A DNA stretch of 64,000 nt, from the NCBI GenBank assembly GCA_016215405.1, contig JACRJQ010000007.1, positions 150,298-214,297 of the forward strand, written 5' to 3'. Positions 1-64,000 of the stretch are shown here, one piece after another. How positions within the stretch are numbered: the stretch's first letter is position 1; the number at the start of each line of letters is the position of its first letter. The translations under genes were made by a program, and so were the position numbers. The stretch is from Candidatus Tayloriibacteriota bacterium (GTDB taxonomy: Bacteria > Patescibacteriota > Minisyncoccia > Phycocordibacterales > UBA6065). The notes under the pieces were generated by a model that saw only the letters and a program-made list of their open reading frames with translations, ran no database searches and was not told where the DNA came from.

Positions 1-1048
<1,048 letters not shown>

Positions 1049-1199
1049 CAGCCCTAGGCTGATCCGCCTTGGGCGGAAACTAAAAAGCGAGAGGGGGCTC
1101 TGGCTAAATAGGACTACAGAGTATAGGAAAATGGCTAAAGAATCAAGAAACCGTGGCAGATAAAGGCAGGTTATACTGTGTAACCAACACCCACACCGT

Positions 1200-1856
1200 A
1201 TGTACGCCGTGATACTCGCAGCCGGAAAAGGTACGAGAATGCGAAGCCTTACGAAGGATACGCCTAAGCCCCTGCTCGCCTACGAGGGGAAAAGCCTCAT
1301 AGAACACAAGCTCCTCGCCCTGCCGAGGACGGTCACGAAAGTCGTGATAGTCGTAGGCTACCTCGGCGACTCAATATCGAGCCGTTTCGGGAGCTCTTAT
1401 AAAGGCATCCCCATAGAGTACGTAGAGCAGAAAGAGCTTTTGGGGACGGCTCATGCCCTCTGGCAGGCGAAGGGCCTCCTCGACGATAGGTTCCTAGTCC
1501 TTATGGGAGACGACGTCTACGGTGCTCGCGACCTCGACGCGCTCGCGCAATACGACTGCGCCCTGCTCTCGTACAAGGGAGACCCGAAGCGCTCCGGCGG
1601 AAAGTTCATCCTCAACGAAGATGGGTCGCTTCGAGCGATCGTCGAGGACAAGGATGGGTCCATCGATTCGCCGTTGGTCTACACAGGGGCGTGCGTCGTG
1701 ACCCCGGCGCTTTTCGACTACCCTCTCGCGCAGATTCCCGGACGAAAGGAGTTCGGATTGCCGCAGACCATCGTCCAGATGGCGGACAAGCGCAGAATCC
1801 ATATCGTCGAAGCGGAATTCTGGAAGCAGATCACTTCGCCCGAGGACCTCGCATAA
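1200..1856 (+). CDS. sugar-phosphate nucleotidyltransferase (NTP_transferase family)
   Basis: N-terminal [10 protein letters not shown] signature of the nucleotidyl transferase family; 218 aa. Confidence 0.7.
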
Positions 1857-1861
1857 CAAAA

Positions 1862-1890
1862 GGCCGGTTCGCGAAGCGAACCGGTCTTTT
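1862..1890. terminator. bidirectional rho-independent terminator
   Basis: Stem ccggttcgc / loop gaag / gcgaaccgg, followed by TCTTTT on + and TTTTGTT on -. Sits between the convergent NTP-transferase and rpsG. Confidence 0.65.
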
Positions 1891-1977
1891 GTCTTCTATT
1901 GGAACGTATTTGCGAGAATTATCGGATGGAGTTCGAGGAGTCGACGACGAAGAAATCCGCCGATAAGACCGCAAAGG

Positions 1978-2448
1978 CTACCAAGCGAAGTGGGCGAAGG
2001 CCTTGTTCGCCTCTGCCATCTTGTGGGTGTTCTCTCGCTTCTTGACCGCCTCGCCTTCGTTCTTCGAAGCCGCGATGATCTCGTCTGCGAGCTTTACAGA
2101 GATAGGAGCCCCCTTCTTCGATCGGGCAGCGTCTATGATCCACTTGATAGAGAGAGCGTCTCGGCGCTTCGGTCGCACCTCGACAGGGACCTGATAGTTA
2201 GCGCCACCGACGCGCCTCGAGCGGACCTCGACGTTAGGAGCGGTGTTCTTGAGAGCGGCCTCGAAGACAGAGAAAGGGTCCTCCACCTTCGCCTTCTCCT
2301 TGATGAGGTCGAAGCACTTGTAGATGTTCGCGCGGGCCTGGTTCTTCTTGCCGTCGAACATGATGTAGTTTATGAGCTTCGAGACCTTCTCGGAGTTGTA
2401 CTTGAAGTCAGGCTTGAGCTCTCGCTTTATGTTTATTTTTCGTCTCAT
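1978..2448 (-). CDS. rpsG: 30S ribosomal protein S7
   Basis: RRVGGANYQVPVEVRPKRR S7 signature; 156 aa. Confidence 0.95.
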   Translation of the reverse strand: MRRKINIKRELKPDFKYNSEKVSKLINYIMFDGKKNQARANIYKCFDLIKEKAKVEDPFSVFEAALKNTAPNVEVRSRRVGGANYQVPVEVRPKRRDALSIKWIIDAARSKKGAPISVKLADEIIAASKNEGEAVKKRENTHKMAEANKAFAHFAW

Positions 2449-2467
2449 GGGATGTTCGTATTAGCGA

Positions 2468-2884
2468 TTACTTGGCTGCCTTCGGCCTCTTGGCGCCGTA
2501 CTGGCTGCGACCTTTCTTTCGATTCTCCACGCCGCCTGCGTCGAGGACGCCGCGGACGACAGAGTAGCGGAGGCCCACGTCCTTGACTCGACCGCCCTTA
2601 AGAAGGACCACCGAGTGCTCCTGGAGGTTATGTCCCATGCCTGGGATGTATGCGGTGACTTCCATGCCGTTAGAGAGCCTTACCCTCGCGATCTTTCGGA
2701 TAGCCGAGTTAGGCTTCTTCGGGGTCTTCGTCGTTACCTTTATGCATACTCCGCGCTTGAAAGGCGAGTAGAAGAAGCGAGGCTTGTTCGTAAGCACGTT
2801 GAAGCTCTTCGTCAATGCGACGGACTTCGACTTTCGCTTGAGCGAACGGCGCTTTCGCTTCACCAGCTGGTGAATGGTTGGCAT
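2468..2884 (-). CDS. rpsL: 30S ribosomal protein S12
   Basis: [13 protein letters not shown]...[13 protein letters not shown]12 signature. Start taken at the internal ATG (2882-2884); the 26-codon upstream extension of the ORF was rejected. Confidence 0.93.
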
Positions 2885-3018
2885 TCGTTTTCGATTGTTA
2901 CGGAAGGAGTGGTTTCTTCGCGGCGCTAAAGCTTGAGTTTGATGCTTTAAGCCGTTACTCACCCCTACCCTGTTAAATAGCGTTCCTTACGGACGCGAAG
3001 GTGAGATTACTATAGATA

Positions 3019-3048
3019 GTGACAATTATCAAGACTGCGCCTAGTATT
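3019..3048 (+). promoter_or_regulatory. candidate sigma70-type promoter (-35 GTGACA, 17-bp spacer, -10 TAGTAT)
   Basis: GTGACA 3019-3024, TAGTAT 3043-3048, 6 nt before ATG 3055. Implies a leaderless or very short-leader mRNA. Confidence 0.35.
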
Positions 3049-3054
3049 AGGGCC

Positions 3055-4005
3055 ATGAAAGAAAACCTTCCACTCGGCCTCCTCTCAAAGCACCTCCCTG
3101 CACTGGGGCTAGAAAATCCCCTGTATATAGAAAACGAGAACGACCTATTCGAGGATGGAGCGGTACCGAGGCGAAACCTCGGTATTCGGTACCGAGGTTT
3201 CGCCTCGGTACAAAGCGCGGTCGTCTTTTTGCCGAAATCGAAGGCGCTCATAGACATGACGCTCGCCTTGGTCTCGGGGATAGTAGAGGAAGGCGGCACG
3301 GTCGTCCTCGCCGGTTCGAACGACGCGGGGATCAGGAGCGCGAGGGACGCCTATGAGAAGAACATCGGCCCGGTCGACCAGAAGATCGTCGGGAACCACT
3401 CCGCCCTCTATGTGGGCAAGAACCGCCGCCTCTCTGCTTCGAAAAAGCTGGAGGATTTCCTCTCGTATGGAAGTATCATATATGATACTAAATCTCTAGA
3501 AGTCGCGATCGTGCCGGGAGTATTCAGCGCAGGAGAACTGGATGAGGGCACGAAGCTCCTTTTGGACCATATCCCATACGATAGAAAAAAAATCCTCGAC
3601 GTCGGATGCGGCGCGGGAATTATCGGCGCGATATACAAGAAAAAGAATCCCACGGCGGACGTGACGATGTCGGATTCGAGCGAGCTCGCCGTATTCGCTA
3701 CAAGGGCGACGTTTGAGAGGAACGACATCGAAGCGAAGATCCTCCGGTCTGACGTATTCGACGGCATCCAAGAGAAATTCGACGCCATTCTCTGCAACCC
3801 TCCTTTCCACAAAGGAGTATCGACAGACTATTCGTTCATAGAGAAGTTCGCGAAGGGCGCCAAGGCGCGCCTTTCTCCCAACGGAGAGGTCTGGGTCGTC
3901 GCGAACGCGTTCCTCTCCTATGCGGATATCCTCCAAAAGAACATCGGCCCGACAGAGGTCGTGGCCGATGACAAAAGATTCAAAGTCTACAGGTCGAGGG
4001 TCTAG
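3055..4005 (+). CDS. class I SAM-dependent methyltransferase (RsmC/RsmD-like MTS domain, likely rRNA methyltransferase)
   Basis: ILDVGCGAGIIG (motif I) and LCNPPFH (motif IV, N-methyl/N2-G type). Start moved to ATG 3055 because 3019 lies inside the putative promoter. Confidence 0.7.
   Translation: MKENLPLGLLSKHLPALGLENPLYIENENDLFEDGAVPRRNLGIRYRGFASVQSAVVFLPKSKALIDMTLALVSGIVEEGGTVVLAGSNDAGIRSARDAYEKNIGPVDQKIVGNHSALYVGKNRRLSASKKLEDFLSYGSIIYDTKSLEVAIVPGVFSAGELDEGTKLLLDHIPYDRKKILDVGCGAGIIGAIYKKKNPTADVTMSDSSELAVFATRATFERNDIEAKILRSDVFDGIQEKFDAILCNPPFHKGVSTDYSFIEKFAKGAKARLSPNGEVWVVANAFLSYADILQKNIGPTEVVADDKRFKVYRSRV
3163..3211. repeat. perfect 22-bp inverted repeat (GTACCGAGGCGAAACCTCGGTA / TACCGAGGTTTCGCCTCGGTAC, 5-nt spacer) inside the methyltransferase CDS
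   Basis: Directly visible; each arm is itself a hairpin (GUACCGAGG-CGAAA-CCUCGGUA). Confidence 0.85.
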
Positions 4006-4674
4006 CTACCACGGGAGCCTCTCTCCTTTGAACCAAAAGAGTCCAGTGTCCGATAAGGGCTTTACCTTCGCGGCGAATTCGTATATATAGCCCGCCGCTT
4101 CTTCGGGCGAGAGATCTGCTTCTCCGCCGCCCATATCCGTCTTCACCCAACCCGGATGAATCGACGCGACGAATATCCCACGCTGAGAGAGCCTGCCCGC
4201 GAGGATCCTCGTGTACATGTTGAGGGCGGCCTTCGACATCTTGTACGAAGGATAGTTAAAGACGCGCAGGTCTTTCGAGAGCATGCCTGCGGTCGAAGAC
4301 ATGTTGAATATCTGGCCCCCGTCGCTTACCTGAGACGAAAGCCTCTCTGTGAGATCGGCGAGGCCGAAGACGTTCACCTCGAACGTCTCGCGAAGCTTCT
4401 CTGAGATCACCTTGTCGGTGAAATCGTCCTCGCATACGCCGGCGTTGTTCACGAGGAGGTCGATCGTCACGCCTTCGCTGATAAGCGCGTCGCAGAGAGA
4501 TCCGATGCTCTGAGGCGACGAAAGGTCGAGGTCGTATCCCTTGAAGCTCGGAGAATCCGGGATATTGAGGCCGGAGACGGCAGTGCCGAGGACGCGCCAG
4601 CCTTCCTTTATGAATCTCTCGGCGAGCGCCCTGCCTATGCCTCGCGAAGTCCCCGTTATAAGCGCGGTTTTCAT
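4006..4674 (-). CDS. short-chain dehydrogenase/reductase (SDR)
   Basis: TGTSRGIGRA Rossmann motif, NNAG, YxxxK (YKMSKAAL). Confidence 0.85.
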   Translation of the reverse strand: MKTALITGTSRGIGRALAERFIKEGWRVLGTAVSGLNIPDSPSFKGYDLDLSSPQSIGSLCDALISEGVTIDLLVNNAGVCEDDFTDKVISEKLRETFEVNVFGLADLTERLSSQVSDGGQIFNMSSTAGMLSKDLRVFNYPSYKMSKAALNMYTRILAGRLSQRGIFVASIHPGWVKTDMGGGEADLSPEEAAGYIYEFAAKVKPLSDTGLFWFKGERLPW

Positions 4675-4690
4675 CGTCTTGGAGGTTAGC

Positions 4691-5305
4691 TTAGATGCCG
4701 GTTATAAGGCGGAAGAGCCATGGTATGAGAGGGGCGAAGAACTGCCAGAGGAAGATGAGGAATATGAACACTCCGACGAATCCGAACCTCTCTATAGACT
4801 CCCTCACCTTCATCCAGCCCTGCGGCAAGATCGCCGTGAGGATCTTCGACCCGTCGAGGGGCGGCATCGGCACCAGGTTGAAGACCGCGAGCGCGATGTT
4901 TATATAGACGATCTGGATAGCGAGCATCGAGACAGGGCTATCGATGCCTCCCGGCAAAGCGTAGAACCTGAGAAAAAGGCCGAACACGGTGGCGAGGACG
5001 AGATTCGATAAAGGGCCCGCGAACGCGACGATGGCTTCTCCCCACCTTTGATTCCTCAGATTATATGGATTGTAAGGGACCGGCTTCGCCCAGCCGAACA
5101 TGAAGCCTCCGGGAAGGAGCGCGAGGATTACCGGCAGTATGACCGAGCCTACCGGGTCGATATGCTTTATCGGATTGAGCGTGAGGCGGCCCTCGAGCTC
5201 CGCCGTCCTATCCCCCTGGATAAGGGCAGCGTAGCCGTGAGAGATCTCGTGTATCACGACCGAGAATATGAGGATGACGAGGGAGAATATGAACGATGCT
5301 TCCAT
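4691..5305 (-). CDS. site-2 protease family (peptidase M50) membrane metalloprotease
   Basis: HEISHG HExxH in the first TM segment, multi-TM, LDGS motif. Confidence 0.8.
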   Translation of the reverse strand: MEASFIFSLVILIFSVVIHEISHGYAALIQGDRTAELEGRLTLNPIKHIDPVGSVILPVILALLPGGFMFGWAKPVPYNPYNLRNQRWGEAIVAFAGPLSNLVLATVFGLFLRFYALPGGIDSPVSMLAIQIVYINIALAVFNLVPMPPLDGSKILTAILPQGWMKVRESIERFGFVGVFIFLIFLWQFFAPLIPWLFRLITGI

Positions 5306-5397
5306 GGTTGATGGTTGTGGAGCCTAAAACTTGCCAAATCGCCTATGTATGATACCATGCTCCGTACTTCCTAATACGAGAAATCTAATCAACTGTC

Positions 5398-5640
5398 ATG
5401 GCAAAAACCTGCCCAGTAACAAAGAGAACGTCCCTCATGGGAGGAGGATACTCGAACGCGACCCGCGCGACGCAGTTTAACCCTACCGGAAAGGTCCGAA
5501 GGTATGTGAACCTCCAGGCGAAGAAGATCTACATCCCGGAGCTCAAGAAATCGATCAGGCTCACCCTCTCGACCCGCGCGATCAAGACCATAAACAAGAA
5601 CGGCGCCTACGCCACCCTCAAGAAGGCGGGCATCATCTAG
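5398..5640 (+). CDS. rpmB: 50S ribosomal protein L28
   Basis: MAKTCPVTKR... typical L28 N-terminus; 80 aa. Confidence 0.85.
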   Translation: MAKTCPVTKRTSLMGGGYSNATRATQFNPTGKVRRYVNLQAKKIYIPELKKSIRLTLSTRAIKTINKNGAYATLKKAGII

Positions 5641-5643
5641 ATA

Positions 5644-5679
5644 AAAAGCGGCTCGGACCTACGGTCCGAGCCGCTTTTC
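5644..5679 (+). terminator. rho-independent terminator
   Basis: aaaagcggctcggacc-tac-ggtccgagccgctttt, a perfect 13-bp stem plus U-tract. Confidence 0.75.
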
Positions 5680-5686
5680 GTTCCCT

Positions 5687-6244
5687 TTGACTCAGGCGGC
5701 TCTGAGGGTACTATTAGGAGCGATGAGCACGTCGACCTATCCTGTGTTGACCATTTGCTATCTCATCCGAGGCGAGCCGGGGCATGAGGAAGTCCTCATG
5801 GGAGAGAAGGCGCCGACAGAAAGCGCCGTAAAGCGAGGGGTTGCGGGAAGATGGATCGGTTCGGGAGGCCTTCTCGAACCGGACATCGATCCCTCTCCCA
5901 TCGCATGCGGCATCCGCGAGACGAAGAAAGAGCTGGACGTCCTCGCGGAGGAGAGCCACACGTCAGAGATGAGCCGCATCCTAGTGAGCAAGGAGGGCGA
6001 GGAAGATATCGAGCTGCGCCATCTCTTCATGAGGCGCTGGCGAGGCACCCCCCGCCCTGACGGCAGAGAATTCCTGAAGATCCACTGGTATCCGGTATCC
6101 CGGACGCCGGAGAATCTCTGCGACGTAGACCGCTGCGTCCTGCCGGTCCTTATGAGCGGAAGAAGGCTCTGCGGCACGCTCAGGCTCACCCGCTCCGGCG
6201 CGTTCGCCGGATCGAGACTGCAAATGGTAAGTTCGTTCGAGTGA
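5687..6244 (+). CDS. Nudix hydrolase-like protein
   Basis: Loose Nudix box (G...E...GIRETKKELDV). The start may be the internal Met (MSTST...). Confidence 0.45.
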   Translation: MTQAALRVLLGAMSTSTYPVLTICYLIRGEPGHEEVLMGEKAPTESAVKRGVAGRWIGSGGLLEPDIDPSPIACGIRETKKELDVLAEESHTSEMSRILVSKEGEEDIELRHLFMRRWRGTPRPDGREFLKIHWYPVSRTPENLCDVDRCVLPVLMSGRRLCGTLRLTRSGAFAGSRLQMVSSFE

Positions 6245-6263
6245 AGCAATCCTTCGCTTTTCG

Positions 6264-6293
6264 CCCCGCGTCTTCCTTAGACGCGGGGTTTTA
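6264..6293 (+). terminator. rho-independent terminator
   Basis: ccccgcgtc-ttcctt-agacgcgggg-tttt; overlaps the stop of the convergent MBL gene. Confidence 0.55.
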
Positions 6294-7151
6294 ATCCCTC
6301 TCTACGACAGAGCCGTCGGAGACGAACACCACCGTGCCTTCCTCTCCTGTCATAAGGACCTCGGCTCCTACGCCCTCGAATATATCAAGAACCTCTCTGT
6401 GTGGATGCCCGTACCTGTTCTGCGCGCCGGCAGAGATCACCGCGTATCGAGGCGAGACGGCGCCGACGAATCCCAGACCCGAGGACGTGCGGGATCCATG
6501 ATGCCCTGCTTTCAGCACGTCGCTTCGCAGCCTCGACCCGTCGAGCGAGACGAGGCGCGCCTCGACCTGCTTCGGAGAATCGCCCGTAAGCATCACAGAG
6601 GTTGAGCCGTATCTGAGGGCGCCGACGATGGAGGCGGCATTTGTCTCGGAACGGGAGACGTCTCCGTCAGGAAAAAGGATATCGAAATAGGCGCCGTCGC
6701 CGAAGTTTATCCTCATTCCCCTTCTCGCGATGATGCTCTCGACGCCTTTTTTCTGCCTCACCCTCGAAAGCTCGTCATCTATGCTGTTTCCAGACTCGAC
6801 TCCCGGCTCGAGAAAGACGCCCACATCGTAGCGAGAAAGGACGTCAGGCAGCCCTCCTATATGATCAGCGTCGGGGTGCGTCTCGAGAACGACGTCTATC
6901 GAGCGATCGTGCCAGGGCATGGCTTCAGAGAGCCTCCTTATGACCGACCTCGACGGGCCTCCGTCGACGAGCATGTCCCGACCGGACGGCGTGCGCACAT
7001 AGACGGCGTCGCCCTGTCCCACGTCGAGGAAGTATACGAAGAGGCTCCCTCTAACGGAGCCCTTGATAGAAGCGAGAGACACGGCCAAAGCGCCGCAAAG
7101 AAGCGTAAAGAGTGCCCATCTGTGAGCGTTTCGGAGCGTGCTTTGCGTCAT
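6291..7151 (-). CDS. MBL-fold metallo-hydrolase, ComEC C-terminal (Lactamase_B) domain-like; free-standing
   Basis: YFLDVGQGDA...LETHPDADHIGG...GHHGS motifs of the ComEC/Rec2 beta-lactamase-like domain; N-terminal hydrophobic segment. Confidence 0.8.
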   Translation of the reverse strand: MTQSTLRNAHRWALFTLLCGALAVSLASIKGSVRGSLFVYFLDVGQGDAVYVRTPSGRDMLVDGGPSRSVIRRLSEAMPWHDRSIDVVLETHPDADHIGGLPDVLSRYDVGVFLEPGVESGNSIDDELSRVRQKKGVESIIARRGMRINFGDGAYFDILFPDGDVSRSETNAASIVGALRYGSTSVMLTGDSPKQVEARLVSLDGSRLRSDVLKAGHHGSRTSSGLGFVGAVSPRYAVISAGAQNRYGHPHREVLDIFEGVGAEVLMTGEEGTVVFVSDGSVVERD

Positions 7152-7887
7152 CGAGCGATAGAGAATAGAGCTCTTGTATAGAGGCGTCGCCGTTCTTCGC
7201 GATGAATCCCTCGTACGAAGGTCGCGTGTTCGCCTCGAGGAAGTAAAGATCCCCGCCCTTTGATTCTATGAAATCGAGAGAGCCCCAGGAGACAGGCAGG
7301 CTCTCGAGGATCTTGTCGGACGCCGAAAAAAGACGAGAGGCCGAGGCCCTGTCGAGGCGGTCGAACTCGCCTCGCGCATAAGCAAAGACAGGGGCGCCCG
7401 CCGCGAGCGCGACCCGATATTCGAACTTCGGCTCCACATACTCCTGCACGAGAGCGATATAGTCGTAATACCGCGAACCTTTATCGAAGATACGCTCGAA
7501 GCATTTTCTGAAATCTGTCTCGTTCTCGGCAAAGAATACGTTGTGTCCCCTCTCGCCCTTATTCATCTTAACCATGCGAGGATAAAGGAAATCTAAAGAC
7601 TTTTTGACGATCTCGTCGAGGGATTTCGCGTTACAGAGCTCGGGATGTCGGCCGCGCGGATCGAGGAACTCCCTGGTATCAGGCATCCGCGTCTTCCCCT
7701 TGAGGATCTCGTGCACCGCCGCTTTGTCCTGACAGAGGGCAGAGACGGATTCGTCGTTGAAAGGAGTCGTGGCGCGTATAAACGGGGCGCCTCCGACGAT
7801 AAGCGCGTCGGCGAAAGAAGCGATCTCTTGGTACGCGACGCCGCGCTTTTCCAAGAGGGACCTGAGCGCTCTGATATGGGGATGCAT
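7051..7887 (-). CDS. ATP-grasp domain protein (RimK/glutathione-synthetase-like ligase)
   Basis: MVKMNKGERGHNVFF, ALVQEYVEP...YRV, YFLEANTRP ATP-grasp signatures. The 3' 100 nt overlap the start of the downstream MBL gene. Confidence 0.55.
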   Translation of the reverse strand: MHPHIRALRSLLEKRGVAYQEIASFADALIVGGAPFIRATTPFNDESVSALCQDKAAVHEILKGKTRMPDTREFLDPRGRHPELCNAKSLDEIVKKSLDFLYPRMVKMNKGERGHNVFFAENETDFRKCFERIFDKGSRYYDYIALVQEYVEPKFEYRVALAAGAPVFAYARGEFDRLDRASASRLFSASDKILESLPVSWGSLDFIESKGGDLYFLEANTRPSYEGFIAKNGDASIQELYSLSLDDAKHAPKRSQMGTLYASLRRFGRVSRFYQGLR

Positions 7888-7949
7888 CTGGGGATTGTAT
7901 CAAAAACAAAAGCCTCCGGGAGGAGGCTCGGAAAGATCCTTGCGAGGGA

Positions 7950-8132
7950 TCAGTGGCGAAACGACAAGCCGACGTTCGCCGCGATATGCGCCGCTACCCC
8001 CGAAGGGATGAGGATGAGGGCGATATCGACGAAGGATCGGGTGTCCGTCGCTTCGCCGATAAGGCCGCAGGCGAAGCCTACGAGCGCGCAGAGGATCGAA
8101 CCTAACGAGAGCTTTACGAGCGTTCTATTCAT
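7950..8132 (-). CDS. hypothetical small membrane protein
   Basis: 60-aa ORF with two hydrophobic segments; no recognisable motif. Confidence 0.25.
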   Translation of the reverse strand: MNRTLVKLSLGSILCALVGFACGLIGEATDTRSFVDIALILIPSGVAAHIAANVGLSFRH

Positions 8133-8190
8133 GGGATGGAGGGTCGGGGCTCCGCTAAACCTTACTCCTTAGCCCTCGCGCGGGCAAGGG

Positions 8191-8199
8191 TGGTATACT
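8191..8199 (+). promoter_or_regulatory. extended -10 promoter element (TGgTATACT) upstream of sod
   Basis: TG 8191-8192 and TATACT 8194-8199, about 30 nt upstream of ATG 8229. Confidence 0.35.
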
Positions 8200-8228
8200 C
8201 TTTCCATTATCGGCGCTCAGAACAATCT

Positions 8229-8816
8229 ATGAAAAAATTCGAAGAAAGGAAATTCGACATACCGGAGCTCAAGGGCATCTCGCGAAAGACCGTCGAGGAG
8301 CACCTCAAGCTCTATTCGGGCTACGTCAATCATCTCAACCTCATACATGAGATCGTCGAGAACCAGTCGAACCCCGAATACGCTCGCAGGGAGGCATATC
8401 GCAGGCAAGGATTCGAATACGGCGGCATGAGGAACCATGAATATTATTTCGCCCATTTCGAAGGCGGGCCGAGACCGCTCTCGCAGGGCTCGATCCTCGA
8501 AAAAAAGATCGCGGAATGGTGCGGAAGCCTCGATACCTTCAAGAAGATCTTCTCGAGCCTCGCGACTACCCGCGGGATAGGTTGGGCGATGCTCGGCTAC
8601 GACAAGAAAGCCGACACTCTCATCCAATACTGGGTAGACGAGCAGCATTTCGGGCACCTCCCCGGCGTGGCCCCTATCATCTGCCTCGACATGTGGGAGC
8701 ATTCGTTCGTCGCGGACTACCAGCCTTCGGGAAAGAAGGCCTACATCGAGGATTTCTTCGCGAACCTCAACTGGCAGACGGCTGAGAAGAACCTCTCCGA
8801 CGCCATGCGCGGATAA
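8229..8816 (+). CDS. Fe/Mn-family superoxide dismutase
   Basis: Metal-ligand motifs EEHLKLYSGYVNHLN and DMWEHSFVADY; start at internal ATG 8229 (MKKFEERKFDIPEL). Confidence 0.9.
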   Translation: MKKFEERKFDIPELKGISRKTVEEHLKLYSGYVNHLNLIHEIVENQSNPEYARREAYRRQGFEYGGMRNHEYYFAHFEGGPRPLSQGSILEKKIAEWCGSLDTFKKIFSSLATTRGIGWAMLGYDKKADTLIQYWVDEQHFGHLPGVAPIICLDMWEHSFVADYQPSGKKAYIEDFFANLNWQTAEKNLSDAMRG

Positions 8817-10233
8817 GGGATGCGGCCATAAAGACATAGACGACGGCGAGCGCTCCCGCGCTCGCCGTCGCTTGTATGGACGCGAAGGGCACCTGCGCAA
8901 AGACAGCGGCTACCCGGATCATGTAGGAAAGGACGAGGCTCGTGGCCCAGGCTAAAGGAAAGGCGATGGCCGAAGAGACGGAGCCTAAAGCTATCGCGCC
9001 GAACCCTCCAAGCATCGCGTATGGCACGAAAGGCAAGACCAGGAGGTTCGTGACGAGAGAGATGAGCGAGACCTGCCCCATAGCGTGCATGAGGAAAGGC
9101 AGCACAGCGACCTGCGTGCCCACTGTCGCCGCCGCCACCTCGCGGAGCTTGAACCTCTCCGTGACGAACCCGAGCCTCTCTAGCGCTAAAGGCGCTACGT
9201 AGATGAGGCCGAGGGTCGCGAGGAACGAGAGCTGAAAAGACATGTCGAACGCGAGGATAGAGGGATTATGGAGGACCATGAAGAAAGCGGCTGTTATGAG
9301 GGCCCTCGTTATGTCGTAGCGCCTCGACGCCGATTTCGCCAAGAGCACGATAAGCGCCATGACCGAAGCCCGTACGGTCGTGGCGGAAGCGCCTGTCATA
9401 ACGGCGAACAGAACGATGGAGAGCGCTCCCGCGGATCGCCCGAACGTCCGCGGAAGGAAGGAGAACGCCTTCATGAGGCTCTCCGCGACGATCGTCACGT
9501 TGTATCCCGATAGGACGAGTATGTGGACAAGGCCAGCATCCTTGAAATCCTCGACGACGTCCTTCGGCAGAGAATCCTTTTCGCCCAAGAGGAGCCCACC
9601 TAAAAGCGACGATTCGGGTTCGGGAAATAGGAACTGCATCCTTTCGACGAACGACCGCTTCGCCGCATAGAGCGTCCTCAAAAGACCGTGGCCCTGATCC
9701 CGGCCCGAAAGCTCTATGTGGGGCATGAACATCGTATAGCGTATCCCTTCCTTAGCCAGGTAGGAGACGTAGTCGAATTCGGGCCCTCCTTCGTACGCCT
9801 CGAAATTGCGGGGCGACGAGAGCTTTCCTGAGGCCGAGAGCCGGTCGCCGTAGGAATAGAGAGGATATCTCGCGGCCGTGACGAGGACCCGATCGGGAGA
9901 GCTCTCAGGAGCGAAGCAGAATCTCTGGGCCGTGTCTCTCTCCTCGGGCTCCGAGCACACCGTCCCGCTAAGGCTCGCGACCTCTCCCACATGCGCGTCG
10001 AGCGGATGGCCGCTCTCGCCGAAACCTGCCATACGCAAAAAACCCGAACCGAAAGCGACGGCGCACAGAAGACAGAGGAGCAAAGGCTTCGCCCTGCCGC
10101 GAGACGAGACGAGCGCGAGAGCGATGAGGAGGATGATGCCGGCCAAAAGCGGACCGCGGGAAATAGAGAGCGACGAAACGAGCACCCCGGCGAAAAAAGA
10201 GAGGGACGCGCAATAGAAAGACCGAGATGACAT
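8767..10233 (-). CDS. comEC: ComEC/Rec2 competence membrane protein (DUF4131 plus Competence domain only; no lactamase domain)
   Basis: Polytopic membrane protein with LVHILVLSGYNVTIV competence-domain signature; ends without an MBL domain. Confidence 0.8.
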   Translation of the reverse strand: MSSRSFYCASLSFFAGVLVSSLSISRGPLLAGIILLIALALVSSRGRAKPLLLCLLCAVAFGSGFLRMAGFGESGHPLDAHVGEVASLSGTVCSEPEERDTAQRFCFAPESSPDRVLVTAARYPLYSYGDRLSASGKLSSPRNFEAYEGGPEFDYVSYLAKEGIRYTMFMPHIELSGRDQGHGLLRTLYAAKRSFVERMQFLFPEPESSLLGGLLLGEKDSLPKDVVEDFKDAGLVHILVLSGYNVTIVAESLMKAFSFLPRTFGRSAGALSIVLFAVMTGASATTVRASVMALIVLLAKSASRRYDITRALITAAFFMVLHNPSILAFDMSFQLSFLATLGLIYVAPLALERLGFVTERFKLREVAAATVGTQVAVLPFLMHAMGQVSLISLVTNLLVLPFVPYAMLGGFGAIALGSVSSAIAFPLAWATSLVLSYMIRVAAVFAQVPFASIQATASAGALAVVYVFMAASLIRAWRRRGSSQPSAS

Positions 10234-10312
10234 AAAGTGATTCTACCGAGGCGGGATAAAGGAAATATAAATTGGCGCGATGAGAGCGCCGGTGCTAAGG
10301 TGTCGAAGGACT

Positions 10313-10651
10313 ATGAATATCGAGATCACCCCTTCGGGATTCGGGATCCTGGCGATCTTGGCCATCGGAATCGCGCTGAGCCGCTATCAGAGGCGCCTCG
10401 AGCAGAGGGCCCGCAGAGAAGAAGCCTTCGACCTCTGGCTTGAGAAAAGCGAGGAGACGGGCGCTTGGCTCAAAGCGAATCCAGCCGCGAGCATCGACCA
10501 TCCTGCCTACAAAGAGCTTGTCGCGCGAGAGTCCGAGGCTTTCGAGGCCTACCTCAAGAAAAAAGGGTCCGTTACGCCGGCAGAGAGCGCCGAGCAGGAA
10601 CGGCTCAGGCGGCGCCTCTCGGGCATCGACACGCCGAGATCCCACGAATGA
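10313..10651 (+). CDS. hypothetical membrane-anchored protein
   Basis: Single N-terminal TM (MNIEITPSGFGILAILAIGIALS), charged helical tail. Confidence 0.4.
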   Translation: MNIEITPSGFGILAILAIGIALSRYQRRLEQRARREEAFDLWLEKSEETGAWLKANPAASIDHPAYKELVARESEAFEAYLKKKGSVTPAESAEQERLRRRLSGIDTPRSHE

Positions 10652-10654
10652 CGC

Positions 10655-10687
10655 GAGCGCGAACCTTTAGGTTCGCGCTTTGTTTTA
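10655..10687 (+). terminator. rho-independent terminator
   Basis: agcgcgaacc-ttta-ggttcgcgct-ttgtttt. Confidence 0.65.
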
Positions 10688-11383
10688 TACCCCCCATTCT
10701 TTCTTGATCCGTCTTTCGTCCTCAGGCGAAACGGATTTCTTGAACCTCGCGCCCCGCACGCCCTTTACCCTCGCTTCGCATTCGGCCCACGTCTTATGGA
10801 CCATGAAGGCGCCGTCTACGAGAGAGAGATACGAATAGGCCTTGGCTGACGAAGACGGCTTTTTCTTCGAAGCTCCCGTTGTTGGGGAAGGCTCCGCATC
10901 GAGGTCGATGGTATATCCGTCTTTGGGTCCATGATAGAGGGCCACATCCGCTTTGTCGGCGAAACCTGTCGCTATCTCGTCGCACCTCTCGTTTCCCGGA
11001 TGTCCCGCGTGCCCCTGCACATACCTCCAGTCTATTGAAAGTCCTTTAGACGCGAAAGAGAGCGCCTCCCACAAATCTCTGTTCTCGACGTCTTTCTTCG
11101 CTGTTGTCTTCCAGCCATTCCTTTCCCAGCCCTTCACCCACTGAGTTATGCCGTTGATAAGATATTTCGAATCGGTCTGGAGCACGATCTCGCTGTCGTC
11201 GATGCTCTCATCTACATAGATAAGAGCGTTTATCGCGGCGGAAAGCTCCATCCTATTGTTAGTGGTGTGGTCCTCCCTGCCGCCGAGCTCTCTCACTTCG
11301 CTCTGCGTCCTCACGACAGCGCCCCACCCGCCTGGGCCGGGGTTGCCGCGCGAAGACCCGTCGGTGAATATGGTTATTGGCAT
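10685..11383 (-). CDS. rnhA: ribonuclease HI with C-terminal hybrid-binding (Cauli_VI/HBD-like) domain
   Basis: TDGSSRGNPGPGGWGAV...ELSAAINAL...GHAGHPGNERCDE RNase H fold. C-terminal ...HKTWAECEARVKGVRGARFKKSVSPEDE resembles the RNase H1 HBD (TWxECxxQVxGxxGAxFKKF). Confidence 0.85.
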   Translation of the reverse strand: MPITIFTDGSSRGNPGPGGWGAVVRTQSEVRELGGREDHTTNNRMELSAAINALIYVDESIDDSEIVLQTDSKYLINGITQWVKGWERNGWKTTAKKDVENRDLWEALSFASKGLSIDWRYVQGHAGHPGNERCDEIATGFADKADVALYHGPKDGYTIDLDAEPSPTTGASKKKPSSSAKAYSYLSLVDGAFMVHKTWAECEARVKGVRGARFKKSVSPEDERRIKKEWGV

Positions 11384-11386
11384 CGG

Positions 11387-13114
11387 CTAGATTATATCAA
11401 CTATACGGAGCCTCAATTCAGGATAGTTCTTGAACGTCGACTTCTCGAGGTGGACGACCAGATCGATCAGAGCCTGCGGCGCGACATGCTTCGGCAGAGA
11501 TTCCTTCGGAGCGAAGAATTGGATGGCGGTTACCTTTCGGCCGTTAAGGTCGCGGAAGGATATCTCCGTGTGATTGCCCTCCTTACCGAAGGACTTCACG
11601 GAGTCCACAAGCGCGCCTTTTATGAGGAAAAGAGGCTTCGGGTTCCCTGTGCCGTAGGGCGAGAGCTTCTCGATCTCTCGATAGAGGTTCCAAGAGACGT
11701 CTTCGAGCGATATATGCGCGTCCACGAGCTCGCGGGCGTCATCCTTGGCGAAAGCGAGCCCCTGCGCCGCTTTATCGAGCTTCTCTTCGAGGAAATGGAT
11801 GGCATCGTCGGCGACCTCGAACCCTCCCGATGCGGCGTGTCCGCCGTAATGAGCGAACGCCTCGGGGGCCCTTTGCATTATGGAAAGCACGCTCGCGTTC
11901 CCGCCCGAGCGCGCCGAGCCCTTTATCTTGTTATCTCCGTCCCTGCCCCACAAGAAGGCTGGTTTGCCGTATTCTTCGGCGAGCGTATTCGCGACGAGGC
12001 CTAACAGCGACGGCCTCCAGAGCGGGTTCCCTATGACGATGACCTGCTTGTCCTCTATGTTCCTTTCAGAGAGCGCTTTTCTGATCTCCTTCACGAGGGA
12101 GGCGACGGTCCCCTTCCTCTCGTTGTTCACATGCTCTAGAGCGTCGGCATACGCGCCGGCGAGAGCCTCGTCTTCGGTCGATAGCAGATTGAACGCCGCG
12201 TCCGGCGCCCCCATCCTCGACGCGGCGTTTATGCGCGGAGTGAGGGTGAATCCTATATCGTCCTCGCTTATGTGCTCCCGCTTCACCCGAAGCTTCTCGA
12301 AGAGCTTCGAGAGCCCCGCCCGCGGCGTCTTTTTGAGGACCTTCAAGCCGTAGTATGCGAGCGTCCTATTCTCGCCCGTAAGAGGGACCATATCGGAGAG
12401 CGTGGCGATGCCCACCATATCGAGGAGCCATTTCTCCCAGCCCGGATTCACTCCGAATTCGGCGCCGTGCCTCTTGAGGAACGCTTGCACGAGCTTGAAT
12501 ATGACGCCTGAGCCGCAGAGCATCTTCTCAGGATAGGAGCAGCCTTCCACCTTCGGATTGAGGATGGCGAACGCAGGCGGAAGCGTCTCATGGGCCTCGC
12601 CTGTCGCGCCATGACTGAGGGGCATGTGGTGGTCGGTCACTATGACGTCCATGCCGAGCTTTTGAGCGTGCGCGACCTCATCGAGGTTCCCTATGCCGCA
12701 ATCGATGGTGATAAGGAGTGTCGCCCCTCTCTCTTTGAATCCTTCAATGGCGGGGAGATTGAGGCCGAACCCTTCATCGTGCCGGTGCGGTATGTAATTC
12801 TCGAAATTCGTGTAGCCTATCTTTTTGAACGCGTCATGGAGGACGACTGCCCCAGGGATCCCGTCAGCGTCGTAATCGCTGAAGATGACCGTCCTCTCGC
12901 CGGATTTTACCGCCTTATAGAGCCGCTCGACGGCGCGATCCATATCTCGCATGAGGAAAGGGTCGTGGATGTGCCTGTCGTAGTCGGGAGAAAGAAACGC
13001 CTCCGCGTCGCTTATGGTCAGGACGCCCCGCGAAAGCAGGAGCGCCGAGAGCGTGTCCGAAAACGCCGAAAACGACTCTGGCTTCGCGGGTCTCTCTCGC
13101 AGGGCGTATCTCAT
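11387..13114 (-). CDS. recJ: single-stranded-DNA-specific exonuclease RecJ
   Basis: DHH family: FSDYDADGI, ITIDCG, VTDHH, plus DHHA1 region. Start placed at MRYALRER (13114) to avoid a divergent overlap with the HIT gene; the ORF extends to 13180. Confidence 0.88.
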   Translation of the reverse strand: MRYALRERPAKPESFSAFSDTLSALLLSRGVLTISDAEAFLSPDYDRHIHDPFLMRDMDRAVERLYKAVKSGERTVIFSDYDADGIPGAVVLHDAFKKIGYTNFENYIPHRHDEGFGLNLPAIEGFKERGATLLITIDCGIGNLDEVAHAQKLGMDVIVTDHHMPLSHGATGEAHETLPPAFAILNPKVEGCSYPEKMLCGSGVIFKLVQAFLKRHGAEFGVNPGWEKWLLDMVGIATLSDMVPLTGENRTLAYYGLKVLKKTPRAGLSKLFEKLRVKREHISEDDIGFTLTPRINAASRMGAPDAAFNLLSTEDEALAGAYADALEHVNNERKGTVASLVKEIRKALSERNIEDKQVIVIGNPLWRPSLLGLVANTLAEEYGKPAFLWGRDGDNKIKGSARSGGNASVLSIMQRAPEAFAHYGGHAASGGFEVADDAIHFLEEKLDKAAQGLAFAKDDARELVDAHISLEDVSWNLYREIEKLSPYGTGNPKPLFLIKGALVDSVKSFGKEGNHTEISFRDLNGRKVTAIQFFAPKESLPKHVAPQALIDLVVHLEKSTFKNYPELRLRIVDII

Positions 13115-13157
13115 GGAGCGTATTCTATCATGCGGCCTTCGGTGATATGCTTTACGC

Positions 13158-13517
13158 ATGACGGACTGCATATTCTGCAAGATAGCGGAGGGAGAGGTGC
13201 CAGCCTACAAGGTATATGAGGATGCCGAATTCTTGGCGTTCCTCGATATAAACCCGCGATCTCCCGGACACGCGCTCGTGATCCCGAAATCCCACCACCG
13301 CTGGGTCTGGGATGTGCCGAATGCCGGAGCATATTTCGAAGTCGCGAAAAAGATCGCCCTCGCCCAGAAAAAGGCATTCGGCACCGATCTTATCCTCTCG
13401 AGGATCCACGGCGTAGACGTCGCTCACGCCCATATCTGGGTCTATCCTGACGAAGCAGTCAAAGGCGACAAAAAGGATCTCCCTGGAAACGCGGACAAGA
13501 TACAGAAAGCGCTTTAG
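13158..13517 (+). CDS. HIT-family (histidine triad) hydrolase
   Basis: CIFCKI...PGHALVIPK...HAHIWV histidine triad. Confidence 0.85.
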
Positions 13518-13518
13518 G

Positions 13519-15336
13519 CTACTCGACCGTCACAGATTTCGCCAGATTCCTCGGCCGATCGACGTTAAGCCCGCGCGCGACCGCCGCGTAGTAGGCGAAA
13601 AGCTGCAAAGGCACGGCCGCGAGCGCCGGATACAGGCACTCGATGGTCTCTGGGATCTCGATCGTCTCTTTCGCTATCCGAGAAGCCTCCGCGTCTCCTT
13701 CTGTGACGAGGGCGATCACATCGGCGCCTCGGGCCCTCACCTCTTCCATATTCGAGAGCGTCTTTTCGTAAACGCTATCTCGAGGCGCGAGGGCGAATAC
13801 GGGAAATGATTCCGATACGAGGGCCAGAGGGCCATGCTTGAGCTCCCCCGCCCCGTAGCCTTCCGCATGTATGTAAGAGACCTCCTTGAGCTTGAGAGCG
13901 CCTTCGTACGCGAGAGGCATCATGTATTTGCGCCCGATATAGAGCATGCTGCCGCTTTCTGCGTATCTCTTCGCGATGCGCTCGACGAGGCCTCTATTCG
14001 CGAGGATCCTCTCCATCTTCTCGGGCAACGCCGAGAGCTCCTCGAGCACTTCCTTTCTCCGAGAGGCTCCCAGATTGCGCTGCGAGCCCAAGAACAGCGC
14101 GACGAGCGCGAGGACCGCCGTCTGCGATATGAACGCCTTCGTAGAAGCGACGGATACCTCGGGACCCGCGTGGTTATAGATGCCGGCATCGGTCTCTCGA
14201 GCTATCGAGGATCCCACGACGTTCACGATGCCGAGAGTGAACGCCCCTTTTCGCTTCGCCTCCCTGACGGCTTCGAGCGTGTCCGCCGTCTCCCCTGATT
14301 GGGACAAGGCGATAAGGAGGGTCTTCGGAGTGAGAATCGGCTCGCGGTAGCGTAGCTCAGAAGCGATATCGGCTTCGACTGGGATATCTGCCAGGCTTTC
14401 GATGAGATATTTCCCTACGACACCCGCATAATAGGACGTGCCGCATCCCGCTATGACGACCCTCTCGATCGACCGAAGCCTCTCATCGTTCGATTCGAGG
14501 CCTCCGAGCTTCACCCTCCACCCGTCTTTCGCGATCCTTCCTCGGATGGCGTTCCTTAATACCTCAGGGCCCTCCATGATCTCTTTGAGCATGAAATGCT
14601 CGTACCCGCCCCTCTTCGCCTCTTCTGCGCCGAAGGGGACCGTCTCTCCTTCGCGAGAGACCGCCTCTTTCAAGAAAGAGAATATCCGATGAGAATCGGC
14701 CGACACGATAGCGACGTCTCCGTCTTTCAAGTAGACGACATCTCGCGTATGCCGAATAACGGGCGCGGCGTCCGAAGCTATGATCCTTCCTCCGCGCGCC
14801 ACGCCTATCACGAGAGGGCTTCCCATCCTCACCGCGACCATCCTATCGGGCGCGTCCCTATGAGCGATCGCGAGGCCGAACGCGCCCTTAAGGACCCTCA
14901 CCGTCTCGAATACCGCGTCCTCGAACGATGCGCCTCTCTCCATGGCCCTTTCTATGAGATGCGGCACGACTTCGGAATCCGTCTCCGATGCGAAGACCCT
15001 CCCTTCTCCCATGAGCTTTTGGCGGAGCTCTGAGTGATTCTCGATTATCCCGTTGTGGACCGCCCAGATCGACCCGCGACCCGTGTGAGGATGGGCGTTC
15101 GCCTCGGAAGGCTTTCCGTGGGTAGCCCAACGGGTATGGGCTATGCCGAGGTTCCCGTCAGGCATGAGAGCCGCCTTCTTCCTGAGGTTCGCTACCGGTC
15201 CTACCGCCTTTATCGGTCCGGCGCCCGCGATATAGAGGCCCGCCGAGTCGTAGCCTCGATACTCGAGAGCCTCGAGGCCGTCGAGGAGGACGTCTTTCAC
15301 CCTGTCTTTGCCTATGTATGCAATGATCCCGCACAT
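13519..15336 (-). CDS. glmS: glutamine--fructose-6-phosphate aminotransferase
   Basis: MCGIIAYIG N-terminal Cys amidotransferase domain and two SIS domains; 605 aa. Confidence 0.95.
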   Translation of the reverse strand: MCGIIAYIGKDRVKDVLLDGLEALEYRGYDSAGLYIAGAGPIKAVGPVANLRKKAALMPDGNLGIAHTRWATHGKPSEANAHPHTGRGSIWAVHNGIIENHSELRQKLMGEGRVFASETDSEVVPHLIERAMERGASFEDAVFETVRVLKGAFGLAIAHRDAPDRMVAVRMGSPLVIGVARGGRIIASDAAPVIRHTRDVVYLKDGDVAIVSADSHRIFSFLKEAVSREGETVPFGAEEAKRGGYEHFMLKEIMEGPEVLRNAIRGRIAKDGWRVKLGGLESNDERLRSIERVVIAGCGTSYYAGVVGKYLIESLADIPVEADIASELRYREPILTPKTLLIALSQSGETADTLEAVREAKRKGAFTLGIVNVVGSSIARETDAGIYNHAGPEVSVASTKAFISQTAVLALVALFLGSQRNLGASRRKEVLEELSALPEKMERILANRGLVERIAKRYAESGSMLYIGRKYMMPLAYEGALKLKEVSYIHAEGYGAGELKHGPLALVSESFPVFALAPRDSVYEKTLSNMEEVRARGADVIALVTEGDAEASRIAKETIEIPETIECLYPALAAVPLQLFAYYAAVARGLNVDRPRNLAKSVTVE

Positions 15337-15411
15337 GCGATATATAAGGCGCGCCGAGGAGAAATGGTTTCAGATAGACGCAAAAGCCGCCCGAAGGCGG
15401 CCTTTTCTTTT

Positions 15412-16542
15412 TTACTGCTGCTTGAGCGCCTCTATGCCGGTAAGCGTGCCTTTGGCTAGGAATTCGATCATCGCGCCACCTCCCGTCGAGACGAACGAGA
15501 ATCGATCGAGGAGATTGAGCTTAGAGACGACCGCGATGGTATCTCCGCCGCCGAGGACGGTCTTTACGCCCGACTCGATGAGCGCGAGGGCGAGGCTCTC
15601 GGTGCCTTCGGCGAACCCTTTCGGATAATCTCCCAACGGGCCGTTCCAGACGACGAACTTCACGTCGCTCAAGAGGTCGGAGATCTCGCTTATGGTGCGG
15701 GGACCGGCATCCACGACCTTCTCGTCGAGGCCTATCTGGTCGGGGCTCCTTACGGCGGTCTCGATCGCGCTCGCGACCACGACATCGGAAGGAACGATGA
15801 GCTTCGGGCTCATCTCGACGTGCTTGAGGTTGATCCTCGAAGGAGCGACGACAGAGCGCCCCGTCTCATAGCCCTTCTCCTTGTATATATCGTTCGCGAG
15901 AGCCCCTCCTACGAACACGTAGTCCGCTATATCGAGGAATTTCTCGATGAGAGGGAGCTTCGTATCGAATTTGATCCCGCCGATGATGAAAAGGAAGGGA
16001 CGGGGCGGATTGAAAGCGGCGGAGAGGCCCTCGACCTCCTCGGACAGGAGGAGTCCCGCATACGAAGGGAGGAGCCGCGGGAGCGAGACTATCGAAGCGT
16101 GGTCTCGATGCGATACCGCGAAGGCGTCGTTCACGTAGATATCCGCCAAGGAAGCGAGCCTCCCTGCGAATACCGGATCGTTCTCTTTTTCGCCCGGATG
16201 CTTGCGGAGATTCTCCATGACGATGACGTCTCCCTCGCGCATGTTGTCCACGACCGTCTTCGCGTCCTCGAATTTGGCGACGAACGCCTTAATCTCGACC
16301 GTTTTCGCTATGTACGTCGCGACCCTTGAGAGCGAATCTGTGAGGTCATTCTCTATGTGGCTGATGACGATGGTCTTCGCTCCGGCCTTCTTGAGGAATT
16401 CGACGGTCGGCAGCGACCTCCGTATCCTGAAATCGTCTCGGACCTCGTCTCCTATGACAGGGACGTTAAGGTCGAGGCGCAAGAGCACGCGCTTGCCTTT
16501 TAGATCCTTCGCGTCCCGTATGCTCTTAAATGCTTGCGGCAT
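15412..16542 (-). CDS. pgk: phosphoglycerate kinase
   Basis: RVLLRLDLNVP...VISHIEN...GGGA PGK signatures; 376 aa. Confidence 0.95.
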   Translation of the reverse strand: MPQAFKSIRDAKDLKGKRVLLRLDLNVPVIGDEVRDDFRIRRSLPTVEFLKKAGAKTIVISHIENDLTDSLSRVATYIAKTVEIKAFVAKFEDAKTVVDNMREGDVIVMENLRKHPGEKENDPVFAGRLASLADIYVNDAFAVSHRDHASIVSLPRLLPSYAGLLLSEEVEGLSAAFNPPRPFLFIIGGIKFDTKLPLIEKFLDIADYVFVGGALANDIYKEKGYETGRSVVAPSRINLKHVEMSPKLIVPSDVVVASAIETAVRSPDQIGLDEKVVDAGPRTISEISDLLSDVKFVVWNGPLGDYPKGFAEGTESLALALIESGVKTVLGGGDTIAVVSKLNLLDRFSFVSTGGGAMIEFLAKGTLTGIEALKQQ

Positions 16543-17296
16543 ATTCGATGATGCTTCCGAACGCCTTAGGGTCGAGAGACTGCCGGCCGACGAGAAGCCC
16601 GTCTATCCCAGCGTTCGAGAGGAAATCCTTGGCGTTCTTAGAATCTACGGACCCTCCGTAAAGCACAGGGATCGCGAGGCCGAGCTTCTTTCCCAAGGCC
16701 TCCGCGGCGACCTTTCGTATATAGATGACCATCTCGTGGATATCGAGAGGGCTCGGAGCCGTGTCGTAGCTCTTGCCGATCGCCCATACGGGCTCGTAGG
16801 CGATCGCGATATCCTTCGCCTCCTTCTTGTCGATGGCAGAGAGAACGGAAAGGACCTGTCCGCGGACGTTTCGCAAATATTGAGCGTGCTCGTCGCGCTC
16901 CGTCTCACCGACACACAGGACGATCCGAAGGCCAGCCTCGAGGGCGCGACTCGCCTTTTTGGCCACCAGCTCGTCCGTATCACCGACGGCCCGCCTCTCG
17001 CTGTGGCCGATTATCGCGTACGAGGCGCCCGCGCTCTTCGCCTGCTTCGCCGACACCGATCCGGTAAAGGCACCCGATGCCTCATGCGAGACGTCTTGGA
17101 CGGCGACGCTTAGGGGCGAGCCTTTCTTAGAGAGAGAGGCGATGAAAGCCGCCGGCGGAGCGACGACCACGCTTTGCCCTTTGTGCTTCGCCGCGAGCCT
17201 GGCGACCGCAGAGAAGACGGACCTCGCCTCCTCGGCCGTCTCAGGGTTCATCTTCCAATTACCGACAATAAGGAAGCTCTTTTTCGCTTTTGCCAT
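16526..17296 (-). CDS. tpiA: triosephosphate isomerase
   Basis: VGNWKMN, AIIGHSERR, AYEPVWAIG, GGSV TIM motifs; overlaps pgk by 17 nt (operon). Confidence 0.95.
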   Translation of the reverse strand: MAKAKKSFLIVGNWKMNPETAEEARSVFSAVARLAAKHKGQSVVVAPPAAFIASLSKKGSPLSVAVQDVSHEASGAFTGSVSAKQAKSAGASYAIIGHSERRAVGDTDELVAKKASRALEAGLRIVLCVGETERDEHAQYLRNVRGQVLSVLSAIDKKEAKDIAIAYEPVWAIGKSYDTAPSPLDIHEMVIYIRKVAAEALGKKLGLAIPVLYGGSVDSKNAKDFLSNAGIDGLLVGRQSLDPKAFGSIIEYAASI

Positions 17297-17351
17297 GGGC
17301 CGATTATACCATCGAAACGAAAGAGTGGCCCCTAGAGCCGCTCTTTTCGCC

Positions 17352-19148
17352 TTACTGCACCTCTTTCCAGGTCTTTATGCCGAAATCCTCGCCCGTCGAC
17401 CCTGACGTGAGGTTGAGCTCGGCGACCGATGGATCATATATGAGGTTCGCTCCGCCGTCGGTGGTTATGTGCCGCGCGGTAGCGGCCTTCGCCGTCGCCC
17501 CGCCGGTGATGAGGATGCCGCCGTAAGGGGCCGCGAGCACGGTATCGTTAGCTCCGCCGTTTATGGTTATCGCAGGATCGAGCGCCGAGGTAGATAGAAG
17601 GAGTATGTGACCGTCCTCGGTACCCGTTATCTCCCCTCCGCCCGCGAGGTTTATCGTACCGTCGGCGATTATGGCGTAGCTCTCTCCCGTACCCGCAGGC
17701 GATACGATCGCGCCGCCGTTTATGGTGACCGAGCCCGTGACCCAGAGGAATCCAGAGACGACGAGGGTGCCTCCGCCGCCGACGCTGAGATTCCCTTCTA
17801 TCTTCTTCGGACCGAGGGTGGCTCCGGCCCAGCCCACCGAGACGCTATCCCCCTCTATCCCTCCCGACTCTGCCACGGATTTCCACGCGGCGATGGTGGC
17901 GGCCGATATCGGATCGGTCTCGACAGTCGGATCGCCGCGCGAGGTATCGCAAGATTTGTTATTCGTCACGCCTATCTGGCAATAGAGCGCTCCGTTCGAA
18001 TTCACATACGAAGCCTTGTACGCATAGGCGCTCCCCACGGTGAGCCTGTTCCACTCGTCCTCTCCCGTTATGCCGTCTTCGTTCGATCCGATCGATATCC
18101 TGAAATACATGTCGAGGTTAGCGGGGGACGTCGCGTTCCATGACGAATTGTTATAACGGCCCGTCTTCGTGACGCCGTCGGCATACGTCGAGGTATTCCC
18201 GCCGGCGAGGTAATAGTTCGTCGAGCTCGTGTTGGCGTCTATGACTATCCAATACGTATTCCCCTCCGTAAGGACGGGGTTGGCGGTGAGCGTTATAGGC
18301 TCCCAGTCGTACGAGGTCGAGACGAGGGACGAGGAGAGCGTTCCGGACGCGAGAATCGCGCCTGAAGGATTGCCTCCATTATCCTGGACTACACGGACAG
18401 TCGCGTTCGCAGGATTTCCGTTCTTTCGGACATAGACCTGAAGTCCCGTAAGCGAGAGGCTGTCGGAGACAGTAAAGCTCTGGGCGAGGTCCTGCGTCCC
18501 GTTCGCGTTCCCGAACGTGATGTTGTTTGTCGGAGTCGAAGGCGAGGCGTTCTCCTGGTCGACGTTAGTCGAAGATTTGCCGGCAGCGACGGCGGCGCCG
18601 GTTATCGTACAGAATCCGCAGCCGCGTATCGATCCCGTGGTATAGATATCGCCTGTCACCGTCCCGTTGTTAAGATCGAGCCCTCCGATGCCGCCGTGGA
18701 GGACATACGGAAAGGAGATCCCTTGAGTAGTATTGAGAGACGCCTCCACGCTCCTTATCGTACCGAGCCAGTCTCCCGAGGAGACCACCTTCTGCGAGCC
18801 GTCGGCCTCGACGGTGACGGTCGAGCTCGCCGCCGACGAGCCCACAGAGAGGGTCTCCGACGAGCCGATGGACTTGCCCCTCTTTATGCGATAGAGGGCG
18901 TCCTCGAGCGCCGACTCGGACGCGAAATAGCTCTGCTTGGACACCGATTCGTTGCGCACCGTCCTCATCTCGCGGACGACGGCGGAGGACATGCCTGCGA
19001 TCACAGCCGCGGATCCGGCGAGAAAGAAAGCCAGAGCCGTCACGAGAACGTACCCATTCTGTCGGCGGACGCGGGACGCAGGGGCCGAGGCAGGCGAAAG
19101 GAGAGTCTCGCCCACCCTATCCCCCATGATCCTTGCTTCTTGATTCAT
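17352..19148 (-). CDS. large PilX-like minor pilin / pilus-tip protein (PilX_N-type N-terminal helix, Gly/Thr/Ser-rich body)
   Basis: RRQNGYVLVTALAFFLAGSAAVIAGM resembles the PilX N-terminal domain; 598 aa; first gene downstream of three prepilin genes. Confidence 0.5.
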   Translation of the reverse strand: MNQEARIMGDRVGETLLSPASAPASRVRRQNGYVLVTALAFFLAGSAAVIAGMSSAVVREMRTVRNESVSKQSYFASESALEDALYRIKRGKSIGSSETLSVGSSAASSTVTVEADGSQKVVSSGDWLGTIRSVEASLNTTQGISFPYVLHGGIGGLDLNNGTVTGDIYTTGSIRGCGFCTITGAAVAAGKSSTNVDQENASPSTPTNNITFGNANGTQDLAQSFTVSDSLSLTGLQVYVRKNGNPANATVRVVQDNGGNPSGAILASGTLSSSLVSTSYDWEPITLTANPVLTEGNTYWIVIDANTSSTNYYLAGGNTSTYADGVTKTGRYNNSSWNATSPANLDMYFRISIGSNEDGITGEDEWNRLTVGSAYAYKASYVNSNGALYCQIGVTNNKSCDTSRGDPTVETDPISAATIAAWKSVAESGGIEGDSVSVGWAGATLGPKKIEGNLSVGGGGTLVVSGFLWVTGSVTINGGAIVSPAGTGESYAIIADGTINLAGGGEITGTEDGHILLLSTSALDPAITINGGANDTVLAAPYGGILITGGATAKAATARHITTDGGANLIYDPSVAELNLTSGSTGEDFGIKTWKEVQ

Positions 19149-19157
19149 AATTCTCTT

Positions 19158-19682
19158 TTATTCCGTATACGAGCCGCGCAAGACGTAAGTGCCGTAGAAA
19201 TTCAGGGCCGGCACGGTCGAAGACGCGTCAGGGGCGAGAGTCATCTCCACCCGTATCGCTGTCGACGAGGCGGCGGTGAACTTCCGGAAAGTGAGATTGG
19301 AGACCGCCATATTATCCTGGGTTATGTCGCCTTCGAATACTCCGTTCTTATCTATCTTCACCTTGGTGTCCGAAAGGTAGAACGTGCTCACGTCGTTCGA
19401 GCCGTCCGGCCTCCTCATGTTGAGGACGAGCTTTCCCGAGCTCGCGCCAAGGACTGAATTGACCGTATCGACCGAAGACGCGCGGCGTATGTCGCGCGAG
19501 AACCTCGAGAACGCCGAGACCGCGGCAGAGTTGACGTCGAGGTATGCCTGAGACCTCTTGTGCCCTTTCGCGAGAGCGATGGTGCTCCCCACGATCACGA
19601 GAAGGAGGGCCGCGACCAGAGCGGCGTATACGATAGTCTCTACGAGGGTGTATCCCCGGTGCTTTCTATATATTAGTGACAT
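19158..19682 (-). CDS. prepilin-type N-terminal cleavage/methylation domain protein (minor pilin)
   Basis: RGYTLVETIVYAALVAALLLVI class III signal peptide (G-Y-T-L-V-E). Confidence 0.6.
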   Translation of the reverse strand: MSLIYRKHRGYTLVETIVYAALVAALLLVIVGSTIALAKGHKRSQAYLDVNSAAVSAFSRFSRDIRRASSVDTVNSVLGASSGKLVLNMRRPDGSNDVSTFYLSDTKVKIDKNGVFEGDITQDNMAVSNLTFRKFTAASSTAIRVEMTLAPDASSTVPALNFYGTYVLRGSYTE

Positions 19683-20145
19683 ATGTCATGTAGGTGACCG
19701 TCGTCGTCGACCCCCTCCAGCTCCACGAGACCGCAGATTCGGCGAGGAGCGTATCGGGGTCGACAGTGCCCCCCGCCGTCACGATGTCGTCGGAAGCATC
19801 CCTCGATACCGGATAGAGGCGGAAGGACCTGTAGAAGACGCCGTCGACGACCTCCGGAGTCGTCGACGCCGACCAGGTCGACGTGCCCAAGGCGAGGTAG
19901 CGGTCGGTAGCGGTCGGGATCGCGGAGAGGTTCGTCCAGCCGTCGTCCTTCATGAGGCGCAAAGCCTCGAGACCCTCTTCGGCGAGAAGGCTCCCTTTTA
20001 TCGAGAGCATGCTCTTTTGGTGGAAGCGAGAGAGGGCCGCGAAAGACCCGAAGAACGCGAGAGAGACCGAGCCTAATATCGCGGCGGCCACGACCACCTC
20101 GACGAGAGACGACCCTTTGGTTCGGTCTGTTGTGCGTTTGAACAT
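19666..20145 (-). CDS. prepilin-type N-terminal cleavage/methylation domain protein (minor pilin)
   Basis: KGSSLVEVVVAAAILGSV prepilin N-terminus. Confidence 0.6.
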   Translation of the reverse strand: MFKRTTDRTKGSSLVEVVVAAAILGSVSLAFFGSFAALSRFHQKSMLSIKGSLLAEEGLEALRLMKDDGWTNLSAIPTATDRYLALGTSTWSASTTPEVVDGVFYRSFRLYPVSRDASDDIVTAGGTVDPDTLLAESAVSWSWRGSTTTVTYMTYVTNI

Positions 20146-20146
20146 G

Positions 20147-20599
20147 CTATTCGATGCCTACGAGGCCCGTCGACTGGACCCTCACCGTCTTTTTCGTCGA
20201 CGGCGAGGTGACCAGATACATCTCTATAGTACCAGAGGCCGAGGCGTTCCCCGTCACCCGCTCGAACACGAGGGACGATACCGAGGTCGACGCCTTCACC
20301 CATGACGTGAACACGAACGTCTCGTTTCCAGGGGTCGAAGAGGAGAATGCGGAGCCTTTAAAGAAAGTGAACCTGTCTTCGTCTATCTTCACGCCGTACT
20401 GCGACGCCCCTACGGAAGCGAGGGTCCTCGCCCTCGCGTCCCGTATGCCCTCGGCGAGCGCCGAGGTCGAAGCGACGAGAGACTCGCGCCTGGCGATATT
20501 CCCGAAAGCAGCCAGGGTTATGCCGAATATAAGGGCCGTTATGCCAACGGCCACTAGGAGCTCGGCGGCGGAGAATCCCTTGCTATCCGATCGTCGCAT
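20147..20599 (-). CDS. prepilin-type protein (GspH/FimT-like pseudopilin or major pilin)
   Basis: KGFSAAELLVAVGITALIFGI prepilin N-terminus. Confidence 0.6.
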   Translation of the reverse strand: MRRSDSKGFSAAELLVAVGITALIFGITLAAFGNIARRESLVASTSALAEGIRDARARTLASVGASQYGVKIDEDRFTFFKGSAFSSSTPGNETFVFTSWVKASTSVSSLVFERVTGNASASGTIEMYLVTSPSTKKTVRVQSTGLVGIE

Positions 20600-21810
20600 T
20601 AGATGTTGTTCGAAAGCGAATAAATCGGCGAGATGATCGCGAGCGCGAAGAATCCGACGCCGACGCCGATCGCGACCATGAGGAAAGGCTCGATTATGGA
20701 GGACATATCTTTGGTCTTCTGATCCACCTCGCCTTCATAGAAAGTCGCCACCTCGACGAGGACCTTCGAGAGAGATCCCGTCTCCTCGCCCACCCCGATC
20801 ATCTCTGCGACGAACGGCGGATAGATATCGCCTCGCGGCATGAAGAGCGATTGGAGGGTGGATCCCTTCTGGATACCTTCGGCCGTGCGGTTGAGCATGT
20901 TTTGATAATGGACGTTCTGGACGACCGAGGACGTTATGCGTATGGCGTGCACCACGTCGACTCCCGAAGAGAGGAGCGACGAGAGGGTACGGGCTGTGCG
21001 AGCTGAATTCACCTCCTTAGCGATAGTGCCTATCACAGGGAGCTTTATGACGAGCTTGCCGAAGAACCTCTTGCCGGAGGCCGATTTCCTAAAGAAGACG
21101 AAGGCGACGACGAAGGCGACGACGGCCGCGAGGAGCGACAGGTAATGGGCCTGCATGAGGTCGCTCGCTCCGATGATGAGCCTTGTCGCGAACGGAAGCT
21201 CGACGTTGAACTCCTTGAACGTCGATGTGAGCTTCGGCACGACGTATATGAACATAAGAACTCCGATCGCGACCATGAGGCAGAGGATGATAGCGGGGTA
21301 CATCATGGCGCCGCGGACCTTCTTTTGGAGCTGATAGGACTTCTCGAGCTGGTCCCCTACGATGGAGAGCGACCCCGAAAGGTTTCCCGACTCCTCGCCC
21401 GCTGCGACCATCGAAACGAAAAGAGGAGTGAACGTCTTCGGAAAGGCGGCGAGAGCCGAAGAGAATGCGGAGCCTTTGGCGAGCTCGGCCCCCAAAGCGA
21501 TGAATATAGGCTTCCAGGCCTTTGACGTCATCTGGCGCTCAAGGACCGAGAGAGCGCGAGCGAGCGGGAGCCCCGCCTTAAGCATCGCGGAAAGGTTCTT
21601 CGCGAACATGATCCTCTCGGCGGCTTTCGTGCCTCCGAACGATATGTCGAGGGCGCCTTTTAAGCCCCTCTTCGCCGATTTCTCTTTTACGGACAATACG
21701 GCTTCTCCTTGAGCGTGCAGCTCTTTATAGAGCGCGAACTTGTCCGGCGCCTCGAGCGTCCCTTCGTATTCCGTGCCGTCGCTTTTTTTCGCCTTGTATG
21801 AGAAAAGCAT
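20599..21810 (-). CDS. pilC: type IV pilus assembly platform protein PilC (GspF family)
   Basis: Two T2SSF repeats, three TM segments, GEESGNL / GEETGSL motifs; 403 aa. Confidence 0.9.
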   Translation of the reverse strand: MLFSYKAKKSDGTEYEGTLEAPDKFALYKELHAQGEAVLSVKEKSAKRGLKGALDISFGGTKAAERIMFAKNLSAMLKAGLPLARALSVLERQMTSKAWKPIFIALGAELAKGSAFSSALAAFPKTFTPLFVSMVAAGEESGNLSGSLSIVGDQLEKSYQLQKKVRGAMMYPAIILCLMVAIGVLMFIYVVPKLTSTFKEFNVELPFATRLIIGASDLMQAHYLSLLAAVVAFVVAFVFFRKSASGKRFFGKLVIKLPVIGTIAKEVNSARTARTLSSLLSSGVDVVHAIRITSSVVQNVHYQNMLNRTAEGIQKGSTLQSLFMPRGDIYPPFVAEMIGVGEETGSLSKVLVEVATFYEGEVDQKTKDMSSIIEPFLMVAIGVGVGFFALAIISPIYSLSNNI

Positions 21811-21894
21811 TTGCGAGTTTATTTCGTACTATTGTAGCATCCATTTTCCCGCCATTGCCCAAAGGAGTGGACATGTAATAGAGTTAGACGGCGT

Positions 21895-22509
21895 ATGCCC
21901 CAATACCTCGACCCTCAATTCCTCATAGAGACCCTCGGCTTCGTCGGCCTCGTCGCCATAGTCTTCGCCGAATCAGGCCTCTTTTTCGGGTTCTTCTTGC
22001 CGGGCGACTCCCTTCTTTTCACGGCAGGCCTCTTCGCCTCTCAAGGGCATCTCTCTATCGCCCCTCTCCTCGTGACGCTCGCGATCGCGGCGATAGCGGG
22101 AGACAGCGTGGGCTATATGTTCGGCAAGCGCGCGGGCCCCGCGATATTCCGAAAGGAGGATTCTTTATTCTTCCACAAGAAGCATGTCGCGCGGGCCAAA
22201 GCCTTTTATGACAGATACGGCGTAAAGACCATCGTCCTCGCCCGCTTCGTGCCCATCGTCCGCACGTTCGCCCCTATCGTCGCGGGGGTGGCCGGCATGG
22301 AATACAAGACCTTCCTAAAATTCAACATCGTCGGAGGCATCCTTTGGACGGCGAGCATGACGCTCCTAGGCTACGTCCTCGGCGCGACGGTGCCCGGAAT
22401 AGGCGACTATCTCGAATACATCATCGTGGGCATCATACTCCTCTCCTTCGTGCCCGTCGTAAGGGAATATCTTAAGGAAAGGAAGGCCTCGAACCGTTCG
22501 GAGCTGTAG
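21895..22509 (+). CDS. DedA-family (VTT/SNARE-associated domain) membrane protein
   Basis: FLPGDSLLFTAG...ARFVPIVRTFAPIVAGV DedA signature. Confidence 0.85.
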   Translation: MPQYLDPQFLIETLGFVGLVAIVFAESGLFFGFFLPGDSLLFTAGLFASQGHLSIAPLLVTLAIAAIAGDSVGYMFGKRAGPAIFRKEDSLFFHKKHVARAKAFYDRYGVKTIVLARFVPIVRTFAPIVAGVAGMEYKTFLKFNIVGGILWTASMTLLGYVLGATVPGIGDYLEYIIVGIILLSFVPVVREYLKERKASNRSEL

Positions 22510-22522
22510 TATACTTAGTGGC

Positions 22523-23626
22523 GTGAAAAGCGCTCCAGTCGCACATACGCCTGAGATAGCGAAGAAGTCGTGGCTCAAAGAGGCATTTCCCGTGCCAAGG
22601 CTTCTTTTGCCCTCCCCTGTCTCCATAGACGTCTCTGACGGCATCCTCCGATACATAGAATTCTCCCGCTCGCGAGGCGATCTCCGCCCGAAAGCGTTCG
22701 GAACGAGGCCGTTCCCCCGATTCCATGCGGGCGAAGGCGACGAGAAGGCGCGCGAAGAGGCGGTAAAAGCGCTTCAGGCGTGGTCGGTCGAAACGGGGCA
22801 CAAGTCGGTGCACGGCATCATACACGAAGACGAGACGTACGCCTTCAAGCTCACCCTCCCGATAGCGAGGAGAAGCGGCATCCGCGAGGCGATCGAATCG
22901 CTCCTCGAAGAGAACGTGCCGATCCCTCCTTCGGAGACGGTGTTCGAATACGACATCCTCAAAGAAGACTCGAAAATCAAGGAGACTCAGGTGGCGGTGG
23001 CAGCTATATCCGAGAAGTCCCTCAGAGAATACTTGGAGATATTCTCAGAAGCCGGCCTCTCGCTCATCTCGCTCGAGACCGAGTCGCGGGCGGCGGCGAA
23101 AGCCCTCTTCCCTAAAGGGGACGCAGGCGTGCATGCCGTCCTCTCGATCTCCCCGCGCCACTCGGTCGCCTTCGTCGTCATGCGCGGAGCGGTCGTGTTC
23201 AGCTCTTCGATCCCTGTCGGATCGATCGACCTCGACCGCGCCATCGCCAAGACTCTGGGCGTGACCGAGGGTGAGGCGGCGAAGCTTAAGGCGGAGAAGG
23301 CCGGTGGCGAGCACGAAGAGAGCGCGAAGCTTTTCGAGGCCATGCTCCCCGTCCTCTCGACTATCCGCGACGAGCTAGGCAAGGTCCTCGTATACTGGAA
23401 GACCCAAGGGAGGAAAGAGCGGGATTTCAAAGACATCGAGGACATCTGCCTCATCGGCAAAGACTCCGTGGTCGCAGGGTTCGCCCGCTACATATCCGTC
23501 ACGTCGAGGCTCCCCGCGAGGCAAGGGGACGTATGGACGAACGTCCTCTCCGCCGAGCTCTCCCTGCCGGACCTTCACCGCGACGACTCTCTCGACTACG
23601 CGGCGCTCATAGGAACACTCATCTAA
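22523..23626 (+). CDS. pilM: type IV pilus assembly ATPase-like protein PilM
   Basis: Actin-like fold; N-terminal LLLPSPVSIDVSDGILRYIEF; directly followed by pilN/pilO-like genes. Confidence 0.75.
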   Translation: MKSAPVAHTPEIAKKSWLKEAFPVPRLLLPSPVSIDVSDGILRYIEFSRSRGDLRPKAFGTRPFPRFHAGEGDEKAREEAVKALQAWSVETGHKSVHGIIHEDETYAFKLTLPIARRSGIREAIESLLEENVPIPPSETVFEYDILKEDSKIKETQVAVAAISEKSLREYLEIFSEAGLSLISLETESRAAAKALFPKGDAGVHAVLSISPRHSVAFVVMRGAVVFSSSIPVGSIDLDRAIAKTLGVTEGEAAKLKAEKAGGEHEESAKLFEAMLPVLSTIRDELGKVLVYWKTQGRKERDFKDIEDICLIGKDSVVAGFARYISVTSRLPARQGDVWTNVLSAELSLPDLHRDDSLDYAALIGTLI

Positions 23627-23630
23627 CCTT

Positions 23631-24164
23631 ATGTTCACTTTCCTCTTCGGCGAATACAGGCGAAAAGCGATACGCGGATACCGCGAGAGGCTCTTTCTCA
23701 TGTATCTCGGCATCGTCTCCGCCAGCCTGTTCGCTGCGTGCGCGCTCTTTATGCCGGCGTACCTCCTCTCGGCGGCGAAGCGCGACGCCATCCTCATCCC
23801 CGACGCGTCGCTTTCCGAAAAGGCCAAGACGGAGAGCAAGGCGATCGAGGGAGAGGTCAGAGCCCTCAAGGAGAAGCTCTCGTACGCAAAAGCCGACGCG
23901 GACGACATCGCCCTCTCAGCGGTCCTTGAACGCGTAGGAGCGAGGCGCGAGCCCGGCATATCGATAACGTCCGTCGCCTTGCGCCGCGGCGCGGAAAAGG
24001 GGGCGATCTCGATATCGGGGAGAGCCGCGACGCGAGACGCCCTCGTTTCGTTCTCGAAAAGCCTCCAAGGCGAGCCCTCCTTCGGCTCCGTCAATCTCCC
24101 CGTGTCGAGCCTCGCGAAATCGCGGGACATCCCCTTTTCGATCTCGATAGACTCGAAATTCTAA
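23631..24164 (+). CDS. PilN-like pilus assembly protein (single TM plus coiled coil)
   Basis: Size, TM topology and position directly after pilM. Confidence 0.5.
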   Translation: MFTFLFGEYRRKAIRGYRERLFLMYLGIVSASLFAACALFMPAYLLSAAKRDAILIPDASLSEKAKTESKAIEGEVRALKEKLSYAKADADDIALSAVLERVGARREPGISITSVALRRGAEKGAISISGRAATRDALVSFSKSLQGEPSFGSVNLPVSSLAKSRDIPFSISIDSKF

Positions 24165-24168
24165 ACGC

Positions 24169-24714
24169 ATGAAAGCCTCAAAAACAGCCATAACCATCCT
24201 CTCGATCCTCTGCTTAAGCCTCGCCTGCGGGTGGGCGTTCCTCGTCTACAAGGCGTATTCCTATAAAGCGGAGATAGCGGAAGCCTCCGTGGCCGCCAAA
24301 GAGCGGCTCGCCGAAAGCTCGTACCTCGCATCCTTGCGCTCTCTCATAAAAGAGGAAAAGGAGGACATAGAGGAGATCGAAGCGAGGTTCGTGCCCGAAG
24401 AAGAGCTTCCCGCATTCGTCGAATTCCTCGAAGAGAGCGCCGTCGACGCTGGGATAGAGGCGACCCTCGGCTCTTTGGGGCTCGCCGCCGCCGCAGAGGG
24501 GTCTTCGATAGCGCCCCTTTCGATAAGCATCTCCGCCAAGGGCCCGTGGGCGAGCATCGTCAGGTTCGTCTCGGCCCTCGACGCCCTTCCCTACGCCTCG
24601 AAGATCGAGAGCGTGTCGATGACGAAGATAGAATCCGCGACTCCCGAGAAAGGGGTCGTGGCGTGGAACGCGAGGATAGAGTTCGTGCAATACGTAGAGA
24701 AAGCGAAAAAATAA
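24169..24714 (+). CDS. PilO-like pilus assembly protein
   Basis: N-terminal TM, coiled coil, position after pilN. Confidence 0.45.
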   Translation: MKASKTAITILSILCLSLACGWAFLVYKAYSYKAEIAEASVAAKERLAESSYLASLRSLIKEEKEDIEEIEARFVPEEELPAFVEFLEESAVDAGIEATLGSLGLAAAAEGSSIAPLSISISAKGPWASIVRFVSALDALPYASKIESVSMTKIESATPEKGVVAWNARIEFVQYVEKAKK

Positions 24715-24718
24715 CCAC

Positions 24719-25021
24719 ATGAACGCCATAAGATCATATTTGAGCAGGGCAAGCGCGAGGCTTTCGAGGCTCGGAAAAGACCCCCAAACCGACTGGTACT
24801 TCGCCCTCGGCGCTTTCGCTCTCGCGTTGGGAGTCGTAGTTGCACTCGACGCCTACTTCGCATTCGACGTGACGCAGGTCGCCGAAGAGACGCAGGCGGA
24901 GACGAGGAAAGCCATCACTCTCGACAGAGACGCCCTCTCGGAAGAAGCGAAGAGGATACGCGAAGAATCGCAGACGAAAGCTCCGATTCCCGAAGCGGCC
25001 CTCAGAGACCCTTCTCTATAA
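24719..25021 (+). CDS. hypothetical single-TM protein (possibly pilus-associated)
   Basis: 100-aa ORF; 4 nt after the PilO-like gene. Confidence 0.35.
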   Translation: MNAIRSYLSRASARLSRLGKDPQTDWYFALGAFALALGVVVALDAYFAFDVTQVAEETQAETRKAITLDRDALSEEAKRIREESQTKAPIPEAALRDPSL

Positions 25022-25025
25022 AACT

Positions 25026-25098
25026 GTGTCCCCACGTGGAATCGAACCACGATCTCAGGCTCCGGAGGCCCGCACTCTATCCGTTGAGCTATGAGGAC
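25026..25098 (-). tRNA. tRNA-Arg (anticodon CCG)
   Basis: Cloverleaf: acceptor GTCCTCA/TGGGGAC, anticodon loop CUCCGGA, T-arm CGTGG-TTCGATT-CCACG. Confidence 0.85.
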
Positions 25099-25139
25099 GC
25101 TGCTTCATTTTAAACCTCTTTCCTGATATTCTCACTGCA

Positions 25140-25215
25140 CCCCTTGTAGTTCAATGGATCAGAACACCGGACTTCTAAGCCGGCTATGCAGGTTCGATTC
25201 CTGCCGAGGGGACCA
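25140..25215 (+). tRNA. tRNA-Arg (anticodon UCU), CCA encoded
   Basis: Acceptor CCCCTTG/CGAGGGG, D-arm GTTC...GAAC, anticodon loop CUUCUAA, T-arm GCAGG-TTCGATT-CCTGC, ACCA 3' end. Confidence 0.85.
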
Positions 25216-25260
25216 TATGAGAAAACCGCCGTACGGCGGTTTTCTCATATGGTCCCCTCG
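25205..25260. repeat. perfect 27-bp-arm palindrome that includes the tRNA-Arg(UCU) 3' acceptor/CCA end
   Basis: cgaggggaccatatgagaaaaccgccg-ta-cggcggttttctcatatggtcccctcg. Confidence 0.85.
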
Positions 25261-25303
25261 AAACGCCTCACGACGACCGACATATCTTTCGGACGCGCCT
25301 CCT

Positions 25304-25347
25304 CAGCGAAGCAGAAAGGCCCCTTGCGGGGCCTTTCTGCTTCGCTG
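25304..25347 (+). terminator. strong hairpin (20-bp perfect stem, ttgc loop)
   Basis: cagcgaagcagaaaggcccc-ttgc-ggggcctttctgcttcgctg; no clean U-tract, so it may be a structural or processing element rather than a classic terminator. Confidence 0.5.
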
Positions 25348-25587
25348 AGCTTCTTCTGACAAACTCGCTGCCGGAGTTCTGCGGCCCCGGCTCGCCCTAC
25401 GGGCTCATCGAACCAAAACGGCAAATGATACCTGCGCAACGAACCTTCTTAGCCTGAGAGGCCGCCCGTACCGCCTCCTCGGCTAAAGTCGAGAACGAAT
25501 ACCGATCTGCTTCCGTTTCTCCAGCGGACGACCGCTCCGCCTGACCCTATCGATACTACTCCCGAGACGGCGATTTCTTTCAGGGAC

Positions 25588-26085
25588 CTATCTCTCTATG
25601 GCCGCGCCGAGAGCGGTGCCAGCAAGTATGGCCAGCCCTCCGATGACGGCCGTCGTCATCCCCTTCCTCAGAGGCGATGTCGACGAGAGGCGCGCGTTCG
25701 CCACGCCGAGGACGAAGAGCGCTGAAAGAGAGACCGCGATCGACACGGGAAGCGCGAGAGAGCTCGCAAACAGGACGTATGGCAAGAGCACCACGAGGCC
25801 CGATACGAAATACGAGAAGAACATGACGATGGCCGACGCCACGGACCTGCGCAGAGGCAGAGATTTCCTCTCTTCGAATTCTTTAGCGCTATTCTCCGAC
25901 AAAAGGCCGCCCGCGCTCATAGAGAGCGCTTCGACGAATATAAGGATGATCCCCGTGAGGAGGATGGTCGGACGAGGCACCCCAGCGACGGCGATGCCCG
26001 ATATGAGGCCCACGGTCGAGACAAGGCTGTCTTCGACGCCGAAAGTGAAGCTTCGGACCGAATCTGAATTGATAAAGGTTTTCAT
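25588..26085 (-). CDS. VIT1/CCC1-family (DUF125) membrane protein
   Basis: Five TM topology with ...VEDSLVSTVGLISGIAVAG... motif. Confidence 0.65.
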   Translation of the reverse strand: MKTFINSDSVRSFTFGVEDSLVSTVGLISGIAVAGVPRPTILLTGIILIFVEALSMSAGGLLSENSAKEFEERKSLPLRRSVASAIVMFFSYFVSGLVVLLPYVLFASSLALPVSIAVSLSALFVLGVANARLSSTSPLRKGMTTAVIGGLAILAGTALGAAIER

Positions 26086-26093
26086 GGCTCTTT

Positions 26094-26573
26094 CTAGAGA
26101 TTCGCGAGCCAGAGCACCGCGAGGAAGATGAACACTCCCATATAAAGGAGCCTGTATGTCGCGTAGAAGAACAGGCGCTTTCTCTTTTCCGAAGAGTCGA
26201 GCGACCAGATCTCGGGATAGACGCCCTCTTCGGCGAAAGCGCCCCGCTCATAAAGGCCGAGGATCTTCTCTATCCTTACGGCGACCTTGTGCTGATCCTG
26301 AAACGTCTTGTCGAGGTCTTTGATGTAATGCTCTTTGAGTACGTAGAGCGCGAGAAGGACGAGCGCCGTAGCCGCCGCTCTCATATCGACGCCCACGAGA
26401 GACTCTCTCTGGACTATCCAACCCGACGCGACGATAAGGACTCCGAGTCCCCAGATCGCGACGCTCTGAGCCCTCTCGCGGACCGTGTGCATGGCCTTAT
26501 ACCTCTCGTCGAGCGCCCGTAAGAGCACCTGGACCTTCTCTGCTTCAGACAGGGCGATATGCTGATCTTTCAT
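26094..26573 (-). CDS. hypothetical membrane protein
   Basis: 159 aa, three predicted TM segments, no motif recognised. Confidence 0.4.
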   Translation of the reverse strand: MKDQHIALSEAEKVQVLLRALDERYKAMHTVRERAQSVAIWGLGVLIVASGWIVQRESLVGVDMRAAATALVLLALYVLKEHYIKDLDKTFQDQHKVAVRIEKILGLYERGAFAEEGVYPEIWSLDSSEKRKRLFFYATYRLLYMGVFIFLAVLWLANL

Positions 26574-26607
26574 GCCTTAAGTATACCTCGGCCGACGAGG
26601 CGGAAAT

Positions 26608-26793
26608 TCACCTCCTCCCCTGTCGGGGCACCTTCGCGCCCGCCCGCCGCGCCTCAGAGAGGCCTATCGCGATCGCCTGCTTCCTGTTTTTGACCCTCTT
26701 CCCGCTCCGGCCCGACTTCAATCTGCCGCGCTTGTATTCATGGACGGCTTTCTTCACTTTCTCTTGAGCTTTCGGTCCGTATCTTCGGGGCAT
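26608..26793 (-). CDS. small basic conserved-looking protein (KQAIAIGLSEARRAG motif)
   Basis: 61 aa, Lys/Arg-rich; family not confidently recognised. Confidence 0.35.
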   Translation of the reverse strand: MPRRYGPKAQEKVKKAVHEYKRGRLKSGRSGKRVKNRKQAIAIGLSEARRAGAKVPRQGRR

Positions 26794-26833
26794 ACGAGAC
26801 TAGTACGATCGAGCGCCGCGAACGGTTCGAGGC

Positions 26834-27358
26834 CTATGACCTCCTCGATATCTCCTCTCTCACGGCTCGCCTCCGGCGCAGCCTCTGTATCCCCCACATC
26901 GCGTAGGCAAACGCGATGAGTGCGAGATTTGTGAAGAATATCGAGGGCGTCGCCCAGCTCACGCCGTCGAAGCGGTAGATCGAGAGGGGCCAGAGAAAGG
27001 GCGTCGGAAAGAATTCCGTCGAGTGCGTGAATATGTCGACGGCTATGTGGAGAGGCCAGGCGAGCATGGGCCAGAACGGCTTCCTGAAAACGGCCCATGC
27101 GAGGGCGAAGACGGTGGCGAACACGACGAGGCTATGGGTGAGGTCGTAGAGCGAGCTTACATAGCCGGGGATCGAAGAGAGCTCGGGCCTGCCGAATCCG
27201 CCGCGTTCGAAGAGATTCGCGACCGTGAATATGCCGAAAGAGAAGAGGTCTGGCGATATGCCGAAAAGGGCGCTCCACCAGAAAGCTCTCTTATTCTTCC
27301 TTCCGAACGCGACTCCGCCCCAAAGCCCGTGAGAGATGATGTCCACGACAGACAGCAT
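26834..27358 (-). CDS. membrane-bound metal-dependent hydrolase (YdjM/DUF457-like)
   Basis: HGLWGG N-terminus, multiple His in TM helices; 174 aa. Confidence 0.55.
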   Translation of the reverse strand: MLSVVDIISHGLWGGVAFGRKNKRAFWWSALFGISPDLFSFGIFTVANLFERGGFGRPELSSIPGYVSSLYDLTHSLVVFATVFALAWAVFRKPFWPMLAWPLHIAVDIFTHSTEFFPTPFLWPLSIYRFDGVSWATPSIFFTNLALIAFAYAMWGIQRLRRRRAVREEISRRS

Positions 27359-27672
27359 AGCACGACAAAGGCTCCGCCTTGCACCCTCTTTGTAGCGATT
27401 AGGTTAGGAGCGATAATCATGTCATAAAACAATACGACGTATCCTTTGTCAAAAAATTAACGTACTATGTAAGGGAGTAAAACTATAGTGAAAGGCCAGA
27501 TCGGGCGATCATCTCCGACGGACGTTTAAGGAAAAAACCAAAAACCTTCCAGTCGAAAGCGCCTCCTCCGCCCCAGGACTGCCTTCTTTCTCTAGCGCCT
27601 CAAGCGCTTGCGGATAAAATCAGTTGCGACTTTTACCTCTTAAAAGCTAGCAAATCGGCTAAGAATATCTAT

Positions 27673-28044
27673 ATGACAAAGATCACGCAATCGGTCGGGC
27701 TTTCGGCGGGCTCATTCTTCAGGGCGCTCTTCCTCGCTCTCATCTTTATAGCGGCCCCTGCAGCGCATGCGGATACCAACATCCTCGCCGGCAACGACCT
27801 TACTGTCGGAGCTACAGGGCAAGGAGTGGTCGTCCTGCAAGGACTGCTCTCGGAGATGGGGTACTTGAATATCCCGTCGAGCGTCCCGATGGGCTACTTC
27901 GGATCGCTCACTAAGAGCGCGCTCGCTCGATACCAGACGTCTGAAAGCGTAAGCCCTGCCGTAGGCTACTTCGGGCCTGTGACCAAGATCAGGATGCATC
28001 AGCAGTTCGCGTCCCATAACTGGCTTACCATGATGGGTTGGTAG
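27673..28044 (+). CDS. secreted peptidoglycan-binding domain (PG_binding_1) protein
   Basis: Signal peptide; LQGLLSEMGYL...GYFGSLTKSALARYQ motif. Confidence 0.7.
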   Translation: MTKITQSVGLSAGSFFRALFLALIFIAAPAAHADTNILAGNDLTVGATGQGVVVLQGLLSEMGYLNIPSSVPMGYFGSLTKSALARYQTSESVSPAVGYFGPVTKIRMHQQFASHNWLTMMGW

Positions 28045-28065
28045 CCTAAGAACAGATGGAGCAAA

Positions 28066-28090
28066 TAAACCAGAGAAACCGCCGCGAGGG
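28066..28090 (+). terminator. rho-independent terminator
   Basis: aaaccgcc-gcga-gggcggtttttt. Confidence 0.7.
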
Positions 28091-28185
28091 CGGTTTTTTG
28101 CTTGCCTCACTGACGCACAAAGCACGGACACCAGTACAAAAAAGCCCGCCGCGTCGTGCGGGGGCTTCGGAAACCTGACGGATCG

Positions 28186-28965
28186 TTACCTCGTCCTCTG
28201 CAGGACGTAGGGGTGCTCCATATCGTGGTGCAGATAATGCGGCCCGCAATTGCATGGCCGTTTGCCGCACCGATAATGCGGCCCCGAATACTTCTCGGAA
28301 AGGACCGTATCGAGATCGACCTCGAGCATTCCCGAGATCACCAAGATCCACGAGAACACGTCGGCGAGCTCGTGCGAGACGCTTTTGCGCATGGCTTCGA
28401 GTTTCATACCGTGCCGGTGGATGTCGAGGAGCTGGGCGCTCGACGTCTCGCCGATCTCCTCATACAGGCGACCGATGACGAATTGCATCCCGTTCTTCCG
28501 GTTGCCTTCGCCATAGACCGCCATCAGATTCGCGGCCCAGTCGTTTGCAGACCAGGCGAGCTGAATGGGGTCGGGAGGGGCGAGGACGATGTCTTTCCTC
28601 TTTTCGATGTGGCAGGCGCAGACGGGCTCTCCGCAATACGCACAGCGGCCCGGCGGGAACTTCTCCCGCATCGCATCGACGACGGGAAGGTCCCTGAATT
28701 CGTCGGCGACGGCGCACGTCCAGCTGAAGAGGCTCGCGAGAGAGCTTTCGAGATTGGGCTTAGAGGACTTCTTGCGCACATGCTTCGCGAAGATCCTAGC
28801 CGCTTCGAGGAGGAAGAAAAGGCGCTGGCCCTTGAGATACATAGCGTTGCGCTGGCCAAAGAGCCCGCGCAGATCGTCAATCTGGCTTTGGAGGTTCATG
28901 GTAGGTTTTGGGTTCTGCGACCACCCTACTCCAACACCACGAGGAAGTAAATCGAAGAGGATCAC
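28186..28965 (-). CDS. MazG-like nucleotide pyrophosphohydrolase domain protein with Cys-rich inserts
   Basis: ELADVFSWILVISGMLEVDLDTVLSEKY resembles the MazG EExxD/E helix; CxxC...CxC and CxxxxCxC clusters. The start may be the internal MNLQSQ. Confidence 0.45.
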   Translation of the reverse strand: MILFDLLPRGVGVGWSQNPKPTMNLQSQIDDLRGLFGQRNAMYLKGQRLFFLLEAARIFAKHVRKKSSKPNLESSLASLFSWTCAVADEFRDLPVVDAMREKFPPGRCAYCGEPVCACHIEKRKDIVLAPPDPIQLAWSANDWAANLMAVYGEGNRKNGMQFVIGRLYEEIGETSSAQLLDIHRHGMKLEAMRKSVSHELADVFSWILVISGMLEVDLDTVLSEKYSGPHYRCGKRPCNCGPHYLHHDMEHPYVLQRTR

Positions 28966-28971
28966 ATAAGA

Positions 28972-28992
28972 AAACCGCCTTTCGGCGGCTTC
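28972..28992 (-). terminator. candidate terminator downstream of the SIR2 gene
   Basis: On the minus strand gccgcc-gaaa-ggcggt followed by TTTCTT; weak. Confidence 0.4.
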
Positions 28993-29086
28993 TCATTTTG
29001 GGTGCCGTCGTGGCGGGAATTAGAAATAGAATGAGGTTTGAAAATCCAGCCATTCCCTCTCTTAAATGAAATAATTGAACCTCGTC

Positions 29087-30064
29087 TCAAGAGAGACTCT
29101 TTTTTATTTCTTTTAAAATTGTAGTTTCATTTTGATCGGGCGGAAATATCTGTCGAAGAGAATAAGGGAAATAACCTTTAACACCATTCCATATTCCTGC
29201 GTATTTACTCACTTCCCATGAACCGAAATGAGAAGGTTTTCCCTCGAGTTTATTTTTGACAATCTCAGGATCTGTCGGATTCACAATGTAAATACTGAGA
29301 CCGTATTCTTGCACACCCTTTAGCAGAATGTCGTTTATATGCGCGTCACCAAATCCATACCCAATCACAAGTAATTTCTTATTCTTTTCAAAGATCTGAC
29401 CCATAAATATTTCCATGTACCATTTCAACAATGGCTCCTGAGAAATGTTTTCGGATTTGTTCTTACCAATCACCATCTGATTACCTCCATTGGAGGAGGC
29501 CCAAGCATAGGACCCGTGTAATTTTATATAACTCGAATTATTTAAGTCTTTTTTTGCAGGCTCAGCCTCCTTGGGGAGGATGGCTTTTTTGGCATTTCCT
29601 TTAATTCCATAATCAAACACCTGTGCAACACCAGGAGAGCGATAGTCGTGCTGTCTCTCCATAAGTAAGTCTTGATTCAGAGTGAAAAACCAACCGCTCT
29701 CTGATCCCCTTTGGGATAAAAAACTCAACAAATCACCAAGCCCATAGATATTTAGAGCAAGAGGATTCTCCAAATTAAATGTCCAGCCTTTTATCGAGTC
29801 ATCAAGGTCTTTATATGCATCCTCCACGGCAACTCGCACCGCTTCTTTTGCCTCGGGTGTGTAGCGTCCTCCTGTAAGGACTATTGAATACACCGACTCA
29901 AAATCAAAGTCCTTCAATAACAAATCGCGCACATCAGGAATTGCCTGTAAGAGGGGGTTATTGAAAATTTTTGACCACATTTCACGCGCAAGAAAACCAC
30001 CAAAATTATGTGTGAAGCCGGCACCTGTTAGCAAAAGAACATTTCTCTGCATAGATTTAGTCAT
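29087..30064 (-). CDS. SIR2-like (SIR2_2 / DUF4020-type, ThsA-like NADase) domain protein
   Basis: LLLTGAGFT (cf. ThsA FAGAGLS), KLHGS (cf. KMHGD), VIGYGFGDAHINDIL (cf. VGFSFTDPNLDYIL). Start ATG 30062-30064 overlaps the upstream gene's stop (ATGACTAA). Confidence 0.8.
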   Translation of the reverse strand: MTKSMQRNVLLLTGAGFTHNFGGFLAREMWSKIFNNPLLQAIPDVRDLLLKDFDFESVYSIVLTGGRYTPEAKEAVRVAVEDAYKDLDDSIKGWTFNLENPLALNIYGLGDLLSFLSQRGSESGWFFTLNQDLLMERQHDYRSPGVAQVFDYGIKGNAKKAILPKEAEPAKKDLNNSSYIKLHGSYAWASSNGGNQMVIGKNKSENISQEPLLKWYMEIFMGQIFEKNKKLLVIGYGFGDAHINDILLKGVQEYGLSIYIVNPTDPEIVKNKLEGKPSHFGSWEVSKYAGIWNGVKGYFPYSLRQIFPPDQNETTILKEIKKSLS

Positions 30065-31505
30065 CGTAATCGCGCCAATTCTGCTTATCGTATTTTCCCC
30101 TTTCAACATATTCTACAAGCGTGTCGTAGAAAAAACGCGCATGGGCAGAACGATCACCTTCATTCAAATACCAGCCATTCTGCGTTCTTTTAATCTTATA
30201 GGTTAACCAATCAGAATTCTCGTTAGTCCCTTTCGGAATTAATCTCTTCAACATCGAATTTGAATATTCCGAGAAAAGCCACTGCCCCTTGTCATCAGAT
30301 GAGGAGGCGTTTGCCCTCACTGATCTAAGCACCTTTAGAAAAGTCTCTTTATTTCCATAAAGAGCGATTAATAACTTAATAGCAATATCTATACATTGGT
30401 TCCTACCATCCATGAAACTGTCCCTAATAAGGGCGCCCTTTTGTACCTCAACAAACTTATGTTGTATTGGTTTATACAGCTGGCGAAGGCTCACGTGACC
30501 CAAATCAAATGCCTTAAGTAACACCTCCTCCAAAAGATGTTTGGTTATTCCACTTCTACCCAGCGCATCTTTGAGATTTGGCTCATCATATTTTATTTTC
30601 TGGATGAGATCAGGTATTTTTTCAATAACTGCCTTTTTGTTATCGAACTCAAAGGGTTTAACGGTGAAGAATTTGTCGAAATAACCACCAAACTCGGTTG
30701 ACTCACCGTATCTGTGATGAAATATGCTCTCTACGTTCTTAATGTCAGCCACAATTATTATGTGATCGAAACCAAATTTGTTGTCTTCCTCACCTTCCAT
30801 CTGGGCTGATAACACGTTCAGTATGCGGAATATATGCTCGGGATCGATTCTGTCGAAGTCGTCCAATATCAAAACGCTTCTCTTTCCCGCTTTGTTGTTT
30901 TTTATCTTCTCGATCAGCAAGTGACTAAGATGATCGGTTGCAATCGAATCGTCAGACAATTCGATCTCCTTTATGAATTTATCAATAACGCCCTTATCAC
31001 CAGCTTGAAATTCTCTTTTAAACTCTTGGAATTTCCTGTCGAACACGAGCAAGTCTTTTATAGGCCGACCTAGTTTGCTCAATGCCTGTACTAATGGGTC
31101 TGGAGACAGGGAGAGCGCCGCTTCAGTGGTGCCAACGATTGATTGAAGCGTTGAGTTTATTGACCCTCTTTCTTTGCAAAAAGAGAGAAATAGCCTAGTA
31201 GAATCTTTTATGCCCTTGGAAACATTACCCTGAAAACACTCAGGGTCCTTTTTAAGCAGTTCTACTAAAATATCGTATTTTAGTAGATTAATTATATTTT
31301 CATTTGATGAAATCTGATATCTGACTGGATACAGATGATAGACATCATATTTTTCTTTAAAACCATCAAAGAAAGTCTGTAGGAAAAAAGTCTTTCCACA
31401 CCCAAATTTGCCAGAGAAAAAAATACGCCTGTTTTTCTCTTCAGATAAAAAAGCTTCAAATTTACTCTTTGGTCCGTCTATTGAAATAAGGTTTTCTTGT
31501 TCCAT
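30057..31505 (-). CDS. KAP-family P-loop NTPase
   Basis: Walker A FSGKFGCGKT and KAP-type Walker B VLILDDFDRIDPEHIFRILNVL. Start placed at MEQENLIS (ATG 31503-31505) because the upstream ORF extension overlaps a tRNA-like structure. Confidence 0.78.
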   Translation of the reverse strand: MEQENLISIDGPKSKFEAFLSEEKNRRIFFSGKFGCGKTFFLQTFFDGFKEKYDVYHLYPVRYQISSNENIINLLKYDILVELLKKDPECFQGNVSKGIKDSTRLFLSFCKERGSINSTLQSIVGTTEAALSLSPDPLVQALSKLGRPIKDLLVFDRKFQEFKREFQAGDKGVIDKFIKEIELSDDSIATDHLSHLLIEKIKNNKAGKRSVLILDDFDRIDPEHIFRILNVLSAQMEGEEDNKFGFDHIIIVADIKNVESIFHHRYGESTEFGGYFDKFFTVKPFEFDNKKAVIEKIPDLIQKIKYDEPNLKDALGRSGITKHLLEEVLLKAFDLGHVSLRQLYKPIQHKFVEVQKGALIRDSFMDGRNQCIDIAIKLLIALYGNKETFLKVLRSVRANASSSDDKGQWLFSEYSNSMLKRLIPKGTNENSDWLTYKIKRTQNGWYLNEGDRSAHARFFYDTLVEYVERGKYDKQNWRDYDD

Positions 31506-31511
31506 ATTTGC

Positions 31512-31609
31512 TGCGAGAATGGGGATCGAACCCATATTTTTTCCTTTCAAGATATTCAACAATGTGAGTACCTTGAAAGGGAAATGTGCTACCGTTACAC
31601 CATCTCGCA
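31512..31609 (-). tRNA. tRNA-like element: tRNA-Glu(UUC)-like cloverleaf with a 28-nt insertion after the anticodon loop (possible intron-containing or degenerate tRNA)
   Basis: Manual fold: acceptor TGCGAGA/TCTCGCA, D-arm GTGT-AACGGTA-GCAC, anticodon arm TTTCC-CTTTCAA-[28 nt]-GGAAA, T-arm ATGGG-TTCGATC-CCCAT. No CCA. Confidence 0.4.
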
Positions 31610-31625
31610 ATATCACTTTGATATC

Positions 31626-32156
31626 TCAGGTCATCAAAGCGATGAGCTTCTCAAGGTCCACAATTTTTTTCTTTTGCGAATCGACGAGTGTTTTCGGAAA
31701 TACTTTCTCATATTCAGTAGGGTCGTTGCGGCGTTTATGGTCGATGTATTTTGATTCGAATTCCGACTTGCACCATGCTGATGTTTTGTCTGAATAAGAC
31801 TTCCCGTCATTAAGTATTGAGAGAAGCACTGCCTCCAAGCAGGGTGTAATCTCAATAAGCTCAATGCCTCTTTCTTTTGCTTGCTTTCGAGCTCGCCTAA
31901 TTTCCTCTTCGCCCTTATCGTTATCAAGGACAACGACCTTGCGATCAAAGGCCCCTGGAATCTTGTCCGCATCCATAACCACATTCTCTGGTGCGCCCCC
32001 TTTGCCTTTTCGGATAGTAACGGCAACCCCAGTATCCCTCGAATAAATAGATTTGAGATATTTAAGGAATACCTCTTCGCACATCCCCTCCCCAAAAACC
32101 AAAAGCATCCTACTTGCGACACGTCGTTTATGCTTTTGTGGATTTGAGCGAGACAT
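31626..32156 (-). CDS. RloB-like / DUF4276-like Toprim-type small protein (partner of an AAA_21 ATPase)
   Basis: N-terminal MLLVFGEGMCEEVF (E-G-x-x-E) and VVVLDNDKGEEE (DxD) in Toprim-like spacing; 176 aa; 9 nt downstream of the ATPase gene. Confidence 0.5.
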   Translation of the reverse strand: MSRSNPQKHKRRVASRMLLVFGEGMCEEVFLKYLKSIYSRDTGVAVTIRKGKGGAPENVVMDADKIPGAFDRKVVVLDNDKGEEEIRRARKQAKERGIELIEITPCLEAVLLSILNDGKSYSDKTSAWCKSEFESKYIDHKRRNDPTEYEKVFPKTLVDSQKKKIVDLEKLIALMT

Positions 32157-32164
32157 GAACGACT

Positions 32165-33370
32165 TTAGATCTTAGGCACGGCGCCATAAGCACCTGCAAG
32201 GTACTTGGTGTAGTAATTGTCATCTGCTCGAACGCCCTCCATCTCGTCGAGCCGCCAAGATTCGCTCATGCCCTTTGAGTTTTTCTCAATCAGAATGATC
32301 TGATATTTATCAAGCTTACTCAATATCTGATGACTATGTGTACTGAATAGAAGCTGAGCGTTCTTCGGATTTAGCTCTGGTTCGATGAACATATCGAAGA
32401 GCGCCAACATCATGTCAGGATGTAAGCTGACGTCGAATTCATCCAATACCGCAATACCTCCTTTTTCGAGGGCAACAAGAATGTGTTTAAGAAGCACGAA
32501 GAGCTGTTTGGTGCCCGAGGACTCTTGATCAAAAGGTAGATTAACCTTCTCGTCTCCAAATGAATGTGAGACGGAAACATTCATGAGAAAATCGTTTGGA
32601 TTTTTTGATTTTTCTATTTCGAAGGCATTAAGGCCCAGATCAAATCGAGACAGCATTTTTTCGGCCGCTTTCTTGAGTTTGTCGTTTTCACTATAAAACT
32701 TGAAAGCCATAGCCTGTTGTATTGTGTTGTGAATACCGTGACCGCCAACCCAACCCACAGGTCCGACGTTTGTCTCGAGTTTCTGCCAATAATTTGCTAT
32801 ATCCTGGCTTTCTTTGTGATTGAGTCGTATCGCGACCGCAACTACACTCGCATTTGAGCGGAGTAGTGTCTCGGATCCCTTTGGGAGGTCAAAGTTTGCA
32901 TCATCAAGTTCATAGGAGTTAATACCTTCGTTCCAAGATCGAGAAAACATCTTTTTATTCGATTTCTTCTCGTTAGCCATACTTACCAGGCGAAGGTCCT
33001 CAGACGTAATCTTATTTTTGTTCAGTGTGAAGCTGTAAGTATAAACACCCCTTTCTATCTCAAACACTACTGATATCTCTGTGGGCAAGCTCTTGTGTTC
33101 ATTCAAGGCAAAGCAATTTATCGGCAAGGCCTGCTGAGGATTCATTTCAAATGAATCAACGATAAGCCACTTTAAAAATGGAATTACTTTTAGAAGATTT
33201 GTTTTACCCGAGGCATTGGGTCCTATGATCGTTTCGACTTTTGAGAGCCGTGTCCCAAGAGGGGTAGTAAAGTAAGAGTTATTCTTAGGCGCATTATCGT
33301 TCACAACAAAACTCAGAGTGTTTTCCTCACCCAAAGAATAGAAATTCTTGCAAGAAATTGAATGTATCAT
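32165..33370 (-). CDS. AAA_21-type ABC ATPase (RloA/AbiLi/OLD-ATPase-like)
   Basis: Walker A GPNASGKTNLL, Walker B/D-loop IAVLDEFDVSLHP, H-loop FSTHS. Confidence 0.8.
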   Translation of the reverse strand: MIHSISCKNFYSLGEENTLSFVVNDNAPKNNSYFTTPLGTRLSKVETIIGPNASGKTNLLKVIPFLKWLIVDSFEMNPQQALPINCFALNEHKSLPTEISVVFEIERGVYTYSFTLNKNKITSEDLRLVSMANEKKSNKKMFSRSWNEGINSYELDDANFDLPKGSETLLRSNASVVAVAIRLNHKESQDIANYWQKLETNVGPVGWVGGHGIHNTIQQAMAFKFYSENDKLKKAAEKMLSRFDLGLNAFEIEKSKNPNDFLMNVSVSHSFGDEKVNLPFDQESSGTKQLFVLLKHILVALEKGGIAVLDEFDVSLHPDMMLALFDMFIEPELNPKNAQLLFSTHSHQILSKLDKYQIILIEKNSKGMSESWRLDEMEGVRADDNYYTKYLAGAYGAVPKI

Positions 33371-33596
33371 GTTTTTATTGTGGCCTTTGCTTAATCGGTA
33401 CTATACCTCTATATACGAATATTGCAAGCTTTTATACATAAAATTGTATAAAACGACACAAAAATAGTTAATTGAATACGGCTTAAGAAAGTAGGGCTTT
33501 ATTAAGCCACCAGATAAGGGTCATTTGAGAGGGTGCGCCAGAATTATAAAAGCCAAGAGAGTACTCGTGAAAACTCTTGGAAGGGTGTAATTGATT

Positions 33597-33945
33597 TGTA
33601 GAAACTAATCAACCGCTCGCGCAAGAATTATCTCCCTCGGAAGATCGACACGCCAAGTTCGTTGAGCTTACCCAGAAGACGTTCGAGTTCGCCGCCTATG
33701 CTCACAAGGCTTTTATCGCTCCAAACGCCGATTCAATGCTTAAAAGGGAGATATTCCTCGCACTCGGTAAGAACCATTCGATAACGGGCCAAATACTTCG
33801 AATAGAGCCGTATGAATGGCTCGAACCTATAAAGTCCTGCTACCCAGCCTTGAAAGCTGAATATGACGCGTTGGAACTCAATATACCCGACAGTTTGGCG
33901 CGAGCAGAGGCATTAGCTCAAATTCGTACCACTTGGGGTGGCTAG
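33597..33945 (+). pseudogene. open frame without ATG start until 33736 (possible 3' remnant of a gene disrupted at the island boundary, or small gene with non-canonical start)
   Basis: Reading frame open from the TGA at ~33594 to the stop at 33945 (≈115 codons); only the Met-initiated part (33736..33945) appears in the ORF track. Confidence 0.25.
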
Positions 33946-34084
33946 AGAGATCACGGATACGTTTATCAATTCTTACAGAATCTGTACACCTTTCCCAATT
34001 CTTCGGATGGAAATCCTCAGAATTATGGGAGAAGGTTTTCGATTCTCTCACGCGAGCCGCCCCGGGCTCGCTTAGCCATCCACT

Positions 34085-34108
34085 CAAAAACCCGCTCGCG
34101 CGGGTTTT
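34085..34108. terminator. bidirectional terminator hairpin downstream of tRNA-His
   Basis: aaaaacccgc-tcgc-gcgggtttttt. Confidence 0.6.
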
Positions 34109-34114
34109 TTCGTG

Positions 34115-34186
34115 GGTGGCTAGAGAGAATCGAACTCTCGATATCGGTTCCACAAACCGAAGTTTTACCACTAAACTATAGCCACC
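34115..34186 (-). tRNA. tRNA-His (anticodon GUG) with the extra 5' G-1
   Basis: GGTGGCTA...anticodon loop UUGUGGA...GAGTTCGATTCTCTCTAGCCACC. Confidence 0.85.
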
Positions 34187-34349
34187 ATATTTACCGAGTC
34201 AGCCGAATCTTTATAGCAGATTTAGCCTGAAAAATCGAGGATTCGGAAGAAGAGAGGCCTTGAGTGTAAGAATTTATGAAGACTTTCCCTCGACTCGAAT
34301 TTCGGCAGCGCGCACAAATGAAAAGAGGCCTTGCGGCCCTTTTCATTTG

Positions 34350-34433
34350 TGCGCGGGAGAGGACTTGAACCTCCATGCCTGTGAAGGCGCTACCACCTCA
34401 AGGTAGTGCGTCTGCCAATTTCGCCACCCGCGC
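34350..34433 (-). tRNA. tRNA-Leu (anticodon GAG), long variable arm
   Basis: GCGCGGGTGGCGAAATTGGCAGACGC...CUACC-UUGAGGU-GGUAG...long variable arm...GGTTCAAGTCCTCTCCCGCGCA. Confidence 0.85.
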
Positions 34434-34485
34434 ATTTCGAACTTGCCAAGGCATAATAGCCGAAAGCCTCCTTATTTTCAAGCTC

Positions 34486-34510
34486 AAAAGAAAAAACCCG
34501 CTTTCGCGGG
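34486..34510 (-). terminator. rho-independent terminator downstream of rplS
   Basis: Minus strand ccccgc-gaaa-gcgggg followed by TTTTTTC. Confidence 0.6.
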
Positions 34511-34517
34511 GATTTCC

Positions 34518-34949
34518 TTATTTCGCTGCGACAGGGGCTTCTGCGGCCTCCTCCTTCTTCGGCGACTTCACCACATCGGTGTTGCCTCCCTTTACGGATC
34601 GGAGATTTCGCATCTGGCGGCGGATCTCCTTTGCTGCCTTCTCGCGGACGAAGTAGAGCTTCGAGCGGCGGACCTTCGAGCGGCGAATGATCTCGATCTC
34701 GTCTATCGTCGGGGAGTAGAGCGGGAATATCCTCTCTACGCCGATGCCGTCGACCGACTTTCGGACGGTAAACGTAGCGCCGGCCTCGTCGCCGTGCTTC
34801 CTCGAAAGGATGAGTCCCTCGAACGCCTGGAGTCGGGTCTTATCGCCTTCCTTGATCTTCTGCCATACGCGGACGGTGTCGCCGGAACGGAGCTCGAGCT
34901 TTCGGCGAGCTTCCATGTCTATAGGCGATGTGACTACTTTGCTTTCCAT
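34518..34949 (-). CDS. rplS: 50S ribosomal protein L19 with Lys-rich C-terminal tail
   Basis: [32 protein letters not shown]...TFTVRK L19 signature. Confidence 0.9.
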
Positions 34950-35070
34950 GAGTTTCTATTAATTAACGTGGTCGTTAATCTAACATAACGGCCCGAAATG
35001 AGCAAGAAAATCGGCGTTTTCTTGAAAATGTGGGCGAAATAGGCTATCGTTCATCTGTTTCCCGCTATAT

Positions 35071-35143
35071 GCGCCCTTAGCTCAGTTGGTAGAGCAGCTC
35101 ATTTACACTGAGAAGGTCGGGGGTTCAAGTCCCTCAGGGCGCA
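35071..35143 (+). tRNA. tRNA-Val (anticodon UAC)
   Basis: GCGCCCTTAGCTCAGTTGGTAGAGC...anticodon loop UUUACAC...GGGGGTTCAAGTCCCTCAGGGCGCA. Confidence 0.85.
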
Positions 35144-35152
35144 CAAATTTGA

Positions 35153-35179
35153 AAAATCCTGCCAGTGGCAGGATTTTTC
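35153..35179 (+). terminator. rho-independent terminator after tRNA-Val
   Basis: aaaaatcctgcc-agtg-gcaggattttt. Confidence 0.7.
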
Positions 35180-35352
35180 GTTTGTGCGAGCCGCAGCCAT
35201 ATTTTCCGTTTCGGAAAATGGCGAGGCGGGGTCGCGGACGTTTCGAGCGACGGCGAGAAACGATCCGTGACCACAAACACATCTCACGGAATCCAAAATG
35301 GAGCCCTCCCTCTTCTTTGTAGCCCCACCTCTATCTGTCGTATAATCTCTTC

Positions 35353-35901
35353 ATGGAACATACGCACACCAAGCACGAAGAGAATCAGGAGATATTCATA
35401 AGGCTCGAGCACTACGACGATATCTTCTCTGACTTCGACATCCGCCCGTATTCAAAGAGAGCCCTCTCGGTCGACTTCCTCGACGAGATAAAGAGGGCTT
35501 CGCAAGACAAGGTCATCGGAGGCATCGACCTCGTGCTCCACATGCACGAGAAGGACCGCAGCGAATCCCACGAGGTTACGATCCGCGAGCGGCTCGCCGC
35601 GCATTTCAAAAAGCATCACCACCTGCTTCTAAAAGAGAAGAAAGGAGTCGTGAAGCTCGGCAGCGGCATGGTCTCGGTCGGCGTCCTCTTCATGGTCGCC
35701 GCCACCTATATCGTATTCAAGGACCCCGAGAAGAGCGCCCTTATGTCCTTTCTCCTCGTCTTTCTCGAACCGGCCGCATGGTTCCTCCTCTGGGAAGGCA
35801 TGGATCAGATCATCTTCAAATCGAAAGGGATAAACCCCGAATTGGATTTCTATCGCAAGATGTCCGACTCGCACGTGCGAGTGCATTTCAAGTCCTACTA
35901 G
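35353..35901 (+). CDS. hypothetical protein with C-terminal two-TM hairpin
   Basis: 182 aa, His-rich N-terminus, no motif recognised. Confidence 0.4.
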   Translation: MEHTHTKHEENQEIFIRLEHYDDIFSDFDIRPYSKRALSVDFLDEIKRASQDKVIGGIDLVLHMHEKDRSESHEVTIRERLAAHFKKHHHLLLKEKKGVVKLGSGMVSVGVLFMVAATYIVFKDPEKSALMSFLLVFLEPAAWFLLWEGMDQIIFKSKGINPELDFYRKMSDSHVRVHFKSY

Positions 35902-36530
35902 AAGGCCTTCCCCGCGAGGCGTAGAACATAGAGGCAGGCGATGAGAGCCGCCTGCACGATGATTCCTGCCATAATGAGACTTAGCGCGAAGAGGCCTATC
36001 TGAGCGAGGGCGGGCACCGGTATAAAAAAGAGGATGACGAGAGCGGGCCAGATATTCTTTATGTCTCGCGTCGACGGCCCGATCATCGCCCCTACGTTCA
36101 AAAGAAGGAGCGCGAGGGCCCAGCTCTGCCATTCATAGATCCGCATCTGGCCCAGAAGCTCTAGAGGCTCCCGCAACAGGGATCTCCAATCGAGGACGGC
36201 CTCAAAAGAGAAGTGGCCGCCGAGGACGAATCGGTTGACGAGAAACAAGAAGAGGAGCCCGCCGAAGAGAGGGGCGATGGAGATGAGCGTGCTTCCTATG
36301 AGAGGCAATTTCGGCTTGCCGTGCGTCACGTGCGGCTGCGCGGAAAAGACCTGAAATTCGGATATCTTTGCGCCCGTAAGGAGGCAAAGGACGGCGTGCG
36401 ATCCTTCATGGACGAACGCGCCGAGATAGTAGAGAAGCCTCGTAAGGGCAGAATCGAGGAATCTCCAATTGAGCCAATTGCTCGCATAGCCTGCAAGGAC
36501 GACGAGGAGGATGACTAACCCGGAGCTCAT
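35898..36530 (-). CDS. membrane metalloprotease-like protein (HEGSH HExxH motif in a TM helix; M50-like)
   Basis: FVHEGSHAV motif, six predicted TM segments. Confidence 0.45.
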   Translation of the reverse strand: MSSGLVILLVVLAGYASNWLNWRFLDSALTRLLYYLGAFVHEGSHAVLCLLTGAKISEFQVFSAQPHVTHGKPKLPLIGSTLISIAPLFGGLLFLFLVNRFVLGGHFSFEAVLDWRSLLREPLELLGQMRIYEWQSWALALLLLNVGAMIGPSTRDIKNIWPALVILFFIPVPALAQIGLFALSLIMAGIIVQAALIACLYVLRLAGKAF

Positions 36531-36587
36531 GATGGCTTTAGGATATCACAGGAGCAACCCCTCGCTTTTTCGGCATATAATAGAGCT

Positions 36588-37502
36588 ATGAAAAAAGCGA
36601 TCATCGTACTTGCGTTATCAGCCGCTTTCACGGCTTCGGTCCAAGCTGCCTGCGTCGATATCGCCACAGATCTCGGCCCCAGGTCGGAAGGCGCCTCCGT
36701 CACCAGCCTGCAGAATCTCCTAAAGGATTCCGGATATCTCTCGGCGACGCCCAACGGCTACTTCGGGCCCGCGACAGAGGCGGCGGTGAAGAAATTCCAA
36801 TCGGCGAACGGAATAAGCCCGACGGGATTCGTAGGGCCCTCGACCCGCGCGAAGATAAAATCCTCGACATGCTCCGCGTCACAGGCCGGTCAGGCGCCTC
36901 AAGGCTCTTCCTCGAAGCCGTACGGCGTGACGTCGCCTAGAGCCGGAGAAGCGCTCTCCATAGGCAAGAGCCATAAGGTCTCCTGGGCGACGGAGATAAA
37001 GTCGGATTACAGCATCATCCTCGAGGACGACAAAGGCGTCGCCCAGGGCTTTATCACCTCGAACCAGGTAGGAGGCAAGAGCTTCACATGGAAGGTCGGC
37101 AAGCTCTCGACCGCAAGCGGCGACAAGAACGCCCTGCCCGGGACGTACCGCATCCGCATCCAAAAGACCTCTTCGGGGGCGACAGCCGACGACGAGACGA
37201 GCGGATATTTCACGATAGCCGCGCAAGGCCTCACGGTATCGAGCATCCTGCCTTCGACCGTGGCGCCCGACTCGAATTCCGTCGTCGTCCTGTATGGATC
37301 CGGGTTCACGGCTTCGACGTTCGTCTACCTCGATGGCATAAGGAACATACAGACATCGCGGCTCTTCGTCTCTCCGGACGGAAAAGTCATCGTATTCGCC
37401 CTTCCCGAAGGGGTATCCTCAGGCGCGCACTACATCTCGCTTAAGAACGGATACGAGAGCGTCGAGAACGCCGGCCGCATACGCGTAGAAGAGAGAGACT
37501 AG
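36588..37502 (+). CDS. secreted protein: N-terminal peptidoglycan-binding domain plus beta-rich (Ig/IPT-like) C-terminal region
   Basis: Signal peptide; LQNLLKDSGYL...GYFGPATEAAVKKFQ PG_binding_1 motif. Confidence 0.65.
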   Translation: MKKAIIVLALSAAFTASVQAACVDIATDLGPRSEGASVTSLQNLLKDSGYLSATPNGYFGPATEAAVKKFQSANGISPTGFVGPSTRAKIKSSTCSASQAGQAPQGSSSKPYGVTSPRAGEALSIGKSHKVSWATEIKSDYSIILEDDKGVAQGFITSNQVGGKSFTWKVGKLSTASGDKNALPGTYRIRIQKTSSGATADDETSGYFTIAAQGLTVSSILPSTVAPDSNSVVVLYGSGFTASTFVYLDGIRNIQTSRLFVSPDGKVIVFALPEGVSSGAHYISLKNGYESVENAGRIRVEERD

Positions 37503-37573
37503 CGCGTCTGCCTGGCTATAGAGCCGGGCTTCGTTTAGGATAGAAGGCCTCTAGCATAAGATATAATCACCCC

Positions 37574-38041
37574 ATGGAAACCAACACCCCCACGGCGAAC
37601 AAGAGCTCGAAGAACGCATATATAGCGGGCGCAGCGATCGTCGCTATAGCTATAGCGGCCGGGCTCTACATCGTCCGCCAGAACAGCTTCTGCTTCGATT
37701 TCGCCTACGACACGCAGTTCGGAGACAAGAAAGACTTCGCGAAAGCATCGAACGAGGCCTTCATGGGCCCCGGAGGGAGCCTTTACTACATCCCAGAGAA
37801 CCCCGCTCTCCAGAAAGCGCTCGAGAAGGAAGGCTTCTTCATAGACGAGCTCGAGAAGACGGGAGGCAACGTATACCTCACGTCGTTCTTCGGACCGACG
37901 ACCCAGACGGCTGTCAAAGCGTTCCAAGAGAGATACGATCTCGCCCCGACGGGAGAAGTCGACAACAACATGATAGACGTGCTGCGAGAGAGATACGGGT
38001 GCACGGCAAAGCCCGAGCCGACACCGGCTCCAGAGGTATAG
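37574..38041 (+). CDS. membrane-anchored peptidoglycan-binding domain protein
   Basis: N-terminal TM; FFGPTTQTAVKAFQERYDLAPTG PG_binding_1 motif. Confidence 0.65.
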   Translation: METNTPTANKSSKNAYIAGAAIVAIAIAAGLYIVRQNSFCFDFAYDTQFGDKKDFAKASNEAFMGPGGSLYYIPENPALQKALEKEGFFIDELEKTGGNVYLTSFFGPTTQTAVKAFQERYDLAPTGEVDNNMIDVLRERYGCTAKPEPTPAPEV

Positions 38042-38044
38042 CGA

Positions 38045-38070
38045 GAGAGCCCGGCGAGCCGGGCTTTTTT
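38045..38070 (+). terminator. rho-independent terminator
   Basis: gagagcccggc-gag-ccgggctttttt. Confidence 0.75.
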
Positions 38071-38086
38071 GTTCGTCCTTTTCGCC

Positions 38087-38092
38087 TATAAT
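38087..38092 (+). promoter_or_regulatory. consensus TATAAT -10 box 6 nt upstream of ATG 38099 (probable leaderless mRNA)
   Basis: ttcgccTATAATgtccctATG. Confidence 0.3.
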
Positions 38093-38098
38093 GTCCCT

Positions 38099-39187
38099 AT
38101 GCTCGAACGCGCGAAAAAATTCATGCTCCGCTACGAGAGGTACGTATCCCCCGTCACGCTCGTGCTCGGCTTCGCGTTCGACTCGATCATGCTCAAACGG
38201 ATAGACCTCTTCTTCTCGAATGCCCTCCTCATCTCGTATCTATTCATCGCATCGGTCTGCATAATATTCCTTAACGTACGAGAGACGAGAAGGACGAAGC
38301 CTGAGATCGAGCACTCCGAGACGATGCATATCGCGCTCCTCTTCATGATGCAGTTCTCGATCGGAGGCCTTTTCTCGGCCTCATTCCTCTTCTATTCAAA
38401 ATCGGGGACGATCATTGCGAGCTGGCCTTTCCTCCTCCTTATATTCGCCTACGTAATAGGCAACGAGCTCCTCCGAAAGAATTACGTGAGGCTCGGCTTC
38501 CAGGTCACCGTATTCTTCACCGCCCTCTTCTCTTTCCTCATCTTCTTCTTGCCGGTCATACTCGGGGCCATGGGCGACGCGATATTCATGCTTTCAGGCA
38601 TCGCATCCCTCGTCCTCACCGGGCTCTTCTATTACGTCCTCTCGTGGTTCGCGCCTGAACGGGCGACGAAAGGCGCGCCTCTGGCGATCCTCTCCATACT
38701 ATCGGTATTCGCCGTCATAAACGCGCTCTACTTCTCGAACTTGATACCTCCGATCCCCCTCTCTCTGCGCGACGTCGGCGTCTACAGGTCGGTCTCGAAG
38801 ATCTCGGAGGGGGCATACGAGGTCATGGGCGAAAAGCAGGGAAAGTCTTGGATCCTCTCGCGGAAGACCGTGGTGCACATGACTCCCGGCGAGCCGCTCT
38901 ACGCCCTCACGTCCGTCTTCGCGCCCACATCGCTTACGACCGAGATCAGGCATGTCTGGCGGCACTTCGATGGCGACAGGGGCGAATGGATCGTAGCGAG
39001 CGATATACTGCTTTCTATAAAGGGCGGGCGCGAAGGGGGCTTCCGCACCTATTCGGTGAAGAAAAACGTCTTTCCGGGCACCTGGCGCCTCGACGTCGAG
39101 ACGGTGCGAGGGCAGCTTATAGGCAGATTCCCGTTCGAGATACGCCTATCCACAGGCGAGGAGAAGCTCTTTACAGAGACTAAATAG
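38099..39187 (+). CDS. polytopic membrane protein with C-terminal DUF2914-like domain
   Basis: Seven or eight TM helices, then a soluble domain with W...W..GxW pattern (GTWRLDVETVRGQLIGRFPFEI). The TTG at 38069 inside the terminator T-run was rejected as start. Confidence 0.5.
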   Translation: MLERAKKFMLRYERYVSPVTLVLGFAFDSIMLKRIDLFFSNALLISYLFIASVCIIFLNVRETRRTKPEIEHSETMHIALLFMMQFSIGGLFSASFLFYSKSGTIIASWPFLLLIFAYVIGNELLRKNYVRLGFQVTVFFTALFSFLIFFLPVILGAMGDAIFMLSGIASLVLTGLFYYVLSWFAPERATKGAPLAILSILSVFAVINALYFSNLIPPIPLSLRDVGVYRSVSKISEGAYEVMGEKQGKSWILSRKTVVHMTPGEPLYALTSVFAPTSLTTEIRHVWRHFDGDRGEWIVASDILLSIKGGREGGFRTYSVKKNVFPGTWRLDVETVRGQLIGRFPFEIRLSTGEEKLFTETK

Positions 39188-39261
39188 AGCCCTTGTAGAG
39201 CCGAAATATCGTGCTACAATGGCAAAACATTGCTCCGGCAATATCTTTATAACCAACCCAT

Positions 39262-39918
39262 ATGAATAAAAAAGGAATCATCGCTCTCGTCGTTATCATC
39301 GTCCTCGCCATCGTAGGCTATATGGTATGGGGAGGAAGCGAGACGACCGTTAATAACGAGCCTGCAGGAGGCTCGAATGAGCCGATCGAGGTGCCTGAGG
39401 GCGTCTCTAAGGACGACTTCGCGCCTGTCACAAAGGATACGACCGATACGTCGCTCATCGGCAGGCTCAAGGTCGCGTCCGTAGCCGCAGCAGAGACCGG
39501 GACCCGCGTCGCTCTCGCCAACGGAAAGGCTTCCTTCTCTGAGGGAGACGTGAAAGGCACGATCACCCTCGGCGATGTCGCCGTCGAAAAGGAGGTTGGG
39601 GGAACGAAATACGTCATCGCCGACCTCGCGGTCAACTCAGGAGGCAGCGGCACGTTCAAATACGTCGTCCTCTTCGAGGACAGCAAGAACGTCCTCACCG
39701 ACAAGTCCTATGCGATCATCGGCGACCGAGTCTCCATCACGGGTATCCGAGGCGACGTCGTCTCTGACGCTTCTGGCAAGGCTCAGCTCATCGTATCCGT
39801 CTCGTATCTCGCCCACGACCAGGGAGAGCCTCTCTCTTCGAAGCCTTCCGTCCCTCGCACGAAGATCCTCGTCGTAGAGAACGGCATGTTCAATCCGGCA
39901 AAGGAGATAAACATCTAG
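39262..39918 (+). CDS. hypothetical membrane-anchored extracytoplasmic protein
   Basis: N-terminal TM, Gly/Ser/Thr/Val-rich beta-like body. Confidence 0.45.
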   Translation: MNKKGIIALVVIIVLAIVGYMVWGGSETTVNNEPAGGSNEPIEVPEGVSKDDFAPVTKDTTDTSLIGRLKVASVAAAETGTRVALANGKASFSEGDVKGTITLGDVAVEKEVGGTKYVIADLAVNSGGSGTFKYVVLFEDSKNVLTDKSYAIIGDRVSITGIRGDVVSDASGKAQLIVSVSYLAHDQGEPLSSKPSVPRTKILVVENGMFNPAKEINI

Positions 39919-39930
39919 TCGAAGCATCCA

Positions 39931-39958
39931 AAGCGCCGCCCTCTGGCGGCGCTTTTCT
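39931..39958 (+). terminator. rho-independent terminator
   Basis: aaagcgccgcc-ctct-ggcggcgctttt. Confidence 0.75.
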
Positions 39959-39976
39959 TTGGTAGAATAGGGATCG

Positions 39977-40528
39977 ATGAAAAAACACAACCGAAGGCTC
40001 CTTCTCGACGGGATCGTCGTCGCTGTAAGCATCGCGGTCGCTATCGCCATAGCGAAGAGTCCCTATATCGATCTGCTCGTCTCATGGACCGACGGCTACT
40101 ACGTGCTCACGGCTTTCGTCGCCGGCCTCTTCTTCACGTCGGCGTTCACCACGGCGCCAGCGATAGCCGTCCTCGCCAAGCTCTCCTTGGCATATCCTCC
40201 TGGAGCGGTAGCTATAATAGGAGGCATCGGAGCCCTCCTCGGAGACCTCCTCATATTCGCTTTCATAAAGGGCCACATCCGCGAAGACGTGAGGTATTTC
40301 CTCGCCAAGGCGAAGACGAAGAGGATACGCCACATCCTCGAGCATCGCTTCGCCCGATGGTCCCTCGCGTTCGTAGGCGCGATAATAATCGCCTCGCCGC
40401 TGCCTGACGAGCTCGGCCTCGCGATGATGGGGCTCTCCGACGTAAGGACGAGCCGATTCGTCCCCATATCCCTCGCTTTCAATACCCTAGGGATACTCCT
40501 TATTGCATTCATAGCTCATTCCATTTAA
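39977..40528 (+). CDS. small DedA/YqaA-like membrane protein
   Basis: PPGAVAIIGGIGALLGDLLIFAFIKG motif, five TM segments. Confidence 0.45.
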   Translation: MKKHNRRLLLDGIVVAVSIAVAIAIAKSPYIDLLVSWTDGYYVLTAFVAGLFFTSAFTTAPAIAVLAKLSLAYPPGAVAIIGGIGALLGDLLIFAFIKGHIREDVRYFLAKAKTKRIRHILEHRFARWSLAFVGAIIIASPLPDELGLAMMGLSDVRTSRFVPISLAFNTLGILLIAFIAHSI

Positions 40529-40537
40529 TCTGTCGGT

Positions 40538-41596
40538 GTGAAAAAGACGAGCGCTCTCCCGCAATACTCATATTCCCTTCCAGAAGGGTTCATAGCACGC
40601 GAGCCGGCGTCTCCTCGCGATTCGGCAAAGCTCCTTTCATATGACTCGAAGACGGGCCGCATAGCCGACCTGGTGTTCAGAGACCTCGCGGAAACGCTCC
40701 CGTCGGGCGCTCTGCTGGTCATAAACGAGACTCGAGTCGTCCCCGCCCGAGTAACCCTCGCGAAAAAGACCGGCGGAAAGGTGGAGATCCTCTTCTACGT
40801 AAATTCGTGGGACGGAAAGACCGCTGTCATCGAAGGGATATCCGACAGGAAGCTCTCGGTCGGAGACCGGCTCTTCCTCGACGGAAAAGAGCTCTGCGCC
40901 GTCGCCTCTCAAAGCGAGAATGTCTTCAGCTTCTCGCTTTCCATATCCCCCGCAAAGCTCCTCTCGACGCTCGAAGAGAAGGGCGCGATGCCGATCCCGA
41001 AGTACATAAAGGGCTCGCCCCTTTCGGAGAGAGACCTCAAAGAGAGATACCAGACGACCTTCGCCAAGAATCCCGGATCAGTCGCCGCCCCGACCGCGTC
41101 ACTTCACTTCACCCCCGAGCTCTTCGAAAGGCTGGCAAAGAGAGGGATAGAGGTATGCCGCCTCACTCTCCACGTCGGAGCAGGGACGTTCTCGCCCGTG
41201 ACAGAGCGAGAGATGTCCTCCGGAAGGCTCCATCGCGAGCGCTTCATCGTACCCAGAGCGACCTTCGATGCGATCGTCCGGGCGAAGAAAGAAGGCAGGG
41301 CGGTCATACCCGTAGGCACGACCGCCCTGCGCGCGATAGAGTCCATCGACCTCGACCAACAGGCGACGGAGGACATCGCGTCGTCTACGGACATATTCAT
41401 CCGAAAGCCGTATGCGTTCCGGGTCGCAGACGGCCTCGTAACGAATTTCCACGTACCCGAATCCTCACTCATGTGCCTCGTCGACGCGCTCCTCGAATCC
41501 AAAAAAGCGCCGCATGACATACTCGATCTCTATCGGCACGCGATACACGAGAAATATAGGTTCTTCTCGTTCGGCGACGGGATGCTCATAACCTAG
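40538..41596 (+). CDS. queA: S-adenosylmethionine:tRNA ribosyltransferase-isomerase
   Basis: YSYSLPEGFIAREP, LLVINETRVVPAR, TASLHFT, LHVGAGTF QueA signatures; 352 aa. Confidence 0.9.
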   Translation: MKKTSALPQYSYSLPEGFIAREPASPRDSAKLLSYDSKTGRIADLVFRDLAETLPSGALLVINETRVVPARVTLAKKTGGKVEILFYVNSWDGKTAVIEGISDRKLSVGDRLFLDGKELCAVASQSENVFSFSLSISPAKLLSTLEEKGAMPIPKYIKGSPLSERDLKERYQTTFAKNPGSVAAPTASLHFTPELFERLAKRGIEVCRLTLHVGAGTFSPVTEREMSSGRLHRERFIVPRATFDAIVRAKKEGRAVIPVGTTALRAIESIDLDQQATEDIASSTDIFIRKPYAFRVADGLVTNFHVPESSLMCLVDALLESKKAPHDILDLYRHAIHEKYRFFSFGDGMLIT

Positions 41597-41705
41597 GCAA
41601 AGCCAGGAAGCCTCTCTTTGTTGAGGGAGCGCGACCGAGAAAGCGCCGCAAGGCCCCCCTCCACGAGCGATGACAATCGCTCTCTCGAATGCTAAAGTCA
41701 TTCAC

Positions 41706-42581
41706 ATGCCACTTATCCTCGATGGAAAAAAAGCCCGAGACTCCTACAAGAGCCGTCTCATAGAGCGCGTAGGCGCCCTTTCCTGCACGCCGACCCTTGC
41801 CCTCGTCCAGATCGGCGACAATAGAGAGTCGACTATATATATCGAGCAAAAGAAGAAGTTCGGACAAACGATAGGCGCGCACACCGAGCACATCCATCTC
41901 CCCGAGAACGCCACGGAGAATTCGATCTCGTCGCGCATCCTCGCCCTCAACAGGAGAGACGACGTCCACGGCATCATCATCCAGCTCCCTCTGCCGGCGC
42001 ACCTCGACAGGCTTTCCCTTATAAACCTGATAGATCCTGAAAAGGACGTCGACGGGCTGACCGACGAGAACCAGAGGCTCCTCGAAGAAGGGACCCCTCG
42101 ACACATCCCCGCGACGGCAAAAGGAGTCTCGCTCCTCCTCGATTTCTACGGCATCTCTCCCGCGGGTAAAAAGGCCGTCGTCTTCGGCAGGTCGAGGCTC
42201 GTCGGACACCCGGCCGCAAAGCTCCTCGAAATGAAGGGCGCGGACGTGTCCGTCTGCCATTCAAAGACAGAGGATCCGGAAAAGATATCAAAAACGGCGA
42301 ACATCCTCGTGGTCGCCGTAGGCAAGCCAGGTCTTATCGGCGCGAGGCACGTCAAAGAGGGCGCCGTCGTGATCGACGTGGGCATCAATTCCGTATCCGG
42401 AGCAAAGCTCGAAGAGGAGATTCCCAAGAGAAAGATCGTAGGCGACGTCGATTTCGAGGCCGTGCAGAGCCTCGCCTCGGCCATATCGCCGGTGCCAGGA
42501 GGCGTCGGTCCGATGACGGTTCTCTCATTATTTGATAATCTTATATCCTCGGCGGAAAAGTCCTGCCCGAGGCAGCGCTAA
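41706..42581 (+). CDS. folD: bifunctional methylenetetrahydrofolate dehydrogenase/cyclohydrolase
   Basis: DGKK..., IQLPLP, EKDVDG, VVFGRSRLVGHPAAKLL, PVPGGVGPMT FolD signatures; start at MPLILDG. Confidence 0.9.
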   Translation: MPLILDGKKARDSYKSRLIERVGALSCTPTLALVQIGDNRESTIYIEQKKKFGQTIGAHTEHIHLPENATENSISSRILALNRRDDVHGIIIQLPLPAHLDRLSLINLIDPEKDVDGLTDENQRLLEEGTPRHIPATAKGVSLLLDFYGISPAGKKAVVFGRSRLVGHPAAKLLEMKGADVSVCHSKTEDPEKISKTANILVVAVGKPGLIGARHVKEGAVVIDVGINSVSGAKLEEEIPKRKIVGDVDFEAVQSLASAISPVPGGVGPMTVLSLFDNLISSAEKSCPRQR

Positions 42582-42604
42582 ATTACAAGAATACTAAGCA
42601 TATT

Positions 42605-43384
42605 ATGGACACACTAAATAATTCCGTCATAAGGAAGGGCCTTGGAACGCTCCTCATCATCCTCGTCGCGTTCGTCGCGATAAAGATAGTATCGGAGGTG
42701 AAATCCCTCTCCTACATCGGCAAGCCCACGAACGTACCTAACGTCATAACCGTTAACGGAAAGGGCGAGGTCATCGCCACTCCGGATATCGCGACCTTCA
42801 GCTTCACCGTCTCCGAAGAGTCTCCTGTAGTCTCGACCGCACAGGCAGAAGCGACCAAGAAGATGAACTCTATCCTCGCTTATCTCCAGGACACGGGAGT
42901 CGAGGATAAGGACGTAAAGACCGTCGCGTACGACATCTACCCCCGCTACGACTACGTCGGCAACACCTATTACGGCGGCGGAAAGCAGGTGCTCGCAGCG
43001 TATGTGGTCTCGCAGACCATCCAGGTGAAAGTCCGAGAGATGGCGAAGGCGGGTGACCTCCTCACGGGCATCGGCGAATACGGCGCATCGAACGTCTCGG
43101 GCCTTACCTTCTCGGTCGACGAACAAGATGAGCTTCTTCGAGAGGCTCGCGACAAGGCCATCACAGACGCGCGAGAACAGGCAGAAAAGCTCGCGAAGTC
43201 CCTGGGCGTAAAGCTCGGATCGATCACGAGCTATTACGACAACTCGCCTTACCAGCCGTATCCAATGTACTACGCAAAGGACGGTATGGGCAGCGGAGTC
43301 GCGATGAATCAAGCGGCCCCTCAGCTTCCCGGCGGCGAGTCGAAGATAATCTCGAACGTCACTATCACGTACGAGATAAAATAA
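42605..43384 (+). CDS. SIMPL-domain (DUF541) periplasmic/outer-surface protein
   Basis: N-terminal TM, ITVNGKGEV...ATPDIATFSFTV...YVVSQTIQVKV SIMPL pattern. Confidence 0.7.
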   Translation: MDTLNNSVIRKGLGTLLIILVAFVAIKIVSEVKSLSYIGKPTNVPNVITVNGKGEVIATPDIATFSFTVSEESPVVSTAQAEATKKMNSILAYLQDTGVEDKDVKTVAYDIYPRYDYVGNTYYGGGKQVLAAYVVSQTIQVKVREMAKAGDLLTGIGEYGASNVSGLTFSVDEQDELLREARDKAITDAREQAEKLAKSLGVKLGSITSYYDNSPYQPYPMYYAKDGMGSGVAMNQAAPQLPGGESKIISNVTITYEIK

Positions 43385-43401
43385 GGCTCTTTGTCGGAGG
43401 C

Positions 43402-43427
43402 AAAATCCCCGCTTTCGCGGGGATTTT
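43402..43427. terminator. rho-independent terminator
   Basis: aaaatccccgc-tttc-gcggggatttt. Confidence 0.75.
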
Positions 43428-43451
43428 GTATTGTACGACTCAGATAAAATC

Positions 43452-43544
43452 CTAATCGAATACCTCGACAATGCTCCAAAGCACCAGGACCGCAAATATT
43501 ACCCAGAGCAGCCGCGTCCCCCACTTGATTATAAAATCCATCAT
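43452..43544 (-). CDS. possible 30-aa membrane micropeptide immediately downstream of pilB
   Basis: MMDFIIKWGTRLLWVIFAVLVLWSIVEVFD; starts 5 nt after the pilB stop; too short for the ORF track. Confidence 0.2.
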   Translation of the reverse strand: MMDFIIKWGTRLLWVIFAVLVLWSIVEVFD

Positions 43545-43548
43545 CGCT

Positions 43549-45297
43549 CTATTCGGTTACGACCCTTAGCACCTCTTCTATGGTCGTGAGGCCTTGAGCC
43601 GCGCAGAATATGCCGTCTTCGAGCATGGTGACCATCCCCTCCTTCTTCGCCTGCTCCTCTATCGCAGCGGAGGTCGAACCCTTCATGATGAGCTCGCGGA
43701 TCGTCGGCGTCATCTTGAAGACCTCATGGATGCCGATACGGCCCTTATATCCGTCGTTTTCAGGCGTCGCCTTGGGCGAACCGAACATGACGTTGTCCCA
43801 GCCGTCTTTAGGACCTATGATCTTCTCCGCCCGAAGGAGCTCGAGCATACGGTCGAGGTTCACGACCTTGGAGAGAGCCCCGAGCTCGGCCTTGGAAAGG
43901 GCGCGGCGCTCCTTGTTATCGGCGAGCCTGCGGACGAGGCGCTGTCCGATCACCACAGAGAGCGTCGAGACGAGAAGGAACGGCTCTATCTTCATGTCCA
44001 TGAGGCGAGGGATCGCTCCGGCAGCCGAGTTCGTGTGAAGGGTCGAGAGCACGAGGTGTCCGGTGAGCGCGGCATTCACGGCCAGAGACGCCGTCTCGTT
44101 GTCGCGGATCTCACCCACCATGATGATGTCCGGGTCTTGGCGGACGAGAGAGCGAAGCCCTGTCGCGAAGGTAAATCCGATGTCAGGACGGACCTGGGTC
44201 TGGTTCACGCGAGGCATCTGGTATTCGACAGGATCCTCGACGGTGGAGATGTTCACGTCGGGCGTATTCAAGATATCGAGGACAGTATAGAGCGTCGTGG
44301 ACTTTCCCGATCCCGTAGGGCCTGTCGCGAGGATCATTCCCGTCGCGAGCTTCGTCGCCGCGTGTATGCGCTCGAGGGCCTCGCCGTGGAAGCCTAGGTG
44401 CTCGAGCGTGAATCCCGAGACCGATTCGCGGAGAAGTCGCATCACGGTCTTCTCTCCGTAAAACGTAGGCATGACGGAAACGCGCAAAGACACCTTCTCG
44501 CCGTTCATCTCGACTTTGAATCGCCCGTCCTGAGGCAGCCTCTTCTCGTCGAGCTTAAGGTTAGAGAGCACCTTTATGCGGGCGGTTATAGAAGTCTCTG
44601 CCTGCTTAGGCAAGACCATCGCGTCATGGAGGAGCCCATCGATGCGATAGCGGACGAGGAGCTCCTTCTCCATCGGCTCGACATGGATGTCGGAAGCGCC
44701 CTGAAGGATGGCGTGCTTTAGGAGGGTGTCGACGATGCGCACGACAGGCAGGTCTTCAGCGAGCTTCTTAAGGTCACCTTCAGACGCTTTGCCCCCGACC
44801 TCTTCAGAGAGAGCCTTGATGCTCGCGGTCTCCTGCTTTATGAGGTCGCCGAACTCGGCCTTGAGGCTCTTTTGGTACTGAAGGAGCGCCGATTTTATCG
44901 AATCGGTATCGGTGAGCCGAGGGAGGATCCGCAGGCCGACCTTCTTCTTTATGAAATCGATGGCGTGCAGGTCGTCGGTGTCGAGCATGGCCACTTCGAG
45001 CGAATCGGGCGTCTTCTTGAACGCGACGATATTGTGGTTCCTCGCGATAGGCTCGGGGATGAGTGAGAGCACGTCGAAATCTATCTTCTGGCCACGCAGG
45101 TCGACGAAGGGGATCCCGAGGATATACGCCTGCATCTTTCTGAGATCGTCCTCCGAGAGCTTGCCCTGAGAGACGAGTATCTCTCCGAGGCCGGTCTTCT
45201 TCGATCTCGCTTCGGTCTCGGCGACGGAGATGTCCTTCTTCGAGACGAGGCCCGAATCGACGATGAAACTCTTCAGCTGGCTTTCCTCGATGTACAT
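43549..45297 (-). CDS. pilB: type IV pilus assembly ATPase PilB (GspE family)
   Basis: Walker A GPTGSGKST, Asp box, Walker B, His box (LSTLHTN); N-terminal GSPII domain; 582 aa. Confidence 0.92.
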   Translation of the reverse strand: MYIEESQLKSFIVDSGLVSKKDISVAETEARSKKTGLGEILVSQGKLSEDDLRKMQAYILGIPFVDLRGQKIDFDVLSLIPEPIARNHNIVAFKKTPDSLEVAMLDTDDLHAIDFIKKKVGLRILPRLTDTDSIKSALLQYQKSLKAEFGDLIKQETASIKALSEEVGGKASEGDLKKLAEDLPVVRIVDTLLKHAILQGASDIHVEPMEKELLVRYRIDGLLHDAMVLPKQAETSITARIKVLSNLKLDEKRLPQDGRFKVEMNGEKVSLRVSVMPTFYGEKTVMRLLRESVSGFTLEHLGFHGEALERIHAATKLATGMILATGPTGSGKSTTLYTVLDILNTPDVNISTVEDPVEYQMPRVNQTQVRPDIGFTFATGLRSLVRQDPDIIMVGEIRDNETASLAVNAALTGHLVLSTLHTNSAAGAIPRLMDMKIEPFLLVSTLSVVIGQRLVRRLADNKERRALSKAELGALSKVVNLDRMLELLRAEKIIGPKDGWDNVMFGSPKATPENDGYKGRIGIHEVFKMTPTIRELIMKGSTSAAIEEQAKKEGMVTMLEDGIFCAAQGLTTIEEVLRVVTE

Positions 45298-45371
45298 GTG
45301 AGAGTGAAAATAAGCGCTCGGGCCAAGACGCCCTGTGATATAATCGTCTACATTATATCTTATAATCCGCT

Positions 45372-46100
45372 ATGACACATACCACCCACAAGGAAGAATG
45401 GCTCGCCATGCCAATCGCCGTTATCATCGCCGGAGGCCTCATCGCCTTAGGCCTCTTCTACGGCCTTAAGTCTTCAGGATCGCCCGCGCAAGGGGACGCC
45501 GTCGCGCAGAACCCTCAGCAAGGGCTCGGCGAGGATTTCACGGGCGAGCTCGCTCCGGTGAGCGCTTCGGAGCATATCCGCGGCAACCCGAAGGCGAAAG
45601 TCGTCATCGTCGAGTACTCGGACACCGAGTGCCCGTTCTGCAAGATGTACCACAACTCGATGAAGGAGGTGATGTCGAAATACGAGTCGTCAGGCGACGT
45701 GGCGTGGGTATACCGCCACTACCCTATCGACCAGCTCCATAAGAAGGCGCGAAAGGAGGCGGAAGCGACCGAATGCGCTGCGGAGCTCGGTGGAAATACG
45801 AAATTCTGGGCCTATATAGACAGGCTCTTCGAGGTGACCACCTCGAACGACGGCCTCTCGGAGAGCGAGCTTCCTAACATCGCCCAGTATGTGGGCCTCG
45901 ACAGGACGGCCTTTACGAGCTGCCTATCGAGCGGCAGGACAGCGGCGAAGGTTCAGGCGCAGTTCGACGGCGGAGCGAAAGCAGGGGTCAGAGGTACTCC
46001 TCATAGCTTCATCGTCACGAAGGACGACAAAGTAGCCCTCAGCGGCGCGGTCCCGTTCGCAGAGCTCGACAAGATGATCCAAAACGCTCTCTCGAGATAA
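45372..46100 (+). CDS. DsbA-like thioredoxin-fold thiol:disulfide oxidoreductase (membrane-anchored)
   Basis: N-terminal TM, CPFC active site (YSDTECPFCKMYH), Thioredoxin_4-like pattern. Confidence 0.8.
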   Translation: MTHTTHKEEWLAMPIAVIIAGGLIALGLFYGLKSSGSPAQGDAVAQNPQQGLGEDFTGELAPVSASEHIRGNPKAKVVIVEYSDTECPFCKMYHNSMKEVMSKYESSGDVAWVYRHYPIDQLHKKARKEAEATECAAELGGNTKFWAYIDRLFEVTTSNDGLSESELPNIAQYVGLDRTAFTSCLSSGRTAAKVQAQFDGGAKAGVRGTPHSFIVTKDDKVALSGAVPFAELDKMIQNALSR

Positions 46101-46111
46101 TTCGAAGATAG

Positions 46112-46156
46112 CCATACACATAAAAACCGGCCGTGCGGCCGGTTTTTATGTGTATG
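46112..46156. terminator. bidirectional terminator (21-bp-arm perfect palindrome)
   Basis: ccatacacataaaaaccggcc-gtgc-ggccggtttttatgtgtatgg. Confidence 0.75.
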
Positions 46157-46166
46157 GAGACCGGTC

Positions 46167-46781
46167 CTACTCTACGGTCACGTATATACCGCCGGCGACA
46201 GGAGATGATCCATCCAGCTCGTGCCACGCGACACGCGCCTTATCGCCCCTCTCCAGCATAGACACGTCGATTCTGTCGACCTTCGTCGCGACGATACCCT
46301 CGCCTAGCGTAAAGGTCCTTTCGACGCCGCCTTCGTCTCTAAGGGTCAAATCTCTCCCCGAGACCAGGGTCGCGTTTCCCACGAAGAACCAATCGTCGCT
46401 ATCGCGAACGGCGGGCACGACACCGCTCTCTCCCACCCAAATCGAGACAACGTCCTTCGTCACAGGATTCGTTATGACACTCACGACGTCGCCTGACTCT
46501 AGCTTTTCAAGAGGCACGATCGCGATCTTGAATGCTACCGTGCTCGATGAGAGCGAGTAGGCCTTTTCCCGGCCGTCCGAAAGGCTAATGGTGATCGAAA
46601 CTCGATCGATAGACGCGACCGTCCCCATATCGTCTCCTCCCCTCGCCTCAGAGACAGAGCTCTGCGGTCCCGCCTCGGTATCCGTCTCGCGAGCCGACCG
46701 GTCTATCGAGACGTATGAGCCTAGGGAGACCGCGAGGAGGAGCGCTGTCGACGCTATTACCGCCTTTTTTCTGTTCGTCAT
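46167..46781 (-). CDS. hypothetical secreted protein
   Basis: Signal peptide, Ser/Val/Asp-rich, no motif recognised. Confidence 0.45.
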   Translation of the reverse strand: MTNRKKAVIASTALLLAVSLGSYVSIDRSARETDTEAGPQSSVSEARGGDDMGTVASIDRVSITISLSDGREKAYSLSSSTVAFKIAIVPLEKLESGDVVSVITNPVTKDVVSIWVGESGVVPAVRDSDDWFFVGNATLVSGRDLTLRDEGGVERTFTLGEGIVATKVDRIDVSMLERGDKARVAWHELDGSSPVAGGIYVTVE

Positions 46782-46827
46782 ATTGATTTGAATGAATAAT
46801 ACCTACCGACCCAGGCGCGCCTTACAT

Positions 46828-49107
46828 CTACGGACACCCGCTTACATAGCCGCAACTCTGATCCCAGTCGACGCATTCGTATGAGCAATTGCACTCGTAC
46901 CATTCGTAACCGTCGCTACACCAGCTGCAGACCTCATCGGAATTCACGCAATACGGTTCCCCGCACACATATCGGTCCGCCACGTTCGCCGGAGCCGAGA
47001 CCGAGCATGTGCCGGCGCAATTACGGGTTCCGCTATTCGTCTGGCCGCAATTGTTCGCAGACGAAGTGCAGGACTGGCCGTAATAAGACGGATCAGAAGC
47101 CGTGCACGAGCCGTATGCGTTCGTCGTCCCATAGATGCAACCGCCTGGAGAGGACCAACAATAGTAAGGCGCCTGCACGGCCGAGCCGTCGCCATTGACG
47201 CACCCTGTGCAGCCGTATGTTCCATAATTGCAGCCTGCGCCATTGCAGACCGAGCAGGACTGACCGTAATTCGAAGGGCTCTGCGCTGAACAATTGCCAT
47301 ATCCGTCGGTTAGACCGAAGGAGCACGCGCCTGGAGAAGACCAGCAGGTATAGGGCGCCTGCACGGCCGAGCCGTTAGGATTGACGCATGATCCGCCACA
47401 GTTATATGTTCCGTAATTGCATCCCATGCCGGTACACGCCGAGCACGACTGGTTATAGTTCGCTGCGCAGCATGACTGGGTATTGCAGGCCTGAGAGCTC
47501 GCCGGCGGCAGCATCATCGTGCAGATTCCCCCTTCTTCGTACACCCCATCGTCCCGAAGGCAGCGCACCGTCCTCGTCTGAGTGCCGCCTCCGCAGGAAG
47601 CCGAGCAAGACGACCAGCCGCCCAGCTCCCAAGAATAGGAGTGTGCGACCCAGCATGAGCCGTTCGAATAGGGCGTAGATCCCCATGAACCGTTATAGCA
47701 GGTAGACGTCCTCGATACGGACGAGCAGCTCGACGGCCAATAGACATAGCTCGATGAATACGTCGTGCACGACCCCCCGTCAGACACGGTCCCGCAAGCG
47801 CTCGAATAGCACGAGCAGCCTTGGGTATTGCAGCTCTGGCTCGTCGAAGGCTTCCCTCCTCCGCAGTAGGAGTCGGATACGGATATTCCGTCGCTGCGCT
47901 CGCACCACACGCCCCTCGATTGGCTGCCTCCTCCGCAGGACGCCGAACATGATCCCCAGCCGTCGTAATTCCAATAGTAGTCATAGCCGACCGAGCACGA
48001 ACCGTTCGGATAGGGCGATGCGCTCCAAGAGCCGTTACTGCAAGTCGAGGTGCGGGAAACAGACGAACACGACGAAGGATAGCTGACAGAGCTCGAAGAA
48101 TACGAGGTGCAGGAAGCGCCGTTCGACGCGGCGGAGCATGCGCCGGAGGCGCTGCAGCCGCTTGAGCAGCTGCCATAAGCGTACGGAGAGGCGCTCCACG
48201 TGCCGTCGCTACAGGTGGAGGTGCGTGCAACCATAGAACATGAGGCTCCCGACGGAGCGGTCGAAGAATAGGTCGTGCAGGATCCTCCATGCGCGGTCGT
48301 ACCGCAGCCGCCCGAAGCGGAGCAGGACCTGTAGCTCTGAGAGCAAGAGCTGTAGGCCCCCGGCGTCACGGTCCATGCCCCGTTCGAGCACGTAGACGAG
48401 ATAGACGCGCCCGAGCAGGTGGCAGGAGACGTCGCCGAGCTCGCGGTGTAGCTCGTGCAGGAAGCGCCGTTCGACGCGGCGGAACATGCGCCGGAGGCGC
48501 TGCAGCCGCTCGTACAACTGCTGTATACATATGGCGACGCGCTCCATGTACCATCGCTACAGGTAGAGACCCGAGAGACCGTGGAGCACGATGCGCCCGA
48601 AGGGGAATTCGAAGAGTATGTGGTGCAGCTTCCGCCATGAGCCGTCGTGCCGCAGCCGCCCGAGGGCGCGCATGAGCGATAGCCCTGCGAACAAGAGCCG
48701 TAAGCGGCGGGAGTGACGGACCATGCCCCTCCTACGCACGTCGCCGTCACTGATATCGCCGCGCACGTGGTGGGAGACGTTGCCGAGCTCGCGGTGTAGC
48801 TCGTGCATGTGCTTCCCAAGGCAGCGGCGGCGCACCCCCCTGACGCAGCGCACCCGCAGGGAGATTTCGTCACTCCTGTAGGGAGGTGGTCATAGAAGGA
48901 GGCCCATTCTTCTGCCGTCTTCGTAGGGATAAATATCCTGCTCCCTGTATCGTTTGTTATGACATAGCATGTCCCGATCTCGTTCACCGAGATAGCCGAA
49001 CCTGCATTTAGAGAGTACGACGTCGCCGCGTCGGATGCCGTAGCAACTGCAAAAAGAGAGAGGCATAGCGCCAGGCCTTTCGCGATCGCGGCTATTTTAG
49101 TTGGCAT
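46828..49107 (-). CDS. large Cys-rich secreted repeat protein with thrombospondin-type-1-like (TSP1) repeats
   Basis: Signal peptide (MPTKIAAIAKGLALCLSLFAVATA); two or more ~45-aa Cys modules (GGCGTTAHGGSCTTYSS...); two TSP1-like units WGSCSASCGGGSQSRGVWC and WSSCSASCGGGTQTRTVRC; nucleotide-level tandem repeats. The ORF extends to 49188. Confidence 0.6.
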   Translation of the reverse strand: MPTKIAAIAKGLALCLSLFAVATASDAATSYSLNAGSAISVNEIGTCYVITNDTGSRIFIPTKTAEEWASFYDHLPTGVTKSPCGCAASGGCAAAALGSTCTSYTASSATSPTTCAAISVTATCVGGAWSVTPAAYGSCSQGYRSCAPSGGCGTTAHGGSCTTYSSNSPSGASCSTVSRVSTCSDGTWSASPYVYSSCTSGCSASGACSAASNGASCTSYTASSATSPATCSGASISSTCSNGAWTVTPGAYSSCSQSYRSCSASGGCGTTAHGGSCTTYSSTAPSGASCSMVARTSTCSDGTWSASPYAYGSCSSGCSASGACSAASNGASCTSYSSSSVSYPSSCSSVSRTSTCSNGSWSASPYPNGSCSVGYDYYWNYDGWGSCSASCGGGSQSRGVWCERSDGISVSDSYCGGGKPSTSQSCNTQGCSCYSSACGTVSDGGSCTTYSSSYVYWPSSCSSVSRTSTCYNGSWGSTPYSNGSCWVAHSYSWELGGWSSCSASCGGGTQTRTVRCLRDDGVYEEGGICTMMLPPASSQACNTQSCCAANYNQSCSACTGMGCNYGTYNCGGSCVNPNGSAVQAPYTCWSSPGACSFGLTDGYGNCSAQSPSNYGQSCSVCNGAGCNYGTYGCTGCVNGDGSAVQAPYYCWSSPGGCIYGTTNAYGSCTASDPSYYGQSCTSSANNCGQTNSGTRNCAGTCSVSAPANVADRYVCGEPYCVNSDEVCSWCSDGYEWYECNCSYECVDWDQSCGYVSGCP

Positions 49108-49261
49108 CTGTTTTCCGTTATCTACGCTTGCTGCCTTGATAATCCCCAACCTCAGCTCTGAAGGGATCCAGAGCTTGCGACAAGGCACGAGCCCTCACAA
49201 TGAACATTATATACCAATAGTTTCGAAAAATTGAAACTATCGGCGGACAGCCGGCCGAAGG

Positions 49262-49627
49262 CTACTCGACGACGCTTATGGTACCGCGTATCCGAGGCTT
49301 GAGATGGTCGTGGTAAGTCCACTCGCCTGCTTCTTCGAACACGAACTCCCATTCCTCTCCTGGGCCTACGGGCTCTCGCGGATCGAACTCGGGGTAGAGC
49401 TCGTGCGTAGGATGCAGGTTCGAGGCGGGCCAAAGGTAGGCGTCGTCGGTAGCGTTCACGAACCTCACCGCCTCGCCTCGCTTGATGGTCGTCGTTGCTG
49501 GAGAGTAGCCTTTCTCCGTCATGGACATGACAGCGCCCACTCGAACATCTCTGTCTGAAAGGAGCGATGCCCCGAGAGCAGATGCCGCCGCAAGGGTTAA
49601 CAAGGCGATGACCAGCTTCTTACGCAT
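49262..49627 (-). CDS. secreted cupredoxin-like domain protein
   Basis: Signal peptide; ...RFVNATDDAYLWPASNLHPTHE...GEEWEFVFEEAGEWTYHDHLKPRIRGTISV, shared with the N-terminal domains of the genes at 52182 and 54780. Confidence 0.55.
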   Translation of the reverse strand: MRKKLVIALLTLAAASALGASLLSDRDVRVGAVMSMTEKGYSPATTTIKRGEAVRFVNATDDAYLWPASNLHPTHELYPEFDPREPVGPGEEWEFVFEEAGEWTYHDHLKPRIRGTISVVE

Positions 49628-50108
49628 GCTTTTTCTTGAGAAAGAGAATGATAAGGGCTCCTACGACCGCGCCCAGAAGAGCAGAGGCGGATGCGACGAG
49701 AAAAGAAGCCTTAGATCCTTCAGGCGCCCCCACCGAAAACGGAAACTCTCCTTCGGCTATCGTCTCGGAGCCGTCCTGAAATCGCACGAAGAGCGAGTAC
49801 GACCCTTCTTTCGGAAAGACGATGCTGAATCCGGGCTTTCCGAATTCTCCGTAGGCGATCGGCCCGGCAAAAACGGTTTTCTTCCCTTCCTCTATCTTCA
49901 CCCAAGCGCTCGTGAAAGGGATCTCGTCCCCTCCAGAGGCGGGAGAGACCGCGATGTCATACCGGACGAGCTCTCCGGCCACCGGCTCTTGGCTATAGCC
50001 GATATCGAACTTGTGGTCTCCGACGACCGTCTCTATAGAAGGCCCTCCGGCGTGAGCGAAAGCGAAGACCGGTACAAAAGCGAGCAAGAAGAGAGAAGCT
50101 TTTTTCAT
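49620..50108 (-). CDS. hypothetical secreted protein with C-terminal TM anchor
   Basis: Signal peptide, beta-rich body, C-terminal hydrophobic helix plus KKKHA. Confidence 0.45.
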   Translation of the reverse strand: MKKASLFLLAFVPVFAFAHAGGPSIETVVGDHKFDIGYSQEPVAGELVRYDIAVSPASGGDEIPFTSAWVKIEEGKKTVFAGPIAYGEFGKPGFSIVFPKEGSYSLFVRFQDGSETIAEGEFPFSVGAPEGSKASFLVASASALLGAVVGALIILFLKKKHA

Positions 50109-50244
50109 TCGCCTATTCTAGCCTATTTTCAAATCTGCGGGTATTTGAAGCGCCTTAGCCCTTACCTTGCGGCAGGTGAGATGTACCGTATAATTATCGG
50201 GACGTCTAGGCTTAGATTATTAATAAGGTCTGACGCGATCTTGA

Positions 50245-50820
50245 ATGCAAAATAGCAAAAAAGCCATCATCGTCGTTCTATTACTAGCAATCGCCGGTCT
50301 AGGGTACGCGGTGTACTCTAGGCAGGCTGCGCCGGAAGCTCCGACAGCCCAGGTTCAGAACGAGAACCCTACGCCTGCCGGAAACGTCGACGCGACGGGA
50401 GTGAAGGAACAAGCCGCCTCCGCCTCGAAAGTCTCCCTCGCTGAAGTGAGGAAGATCCTAAGCGACAGGGGAGCCAGCCCGACAAAGGAGGCGCTCGACA
50501 GATTCTCCACGAGCGTAACGGCGGCAGCGGTGAGGTCGAGCGTCCTCGATATCTCTGGCTGCGTCGCGACGCCTAACGTGATCGAGGTCTTCGCCGGAGA
50601 GCCGTTCACCGTGAAAAATACCGACAACTTCCCGCACGTGATCCATTACGGCGGAAAGAACCCTGAAACTATCCCTGGGAGCACGGAAAGGAAGATCACC
50701 CTCGAGTTCCCGAACGCGGAGAAAGGCGTTGCTGGAGTCATGTCTCCTTTTACCTGCGACACGGACAAGACTGAGGAGCCTATCGGCATATTCAGCGTAG
50801 TCCCCCGCTCAGACGAATAG
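50245..50820 (+). CDS. membrane-anchored protein with C-terminal small beta-sandwich (cupredoxin/azurin-like) domain
   Basis: CVATPNVIEVFAGEPFTVKNTDNFPHVI...FTCD resembles the C-terminus of the gene at 58454 (CVANPTVAMVAFGQKITFVNDD...GYGCDASQRAIGM). Confidence 0.4.
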   Translation: MQNSKKAIIVVLLLAIAGLGYAVYSRQAAPEAPTAQVQNENPTPAGNVDATGVKEQAASASKVSLAEVRKILSDRGASPTKEALDRFSTSVTAAAVRSSVLDISGCVATPNVIEVFAGEPFTVKNTDNFPHVIHYGGKNPETIPGSTERKITLEFPNAEKGVAGVMSPFTCDTDKTEEPIGIFSVVPRSDE

Positions 50821-50832
50821 CTCTAGCCACGA

Positions 50833-50858
50833 AAAATCCCCCGCTTGGGGGATTTTTC
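50833..50858. terminator. bidirectional rho-independent terminator
   Basis: aaaaatccccc-gctt-gggggattttt. Confidence 0.75.
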
Positions 50859-50879
50859 ATTTCGGCTTCTTCGATAAGG

Positions 50880-52145
50880 CTATCGGGGCGCTTTCGCGTG
50901 GCACTTGTCTTTCCAAGGATCCGGAAGGGCGCCGCAGAACGCGTAGAAGGCATCGCTCCCGGCATGGAAATTATATGTGGAATACTTGAGAAGCTCGAGA
51001 TAGCAGAGATTCTCCGGGTCGTTCGGCGCGGCGCGAGCGCAGAGCGAAGCGGACGCCGCGCTGTTTCGATAGTCTGTCTCTATGATCCTCGATGCTGCCT
51101 GCGCGAAGCAATTGCCCCGAAACTCCCTCGGCATCCCCTCGCAATAGCTCGCGATTTTATCTTCGTCGAATCCCATCTGAGAAGTGAATACGTACATGAG
51201 GGCGTTAAAGCACCTCTGTCTCTCGGGTTCGGCCGGGAGCGCTTCGCAGTGCGCGATGAGGTTATTCGGCTCGAAAAGCTCTTTTCTGAAGAGCGGCCAC
51301 GACTCCGACCAGCACGAGCCCCTTTCACGTCCGCTGTAGCCGCCGCAGAACGCCTCCACCTTATCGAGGCCCACCTCCTTTCCTTCTATGAGAGCGAAAT
51401 CGTCTGGTTCGAGAGGCTGGAATATCTGCATGAACGCGCCGTCGAAGCAGAGCTGGGAAAAATCCCTCGTGCCTTTGAAGGCGAGCTCCTTGCACAACGA
51501 AAGGGAGCGGTCGATATCGGCGTCGGTCACGTACATGAATAGATGGCCTAAGGCGTGATAGCAGCTCGCCTGCTCGAGGCCGGTCGGGGAGAATCCTTCG
51601 CGCCTCTCGCACACGCTCGCGAATTGAGGCTTATACTTCTCGATCTCCTCTGGAGAGAGCGATTCGCGCCTGAACCTCTCCTGGAACGCTCCGTGGATGC
51701 AGCCGTTCGAGCAGACTCCCGAAGGGCACCTCTGTATCACCGTTTGCCACAGATCGGGATCCTTAGCGGTCTCCTTGGCCGAGAGCTTGTGTCCGAGGAC
51801 GTGGCAATACCGATAGCTCGTATCGATGTCTTGGACGATTCTCGTTACCTCGAACGCTTCCTCCATAGATATCTCGTCCATAAGCTTCGGAAGCTCCTCG
51901 TCATAGCAAGTCGGCTTGTACGAGGCGCCAGCACACTCCTCGACGACGCTTTGCGCGTACGAGACGAAATCTCCATGCTCTTTTCGAGAGGGACCTCCGG
52001 AGAGAAGGACCGCGAGCTCGAAGCAGACGAGCGTAGCGAGGACGAGAGCTGTCGCCGGAAAAACCGCTTTCTTCCCTTTCGGAAGCCTTTGAGTGAGCGG
52101 ATGAAAGCGCTTCATGAGCGCATGCATTCTTTTATGGGTATTCAC
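50880..52145 (-). CDS. Cys/His-rich repeat protein, paralogue 1 of an unrecognised extracytoplasmic family
   Basis: N-terminal TM; repeated motifs YCHVLGHKL, SCYHALGHLF, QLCFDGAF, QRCFNAL, NLCYLEL. Confidence 0.55.
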   Translation of the reverse strand: MNTHKRMHALMKRFHPLTQRLPKGKKAVFPATALVLATLVCFELAVLLSGGPSRKEHGDFVSYAQSVVEECAGASYKPTCYDEELPKLMDEISMEEAFEVTRIVQDIDTSYRYCHVLGHKLSAKETAKDPDLWQTVIQRCPSGVCSNGCIHGAFQERFRRESLSPEEIEKYKPQFASVCERREGFSPTGLEQASCYHALGHLFMYVTDADIDRSLSLCKELAFKGTRDFSQLCFDGAFMQIFQPLEPDDFALIEGKEVGLDKVEAFCGGYSGRERGSCWSESWPLFRKELFEPNNLIAHCEALPAEPERQRCFNALMYVFTSQMGFDEDKIASYCEGMPREFRGNCFAQAASRIIETDYRNSAASASLCARAAPNDPENLCYLELLKYSTYNFHAGSDAFYAFCGALPDPWKDKCHAKAPR

Positions 52146-52181
52146 AGCAAGATTATAGCGTACCGGAGACTGAGAGTCTGC

Positions 52182-53639
52182 TTAGGGCTTATAGCAGTCT
52201 TCCCTGCGCAGAGGATCGACTCCGGAGCAGATCGCCTTCTGCTTCTCTTTTGAATAGTAGGCCCGCACGCTTCCGAACGCCGCTTCATAGCAAGAGTCCT
52301 GCTCCCCTTTCGACATTCCCGGGGTCTCGCAGAACGCAATCGCCGCTTCATATTCTCTCCCTGGCGGCCCGAACTCCATAAGCCCCGAAGGTATTCCTTG
52401 GACGCACGGGACGACGAGGTCTTCTCTCGCAGCCTTACAAGAGCGCACCGTAGACTCGAATTCGTCCTCGTAGGGCTCTTTGAAATTCGACGGAAAGACC
52501 CCCGAAAGACTTCTCATCGCGAGCGCCGAATACTGGAGATCGTCTTCGATCTCTTCGACGTATTCTATGGCGCGGGATAAGTCGCTGTTAGAGAGGGTGG
52601 CGACGAGAGTGTTCATCTCCTGGTAGCACGGATTCTTCACCCGAAACTCCTTCCAGTTTTTGCACACCTCGAACGGCCCCCTATCGTCGAGCGACAGATT
52701 ATAGGAGCGCTCGATGAACATGAGCGCGATCGAGTTAAAGACGCCGGAGACGCACCTATAGAAATGAGGCTCAGTGGGATCAACCTTGTTACAGAGAGCG
52801 ATGCCTGGAGAGGCGAGAGCTACAGGATCTCCCCACGCGCGCGGGTCGCCTCCGTCTGCAGCGCCGTGCCCTATGCCGTGGTAGCAGGCCCCTTCTGCGT
52901 TAGCGCTCTCCGAAGCGAGGAGCTTCCCTGCCTGCGCGCAGAACTCCCTCGCCCCGTCGACGTCTCCGGATATCTGGAGCATCTCTTCCATGAAGCCGTG
53001 ATAGAAGCCATAACTGCAATACGATGTCTTCGCGGAAAGCTTTATCTCTTTACCCTCGTCGAAGGCGAGATAGGCGCTCTTGCCGAGGATGTGGGCGACG
53101 GAGTGGCATGAATCCCGAAACCTCGGATCGGTATCGTAGAGCTCGGCCATACGGTCAAGCGCGGCGTCGAGGCCGCCTTTTTTAAGAGCTGCGACGACGT
53201 CTGCTTGAAAGCATTCCCCGGGCGTCGAGCTGGCCGATTTGCAATCAGGCACGACAACCTTGCCTGTCGAGCTTAAGACCACGATCTCTCCCGTCTGCCG
53301 CGAGGCTAGATGGTCATGGAATTTCCATATGCCGGGCTTTTCGAAAGAGAACGACCAAGACCCTCCTGCCTCGACGGGCATCTTGGGGTCGAATTGCGAA
53401 TATATGCCATGGCTCGGATGGAGATCGGATGCCGGCCAGAACGGATTATCCGACTCGTTGCGGAAAGTCACTCTATCGCCAAGGGACACCACAAGCCTTC
53501 TCGGCGAAAATCCGCTAGCGTCATAGGCTATCTCTCTCGTCTTCGAGAGAGAAAAATCGTCTCTGCTTAAGACGAGATAGGCGGCGATCGCCGAGATCGC
53601 GAGGACGAGGATGGTTGCACCGATGAGGGCTTTGCGCAT
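52182..53639 (-). CDS. Cys/His-rich repeat protein, paralogue 2, with N-terminal cupredoxin-like domain
   Basis: TM, then ...FWPASDLHPSHG...GIWKFHDHL..., then SCHSVAHILG, YCSYGFYHGF, GACYHGIGHGA, NPCYQEM, SCYEAAFG. Confidence 0.6.
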   Translation of the reverse strand: MRKALIGATILVLAISAIAAYLVLSRDDFSLSKTREIAYDASGFSPRRLVVSLGDRVTFRNESDNPFWPASDLHPSHGIYSQFDPKMPVEAGGSWSFSFEKPGIWKFHDHLASRQTGEIVVLSSTGKVVVPDCKSASSTPGECFQADVVAALKKGGLDAALDRMAELYDTDPRFRDSCHSVAHILGKSAYLAFDEGKEIKLSAKTSYCSYGFYHGFMEEMLQISGDVDGAREFCAQAGKLLASESANAEGACYHGIGHGAADGGDPRAWGDPVALASPGIALCNKVDPTEPHFYRCVSGVFNSIALMFIERSYNLSLDDRGPFEVCKNWKEFRVKNPCYQEMNTLVATLSNSDLSRAIEYVEEIEDDLQYSALAMRSLSGVFPSNFKEPYEDEFESTVRSCKAAREDLVVPCVQGIPSGLMEFGPPGREYEAAIAFCETPGMSKGEQDSCYEAAFGSVRAYYSKEKQKAICSGVDPLRREDCYKP

Positions 53640-53648
53640 TATCGTTAT

Positions 53649-54698
53649 TTATATGATGATCTCCGATTGTTCGAGGCAGTACGCATTCTCCGTCGCGGCA
53701 AGGCCCTGGCACGGCTCGCCCTTCCGCTCTCGCGAAGTCGGCTCCGCGAAAAAAGACCACGCCGCGCCGGCTCGGCACAGAAGCTCGCCTTCTCTGTCGG
53801 GCATCTTCGAGCACGCGGCGATCGATCTGACCGCGTCATACCTCTCATTTGCCCCGATCGAATTTCCGAGGCCTTTATAGCACGCCTCCCTCTCGCGCCC
53901 CGAAGGCGCGAGAGCGCAGAATTCTCCCGCTCTGGCCTGATCGCCCCCGAAGACGTTCATAAGCCATGCGGGCAATTCAAAATAGCAGGCCTCCGCGTAT
54001 GGTTTCGGTACCGAATCGCACGGGTAAAGGGGTCTCGAGGCGTCGAACTCCCGAGGCTCTGCCCCCTCGAGGCTCTGCATGGTCCGAAAGTTATATTCCA
54101 TAAAGACGCCCGATGTGCACCCGCCGATAGGCCCTTTCCATGAGAGCTTTCCGCAGATATCGAGCGCCTCGACGAGAGCGTCCTCACCCAGAAAACCGAG
54201 CACGCCGTGCCCTATCCCGTGCGGGCACCCGAGCCCTTTCGGGCCCCACTTCTTCACGCACTCTTTATCGAGCTCGAACACGACGTCAGGGCCGTTCTCC
54301 GTTATCGCCTTGCCGAAAAAGCTGTGATAGCAGCCGAAGGCGAAAGCGCTGTCGCAAACAGCGACTCCTGCAATGCCCTCTTTCTCATAGATAAGCTCTC
54401 CCATGATATGCGCGAGCGTGTGCGCTACGCCGAATTCCTTATCCTTGTTGCCCTCTTTGAAGAGCTCGTAGGCCCTTTCCGCTCCTTTATCCTCTATCTC
54501 CTTCTTCCAAAGCCTCTTCTCCTTGGTGTAATGGCCGGACCAGAGAGGATTGAGGGAGTCTTCGGGCCTTGCGTCCGCGCCTTCGCCCCGTATGAGGATC
54601 GAGGCCTCGAAGGCGACGATCGCGATAAGAGCGAGAGCGACGGAGATGAAAACCCTATGCGATGAAGCCCTTCGAAGCATGCGAGAGACAAATGACAT
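53649..54698 (-). CDS. Cys/His-rich repeat protein, paralogue 3
   Basis: VCDSAFAFGCYHSFFG, GCPHGIGHGV, GCTSGVFMEYN, EACYFELPAW, EACYKGLG. Confidence 0.6.
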   Translation of the reverse strand: MSFVSRMLRRASSHRVFISVALALIAIVAFEASILIRGEGADARPEDSLNPLWSGHYTKEKRLWKKEIEDKGAERAYELFKEGNKDKEFGVAHTLAHIMGELIYEKEGIAGVAVCDSAFAFGCYHSFFGKAITENGPDVVFELDKECVKKWGPKGLGCPHGIGHGVLGFLGEDALVEALDICGKLSWKGPIGGCTSGVFMEYNFRTMQSLEGAEPREFDASRPLYPCDSVPKPYAEACYFELPAWLMNVFGGDQARAGEFCALAPSGREREACYKGLGNSIGANERYDAVRSIAACSKMPDREGELLCRAGAAWSFFAEPTSRERKGEPCQGLAATENAYCLEQSEIII

Positions 54699-54779
54699 GC
54701 ATGAATTATATTCTATTTGCCAGAGGCCACAACGTTTGCCCGCTATTTTTTCGGGCCTCGGTTCTGTATAATTTGATGG

Positions 54780-56291
54780 ATGAAGCGAATCCGCCCACTC
54801 CTGTCGAGAGTCGCGAGACCGAGGCTGCTCCTCGCCTTCGCGGCGGCAGTCCTACTTTGCGCGGGAGGCGTCTATGCATCTTTACGCGGAACCGAAGGTC
54901 CGCGCGAATATACCATCGAAGCCAAAGAAGGCTCCTTCTTTCCCTCGAAGATCGCTCTTATCGTAGGGGACAAGGTGACCTTTAAGAACCTCGAATCTCA
55001 TTCGATCTGGCCGGCGTCCGACCCGCATCCGACCCATGAATTCCTCGCTGCCTTCGACCCAGGCGCGCCTATCCCCCCAGGAGGCTCTTGGACCTACAAA
55101 TTCTCCGAGACCGGGACATGGAGGTTCCACGACCACCTCGACGTGACGGTTCAGGGCGAGATACACGCTCTCGGCCGCACATCCGAGAAGACGGTCAAAA
55201 AATCGGCCTCGGGCGGATACTGCGACGGCAAATGCTTCGACGACCTGGTCAAAGAGACCGTCAAAGAGAAGGGCATCGACGCCGCCTACGCTCTCTTTCA
55301 AGAGACCTATGACTCTGGAAACCTGCCGCGAAGCTGTCATTGGACGGCCCACAAGATCGGAGAAGAGGCGTATCACCTCTTTAAAGAAGGGAAGGATTTC
55401 GCGATAACACAAGCCACATCCTACTGCGCATACGGTTTCTACCACGGATTCCTCGAAGGTCTCCTGCGCGATAATCCCGATCCTGCCTACGCGCTTACGT
55501 TCTGCGACAAGGTCGAGGAAAAGCTCGGTCGGTTGGGATTGCAAAACTGCTACCACGGTATAGGGCACGGCTTTACCGAAGATCCTCCGGATCCAAAGGT
55601 CGAGGGAGATTTCGAAGGGATGATAGAACCAGGCATAAAGATGTGCGAGTTCCTCTTCGGAAAGGATTTCAACAACCTCAACCTCTGCCTCACAGGCGTC
55701 TATACCGTTCCCGCGGGCTTCGCCTCTGATGGTACATACGGGCTTTCGATCGATCCCAAGGATCCGTTCGCGCTCTGCAAGGACGAACCTCTGCGCTACA
55801 AAAAAGCCTGCTATGGGGAATTCGCGCCCAAGCTCGATAAGATACTCGAAGGGGACATGTCACCCCTGCCTTCCTACGTCTCGTCTATAGACGACGATCG
55901 GCTCAAGAGGCTCGTCGTCTGGGTCGTACCGTCGGTCATGATGTCGCGAGACGTCACGTCCGCGGATCATTCGAAATATGTAGATTCATGCCGCCAAGGA
56001 TTCGAGGGCAGATACAGGCTTATCTGTTGGGGAGGTTCCATTCTCGGCTTCTTCTCTCATGGAAAACCCGAAAAGGAATACGAACCAGCGCTCGCTTTCT
56101 GCGCCTCTGCTTCATGGAAGACCGAGGGAGAGAGGACTTTCTGCTACGGCGAGGCGTTCAGACAGATGAGGCAGAACTACTCTATCGAGAAAGTAAAAAG
56201 CATTTGCCCCCTCGCCCCGAAAGCCTATGAGAGGCTCTGTCTCGATGAGAAAGGAGAGCATACCTCCCCTTACGACGACCCATCATTCTAA
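54780..56291 (+). CDS. Cys/His-rich repeat protein, paralogue 4, with N-terminal cupredoxin-like domain
   Basis: TM, then ...IWPASDPHPTHE...GTWRFHDHL..., then SCHWTAHKIG, YCAYGFYHGF, NCYHGIGHGF, KACYGEFAP, TFCYGEAF. Confidence 0.6.
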   Translation: MKRIRPLLSRVARPRLLLAFAAAVLLCAGGVYASLRGTEGPREYTIEAKEGSFFPSKIALIVGDKVTFKNLESHSIWPASDPHPTHEFLAAFDPGAPIPPGGSWTYKFSETGTWRFHDHLDVTVQGEIHALGRTSEKTVKKSASGGYCDGKCFDDLVKETVKEKGIDAAYALFQETYDSGNLPRSCHWTAHKIGEEAYHLFKEGKDFAITQATSYCAYGFYHGFLEGLLRDNPDPAYALTFCDKVEEKLGRLGLQNCYHGIGHGFTEDPPDPKVEGDFEGMIEPGIKMCEFLFGKDFNNLNLCLTGVYTVPAGFASDGTYGLSIDPKDPFALCKDEPLRYKKACYGEFAPKLDKILEGDMSPLPSYVSSIDDDRLKRLVVWVVPSVMMSRDVTSADHSKYVDSCRQGFEGRYRLICWGGSILGFFSHGKPEKEYEPALAFCASASWKTEGERTFCYGEAFRQMRQNYSIEKVKSICPLAPKAYERLCLDEKGEHTSPYDDPSF

Positions 56292-57277
56292 CGAGGACCG
56301 GCTCCGACTATCTCCCCTCTACAGCTTTGCCCTACTTCCGTTCGCGCCTCTGCGCATATAAGGAGGGCGCCATCTTTTAGTCCTAAGGCGCCGAGCCTCA
56401 TCGCGGCGCCTTTATAGCAGAGGTCCTGCCCTCCTCTTTCGCTTATCATCGCGCACCGCTCCTTTATCTCGGAAACGGAGCGGTCCACAGACTCTACGAC
56501 CACGCTTCCCCAGCCCAGATAGCACGCGTCTCTCTCGGGATTCCCTTTCGCCTCAGAGCACATATTGCCGACTCGGGCAGGATCGTCGGGAAAGATACCG
56601 CTCCACCAAGCGCCCATCTCGAAATAGCACGAGCGCCTGAAATCGAGCGATGAGAGCTCGTCGCAAGGAGCGTGCATATCCCCGTCGACTGGCCGCCTGA
56701 AGTCGAACGACGCTATGCCTCCGTCGAAGCGGATAGAGTTGTTATATTCCATGAATACGCCTGAGGTGCATCCGTAGAGAGGATCGGGCTGGTCGGTCTT
56801 CCTGCAGAGCTCGAGGGCTGGGACGAGCTTGTTGCGGCCCATGTGCTCCATGATCCCGTGGCCGATGCCGTGCTTACATCCTGTATCGCCCGTACCATAC
56901 CTTTCGGTACAGGCTCGGGCGAGCTCCTCTATTATTCCGACGCCCTTCTCTGCGATCGCCCGGCCTATAAAGCCGTGATAGCAGCCGAAAGCGAACTCCT
57001 CGTCGCAGGTCGCGAACCCATCAGATCCCATGATCTCGTAGAGATCTCTCCCGACGTCATGCGCCGCATTGTGCTGGGTATCGAAATCCTCTTTAGCGTA
57101 TCTCGCCTTAAACTCCTGATAGGCCTCTGCGGCTCCGACCTTCTCTGCACGCGCACGCAGGGCAAATGTGCTCTCGGTCCCCTCTCGCCCGTATAACAGG
57201 GCTACAGCGCAGACGGCCAGGGCGACCGCCCCAAAAAAGACGGCTCGCGCGCTTATTGTAAAAGCTTTCTTTGACAC
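56288..57277 (-). CDS. Cys/His-rich repeat protein, paralogue 5
   Basis: TCDEEFAFGCYHGFIG, GCKHGIGHGI, GCTSGVFMEYN, SCYFEMGAW, DACYLGWG. Stop overlaps paralogue 4's stop by 4 nt (convergent). Confidence 0.6.
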   Translation of the reverse strand: MSKKAFTISARAVFFGAVALAVCAVALLYGREGTESTFALRARAEKVGAAEAYQEFKARYAKEDFDTQHNAAHDVGRDLYEIMGSDGFATCDEEFAFGCYHGFIGRAIAEKGVGIIEELARACTERYGTGDTGCKHGIGHGIMEHMGRNKLVPALELCRKTDQPDPLYGCTSGVFMEYNNSIRFDGGIASFDFRRPVDGDMHAPCDELSSLDFRRSCYFEMGAWWSGIFPDDPARVGNMCSEAKGNPERDACYLGWGSVVVESVDRSVSEIKERCAMISERGGQDLCYKGAAMRLGALGLKDGALLICAEARTEVGQSCRGEIVGAGPR

Positions 57278-58452
57278 GATTGAGAATATTCTTCAGGCAC
57301 TGCGGCGCAGATCGCCTTACGGCCCTCGGAAGACAAATACGAGGAGGCATTACCAAAGAGGACGTCATAGCATGATGACTGGAGATCGGAGGGAGAGAGC
57401 TCACAGAAGCGCAAAGACGCCTTTGGGTCGTTCTCCCCTCCCCAGAATATAGAGCTCAGGGCAGATCCCATGCAGTCGATCTTTCCGTCTTCGGGCTTCG
57501 CGAGAGAGCACCATTCATAGACTCTCCTTAGCTGCTCGTCCGACATCCTGTCGATGGCACGGATGTCCCTGTTCTGAGCGAGGACGACGAACTCCTTTCC
57601 GAACCCGCCGAAACAGGCGCGCCTGTCGCCGTTAGTAAGAGGCTCACAGTATGTAAAAGCCTCCTTAAAATCCGCGGGCAAGGGATTCCCGAGATTCCCT
57701 CCTGCAGAGACGAAGAGATGAGGCGTTATGTACGTGTAGCACATGCCGCGGGCGGCCTCGTTCATGAAATCAGCCGAGCAGGGATAGAGAGGGTCTTCGG
57801 CCTTGAAATATTTCTTCGATTTCTCGAGCCACATCTCCCTGTCATGGACCCCTCCTATCATCTCCATGATCGTGCCCCCGACACACTCGGAATATTCGCG
57901 CCCTTTAGTCCCTGACTTCTCGCACATCTTCACAGCTAGAGGTAGCTCGTATTCGTTATACGCGAGGACGCCGTGCCCGAGCCCGTGGAAGCACATCGTG
58001 TAGGCGCCAGGACCTCCGGGAGCCTGCTTGCAAAGCTCGACGATCTCACCGAACGACTCAGGACCTTTCTCAAGAAGGGTCCCGATCACGATAGTGTGCG
58101 AGCAAGCATTCCTAAAATCGTCGGTACAGCTCAAGATACCCTCTGCCCCCTGCTGCTCGTAGAGGATGTCGCCTACGATATGGCCGAGAAGGTGCACGTC
58201 TATATTAGGCGGCAAGGGCGCCCTTTTAAGCACCTCGAACGCGTAGAGGGCGCCCTTATCCTCCGCGAGGCTAGAAAAATAGCTTGAGAGGTCCTTGAAC
58301 GACGCGTCTTTCGGTATCTCCATCGCCTCTGCGTATAGAGCGTCGCTGTCGCCCGAGAAAAGATAGGCGACTAGACAAACGTTCGCAAGGACGAGGAGGG
58401 CTATGGCGATCCCCGCAGACCCAGAGAACCATTTGATCGCCTTGCGAACCAT
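57253..58452 (-). CDS. Cys/His-rich repeat protein, paralogue 6
   Basis: VHLLGHIVGD, MCFHGLGHGV, ECVGGTIMEM, GMCYTYITP, RACFGGFG, SCYDVLFG. Confidence 0.6.
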   Translation of the reverse strand: MVRKAIKWFSGSAGIAIALLVLANVCLVAYLFSGDSDALYAEAMEIPKDASFKDLSSYFSSLAEDKGALYAFEVLKRAPLPPNIDVHLLGHIVGDILYEQQGAEGILSCTDDFRNACSHTIVIGTLLEKGPESFGEIVELCKQAPGGPGAYTMCFHGLGHGVLAYNEYELPLAVKMCEKSGTKGREYSECVGGTIMEMIGGVHDREMWLEKSKKYFKAEDPLYPCSADFMNEAARGMCYTYITPHLFVSAGGNLGNPLPADFKEAFTYCEPLTNGDRRACFGGFGKEFVVLAQNRDIRAIDRMSDEQLRRVYEWCSLAKPEDGKIDCMGSALSSIFWGGENDPKASLRFCELSPSDLQSSCYDVLFGNASSYLSSEGRKAICAAVPEEYSQSCQRKLLQ

Positions 58453-58453
58453 G

Positions 58454-58945
58454 CTATTCGGTGACGACGATCATACCGATCGCCCTCTGAGAGGCGTCGC
58501 ATCCGTATCCGTATATGCCTTTACCCTTCTCGAAGTCGGCCACGATCTCCTTCTTGGATTTTGCCGGGACCGAATACCTATCCTCGATGTTGAAACCTAT
58601 CATGTGTTCGACGGAGTCGTCGTTTACGAAGGTTATCTTTTGTCCAAAGGCCACCATCGCGACCGTCGGATTCGCGACGCAGGTCGATATATTGATCGTG
58701 TCTGTCTTGACCGCCGCTTCCAAGACCCGCTCCGCATGCTGCCTCTTCCTCTCCTCGAGGTCGTCGACCGCAGGAGTGTTCAATATCGCCTCGACATCAG
58801 TCCCTACCGTCTGGCCTTTATCTGCGGACGGCGAGGACGATCTGCCGAGAGAGGACCCCGGATTCTTCTCGACATAAATAAGGTAGCCAAGGACGAGGGC
58901 TGCGAGGACGAGACCACCTATCGTATATTTTGCTGTATTGCTCAT
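58454..58945 (-). CDS. membrane-anchored small cupredoxin/azurin-like beta-sandwich protein
   Basis: Start at MSNTAKYTIGG (TM); C-terminal CVANPTVAMVAFGQKITFVNDD...HMIGF...GYGCDASQRAIGMIVV. The ORF's first 42 codons (to 59071) were rejected. Confidence 0.45.
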   Translation of the reverse strand: MSNTAKYTIGGLVLAALVLGYLIYVEKNPGSSLGRSSSPSADKGQTVGTDVEAILNTPAVDDLEERKRQHAERVLEAAVKTDTINISTCVANPTVAMVAFGQKITFVNDDSVEHMIGFNIEDRYSVPAKSKKEIVADFEKGKGIYGYGCDASQRAIGMIVVTE

Positions 58946-59029
58946 GGTTTTGCTTATTAAGCTCCGATAATTATAGCATTCCGAGCCGGCCCAAGGGTGC
59001 GTGATATAATCATGCGGACCATCTAACCT

Positions 59030-59746
59030 ATGCGCGCAATGAACCATCTCCTCCGTCGACTCTTTCCACACGCCGAGGCCTGGCTCACACCTGCGGCGAT
59101 CGTGCTAGGCTCGATCATCATCGCCTCGAGCATAGCCTTAAGCGGCGAAAAGAGAACGATCCCTCCGCAGCCTGGACGCGAGCCTGTCACGACCCTCAAG
59201 ATACCCGCCCTCAATCCCTCAGACCACGTCTTGGGAAATCGAAATGCCCCTGTGATCATGATCGAGTACTCCGATACCGAATGCCCGTTCTGTAAACGCT
59301 TCCATTCTACTCTCCAAAAGATAATGAAAGAGTACGGGAGCGAAGGCGATGTCGCTTGGGCCTTCCGTCACTTTCCGGTACACAAGAAGTCCATGAAAGA
59401 AGGACATGCTCTCGAGTGCGCCGCCGAACTTGGAGGAAACGAGGTGTTCTGGAAATACGCCGACCGGATATTCGAAGAGACCTCCTCGAACGACAGCCTC
59501 GATCTCGGCCTCCTGAGGCCTTTTGCGGCCGATCTCGGCCTTGACGTCGAGGCTTTCGGCGAATGCCTCGAAAGCGGGAAATACGATGAGAAGATGACCG
59601 ATCAGAGGAGCGAGGCCGACGCTGCGGGAGCAAAAGGAACGCCATGGACAGTCATAGTCTCTAAGGGGCGATGGATCCCCCTCAACGGAGCGGTGCCGTA
59701 CGAGACCGTCGAATCGATCGTAAAAGAAGCCCTCCGCGCGCGCTAA
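59030..59746 (+). CDS. DsbA-like thioredoxin-fold thiol:disulfide oxidoreductase, paralogue 2
   Basis: TM, then YSDTECPFCKRFH...GDVAWAFRHFPV; strongly similar to the 45372 gene product. Confidence 0.8.
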   Translation: MRAMNHLLRRLFPHAEAWLTPAAIVLGSIIIASSIALSGEKRTIPPQPGREPVTTLKIPALNPSDHVLGNRNAPVIMIEYSDTECPFCKRFHSTLQKIMKEYGSEGDVAWAFRHFPVHKKSMKEGHALECAAELGGNEVFWKYADRIFEETSSNDSLDLGLLRPFAADLGLDVEAFGECLESGKYDEKMTDQRSEADAAGAKGTPWTVIVSKGRWIPLNGAVPYETVESIVKEALRAR

Positions 59747-59756
59747 GAGAGGAAAT

Positions 59757-60437
59757 ATGAAAGAACCGAGCATCATCGTCCCTTTCCATAACGAAGAAGG
59801 GTGCGTGGCGTTCGTCATAGAGGAGATCCTTCGGGAATTCCCCGATGCTGAGATCGTGGCGATAGACGACGGCTCCACCGATCGCACGAGGGAGATCCTC
59901 AAGAGGTTCGAGCGCGTGCGCCTCATCGCCTTCGAACAGCGGCTCGGCCAAAGCGCGGCTCTTTGGGCCGGCCTTCGAAAAGCGACTCGTGAGATATGCG
60001 TCCTTATGGATGGGGACGGAGAGAGCGATCCGAGGGACATACGCGCGCTCCTGAAGCTCCTCGATACGAACGACTTCGCATGCGGCTACCGTATCGGACG
60101 GCAAGACGGCGCGATGAAACGGATAGCCTCAGCGGCGGCGAACAGGCTTCGCAAAGCCGTCACGAAGGACTCCGCCAAAGATACGGGCGCGATGAAAGCG
60201 ATACGAAGAATCCACGCGCCGCATCTCGTCCCCTTCGAAGGCATGCATCGGTTCGTGCCCGCCCTTTTACAGGGAGCAGGGCTCACATTGGGACAAGCGC
60301 CGGTCAGAGCGCGAAGACGCTACGCCGGAAAGTCGAAATACGGCATATGGGATAGAGCGAGAAGAGGGCTTTTAGACCTTATGGGAGTAAAATGGATCAT
60401 GTCGAGAAGGATCGACCCTAACAAAAGCGATGAATAG
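59757..60437 (+). CDS. family-2 glycosyltransferase (polyprenol-phosphate sugar synthase, DPM1/GtrB-like)
   Basis: IIVPFHNEE...AIDDGSTD...D-x-D GT2 signatures; 226 aa. Confidence 0.85.
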   Translation: MKEPSIIVPFHNEEGCVAFVIEEILREFPDAEIVAIDDGSTDRTREILKRFERVRLIAFEQRLGQSAALWAGLRKATREICVLMDGDGESDPRDIRALLKLLDTNDFACGYRIGRQDGAMKRIASAAANRLRKAVTKDSAKDTGAMKAIRRIHAPHLVPFEGMHRFVPALLQGAGLTLGQAPVRARRRYAGKSKYGIWDRARRGLLDLMGVKWIMSRRIDPNKSDE

Positions 60438-60729
60438 CGTCTTATTCGCAGTATCGGGGATACAGGTGACGATATGGACCGTGACAGGGCTCGCCGGCGC
60501 CGCGCTTTTCGCGTCTCGATGGGTCGTGCAGGTCTTTCATTCAAAGGCCTACGGAAGCTCTTCGATCCCTCCGCTTTTTTGGTATATGAGCGCGGCCGGA
60601 AGCGTCCTTCTCATCGCGTATTTCTCGTTCGGAGCGAGAGACCTCGTCGGAGTCGCCTCGAACGCGCTCCCCCTCCTCGTATCTTCGTACAACCTATATC
60701 TCGTATGCAAAGAAAGAGCAAAAAGATAG
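60430..60729 (+). CDS. lipid-A-biosynthesis N-terminal domain-like (LAB_N) small membrane protein
   Basis: FASRWVVQ motif, three TM segments, classic position after a GtrB-like GT2. Confidence 0.55.
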   Translation: MNSVLFAVSGIQVTIWTVTGLAGAALFASRWVVQVFHSKAYGSSSIPPLFWYMSAAGSVLLIAYFSFGARDLVGVASNALPLLVSSYNLYLVCKERAKR

Positions 60730-62303
60730 CGGCTGCGGTCCTCGCGTCTATAGCCATCGGAGCGATAGGTTACTTCGTCTCGAGGGAGAGCGCCCTCCTG
60801 TCGGAGACAGAGCGGGACGCGGCGCTGTCAGCGGAAGCAGTAAGTAGGGTGCGGTCGTTCCTCGACTACACCGTCTCCTCCATAGACCCTGAAACCAGCC
60901 TGTTTCCGCGCGACCGGGCGGGCGCCATCTGGGCGCCGCGCGATAACGCCGCTGATGACTATCCTTACGCAGTGATAGCGGCGAAGCTCTTTGGAAAAGA
61001 GGATGACTTGCACGCGCTCGAACGCGTCCTCGAATCGGAGAGATCCGTCACCATTCGCGAAAACGGCCTTGTAGACGATTACGATTTCGACAAAGGGCGA
61101 TTCTTCCTGCCTCGCGACCCAGAGAGGTTACTGTTAAATAACGCCGAGTACGCCAAAGACGGACTCCTTCCTATAGTGGATGCCCTCGGAAAGGATTCGC
61201 CGTGGACCGAGCGCTTGATCTCGATCATCGATTCGATCTGGGATGCGAAACAGCTCTGGAGCTCCGAGACCTTGCCTTCATCGCGGCTCGAGACGAACGG
61301 CGATCTGCTTCAGGTCCTCTCACGCCTCTACTGGCTCACCGGCGACGAAGAATATCTCGAAAAAGCGAGAGGTATCGCGGACCATTATCTCCTCACGGAA
61401 CCTTTGGTCGCGTCGGGAACCCCTCTCCAGCTCAGAGACCACGCGAACGAGGTCATAGTCGGCCTCTCCGAGCTCTATTTCGCCTTCGACCATGCGGACA
61501 AAAACAAGACGGTTCTCTATCGAAAGCCTCTTCGCGACCTCTACGAAGCCGTGCTCGAGGAAGGTAGGACCGACGAGGGGCTCGTACTCTCATCGGCTGG
61601 AGGCGACGCTCTCACGGATAACTGGGGCTATATCATGAACGCCATACGAACAGTCGCGGATATCGAAGACGACGAAGGATATCGGGCCGAGACCGTCCGA
61701 ACAGCAGAAGCCGTCGCGAGCCTCGGCGAACGCGTCTGGGAAGAAAGATATCCTTTCGATGGATACGCTGACACCATCGAGAGCGCCATCATGACGCTCT
61801 CTTACTACCCAGCCCCACCCCTCTTCTCCTGGGTCGCCGAGAATATGGAAAGGCTCTGGAAACTCGAAGACAGCCTCGTCTCGAAGGGCCCCAACTATCT
61901 GTATGGGAATGTCGCTCGCACGAACATGCTGTATGCGCTCATGAAATCGAAAGGCTTCACCCTCGAGCCTTGGCCGGAGAACGGCGGATTGGCGGCGAAA
62001 AGCGGCGAAGACGGGATCGAGCTCTTCATATATCTGCCTCCAGGCTCTGAATGGAAAGGGATTCTCAAAGCTTCGCCTGCGCGCCATTCGACCATCTGGA
62101 GTATGCCGTCGAACTATCCTCGAATCAACGCGCTTTTGGAATGGTTCGTCCCGAATGCAGATGTCGAATACGCGCTCTCGAGTGGCCCCGCCTCCGAGCG
62201 ATCAAAGGTGACGGGCGCCCGCCTGCTCGAGGGCGTCGCTCTCGAACTGAGCGAAAGCGGCGTTATAGAGATAGCGCCTGCGAGGCTCGGTCAGAATCGA
62301 TAG
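60705..62303 (+). CDS. hypothetical membrane-anchored protein, probably all-alpha (possible (alpha/alpha)6-toroid hydrolase-like)
   Basis: Start at MQRKSKK (TM). The upstream 77 ORF codons overlap the LAB_N gene and were rejected. Function not recognisable. Confidence 0.4.
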   Translation: MQRKSKKIAAAVLASIAIGAIGYFVSRESALLSETERDAALSAEAVSRVRSFLDYTVSSIDPETSLFPRDRAGAIWAPRDNAADDYPYAVIAAKLFGKEDDLHALERVLESERSVTIRENGLVDDYDFDKGRFFLPRDPERLLLNNAEYAKDGLLPIVDALGKDSPWTERLISIIDSIWDAKQLWSSETLPSSRLETNGDLLQVLSRLYWLTGDEEYLEKARGIADHYLLTEPLVASGTPLQLRDHANEVIVGLSELYFAFDHADKNKTVLYRKPLRDLYEAVLEEGRTDEGLVLSSAGGDALTDNWGYIMNAIRTVADIEDDEGYRAETVRTAEAVASLGERVWEERYPFDGYADTIESAIMTLSYYPAPPLFSWVAENMERLWKLEDSLVSKGPNYLYGNVARTNMLYALMKSKGFTLEPWPENGGLAAKSGEDGIELFIYLPPGSEWKGILKASPARHSTIWSMPSNYPRINALLEWFVPNADVEYALSSGPASERSKVTGARLLEGVALELSESGVIEIAPARLGQNR

Positions 62304-63769
62304 AGCCAGATTTTAGAATCTTCGCTTTCACCGGAATCGTGATAGACGAGAGATATCCCCGGGTCCGACTCGAGATACGAGACGATCTGAGCCAGCCTGT
62401 ATCGCGCCATCCCGTCGATGACGACGAAGCCGTGGCCTGTAGGGACGAGTTCGCGAAGCGAATCGACGCCATATAGTATAGGGGCTCCAGCATAGTAATC
62501 GACGCCGTTGGCGACCCCTTTGGATTCGTCTCCTTTCTTGCCTATGCTCATAAGGAGCCATCGCCCCGGCTCGCCCAGATACACCCGGTGGAGCTGCGCA
62601 TAAGGAGATATGACGAGGTCGCCCTGTGCCCCAAGCTCTCGAATCTTGCGGAACGTTGATTTGAAATCAGGCTGTGGAGAACCGAATTCCAGACGATACT
62701 CAGACTTCGGGACGAAAGTGAGGCTCGAGAAAAAAATAGCGAGGACGGAGAGCGCGGATGCGAAGGAAGCCAAGAGACGGTCTTTTAATATGAAAGTGAG
62801 CAGCTGGCGGGCGCCGTAGATCCCCAAGACCGCCATAAGTGGCAGGAATGGAATGAGATATCGATACTGCGTCGCTCCGCTCCCGATTGTCGCGACAATG
62901 AGAGACCCTGATACGAGAGCGAGGATCGCCGCCGTCGGCCTGCGCGCCTCCTTTAAGGCGAGACCGACCGCCGCGCCGCAAGAAGCGAGCACGGTGAAAG
63001 GCAGCATGTCCCCGAAGAGAAACGGCAAGAATCTCGCGGCGTAAGCAAACTCGCGAAGCCCTCCTTCACGGAAGATCTCTACCGCGAAAAGGCCGAGAGC
63101 GACGGATATGGCGGTGTAACCCACAAGCGCCGCGAATCCGCCCTTACGATCGCCTCGCTGAGAGAAATGGCCCCATAGGAGGAGCGCTGCATGGGCCGGA
63201 ACAAAGGCGAACCCGACCGGATGAGAGAGCGCCCCGAGGACGATCGCTCCGAGGGAGGCCCATGCATGGGAAGGCTTCCTCGAGTCGAGATATTTCGCGA
63301 AGAGCCAGAGCGCCGATACGACGAAGAAGGAAACGAGGATGATCCCCCTGGCCTGCCGCGACCACGCGATCTCGAGGCTCGAGAACGACACGATAAAGGC
63401 CACCAAGAGAGACCCGAGGCGGTCCCTGAAAAGCCTCTGCGCGAGAGCGTATGAGACGAACACGAGAGCGCAGCCGAAAAGCGCGGCAGGGACGCGGGCC
63501 GACCAAGGAGAGAATGGGTCAAAAGCGAACACTTTCATCGAGAGCGCGACCAGATACGAAGAAAGGACGCTGTGCGAATAGACCGCGCCTGAAGGAAGCA
63601 CAGGGACGCCCTCCTCGGCTATCGAAAGCGCGGCGTTTATCGTATAGCCCTCGTCGATCCAAAGAGACTGCTCGCCAAGGCTATAGAACCTTAAGGCTGT
63701 CGCGCTCAGAGCGAGCGCGAAAAGCGCTACGACCGCGACCTTTGCGCTGAAAAAAATCTTTTCTGTCAT
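62291..63769 (-). CDS. GT-C family glycosyltransferase (ArnT/PMT, GT39/GT83-like)
   Basis: LRFYSLGEQSLWIDEGYT N-terminal motif, >10 TM segments; 492 aa. Confidence 0.75.
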   Translation of the reverse strand: MTEKIFFSAKVAVVALFALALSATALRFYSLGEQSLWIDEGYTINAALSIAEEGVPVLPSGAVYSHSVLSSYLVALSMKVFAFDPFSPWSARVPAALFGCALVFVSYALAQRLFRDRLGSLLVAFIVSFSSLEIAWSRQARGIILVSFFVVSALWLFAKYLDSRKPSHAWASLGAIVLGALSHPVGFAFVPAHAALLLWGHFSQRGDRKGGFAALVGYTAISVALGLFAVEIFREGGLREFAYAARFLPFLFGDMLPFTVLASCGAAVGLALKEARRPTAAILALVSGSLIVATIGSGATQYRYLIPFLPLMAVLGIYGARQLLTFILKDRLLASFASALSVLAIFFSSLTFVPKSEYRLEFGSPQPDFKSTFRKIRELGAQGDLVISPYAQLHRVYLGEPGRWLLMSIGKKGDESKGVANGVDYYAGAPILYGVDSLRELVPTGHGFVVIDGMARYRLAQIVSYLESDPGISLVYHDSGESEDSKIWLYRF

Positions 63770-63810
63770 TCGTTTCCTGTAAACGCCTCAAGCCCTTACC
63801 CTACCCACCC

Positions 63811-64000
63811 CTACCAGCAGACCCACTCGCACGGCGGACAGGTGACGGTATAGGTATAGCCATCCCAATCATCCCAACAATCTCCGCAATAATACTCCCA
63901 TGTACAGTAGTAAGCCTCCTCGTAGTAATAGCCCTCGTCATAATACCAACCCTGGCCGTAATAGTAGCCTTGGTAATATCCTTGGCCGTAATAATATCCC
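63811..64000 (-). CDS. Tyr/Gly/Cys-rich low-complexity peptide (partial; start beyond window end)
   Basis: Minus-strand frame reads ...GYYYGQGYYQGYYYGQGWYYDEGYYYEEAYYCTWEYYCGDCWDDWDGYTYTVTCPPCEWVCW-stop. Confidence 0.3.
   Translation of the reverse strand, partial: GYYYGQGYYQGYYYGQGWYYDEGYYYEEAYYCTWEYYCGDCWDDWDGYTYTVTCPPCEWVCW

Follow-up and report, generated by a model that had tools for sequence, protein, structure and literature searches.

The AbiL family has been grouped with the systems that combine an ABC-type ATPase and a Toprim protein (PMC11464382; PMC10440598), such as PARIS (AriA/AriB), P2 Old, and Gabija (GajA). Toprim relatives cleave the anticodon arms of tRNAs; PARIS and P2 Old both do so, and tRNAs with altered anticodon arms neutralize them (PMC11464382; PMC12445682). 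The name of one of the related protein families, RloB, derives from type I restriction-modification (R-M) loci (PMC10440598). Among other defence systems, SIR2-HerA (Nezha) combines a SIR2 NADase with a P-loop NTPase, and RdrA of RADAR and BrxC of BREX are ATPases that work with other components. Relatives of several of these proteins are encoded together in a 64-kb stretch of DNA (hereafter the window) from a metagenome-assembled genome (MAG) of Candidatus Taylorbacteria (CPR). We are fairly confident that the locus represents a defence islet of ~4.5–5 kb that was acquired recently and is located immediately 3' of a tRNA-His gene. The islet encodes AbiL, a tRNA-Glu-derived gene, a KAP-like NTPase, and a SIR2 protein, of which KAP and SIR2 were brought together secondarily. 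The donor was probably another, low-GC Patescibacterium.

For nucleotide composition, the low-GC island that an earlier note had proposed at 29040–33520 is confirmed by GC content, tetranucleotide usage, and GC3. Overall, GC content declines from about 0.57–0.61 to 0.33–0.47 at about 29.0–33.6 kb. Based on 400-nt windows, GC content is 0.33–0.47 across 29000–33600, compared with 0.54–0.62 in the left flank and 0.50–0.61 beyond 34400. Based on 1-kb windows, the values are 0.40–0.44 for 29001–34000 and 0.53–0.63 for all remaining parts of the 64 kb. In tetranucleotide usage, the 2-kb windows at 29–34 kb are far removed from the remainder of the window (z = 8.2–10.5), and the GC3 of the four protein-coding island genes is 0.42, compared with 0.73 for 12 host genes. 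The step in GC content at ~29.02 kb is abrupt. At this left edge, a GC-rich hairpin (28975–28988), which has T runs on each strand, sits between a convergent host gene (ending at 28950, plus strand) and the SIR2 gene (ending at 29087, minus strand), and the GC content drops from ~29020. An abrupt step in a MAG could also be produced if the DNA of a low-GC organism was joined to a high-GC contig by an assembly or binning error. This explanation is highly improbable given that a Logan contig (run SRR12113407; 9147 bp), which was produced by an independent assembler but probably from the same reads as the source MAG, is 100% identical to 25231–34377 of the window and covers both junctions, extending from host genes left of the island to tRNA-His right of it. 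The island had also been suggested to be old or degraded, and this part of the earlier interpretation is not supported. Its GC content and GC3 are unameliorated, and the four ORFs are full length for their families with intact catalytic motifs. The combination of unameliorated composition and intact motifs points to recent acquisition of an island that either arrived without a recombinase or lost its recombinase cleanly.

The right side of the island is adjacent to a cluster of tRNA genes and rplS, as noted earlier. This cluster includes tRNA-His(GTG) (34114–34185, minus strand), which has its 3' end facing the island, tRNA-Leu (34349–34433, minus strand), rplS (34518–34949, minus strand; recognized from its translation), and tRNA-Val (35071–35144, plus strand). 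The idea that these tRNA genes represent an integration hotspot now has direct support from two sequence features. First, the 15 nt at the 3' end of tRNA-His (34114–34128) are duplicated exactly as a direct repeat (GGGTGGCTAGAGAGA) at 33936–33950 (plus strand), resembling an att scar. The two copies are 178 nt apart and are the only ones in the window; none of 100 shuffled sequences had two matches, even with two mismatches allowed. Second, an inverted 12-nt fragment of the tRNA-His T-arm (TTCGATTCTCTC; 34038–34049, plus strand) is located within the 163 bp between the direct repeats. Together, these features support integration of the island at tRNA-His, in agreement with tRNA-gene-targeted genomic islands, which lie on the 3' side of tRNA genes and duplicate the tRNA 3' end. 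Unlike such islands, this locus lacks both an integrase and a distal-border repeat, and the repeat pair encloses only the 163 bp, leaving the island outside. The search for repeats in the flanks was positive at tRNA-His but gave nothing above chance at the left border, and att sites therefore do not frame the island cleanly. The earlier observation that no integrase is visible also stands, as the four island proteins and the stretch at 33590–33945 match no Pfam or PHROGs family of integrases or recombinases. Because a recombinase and a left-border repeat are both lacking, the proposed mode of insertion is tentative. The stretch at 33590–33945 (plus strand) is the only other coding-looking part of the region. 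It is an open frame of ~115 codons with intermediate GC content (~0.47), lacks the start-proximal part, and has its stop codon inside the 15-nt repeat. This frame has no Pfam match, no PHROG match, and no homologs, and may be a gene remnant.

The four protein-coding genes of the island are all on the minus strand and, together with a tRNA-like gene, form a co-directional, tightly packed array, and their family assignments in the earlier note (KAP NTPase, SIR2, AAA_21, and RloB) are all correct. Based on spacing and strand, the array may be one operon. Upstream of the first gene is an AT-rich region (33400–33471, minus strand) with two sigma-70-like −35/−10 matches, namely TTAACT-17-TACAAT at 33471–33443 and TTGCAA-16-TATAGT at 33427–33400. 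The description of promoter-like DNA at 33380–33480 is supported to this extent, but these are consensus matches only and such matches are not enriched over shuffled sequences (13 compared with 10.9 ± 3.5). The region is a probable promoter of the array.

The first gene encodes AbiLi (32165–33370, minus strand), an ABC-type AAA_21 ATPase of 401 aa. Its assignment is based on Pfam AAA_21 (96.9 bits, 3e-27), the PADLOC AbiLi model PDLC02335 (2.1e-73, residues 1–401), and PHROG 5836 (1.5e-74), and the protein has Walker A (GPNASGKT) and Walker B (IAVLDE) motifs. The second gene, which begins 8 nt past the AbiLi stop codon on the same strand, encodes AbiLii (31626–32156, minus strand), a RloB/Toprim-related putative nuclease effector of 176 aa that is recognized by Pfam RloB (35.3 bits; cutoff 31.5) and the PADLOC AbiLii model (1.1e-10). 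An E...DxD-like acidic pattern (FGEG, LDND) can be read from the AbiLii sequence itself. Homologs of AbiLi are present in 170 plasmid records, and a RloB gene is located directly 3' of such homologs on plasmids of Sphingobium, Vibrio, and Clostridium. These sequence comparisons identify AAA_21 and RloB, previously proposed as a defence pair, as a genuine AbiL (AbiLi/AbiLii) pair that is conserved in three phyla. The order of an AAA_21 ATPase gene followed by a gene for a small RloB/Toprim-related protein is shared with AbiL of Lactococcus lactis and the ABC-ATPase/Toprim group as well as with the plasmid homologs, and both PADLOC models match strongly. The differences are that AbiLi is only ~28–30% identical to the plasmid homologs, that the host is a CPR bacterium, and that a tRNA-like gene follows AbiLii, which was not seen at the three other AbiL loci examined. 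By analogy with PARIS and P2 Old, the AbiLi ATPase may hold AbiLii or sense infection, and phage attack would cause AbiLi to license the small nuclease. AbiLii would then cut nucleic acid, plausibly the anticodon arms of tRNAs, and translation would stop.

The tRNA-like gene (31511–31609, minus strand) is located between the two modules and is a fifth gene of the island that was missed in the first reading. It fills the 120-nt gap between the AbiLii and KAP genes almost exactly, with 16 nt before and 5 nt after. The Rfam tRNA model matches the gene with 55.6 bits (E = 1.5e-11), no Rfam model other than tRNA matches at E ≤ 0.5, and the intron mode of ARAGORN reports tRNA-Glu(ttc) i(37,28). The predicted cloverleaf is complete, with perfect stems, a canonical T loop, and a minimum free energy of −35.4 kcal/mol (z = −4.3). 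The gene also has U11-A24, U13-G22, and a 4-nt variable loop, which we take to be identity features of tRNA-Glu based on the E. coli molecule. The 28-nt insert (31546–31573) is exactly at position 37/38 and pairs with the UUC anticodon over ~15 bp, such that the anticodon arm becomes a hairpin of ~20 bp and the anticodon would be sequestered.

Known tRNA introns belong to group I in bacteria, including Patescibacteria, and to the BHB type in archaea. Like tRNA introns, the insert interrupts the anticodon loop, and it does so at the 37/38 site that is canonical in archaea and eukaryotes; its pairing with the anticodon resembles that of introns in eukaryal and archaeal pre-tRNAs. A group I intron was rejected because the ribozyme core requires ~200 nt or more and no Rfam intron model matches; as a positive control, ARAGORN detected a 213-nt intron in a tRNA-Asn gene of another contig. 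A BHB intron, which is defined by two 3-nt bulges that contain the splice sites and a 4-bp helix between them, was also rejected, as hand inspection of the predicted fold placed the junctions in a continuous helix of 12–15 bp with a single 1-nt bulge. Given the short length and the lack of BHB bulges, there is no known bacterial route to remove the insert, and a survey of bacteria found no tRNA introns at 37/38 (PMC13011429). The intact cloverleaf, the precise position of the insert, and the close fit to the gap could indicate that this gene has a function within the island. It could be an anticodon-masked tRNA mimic, for example one that serves AbiLii or another tRNA-cutting Toprim nuclease as a decoy or bait or counters it as an antidote, in line with the neutralization of PARIS and P2 Old by tRNAs with altered arms. 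It could also be a tRNA whose short intron is of a new bacterial kind or, at a minimum, a processing signal, with RNase P/Z dividing the polycistronic RNA into two mRNAs. A working role of any of these kinds is unlikely, given that the element is a singleton. No second copy was found in ~1 Mb of KAP, SIR2, and AbiL loci or in IMG/VR, and the three matches in JGI metagenomes were all chance matches. Moreover, because the island is recent, an intact-looking pseudogene would be expected anyway. This tRNA-Glu(UUC)-derived gene with a buried anticodon is an unexplained oddity in an island that is otherwise ordinary of its kind.

The next gene in the array encodes a soluble KAP-like P-loop NTPase of 482 aa (30057–31505, minus strand), with a start codon that is confirmed by the NCBI annotation and the family alignment. 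It matches Pfam KAP_NTPase (PF07693; 33.8 bits, cutoff 20) and has Walker A (GKFGCGKT) and Walker B (VLILDD) motifs. In many KAP proteins, though not in all, the NTPase domain is typically interrupted by transmembrane segments; none was found in this protein (highest 19-residue Kyte-Doolittle mean 0.99). The family is large, with more than 813 homologs, and the nearest ones are mostly from Patescibacteria with at most 64% identity. Among close homologs, four loci have the order hsdM-KAP-hsdS of type I R-M operons. Subunits of type I R-M systems are also the commonest neighbors overall (Methylase_S in 12, N6_Mtase in 6, and ResIII in 4 of 83 neighboring ORFs), and other neighbors include TIR+8xMP and Mrr genes. 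Based on these contexts, the KAP gene is a member of a large defence-island gene family with links to restriction. The location of close homologs between hsdM and hsdS is shared with the restriction-linked ORFs (Rlo) of the PrrC/RloC type, but the island lacks R-M genes and the KAP protein has no recognizable nuclease domain. The best matches of its AlphaFold2 model among solved structures are RdrA (E = 4e-5) and BrxC, with low TM-scores (0.33–0.40) and ~10% identity, and RdrA is considerably longer (~800–850 aa). RADAR was rejected because the island has no gene for the RdrB adenosine deaminase and the resemblance to RdrA is weak and limited to the fold. BREX genes are likewise absent from the island.

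The array ends with a stand-alone SIR2_2 protein (29087–30064, minus strand; 325 aa from M16), which NCBI annotates as 340 aa with the start at 30109 (29087–30109). It matches Pfam SIR2_2 (PF13289; 36.8 bits, cutoff 24.5) and 21 PADLOC SIR2 models, and keeps the motifs T28-G-A-G, N145-Q-D, and H198-G-S, which are invariant in 20 family members. The domain, the GAG motif, and the catalytic Asn and His make this protein a candidate defence-type SIR2 NADase with predicted activity. When activated, it would deplete NAD+, as in SIR2-HerA and DSR. In both fold and sequence, the SIR2 subunit of E. coli SIR2-HerA (Nezha) is the closest match (AlphaFold2 model E = 1.4e-9, TM ~0.55), followed by DSR2. 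SIR2-HerA also has a SIR2 NADase gene next to a P-loop NTPase gene, but its SIR2 subunits are longer (~380–430 aa), and membership was rejected because the adjacent KAP_NTPase has no HerA match and no other island ORF supplies HerA. Thoeris was rejected for the lack of a ThsB TIR partner and a SLOG domain in the island, DSR because the protein consists of the SIR2 domain only (325–340 aa) without a sensor region of >600 aa, and SIR2-pAgo (SPARSA) because no pAgo gene is adjacent.

The earlier note had described the island as two gene pairs. This is correct for AbiL, but KAP and SIR2 are not conserved as a pair. At the HMM level, SIR2 of this family is present in none of 88 KAP loci (±6 kb), and KAP is present in none of the five SIR2 contexts sampled (±5 kb). 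Neither gene has 90%-identity cluster mates on other contigs. Judged by these contexts, each is a promiscuous defence-island gene, and the two probably came from separately mobile gene families and were joined secondarily. Nevertheless, the KAP stop codon and the SIR2 ATG overlap by 8 nt (ATGACTAA), suggesting translational coupling. This overlap hints at functional coupling and is left unexplained if the two are independent modules. Alternatively, KAP and SIR2 may form a genuine two-gene defence system in which KAP acts as an oligomerizing sensor or switch and SIR2 as the NADase effector. Such a system would correspond to a swap of KAP for HerA on the SIR2-HerA plan or of SIR2 for the deaminase on the RADAR plan. 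The modeled folds are consistent with this alternative, being closest to the SIR2 partner of the HerA ATPase and to RdrA, which acts with a separate enzymatic effector; in addition, small SIR2-only proteins are usually partnered. However, given that the two genes do not co-occur in the loci sampled and that the closest KAP relatives are inside type I R-M operons, this alternative is less plausible. The nearest SIR2 homologs, with at most 69% identity, are mostly from Patescibacteria. The genes adjacent to SIR2 relatives vary, including a 262-aa protein of unknown function, DUF4238, and an overlapping gene for a 1207-aa protein, and in other CPR islets, such relatives adjoin tRNA genes and serine recombinases.

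The low-GC block at about 29.0–33.6 kb is real, as the earlier note had claimed. In 400-nt windows, GC content is 0.57–0.61 up to ~28.9 kb, drops at a sharp left edge to 0.33–0.47 at 29.0–33.6 kb, lies at 0.47–0.51 at 33.6–34.4 kb, and is host-like past 34.4 kb. Outside the block, all 1-kb windows across the 64 kb have a GC content of at least 0.53. Tetranucleotide composition deviates strongly as well, with the distance for 29–34 kb being 8–10 SD over background, and the GC3 of island genes is 0.42, compared with 0.73 in 12 host genes. The sole further tetranucleotide outlier in the window (z = 5.4) is caused by the gene at 46828–49188 (−), whose 786-aa product is a repeat protein rich in Cys and Ser; its N terminus is signal-like, and it has motifs (WGSCSASCGGGSQSRGVWC, WSSCSASCGGGTQTRTVRC) that resemble thrombospondin type-1 repeats. 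The source of the sequence is a Candidatus Taylorbacteria (Patescibacteria/CPR) MAG, in which the gene for the KAP-like protein (NCBI HZA81_03350) is located on a 214-kb contig. Window positions 25231–34377, with both junctions, recur at 100% identity in a Logan contig of run SRR12113407, so the join is not specific to a single assembler.

The island contains four minus-strand ORFs, each over the Pfam threshold for SIR2_2, KAP_NTPase, RloB, or AAA_21, which bears out all four families named previously. The proposed arrangement into two defence pairs held for AAA_21 and RloB, which form the conserved system AbiL, but not for KAP and SIR2. The AAA_21 protein (32165–33370) matches the PADLOC AbiLi model over its whole length (2e-73), and the RloB protein (31626–32156) matches the AbiLii model (1e-10), with an intergenic gap of 8 nt. 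AbiLi homologues with 28–30% identity were found in 170 plasmid records, and in all three plasmids examined (Sphingobium, Vibrio, and Clostridium) a RloB gene directly follows. A single-sequence pattern search of viral contigs found no AbiLi relatives. AbiLi and AbiLii are a conserved two-gene system, the known AbiL. The literature groups it with PARIS, Old, and Gabija, all defence systems of the ABC-ATPase + Toprim kind, and views AbiLii/RloB as a toxic Toprim-like effector (PMC11464382, PMC10440598). By analogy with the characterized relatives AriB and P2 Old, which cleave the anticodon arms of tRNAs (PMC11464382, PMC12445682), the island AbiL may reasonably be inferred, but no more than that, to act through an abortive mechanism directed at tRNA.

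The KAP-like NTPase (30057–31505, minus strand) has 482 aa, and its start matches both the NCBI annotation and the invariant M1 of 26 homologues. The Walker A and B motifs are intact and there is no membrane insert. Full-length homologues number more than 800; most are from Patescibacteria, and distant ones occur in Bacteroidota. The AF2 model (pLDDT 79.8) is closest to the structures of RADAR RdrA and BREX BrxC, with low TM-scores. The neighbours of KAP homologues are variable, yet nearly always defence genes. Close homologues are located between the hsdM and hsdS genes of type I restriction-modification operons on four contigs (L002, 1449–5700; L005, 3388–7432; L007, 4512–8536; and L013, 3024–7453), and another neighbourhood has two Mrr-type nucleases. 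Among the 83 ORFs immediately flanking KAP homologues, the leading families are HsdS (12), HsdM (6), and ResIII (4); HsdS and HsdM are the most frequent neighbours across 80 loci. This large family behaves as a restriction-linked gene, commonly placed between hsdM and hsdS, and is therefore a candidate accessory or independent defence gene. On the marine contigs L081–L084, a homologue with 62% identity (P0003) is part of a conserved three-gene array of ThsB_TIR, 8xMP (PF24838), and KAP, which adjoins a HinfI-type restriction-modification system and a LexA-like repressor. This array may be a distinct TIR-KAP system.

The SIR2 protein (29087–30064, minus strand) keeps all family-invariant catalytic residues (GAG, N145-Q-D, and H198-G-S) and belongs to a family of ~1800 stand-alone proteins of ~325 aa each. 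Its structural model is closest to the SIR2 subunit of E. coli SIR2-HerA/Nezha (E 1e-9, TM ~0.55), followed by DSR2. SIR2 relatives are found in other CPR islets, where the neighbours differ from locus to locus; the adjoining genes include those for a 262-aa unknown protein, DUF4238, a PycTM/DUF2726 cluster, and an overlapping 1207-aa protein. Two of these islets are near large serine recombinases, and one directly follows tRNA-Phe and tRNA-Arg. On the contig with the closest SIR2 homologue (69% identity; L092, 4411–10987), this gene directly follows tRNA-Phe and tRNA-Arg(CCT), and is succeeded in turn by the 262-aa unknown, a pair of HTH and M78 peptidase genes, and the gene for a large serine recombinase. 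This locus represents, in intact form, the type of tRNA-adjacent CPR islet from which the island may derive.

Family HMMs, with concordant tblastn results, found SIR2 within ±6 kb of KAP in none of 88 KAP loci and KAP near SIR2 in none of five SIR2 loci; KAP and SIR2 are therefore not a conserved pair but two defence-type genes, each mobile on its own, that are locally juxtaposed here. Alternatively, given that the KAP stop and the SIR2 start codon overlap by 8 nt, a functional coupling could have evolved locally with KAP as a HerA analogue, an explanation that is less likely than not.

The gene list in the earlier note was incomplete, as a fifth gene, which resembles tRNA-Glu(UUC) (31511–31609, minus strand; Rfam tRNA 55.6 bits, E 1.5e-11), lies in the 120 nt that separate the RloB gene from the KAP gene. 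This gene is missed by default ARAGORN, whereas the intron mode gives tRNA-Glu(UUC) with a 28-nt insert at 37/38. The predicted structure has 7 bp in the acceptor stem, 5 bp in the anticodon stem, and 4 nt in the variable loop; the D arm carries GG, the loop of the T arm reads UUCGAUC, and the discriminator base is G. The insert (31546–31573) pairs with the anticodon loop and lengthens the arm to a ~20-bp helix; folding gives an MFE of −35.4 kcal/mol (z = −4.3). In E. coli tRNA-Glu, GluRS identity features include U11-A24, U13-G22, and the 4-nt variable loop. The presence of these features fits an origin from a real tRNA-Glu.

The insert is not a group I intron, because it is too short, lacks an Rfam match, and is located at 37/38, the one anticodon-loop position at which a survey covering 4,934 bacterial genomes found no group I introns (PMC13011429). 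The BHB type was rejected too, since both junctions sit within one continuous helix. A 20-nt match (90%) between the 3′ part of the insert and the end of the KAP gene (30099–30118) has an E-value of 0.35 and was treated as chance. The window has no further copy of the insert, and ARAGORN in intron mode found no second element of this kind in ~1 Mb of related loci. As a positive control, the same mode recovered a tRNA-Asn(GTT) with a 213-nt intron at 35/36 on a related-locus contig (L096, 364–650), which is of the Patescibacteria group I type (PMC13011429). In IMG/VR, a structure-aware pattern and two exact 21–22-mers of the tRNA-like element gave no match; a JGI metagenome scan gave three matches, all non-tRNA and attributed to chance.

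The insert-bearing gene is currently an unexplained singleton and the most unusual item of the island. The sober reading is a tRNA-Glu gene that was disabled by insertion and brought in with the island. It could also serve as an RNase P/Z processing site in a polycistronic RNA. That it works as an RNA within the defence operon, its anticodon locked in a hairpin, and is not a relic, is quite improbable; this reading is kept alive by the location of the intact-looking gene directly 3′ of a Toprim-type nuclease pair. The AbiL relatives PARIS and P2 Old, which cut tRNA anticodon arms, are neutralized by variant tRNAs. Under this reading, the gene could encode a tRNA mimic with a masked anticodon, which would act as an antidote, decoy, or bait for the AbiL Toprim nuclease. 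Alternatively, the insert would be the first bacterial tRNA intron that is short and of neither the group I nor the BHB type. If functional, the gene would either connect immunity that targets tRNAs with a tRNA mimic encoded by the host or represent a new type of bacterial tRNA intron.

The observation of a tRNA-adjacent defence islet was sound. The island itself is of an ordinary kind, in a host group that is unusual. Patescibacteria have tiny genomes and were long regarded as poor in phage defence; to our knowledge, defence islands are seldom described in them. The island, located at a tRNA gene, is a compact array of AbiL, a KAP-like NTPase, and SIR2 that CPR bacteria probably exchanged recently. 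The restriction-linked KAP-like family and the masked-anticodon tRNA-Glu may be more useful by-products than the island itself. No recombinase is present, and the island either arrived without one or lost it by clean deletion. The description as old or degraded was not supported: from its unameliorated composition and the intactness of every gene, the island is read here as a probable recent acquisition. Exact-match look-ups found no identical left-flank protein, KAP protein, or rplS on other contigs.

The right flank has tRNA-His (−), tRNA-Leu (−), rplS (−), and tRNA-Val (+) in that order, and the 3′ end of tRNA-His (34114–34185) faces the island. Its last 15 nt (GGGTGGCTAGAGAGA) are repeated exactly at 33936–33950; with two mismatches permitted, none of 100 shuffles had two matches. 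This duplication suggests past site-specific integration at tRNA-His. The direct repeat is found at the right border, but nothing comparable is present at the left edge, where tRNA-His, tRNA-Leu, tRNA-Val, the repeat region, and the tRNA-Glu-like gene inside the island, each aligned locally to 28900–29150, scored only at chance level. Of 2000 shuffles, 789 did as well as a 12/15 match there (AGAATGAGGTTTGAA). Between the two 15-nt copies lie only 163 bp, which hold a terminator-like hairpin (34086–34110) and, in inverted orientation, a 12-nt fragment of the T arm. An open frame of ~115 codons (33590–33945, plus strand) has its stop codon within the 15-nt copy at 33936–33950. Tested as a possible integrase remnant, this frame had no match in Pfam, PHROGs, or a 5.8-billion-protein set, and it cannot be named a recombinase fragment. 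Together with 33936–34128, this area resembles an integration site with multiple scars. About 4 kb to the left of the island, two divergent tRNA-Arg genes, CCG (−) and TCT (+), are located 41 nt apart at 25026–25215.

Follow-up and report, generated by a model that had tools for sequence, protein, structure and literature searches.

A KAP-family NTPase and a SIR2 protein side by side in a horizontally acquired Patescibacteria defence island, most likely as independent single-gene defences

An ATPase gene adjoining a separate SIR2 gene is the arrangement of SIR2-HerA (Nezha), in which the ATPase is of HerA/FtsK type. A comparable division between an ATPase and a separate effector is seen in RADAR, where RdrA (~800 aa) accompanies the adenosine deaminase RdrB, whereas Avs5 (AVAST type 5) is one polypeptide in which SIR2 precedes a fused STAND NTPase carrying a C-terminal sensor. 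SIR2 is likewise fused to a sensor in DSR1/DSR2 and ThsA (a large C-terminal domain or SLOG), and Thoeris comprises a TIR protein, ThsB, and a ThsA with SIR2 (or Macro/TM) and SLOG. AbiL, which pairs AAA_21 with RloB, is a recognised self-sufficient two-gene system. Among KAP-type proteins, an NTPase domain interrupted by transmembrane helices is typical of KAP, Tmn and EF_KAP in many cases but not in every one. Tmn, a transmembrane YobI/KAP-like P-loop NTPase, is a single-gene defence. Experiments have shown phage protection by single proteins in which a KAP NTPase is joined to an uncharacterised C-terminal region (PMC13552941).

The locus described here lies in a 64-kb stretch of a Candidatus Taylorbacteria (Patescibacteria) genome, the whole of which is referred to as the window. 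Its features are as follows.

28186–28965: flanking 259-aa ORF in high-GC host DNA, with no family match in Pfam or PADLOC
29000–34113 (strand not applicable): low-GC defence island, ~40–44% GC against ~57% for the genome, from the composition profile
29087–30064, minus strand: SIR2_2 protein gene, 325 aa from the ATG at 30064
30057–30064, minus strand: overlap of KAP stop and SIR2 start, ATGACTAA, 8 nt, read directly from the sequence
30057–31505, minus strand: KAP-family P-loop NTPase gene, 482 aa from the ATG at 31505
31626–32156, minus strand: AbiLii/RloB-like protein, 176 aa, second gene of AbiL
32165–33370, minus strand: AbiLi, AAA_21/AAA_15 ABC-type ATPase, 401 aa, first gene of AbiL
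33936–33950, plus strand: 15-nt exact copy, GGGTGGCTAGAGAGA, of the tRNA-His 3′ end (34114–34128), from a repeat search
34114–34185, minus strand: tRNA-His (GTG), from ARAGORN

An initial annotation of this DNA had called a KAP-type NTPase and a SIR2_2 protein; both calls were upheld by HMM search, scoring above the Pfam gathering scores, and every motif quoted for them was recovered from the translations. The SIR2 protein matches SIR2_2 (PF13289) at 36.9 bits (gathering score 24.5, E 4.7e-9) and contains GAGFT, KLHGS and GYGFGDAHIN. Across an alignment of 26 family members, T13-G14-A15 and N20 (GAGFTxN), TLNQD (T128–D132), KLHGS (K181–S185) and residues G235, Y236, F238, D240 and H242 of GYGFxDxH are invariant, including the catalytic N/D and H motif residues N130 and D132 (TLNQD) and H183 (KLHGS), and G16 and G237 are kept in at least 90% of members. 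The AF2 model (pLDDT 85.7) is a single domain, and its best 44 Foldseek matches in the PDB (E ≤ 1e-3) are all anti-phage SIR2 proteins, drawn from SIR2-HerA, SPARSA, KomC, DSR2 and ThsA, with classical sirtuins reached only at E > 5e-3. The SIR2 protein of SIR2-HerA is the closest both by profile (8yhx at 3e-12, and 8j4u, with the same motifs aligned) and by fold (Foldseek 5e-9, TM ~0.55), although that of the window is ~60–100 aa shorter; the NCBIfam model NF042942 (SIR2_antiphage) scored 36.4 bits on it, against a cut-off of 500. Unlike DSR1/DSR2 and ThsA, it is a bare 325-aa domain, with no recognisable sensor domain. There are 1802 homologues at E ≤ 1e-3, hundreds of them full-length. From these motifs and the modelled fold, the protein is predicted to be an NAD+-consuming (NADase-type) defence effector.

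The upstream protein matches KAP_NTPase (PF07693) over residues 30–283 at 33.7 bits (gathering score 20, E 3e-8), and many of its homologues carry a precomputed PF07693 match. Both nucleotide-binding motifs are present in the translation, namely Walker A, GKFGCGKT, which fits GxxGxGK[TS], and Walker B, LILDDFDRIDPEHIF, with LILDDFDR (the hhhhDDxDR form); G35, G37, K38, T39, D215, D216 and R219 are invariant across 25 family members and D218 is kept in at least 90% of them. Thirty homologues have N-termini in agreement with the start at 31505; a second ATG, at 31535, offers an alternative start and has an AGGA Shine-Dalgarno-like motif. The protein has an AAA+/STAND-like ATPase core followed by a poorly conserved helical/winged C-terminal region: structure comparison shows a fold resembling switch ATPases, with a variable C-terminus. 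No transmembrane helices were found (the maximum 19-residue Kyte-Doolittle mean was 0.99, with no window above 1.6), soluble helices are predicted for the stretch inserted between the two Walker motifs, no effector domain could be recognised and no PDB sequence matched significantly. At E ≤ 1e-3 there are 813 homologues, hundreds of them full-length, and 30 viral or prophage contigs carry relatives.

EF_KAP and its relatives (PMC13552941) and PDC-S20 share with the window KAP a single-protein layout, in which a KAP-type NTPase with Walker A and a DDxDR Walker B forms the N-terminal part and the C-terminal region lacks a known domain, and an occurrence in defence or mobile contexts; EF_KAP, however, has transmembrane helices, whereas the window KAP family is soluble. 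Likeness to Tmn lies in the KAP/YobI-like type of P-loop NTPase, with a faint YobI-ATPase match (16.8 bits, under the Pfam gathering cut-off of 27), and the window KAP lacks both the transmembrane insertion and a PADLOC Tmn match. The PADLOC PDC-S20 model, which is without a curated cut-off, gave a partial match (residues 160–343, 22.6 bits, E 1.5e-5) and was matched by 24/25 family members (best E 1.1e-9), which on sequence indicates a related family rather than clear membership. No mention of PDC-S20 was found in the literature searched.

As a pair, the two genes fit no named two-gene system, and to that extent the initial annotation, which could put no name to such a pairing, stands; the candidate novelty that it attached to this is not supported, since the lack of a named counterpart comes from the pair not being a recurrent one rather than from its being a new system. 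The window ATPase is KAP/AAA+-like, with no HerA match in PADLOC or Pfam, and its pairing with SIR2, in contrast to that of SIR2-HerA, is not conserved. The island has no RdrB and no PADLOC RdrA match, the partner in any RADAR-like arrangement would here be SIR2, and again the pair does not recur. Where Avs5 is a fusion, SIR2 and the NTPase are here encoded by separate ORFs, the NTPase ORF lying upstream, and PADLOC gave no Avs match; no TIR or SLOG, as in Thoeris, occurs in the island proteins. No described KAP and SIR2 system was found in the literature searched.

Composition sets the island apart, as had been claimed for it: it has ~40% GC in a ~57% GC genome, with 40–43% across 29001–34000 and 53–63% elsewhere. 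All four island genes are similarly low in GC (GC3 0.39–0.46, compared with 0.76 in the flanking 259-aa ORF), and from this shared composition AbiLi, AbiLii, KAP and SIR2 may have been acquired together. The island is flanked by core genes (ribosomal protein L19, VIT1 and PG_binding proteins) and abuts the 3′ end of the tRNA-His gene, its likely integration target. Within the window there are only two exact copies of GGGTGGCTAGAGAGA, 178 nt apart, and the copy at 33936–33950 lies inside the island border and is probably the remnant of an att site. No far-end att repeat was detected, other matches to the tRNA-His 3′ end in the window being at chance level, and the island contains no integrase gene. 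This ~5-kb island is horizontally acquired; it documents the carriage of defence islands, with AbiL, KAP and SIR2, in reduced Patescibacteria genomes.

Directly upstream of KAP, an AbiL system (AbiLi and AbiLii) is recognisable from its sequence matches. AbiLi scored 245.3 bits with PADLOC (E 2e-73) and 96.9 bits with Pfam AAA_21; AbiLii scored 35.3 bits with Pfam RloB, against a gathering score of 31.5, and 40 bits with PADLOC, so that the AAA_21 and RloB matches both exceed the Pfam cut-offs. The pairing of AAA_21 with RloB is thus found in the genes at 31626–33370 and not in KAP-SIR2. Running PADLOC on the island, a check suggested in the initial annotation, recognised AbiL and gave for KAP the weak, partial PDC-S20 match; the defence context proposed there is supported by AbiL, by KAP relatives in type I restriction-modification loci and by a SIR2 fold matching anti-phage SIR2 only. 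Spacing across the island is 8 nt between AbiLi and AbiLii, 120 nt between AbiLii and KAP, and −8 nt between KAP and SIR2. In the locus of a close KAP homologue, the 174-aa upstream gene was considered as a possible link between AbiLii and KAP and found to be unrelated to AbiLii.

The overlap between KAP and SIR2 is real, as first reported, the junction reading ...gattacgATGACTAAatct, with the SIR2 ATG at 30064–30062 and the KAP stop TAA at 30059–30057. In the ORF list and translations, the KAP ORF counted from the first GTG spans 30057–31616, and the full extent of the SIR2 ORF is 29087–30109. An overlap of 8 nt is nevertheless not distinctive in so compact a genome, where genes are usually tightly spaced: an approximate gene set for the window gave a coding density of ~91%, with 20/38 same-strand adjacent pairs ≤30 nt apart or overlapping. 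Moreover, KAP homologues overlap an unrelated downstream gene, hsdS, by 11–26 nt. A start/stop overlap alone is therefore no proof of a system in compact genomes. A scan for promoters and terminators found no terminator-like site on the minus strand between the two genes; promoter-like sites were no commoner than in shuffled sequence. KAP and SIR2 are probably co-transcribed at this locus, and the overlap, with no terminator-like site between the genes, fits co-expression and is compatible with a functional link.

Gene neighbourhoods elsewhere give no sign of such a link. That the two genes form a dedicated system was the central claim of the initial annotation, and it failed the conservation check proposed beforehand: the SIR2 family was present in 0/116 other KAP-family loci and the KAP family in 0/87 other SIR2-family loci, closest relatives included, in samples from genomes, metagenomes and viral contigs that were motif-seeded and limited to ≤80 loci per scan, from which rare KAP-SIR2 pairs could escape. 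The closest homologues of each gene (60–69% identity) have different neighbours. The closest KAP relatives lie beside ThsB-TIR with a HinfI restriction-modification system, beside a serine recombinase, or alone, and the closest SIR2 relatives adjoin DUF2726, DUF4238 or unknown genes. SIR2_2 falls outside the 25 commonest Pfam families among 69 immediate downstream KAP neighbours, and so is not a recurrent KAP partner, and no NTPase was found among 29 tightly linked SIR2 neighbours. Both families are patchily distributed, and members were isolated on both sides in 42/94 KAP loci and 21/52 SIR2 loci. The KAP family, with type I restriction-modification (hsd) subunits in 27/80 loci, is usually solitary or inside type I restriction-modification operons; no neighbour is conserved in the SIR2 family, whose members often form transcription units of their own.

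Other apparent associations were discarded. Contigs seemingly shared by the KAP and SIR2 match lists (lengths 6780 and 16493) proved on look-up and blastn to be different contigs. P0189 (519 aa), a candidate Rosetta-stone fusion of SIR2 with an NTPase, has an N-terminal extension without a Pfam domain, which is therefore not an NTPase. The 259-aa ORF of the window is unrelated to the 262-aa gene that follows the closest SIR2 homologue, and so gives no conserved partner 3′ of SIR2.

The island thus probably stacks AbiL, a solitary KAP switch NTPase and a solitary SIR2, with KAP and SIR2 not a dedicated pair. Because none of ~200 related loci elsewhere has the two together, each is most likely a single-gene defence in its own right, independent of the neighbour beside which it happens to lie. 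SIR2, which keeps the full catalytic signature, would act as an NAD+-consuming effector of anti-phage type and arrest the infected cell, and is probably switched on by self-assembly or by a direct phage cue. KAP would work as an AAA+/STAND-like switch powered by ATP/NTP; recognition of a phage component probably falls to its fast-evolving C-terminal region, and the protein would act alone or with neighbouring restriction-modification machinery, like the published stand-alone KAP NTPase defences.

A partnership newly assembled in this lineage by module shuffling, in which the NTPase senses infection and gates the SIR2 NADase in trans, leading to abortive infection, would be mechanistically tidy, given a KAP protein without an effector domain and a SIR2 protein without a sensor domain. 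The genes lie on the same strand with an 8-nt overlap and no intervening terminator-like site, their GC content is similar, the SIR2 fold is nearest to that of the ATPase-partnered SIR2-HerA, and an ATPase with a separate effector has precedent there and in RADAR RdrA/RdrB. We nonetheless consider this unlikely: the families do not co-occur even among the closest relatives, both proteins are ordinary full-length family members without an extra interface segment, members of both families often stand as single transcription units, the KAP family is related in sequence to a single-gene defence candidate (PDC-S20), and overlaps are common in the genome and extend in KAP homologues to the unrelated hsdS. 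Were it true, SIR2 NADase effectors would gain a new class of ATPase partner, in a design resembling RADAR or SIR2-HerA but built from new parts, and module shuffling would have been caught in the act; what the evidence shows, however, is an ordinary defence island of familiar part types.

It is very improbable that all four genes, brought in as a block, work as a single composite system at the level of the operon, with the ATPases jointly controlling SIR2. Their common strand, short gaps and similar low GC, with no convincing internal terminators, agree with it, as does the presence of AbiLi-like ATPases within 6 kb of KAP in 7/80 loci, but these matches are to AAA_21 ATPases of a generic kind often met in defence islands, AbiLii was near KAP in 0/80 loci, AbiL suffices on its own and no other sampled locus combines these families. 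Very unlikely, too, is a role outside defence for KAP, SIR2 or both, for example as a housekeeping SIR2 deacylase or ADP-ribosyltransferase or a KAP protein with a cellular function. SIR2 domains do also act as deacylases, and the defence role of both families is a predicted one; against this stand the location of both genes in a horizontally acquired island with AbiL, the patchy distribution of both families, the restriction of SIR2 matches to the SIR2_2 defence clade and defence structures, and the occurrence of KAP relatives inside restriction-modification operons and on viral or prophage contigs.

The solitary 325-aa SIR2 family and the soluble KAP family embedded in restriction-modification loci are likelier to be uncharacterised single-gene defences than parts of a new KAP-SIR2 pair. 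Both families are large. With a bare single-domain SIR2 that has no sensor, one may ask what keeps the enzyme inactive. The soluble KAP-type NTPase often lies between hsdM and hsdS, an hsdM-KAP-hsdS order being found in four closer relatives (46–58% identity), which hints at a link with type I restriction-modification.

Two minus-strand ORFs that overlap by 8 nt, the end of KAP overlapping the start of SIR2, are present in the sequence as the initial annotation described (junction sequence gattacgATGACTAAatc), and all the motifs that it quoted are found in their translations. The features of the region are as follows.

25026–25215: tRNA cluster Arg-CCG/Arg-TCT, to one side of the region
28186–28965, minus strand: 259-aa high-GC ORF (GC3 0.76), just outside the island
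29087–30064, minus strand: SIR2, 325 aa (ATG 30064, stop 29087), with GAGFT, KLHGS and GYGFGDAHIN
30057–31505, minus strand: KAP, 482 aa (ATG 31505, stop 30057), with GKFGCGKT and LILDDFDRIDPEHIF
31626–32156, minus strand: AbiLii, RloB-like, 176 aa (PADLOC AbiLii, 40 bits)
32165–33370, minus strand: AbiLi, AAA_21/AAA_15 ATPase, 401 aa (PADLOC AbiLi, 245 bits)
33371–34113: mostly non-coding stretch of ~740 nt, ~44% GC, between AbiLi and tRNA-His
34114–34185, minus strand: tRNA-His, where the island ends
34114–35144: tRNA cluster His/Leu/Val, adjoining the island

In Pfam searches each protein exceeds the gathering score of its family: KAP matches KAP_NTPase at 33.7 bits (threshold 20) and SIR2 matches SIR2_2 at 36.9 bits (threshold 24.5). 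A KAP start at 31505 agrees with the N-terminus in 30 homologues; an alternative ATG, with an AGGA motif, lies 30 nt upstream at 31535. The low-GC island also stands, at ~40–43% GC across 29–34 kb against 53–63% in the remainder of the window. Directly upstream of KAP, on the same strand and within the same island, AbiLi and AbiLii belong to AbiL by their profile matches, and 31626–33370 (minus) is on this basis a complete, recognisable AbiL system. The initial account of the island did not include it.

The further proposal, that KAP and SIR2 form a dedicated two-gene anti-phage system, was not borne out by gene neighbourhoods read in both directions: the pair is not conserved. A profile-seeded scan, with one genome per species, found KAP-family members at no fewer than 80 loci; the 80 listed span Patescibacteria, Bacteroidota, Gammaproteobacteria, Clostridia and one DPANN archaeon, and none has the window's SIR2 family within 6 kb of KAP. 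Conversely, no KAP-family gene occurs within 5 kb of SIR2 in the sampled SIR2 loci (84 from metagenomes or genomes and one viral, among the matches listed, plus two more that were looked up; 36–69% identity to the window SIR2). Two cases in which the KAP and SIR2 hit lists appeared to share a contig were coincidences involving different contigs. Nor was a description of the pair found in the literature searched. The 8-nt overlap carries little weight, because 20/38 same-strand adjacent pairs in the window (approximate gene set, coding density 91%) are ≤30 nt apart or overlapping.

The neighbours of each family are varied. Across the 69 genes immediately downstream of KAP that were scanned, SIR2 falls outside the 25 most frequent Pfam families; HsdS leads (7 loci), ahead of a mixture in which Schlafen/AlbA_2, ResIII, Abi_2, RhuM and housekeeping genes occur. 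The KAP family is associated with restriction–modification (R-M): type I R-M subunits occur in 27 of the 80 loci listed, and four closer relatives with long flanks (L002, 1449–5700; L005, L007 and L013; 46–58% identity) have the order hsdM–KAP–hsdS, with gaps of 1–6 nt and overlaps of 11–26 nt. This position between hsdM and hsdS is reminiscent of guardians carried within R-M loci, PrrC and the Rlo genes among them. The setting of KAP on the contigs of the closest homologues (56–62% identity) varies: it follows a ThsB-TIR gene with a HinfI R-M system alongside, adjoins a serine recombinase, or has no recognisable partner. The second-closest homologue (62% identity, from a marine bacterium; L165/L166, 5072–7479) directly follows genes for a ThsB-type TIR protein of 127 aa and an ‘8xMP’ protein of 165 aa. 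Next to it are an R-M system of HinfI type and a LexA/S24 repressor, and this locus is another compact defence island. KAP relatives of 31–37% identity were also present on 30 IMG/VR viral or prophage contigs (L169–L198), all of them lacking the window's SIR2 family, which suggests that phages or prophages are also vehicles for the KAP family.

Around SIR2, clustering of flanking ORFs gave no recurrent neighbour, duplicate contigs aside. The 29 tightly linked same-strand neighbours were varied (DUF2726, DUF4238, DUF4145, a methylase, M48 peptidase, HicB, a resolvase and unknowns), with no NTPase among them. One homologue, P0189 (519 aa, 50% identity), has a ~190-aa N-terminal extension without a Pfam match, which may represent a sensor or regulatory region fused to SIR2, or else a miscalled start codon. 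Both genes frequently form their own transcription unit, being isolated on both sides (flanked by opposite-strand genes or gaps >150 nt) in 42/94 KAP and 21/52 SIR2 loci.

The island is probably a stack of three independent modules. That a SIR2 effector with no sensor adjoins an ATPase with no effector is suggestive of a lineage-specific functional pair, a design for which RADAR and SIR2-HerA are precedents, but given the lack of recurrence at the sampled loci such a pair is unlikely. Little weight attaches to a single composite system of all four genes, or to non-defence roles for them.

Known systems differ from the window locus: SIR2-HerA in its HerA (the SIR2 protein scores 36 bits with the NCBIfam model, against a cut-off of 500), Thoeris in its TIR or SLOG domain, RADAR in its deaminase, and Avs5 in the fusion of SIR2 to NTPase, which here are separate. 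In a 2026 study, phage protection was conferred by single proteins that join a KAP NTPase to an uncharacterised C-terminal region, and it depended on that region as well as on the Walker B motif (PMC13552941); the same study describes Tmn as a YobI-like transmembrane P-loop NTPase. QatA is indexed under ‘KAP NTPase’ in the literature, and kinship of KAP to PDC-S20, a PADLOC single-gene phage defence candidate, is real but weak. The locus is best filed as an ordinary defence island, with KAP and SIR2 as members of families already known in kind; its value lies chiefly in these two uncharacterised single-gene families and in showing that Patescibacteria carry islands of this type.

In a 26-member alignment, SIR2 residues T13-G14-A15 and N20 (GAGFTxN), all of TLNQD (with N130 and D132), all of KLHGS (with H183) and G235, Y236, F238, D240 and H242 (GYGFxDxH) are invariant, and G16 and G237 are kept in ≥90% of members. 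The family profile matches SIR2 subunits in solved structures of SIR2-HerA (8yhx, 3e-12; 8j4u, 3e-9) with the conserved motifs aligned. The AF2 model (pLDDT 85.7) is a single Rossmann-type domain with a helical insertion; its top 44 Foldseek matches are exclusively anti-phage SIR2 proteins (SIR2-HerA, SPARSA, KomC, DSR2, ThsA), and classical sirtuins match only at E > 5e-3. Conservation and predicted fold therefore mark SIR2 as defence-type; its active site is intact, and it carries no additional sensor domain. Once activated it would hydrolyse NAD+, and since it has neither sensor domain nor conserved partner it is probably switched on by self-assembly or a direct phage cue, by analogy with the filament- and ring-forming SIR2 enzymes it resembles. 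KAP would be a switch powered by NTP, in which the variable C-terminal region would recognise a phage feature; where it is embedded in R-M loci, its output may involve the neighbouring R-M machinery.

The island carries a horizontal-transfer signature. Its genes have a GC3 of 0.39–0.46, compared with 0.76 for the adjacent 259-aa ORF, and are flanked by core genes (ribosomal protein L19, a VIT-family protein, PG-binding proteins). That ORF holds paired Cys motifs (CAYCGEPVCAC and CGKRPCNCGPH) and had no match in Pfam, PADLOC or NCBIfam; as a candidate conserved partner of SIR2 it was rejected, since the closest SIR2 homologue is followed by an unrelated gene. The tRNA cluster at the opposite border fits tRNA-targeted insertion, and the 3′ end of tRNA-His (34114–34128) has an exact 15-nt copy, GGGTGGCTAGAGAGA, at 33936–33950, 178 nt inside the border, which looks like an att-site remnant of integration at the tRNA. 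The island contains no integrase gene, and no far-end copy of the repeat occurs near 29 kb. The stretch 33371–34113, which includes a short ORF (33736–33945) and an extended reading frame (33604–33945) without a Pfam match, may be a degraded remnant of the integration module of the element.

Follow-up and report, generated by a model that had tools for sequence, protein, structure and literature searches.

A defence island of 41% GC in a Candidatus Taylorbacteria genome carries, on the minus strand at positions 31511..31609 of the window (the whole 64-kb stretch of DNA that was analysed, taken from a 214-kb contig), an interrupted gene of the tRNA-Glu(UUC) type. The element, which was delineated with Rfam RF00005 and with ARAGORN in its intron-tolerant mode (-i), is 99 nt long including the discriminator G73 and contains a 28-nt insertion in the anticodon loop. 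We hold, with moderate confidence, that it is an island-borne, possibly phage-type tRNA-Glu gene that was disabled by a hairpin-forming insertion and persists as a relic at a cassette seam; most likely, it is not a new regulatory or immune RNA. What is new here is that a tRNA gene in a bacterial island is interrupted and that the helix masking its anticodon is unusually clean. This gene is a singleton, a status that holds for the collections and patterns searched, from which a diverged relative with another D-arm would escape.

All four arms of the element are perfect. With element position p corresponding to window coordinate 31610-p, the 5′ exon (31573..31609, minus strand) comprises the 5′ strand of the acceptor stem, the D-arm, the 5′ strand of the anticodon stem and the loop CUUUCAA, including the anticodon UUC at 31575-31577 (minus strand), and the 3′ exon (31511..31544, minus strand) comprises the GGAAA strand, a 4-nt variable loop, the T-arm, the 3′ strand of the acceptor stem and the discriminator G. 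Read directly from the sequence, the 7-bp acceptor stem is UGCGAGA/UCUCGCA and is followed by U8 and G9, the D-arm is GUGU-AACGGUA-GCAC, the anticodon stem UUUCC/GGAAA carries the loop CUUUCAA, the variable loop is AAAU, the T-arm is AUGGG-UUCGAUC-CCCAU and the discriminator is G. The nucleotides U8, A14, G18G19, A21, U33, G53, U54U55C56, A58 and C61 are all present. In a search of the whole window, the tRNA model RF00005 matched the element with 55.6 bits (E = 2.9e-9), above the gathering score of 29 that serves as the threshold for tRNA membership, with all model positions 1-71 matched and some 30 extra nt in the anticodon loop; tRNA was also the sole match when the element was searched against RNA families at E values up to 10. 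The first-pass annotation had described a tRNA-Glu(UUC)-like cloverleaf with a 28-nt insert and had proposed covariance-model and ARAGORN searches as checks. The covariance score bears the description out, as do the arms and coordinates, which are correct; ARAGORN called tRNA-Glu(ttc) with i(37,28) when introns were allowed, but missed the element in its default bacterial mode.

Within the loop CUUUCAA, the anticodon UUC is flanked by U33 and A37, as expected of a tRNA-Glu(UUC). Two alternative registers, one with UGA on the 3′ side of the insert and one with UUG in the apical loop, were discarded on inspection, as they do not combine U33 with R37. The E. coli-type identity set for GluRS includes U11:A24, U13:G22..A46, a missing position 47, G1:C72 and U2:A71. 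The element has U11:A24, U13:G22, A46 and the 4-nt variable loop, but its acceptor end, U1:A72 and G2:C71, departs from this set and is Gln-like. No CCA is encoded.

The insertion, GGUACUCACAUUGUUGAAUAUCUUGAAA, occupies positions 31545..31572 of the minus strand (ARAGORN -i) and has a GC content of 32%. It had been placed after position 38; its length of 28 nt stands, but ARAGORN puts it at 37, and the insertion point is ambiguous by 1-2 nt owing to repeated A residues. Together with the flanking exon sequence, the insertion forms an extended anticodon-arm hairpin (31539..31584, minus strand), the 20-nt arms of which (31539-31558 and 31565-31584) are 85% complementary and are separated by a 6-nt loop. 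The complementarity of the 3′ end of the insert to the anticodon region, noticed in the first-pass annotation, is exact and extends beyond what was described there. The whole element has a minimum free energy (MFE) of -35.0 kcal/mol (z = -5.2; none of 200 shuffled sequences was equally good), and in the MFE fold the acceptor, D and T arms are kept and the anticodon stem-loop is converted into one long continuous hairpin. In both the MFE and centroid structures, the predicted anticodon-arm helix is continuous over about 20 bp, with no 3-nt bulges, and in the predicted ensemble the anticodon bases U33, U34 and C35 (element numbering) are paired with probabilities of 0.997-1.0. With the 28-nt insert and this pairing, the element is predicted to lack the free 7-nt anticodon loop of a functional decoder, and its unspliced RNA would be unable to decode. 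By contrast, the exons minus the 28 nt are predicted to fold into a perfect cloverleaf (-20.0 kcal/mol).

When the insert only was shuffled, an equally stable arm arose in 2 of 2,000 cases. The complementarity between insert and anticodon is thus non-random and reflects either the mode of origin of the insertion, by inverted duplication of the anticodon region, or selection. Such an inverted duplication could have been produced by template switching. Adjacent sequence is not simply repeated in the insert. The possibility of a mobile insert was dismissed, since no second copy was found in the 64-kb window or in the viral contigs. Beyond locking the anticodon in a helix, the insert has no evident property.

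The island that hosts the element extends approximately from 29000 to 33950 of the window, as judged from composition, and is foreign, given its 41% GC in a genome of 56-58% GC. The island adjoins a tRNA-His gene, the 3′ end of which is duplicated as a 15-nt direct repeat. The element itself is of foreign composition: its exons have 46% GC and the insert 32%, compared with 41% for the island and 55-62% for host tRNAs in the window (tRNA-His, at 46%, excepted). The claim that the tRNA is carried by the island is therefore upheld. On the minus strand, the gene order is AbiLi, AbiLii, the element, a KAP-type NTPase and SIR2. The AbiLi ABC/AAA_21 ATPase (32165..33370; PADLOC AbiLi, 245 bits; Pfam AAA_21) and the AbiLii/RloB-like protein (31626..32156; Pfam RloB; PADLOC AbiLii) are followed, 16 nt after the AbiLii stop codon, by the element. 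Downstream lies the KAP-family/ORC-Cdc6-like defence NTPase HZA81_03350 (30057..31505, 482 aa, start ATG 31505; Pfam KAP_NTPase, 33.7 bits with a cut-off of 20), which has no PDB sequence relative and no informative NCBIfam match. Its stop codon is overlapped or abutted by the gene for a SIR2_2-domain protein (29087..30109; alternative starts 30064 and 30052), which is not a conserved partner of the NTPase, and a terminator-like hairpin after SIR2 (28975..28988, minus strand) probably marks the end of the operon. The spacing of 6 nt given earlier between the element and the NTPase ATG holds if counted from position 72; after the discriminator at 31511, only the 5 nt CAAAT separate the two.

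No consensus promoter or terminator was found on the minus strand between 31500 and 32160, and promoter-like sites are located upstream of AbiLi; promoters were scanned for with an E. coli-type sigma-70 consensus, which may not fit bacteria of the Candidate Phyla Radiation (CPR). With five same-strand features and no internal promoter or terminator, co-transcription is the simplest inference, with the same caveat on the consensus. We also considered a role of the element as an attachment-site tRNA and rejected it: no 12-mer of the element has a second copy in the 64-kb window, and no integrase domain is encoded by the four island genes or by the two ORFs scanned at the lower border of the island.

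Comparison with homologous loci indicates that the element is conserved with neither of its neighbours. Eighty genome loci encoding NTPase homologues were screened with ARAGORN -i, by visual inspection of the 160 nt upstream of the NTPase gene and, for the closest loci, with Rfam. None of the 80 carries the element next to the NTPase gene (by ARAGORN, intron-tolerant or not), none displays similarity to it, and the 13 closest loci gave no Rfam tRNA match; neither was the element found in 4 further contigs in which the NTPase is annotated with a long N-terminus (0/4). The candidate role of a conserved 5′ leader of the KAP-type NTPase thus fails in all 84 other loci, which leaves the earlier suggestion of a tRNA-like 5′ leader unsupported. 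The close spacing is likewise no argument for such a leader, because the NTPase gene packs tightly behind any neighbour, starting 1-6 nt downstream of hsdM-like methylase genes in 4 loci (L002, L006, L009 and L020) and overlapping its upstream gene in another (L016), so that proximity is a habit of the gene and not a property of the tRNA junction. In one further locus (L221), the gene for an NTPase homologue adjoins a tRNA-Glu(CUC) gene. The element is also missing next to AbiLii in all 13 loci, which represent 4 AbiLii lineages at 60-64% identity, and is accordingly not an AbiL component. No other locus among those examined combines AbiL, the NTPase and this SIR2. Conserved with neither module, and lying between modules that are never together elsewhere, the element sits at a seam between independently mobile cassettes.

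The exons match phage tRNAs best. The D-arm 16-mer GGTGTAACGGTAGCAC occurs in at least 120 stretches of the viral contigs, mostly in phage tRNA-Gln(UUG) genes (70 of 110 calls among the matches listed). A structured pattern combining the D-arm of the element, a YTTTCA loop, a gap of 12-42 nt and the T-loop recovered the element itself in the window and elsewhere in viral_contigs and metagenome_contigs matched only five uninterrupted phage-array tRNA-Glu(UUC) genes; no second interrupted example was found in these two collections with this pattern. The exact 5′ half, the exact 3′ half and the insert had no viral matches, and a BLAST search of phages and plasmids with the interrupted sequence returned nothing useful. 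The best phage-array tRNA shares only 54 of 71 positions with the element, and the best matches of the spliced 71-mer are annotated phage tRNA-Glu genes (77.6% over 58 nt), supporting the Glu assignment. Searches of the literature revealed neither a CPR tRNA described as having a short insertion in its anticodon loop nor a defence island described as having a tRNA-like component.

Several known systems resemble the element in part. Archaeal and eukaryal tRNA introns are likewise short inserts at 37/38 that pair with the anticodon and whose removal restores the cloverleaf, but they have two 3-nt bulges around a 4-bp helix (the bulge-helix-bulge, BHB), on which the EndA/TSEN splicing endonuclease acts; neither this motif nor its relaxed form (hBH) is seen in the element. 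Its predicted helix is continuous, and the central BHB helix would require CUUU (positions 32-35) to pair with the CUUG of intron positions -6 to -3, which it cannot do. With no 3-nt bulges and the central BHB helix impossible, the insert is not an archaeal-type intron; accordingly, of the proposal that the island carries an intron-containing or degenerate tRNA, the island-carried tRNA with an insert stands and an intron of this type does not. We know of no splicing endonuclease in bacteria, and neither a splicing endonuclease (EndA) nor a ligase is encoded among the island proteins. Group I introns also interrupt bacterial tRNAs in the anticodon loop, as exemplified by cyanobacterial tRNA-Leu(UAA) and, in CPR bacteria, by a case near an AbiL cassette (locus L090). 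However, they exceed 200 nt and have a catalytic core (P3-P9), whereas the insert is coreless, has only 28 nt and, on inspection, lacks the U.G pair of a P1-like splice site. A group I intron was excluded by this size and by the absence of an RF00028 match at E values up to 10, the tRNA-Thr(CGU) intron of L090 scoring 72 bits as a positive control.

In bacterial rRNA, intervening sequences (IVSs) are cut out by RNase III with no religation. The resemblance lies in a hairpin insertion that prolongs a native stem to about 20 bp, which would, by analogy, place the element in the size class of RNase III substrates; it differs in being a tRNA, in which cutting without religation would abolish decoding. 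In tRNA-mRNA operons, such as E. coli thrU-tyrU-glyT-thrT-tufB, and in the polycistrons of mitochondria, tRNAs punctuate transcripts. As in these, a same-strand tRNA is flanked here by coding regions from which no promoter or terminator signal separates it, and RNase P and RNase Z would free the mRNAs; the differences are that the element is itself disabled, that the arrangement is unique to this locus and that the cleavage is predicted. Like the tRNAs that anchor islands or travel in them, the element is a tRNA of foreign composition within an island, but unlike the anchors its 3′ half has no repeat in the window and no integrase is encoded in the scanned genes. The tRNAs of Lak megaphages carry "enigmatic" short introns (Devoto et al. 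2019, PMC6784885). These, and the interrupted tRNAs of the phage arrays L128, L187 and L217, share with the element unclassifiable short insertions found only by intron-tolerant finders. They differ in that the inserts are unrelated in sequence and heterogeneous in architecture, none with a continuous extension of the anticodon stem, and in that they are phage-borne, whereas the element resides in a chromosomal defence island. In form, then, the element is closest to the Lak megaphage short introns and the rRNA IVSs, and in context to the tRNA-mRNA operons and island tRNAs.

Since the element belongs to neither cassette, it is most likely a relic. A horizontally acquired tRNA-Glu(UUC) gene would have received the 28-nt insert, whose pairing with the anticodon extends the anticodon arm to a continuous helix of about 20 bp, and would now be co-transcribed with the four island genes. 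The intact acceptor, D and T domains and the lack of a separating promoter or terminator make both co-transcription and recognition by RNase P and RNase Z probable. These two enzymes recognise the acceptor/T domain, and for tRNAs that lack an encoded CCA, processing of the 3′ end by an RNase Z-type enzyme is the expected route; as the host tRNAs likewise have no encoded CCA, the element would be excised. The cut by RNase P would fall at the 5′ end of the element and that by RNase Z behind G73. Incidentally, this would separate an AbiL mRNA from an NTPase-SIR2 mRNA whose leader measures 5 nt. We see no sign of selection for this arrangement, and splicing, decoy and leader roles of the element find no support. 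Two observations nevertheless speak against a relic. The stems and the conserved tertiary nucleotides are all intact, unlike in an old pseudogene, as would be expected if the insertion were recent or if selection had continued, and the non-random pairing of the insert would also be compatible with selection, as in genuine introns.

Among the other explanations, an adaptive role of the element as a cis-acting, tRNA-like punctuation or insulator is unlikely. Cleavage by RNase P and RNase Z would then serve to uncouple the mRNAs, or the fold would throttle translation of a toxic NTPase-SIR2 pair until processing. The tight packing of the five same-strand features without promoter or terminator signals around the element, the integrity of the domains required by the two RNases and the end of the structure 5 nt before the AUG are all in line with such a role; yet the element is conserved in none of the 84 NTPase loci and none of the 13 AbiL loci, the NTPase gene packs as tightly behind other genes, and a plain tRNA would do as well, which leaves the insertion unexplained. 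Quite unlikely is a functional intron-containing tRNA-Glu that matures through an undescribed pathway, for example, by RNase III-type cleavage of the extended helix, as in rRNA IVSs, followed by RtcB-type ligation. Its flawless exons, the perfect cloverleaf obtained by removal of the 28 nt and the position of the insert at the canonical 37/38, where it pairs with the anticodon like genuine introns, would all fit, and there are precedents in the unexplained short "introns" of phage tRNAs (PMC6784885) and in the rRNA genes of CPR bacteria, which are rich in insertions (PMC10714607). Against it stand the missing bulge-helix-bulge, with CUUU (32-35) facing an unpairable CUUG, the lack of a ribozyme core or an Intron_gpI match where the L090 group I intron is readily detected, and the lack of a second example in the collections searched by pattern.

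A role in defence as a tRNA mimic, that is, a decoy, sensor or antidote in which a masked tRNA-Glu resists or titrates a tRNA-cleaving effector or baits a phage enzyme, is very improbable. The AriB protein of PARIS cleaves tRNA, and by analogy the TOPRIM protein AbiLii, 16 nt upstream of the element, may be such an effector. AbiL and PARIS have been placed in one group of systems that combine an ABC-ATPase with a TOPRIM protein (PMC13064643). The nearest analogues of the combination of this D-arm with a UUC anticodon are, moreover, phage-array tRNAs. However, the element is missing from 13/13 AbiL loci and 84/84 NTPase loci, and the NTPase does nothing to strengthen the decoy idea: its AlphaFold2 model (pLDDT 79) best matches the RdrA, Cdc6 and BrxC ATPases in the PDB, weakly (TM about 0.33), with no RNase- or nuclease-like structural match. 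A broader proposal, to which we give a very small chance, is that this CPR tRNA has a short hairpin intervening sequence, neither BHB nor ribozyme, that masks the anticodon, and that the RNA either matures by an undescribed cut-and-ligate pathway or acts as a masked "pro-tRNA" or mimic with the adjacent PARIS-like AbiL or with NTPase-SIR2. If true, such a "pro-tRNA" or mimic could, for instance, titrate or withstand a nuclease directed at anticodons, or make tRNA-Glu available again after an attack.

That the region simply encodes a longer N-terminus of the NTPase, with initiation at GTG 31616 or at ATG 31535 (after AAAGGA), its likeness to a tRNA being incidental, is exceedingly improbable. 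Beyond the AbiLii stop codon, the reading frame stays open across the element and on into the NTPase, and the Logan gene caller chose ATG 31535, inside the T-stem, yielding 492 aa. However, a tRNA match of 55.6 bits is not incidental, and the AAAGGA preceding ATG 31535 is the 3′ strand of the anticodon stem of the element. SD-like motifs occur in 5 of 31 long ORFs of this genome, a background (chance) level, and are absent before AbiLi, AbiLii, SIR2 and rplS, so that the lack of such a motif at 31505 is normal and AAAGGA carries little weight. Furthermore, the 406 NTPase homologues align to the 482-aa part alone (90-93% coverage of a 519-aa query), and the nearest of them begin with M-x(2-4)-EEN-(L)IPID at the position of ATG 31505. 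The extension across the element is thus not coding, as the first-pass annotation had maintained, and the long N-termini annotated in four homologues (P0004, P0017, P0027 and P0065) are simply miscalled starts. Finally, the notion that the 28-nt insertion is an assembly or sequencing artefact can scarcely be credited. The element, a singleton, comes from a metagenome-assembled genome (MAG), but two independent assemblies, the NCBI MAG and the contig that Logan built from run SRR12113407, show 100% identity over 9147 nt. This speaks against an error of the assembler even if both were probably derived from the same reads, and the insert, as noted above, does not simply duplicate its surroundings.

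As a disabled relic, the element would indicate that CPR defence islands can carry tRNA-derived debris at the seams of their cassettes, and it adds one clean example to the few unexplained short non-ribozyme tRNA insertions of bacteria and phages. Removal or use of the insert, if true, would imply tRNA splicing or masking in bacteria and would be important, but the present evidence points elsewhere. Interrupted tRNA genes of this kind are missed by default bacterial tRNA finders, and gene callers then run the downstream ORF through them, as in the Logan contig, in which the start assigned to the NTPase falls inside the T-arm.

Beyond the upper edge of the ~41% GC defence island lies a tRNA-His gene (window 34114-34185, minus strand), whose 3' end recurs twice nearby. 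Directly beyond the tRNA-His terminator is an inverted copy of the same 3' end (34038-34080, plus strand), which a 23-nt GC hairpin splits exactly at the boundary between the T stem and the acceptor strand, giving the layout TTCGATTCTCTC[ACGCGAGCCGCCCCGGGCTCGCT]TAGCCATCC (the bracketed middle being the hairpin). The 3' end is also present as a 15-nt direct repeat at a distance of 178 nt (33936-33950). A stable fold is predicted on the plus strand for the inverted copy (z = -4.2). The GC content of tRNA-His is 46%, versus 55-62% in the other 4 host tRNAs of the window, and the tRNA itself may be partly or wholly foreign, acquired by replacement upon integration at its 3' end.

Among the 864 tRNA calls in all loci examined, the inverted hairpin-split layout was found at only 1 other gene, an uninterrupted tRNA-Glu(CUC) in the Patescibacteria contig L221 (4787-4858, minus strand; split copy at 4678-4727, plus strand). 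This tRNA and a RibD_C gene flank a single-gene homologue of the island NTPase (L221 3001-4506, plus strand), toward which the 3' end of the tRNA points. L221 thus represents a second association of the NTPase family with a tRNA-Glu gene, in an orientation differing from that in the window. The plus-strand fold predicted for the window copy is not shared by the inverted copy in L221, and a search of L221 for flanking direct repeats found none. The inverted hairpin-split copies of tRNA 3' ends could be relics of a recombination site.

With respect to its neighbours, the NTPase family behaves as a "restriction-linked" ORF, because in 4 close loci (L002, L006, L009, and L020) the start of the NTPase homologue follows a type I restriction-modification methylase-like gene (NPPF/NPPY motif) by 1-6 nt, the methylase-like gene being located upstream of position ~4000/3040. 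In this it resembles RloA/B and PrrC, from which it differs in its fold, predicted to be KAP/ORC-like rather than ABC-like. By tblastn, none of the NTPase homologues in the 84 NTPase loci has an adjacent SIR2_2 gene such as that adjoining the window NTPase (29087-30109, minus strand), indicating that the NTPase-SIR2 pairing, too, is specific to the window locus. Directly past the lower border of the island, a GC-rich ORF of ~245-259 aa (28186-28965, minus strand) had no match in Pfam or PADLOC and contains several Cys pairs.

A single reading frame runs from the AbiLii ORF through the 120-nt spacer containing the tRNA-Glu(UUC)-type element (31505-32156, minus strand) into the NTPase ORF, with a TGA at 31626-31628 as the only stop between the 2 ORFs. 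None of the 4 island genes contains an internal TGA, which makes an origin in a TGA-recoding (code 25) lineage unlikely; the common frame is probably a coincidence.

Insertions were also found in other tRNA genes. In the Patescibacteria locus L090, the anticodon loop of a tRNA-Thr(CGU) gene (5247-5885, minus strand) is interrupted by a genuine group I intron (5300-5610; RF00028, 72 bits); an AbiLi-AbiLii cassette lies ~500 nt upstream of this gene. In phage tRNA arrays, ARAGORN -i called several tRNA genes with insertions of 45-83 nt, located within the anticodon loop or close to it (L128 1572-1692 and L187 3162-3280, minus strand; L217 2356-2492, L218 6036-6197, and L214 12397-12551, plus strand), the predicted folds of which vary among themselves and differ from that of the window element.
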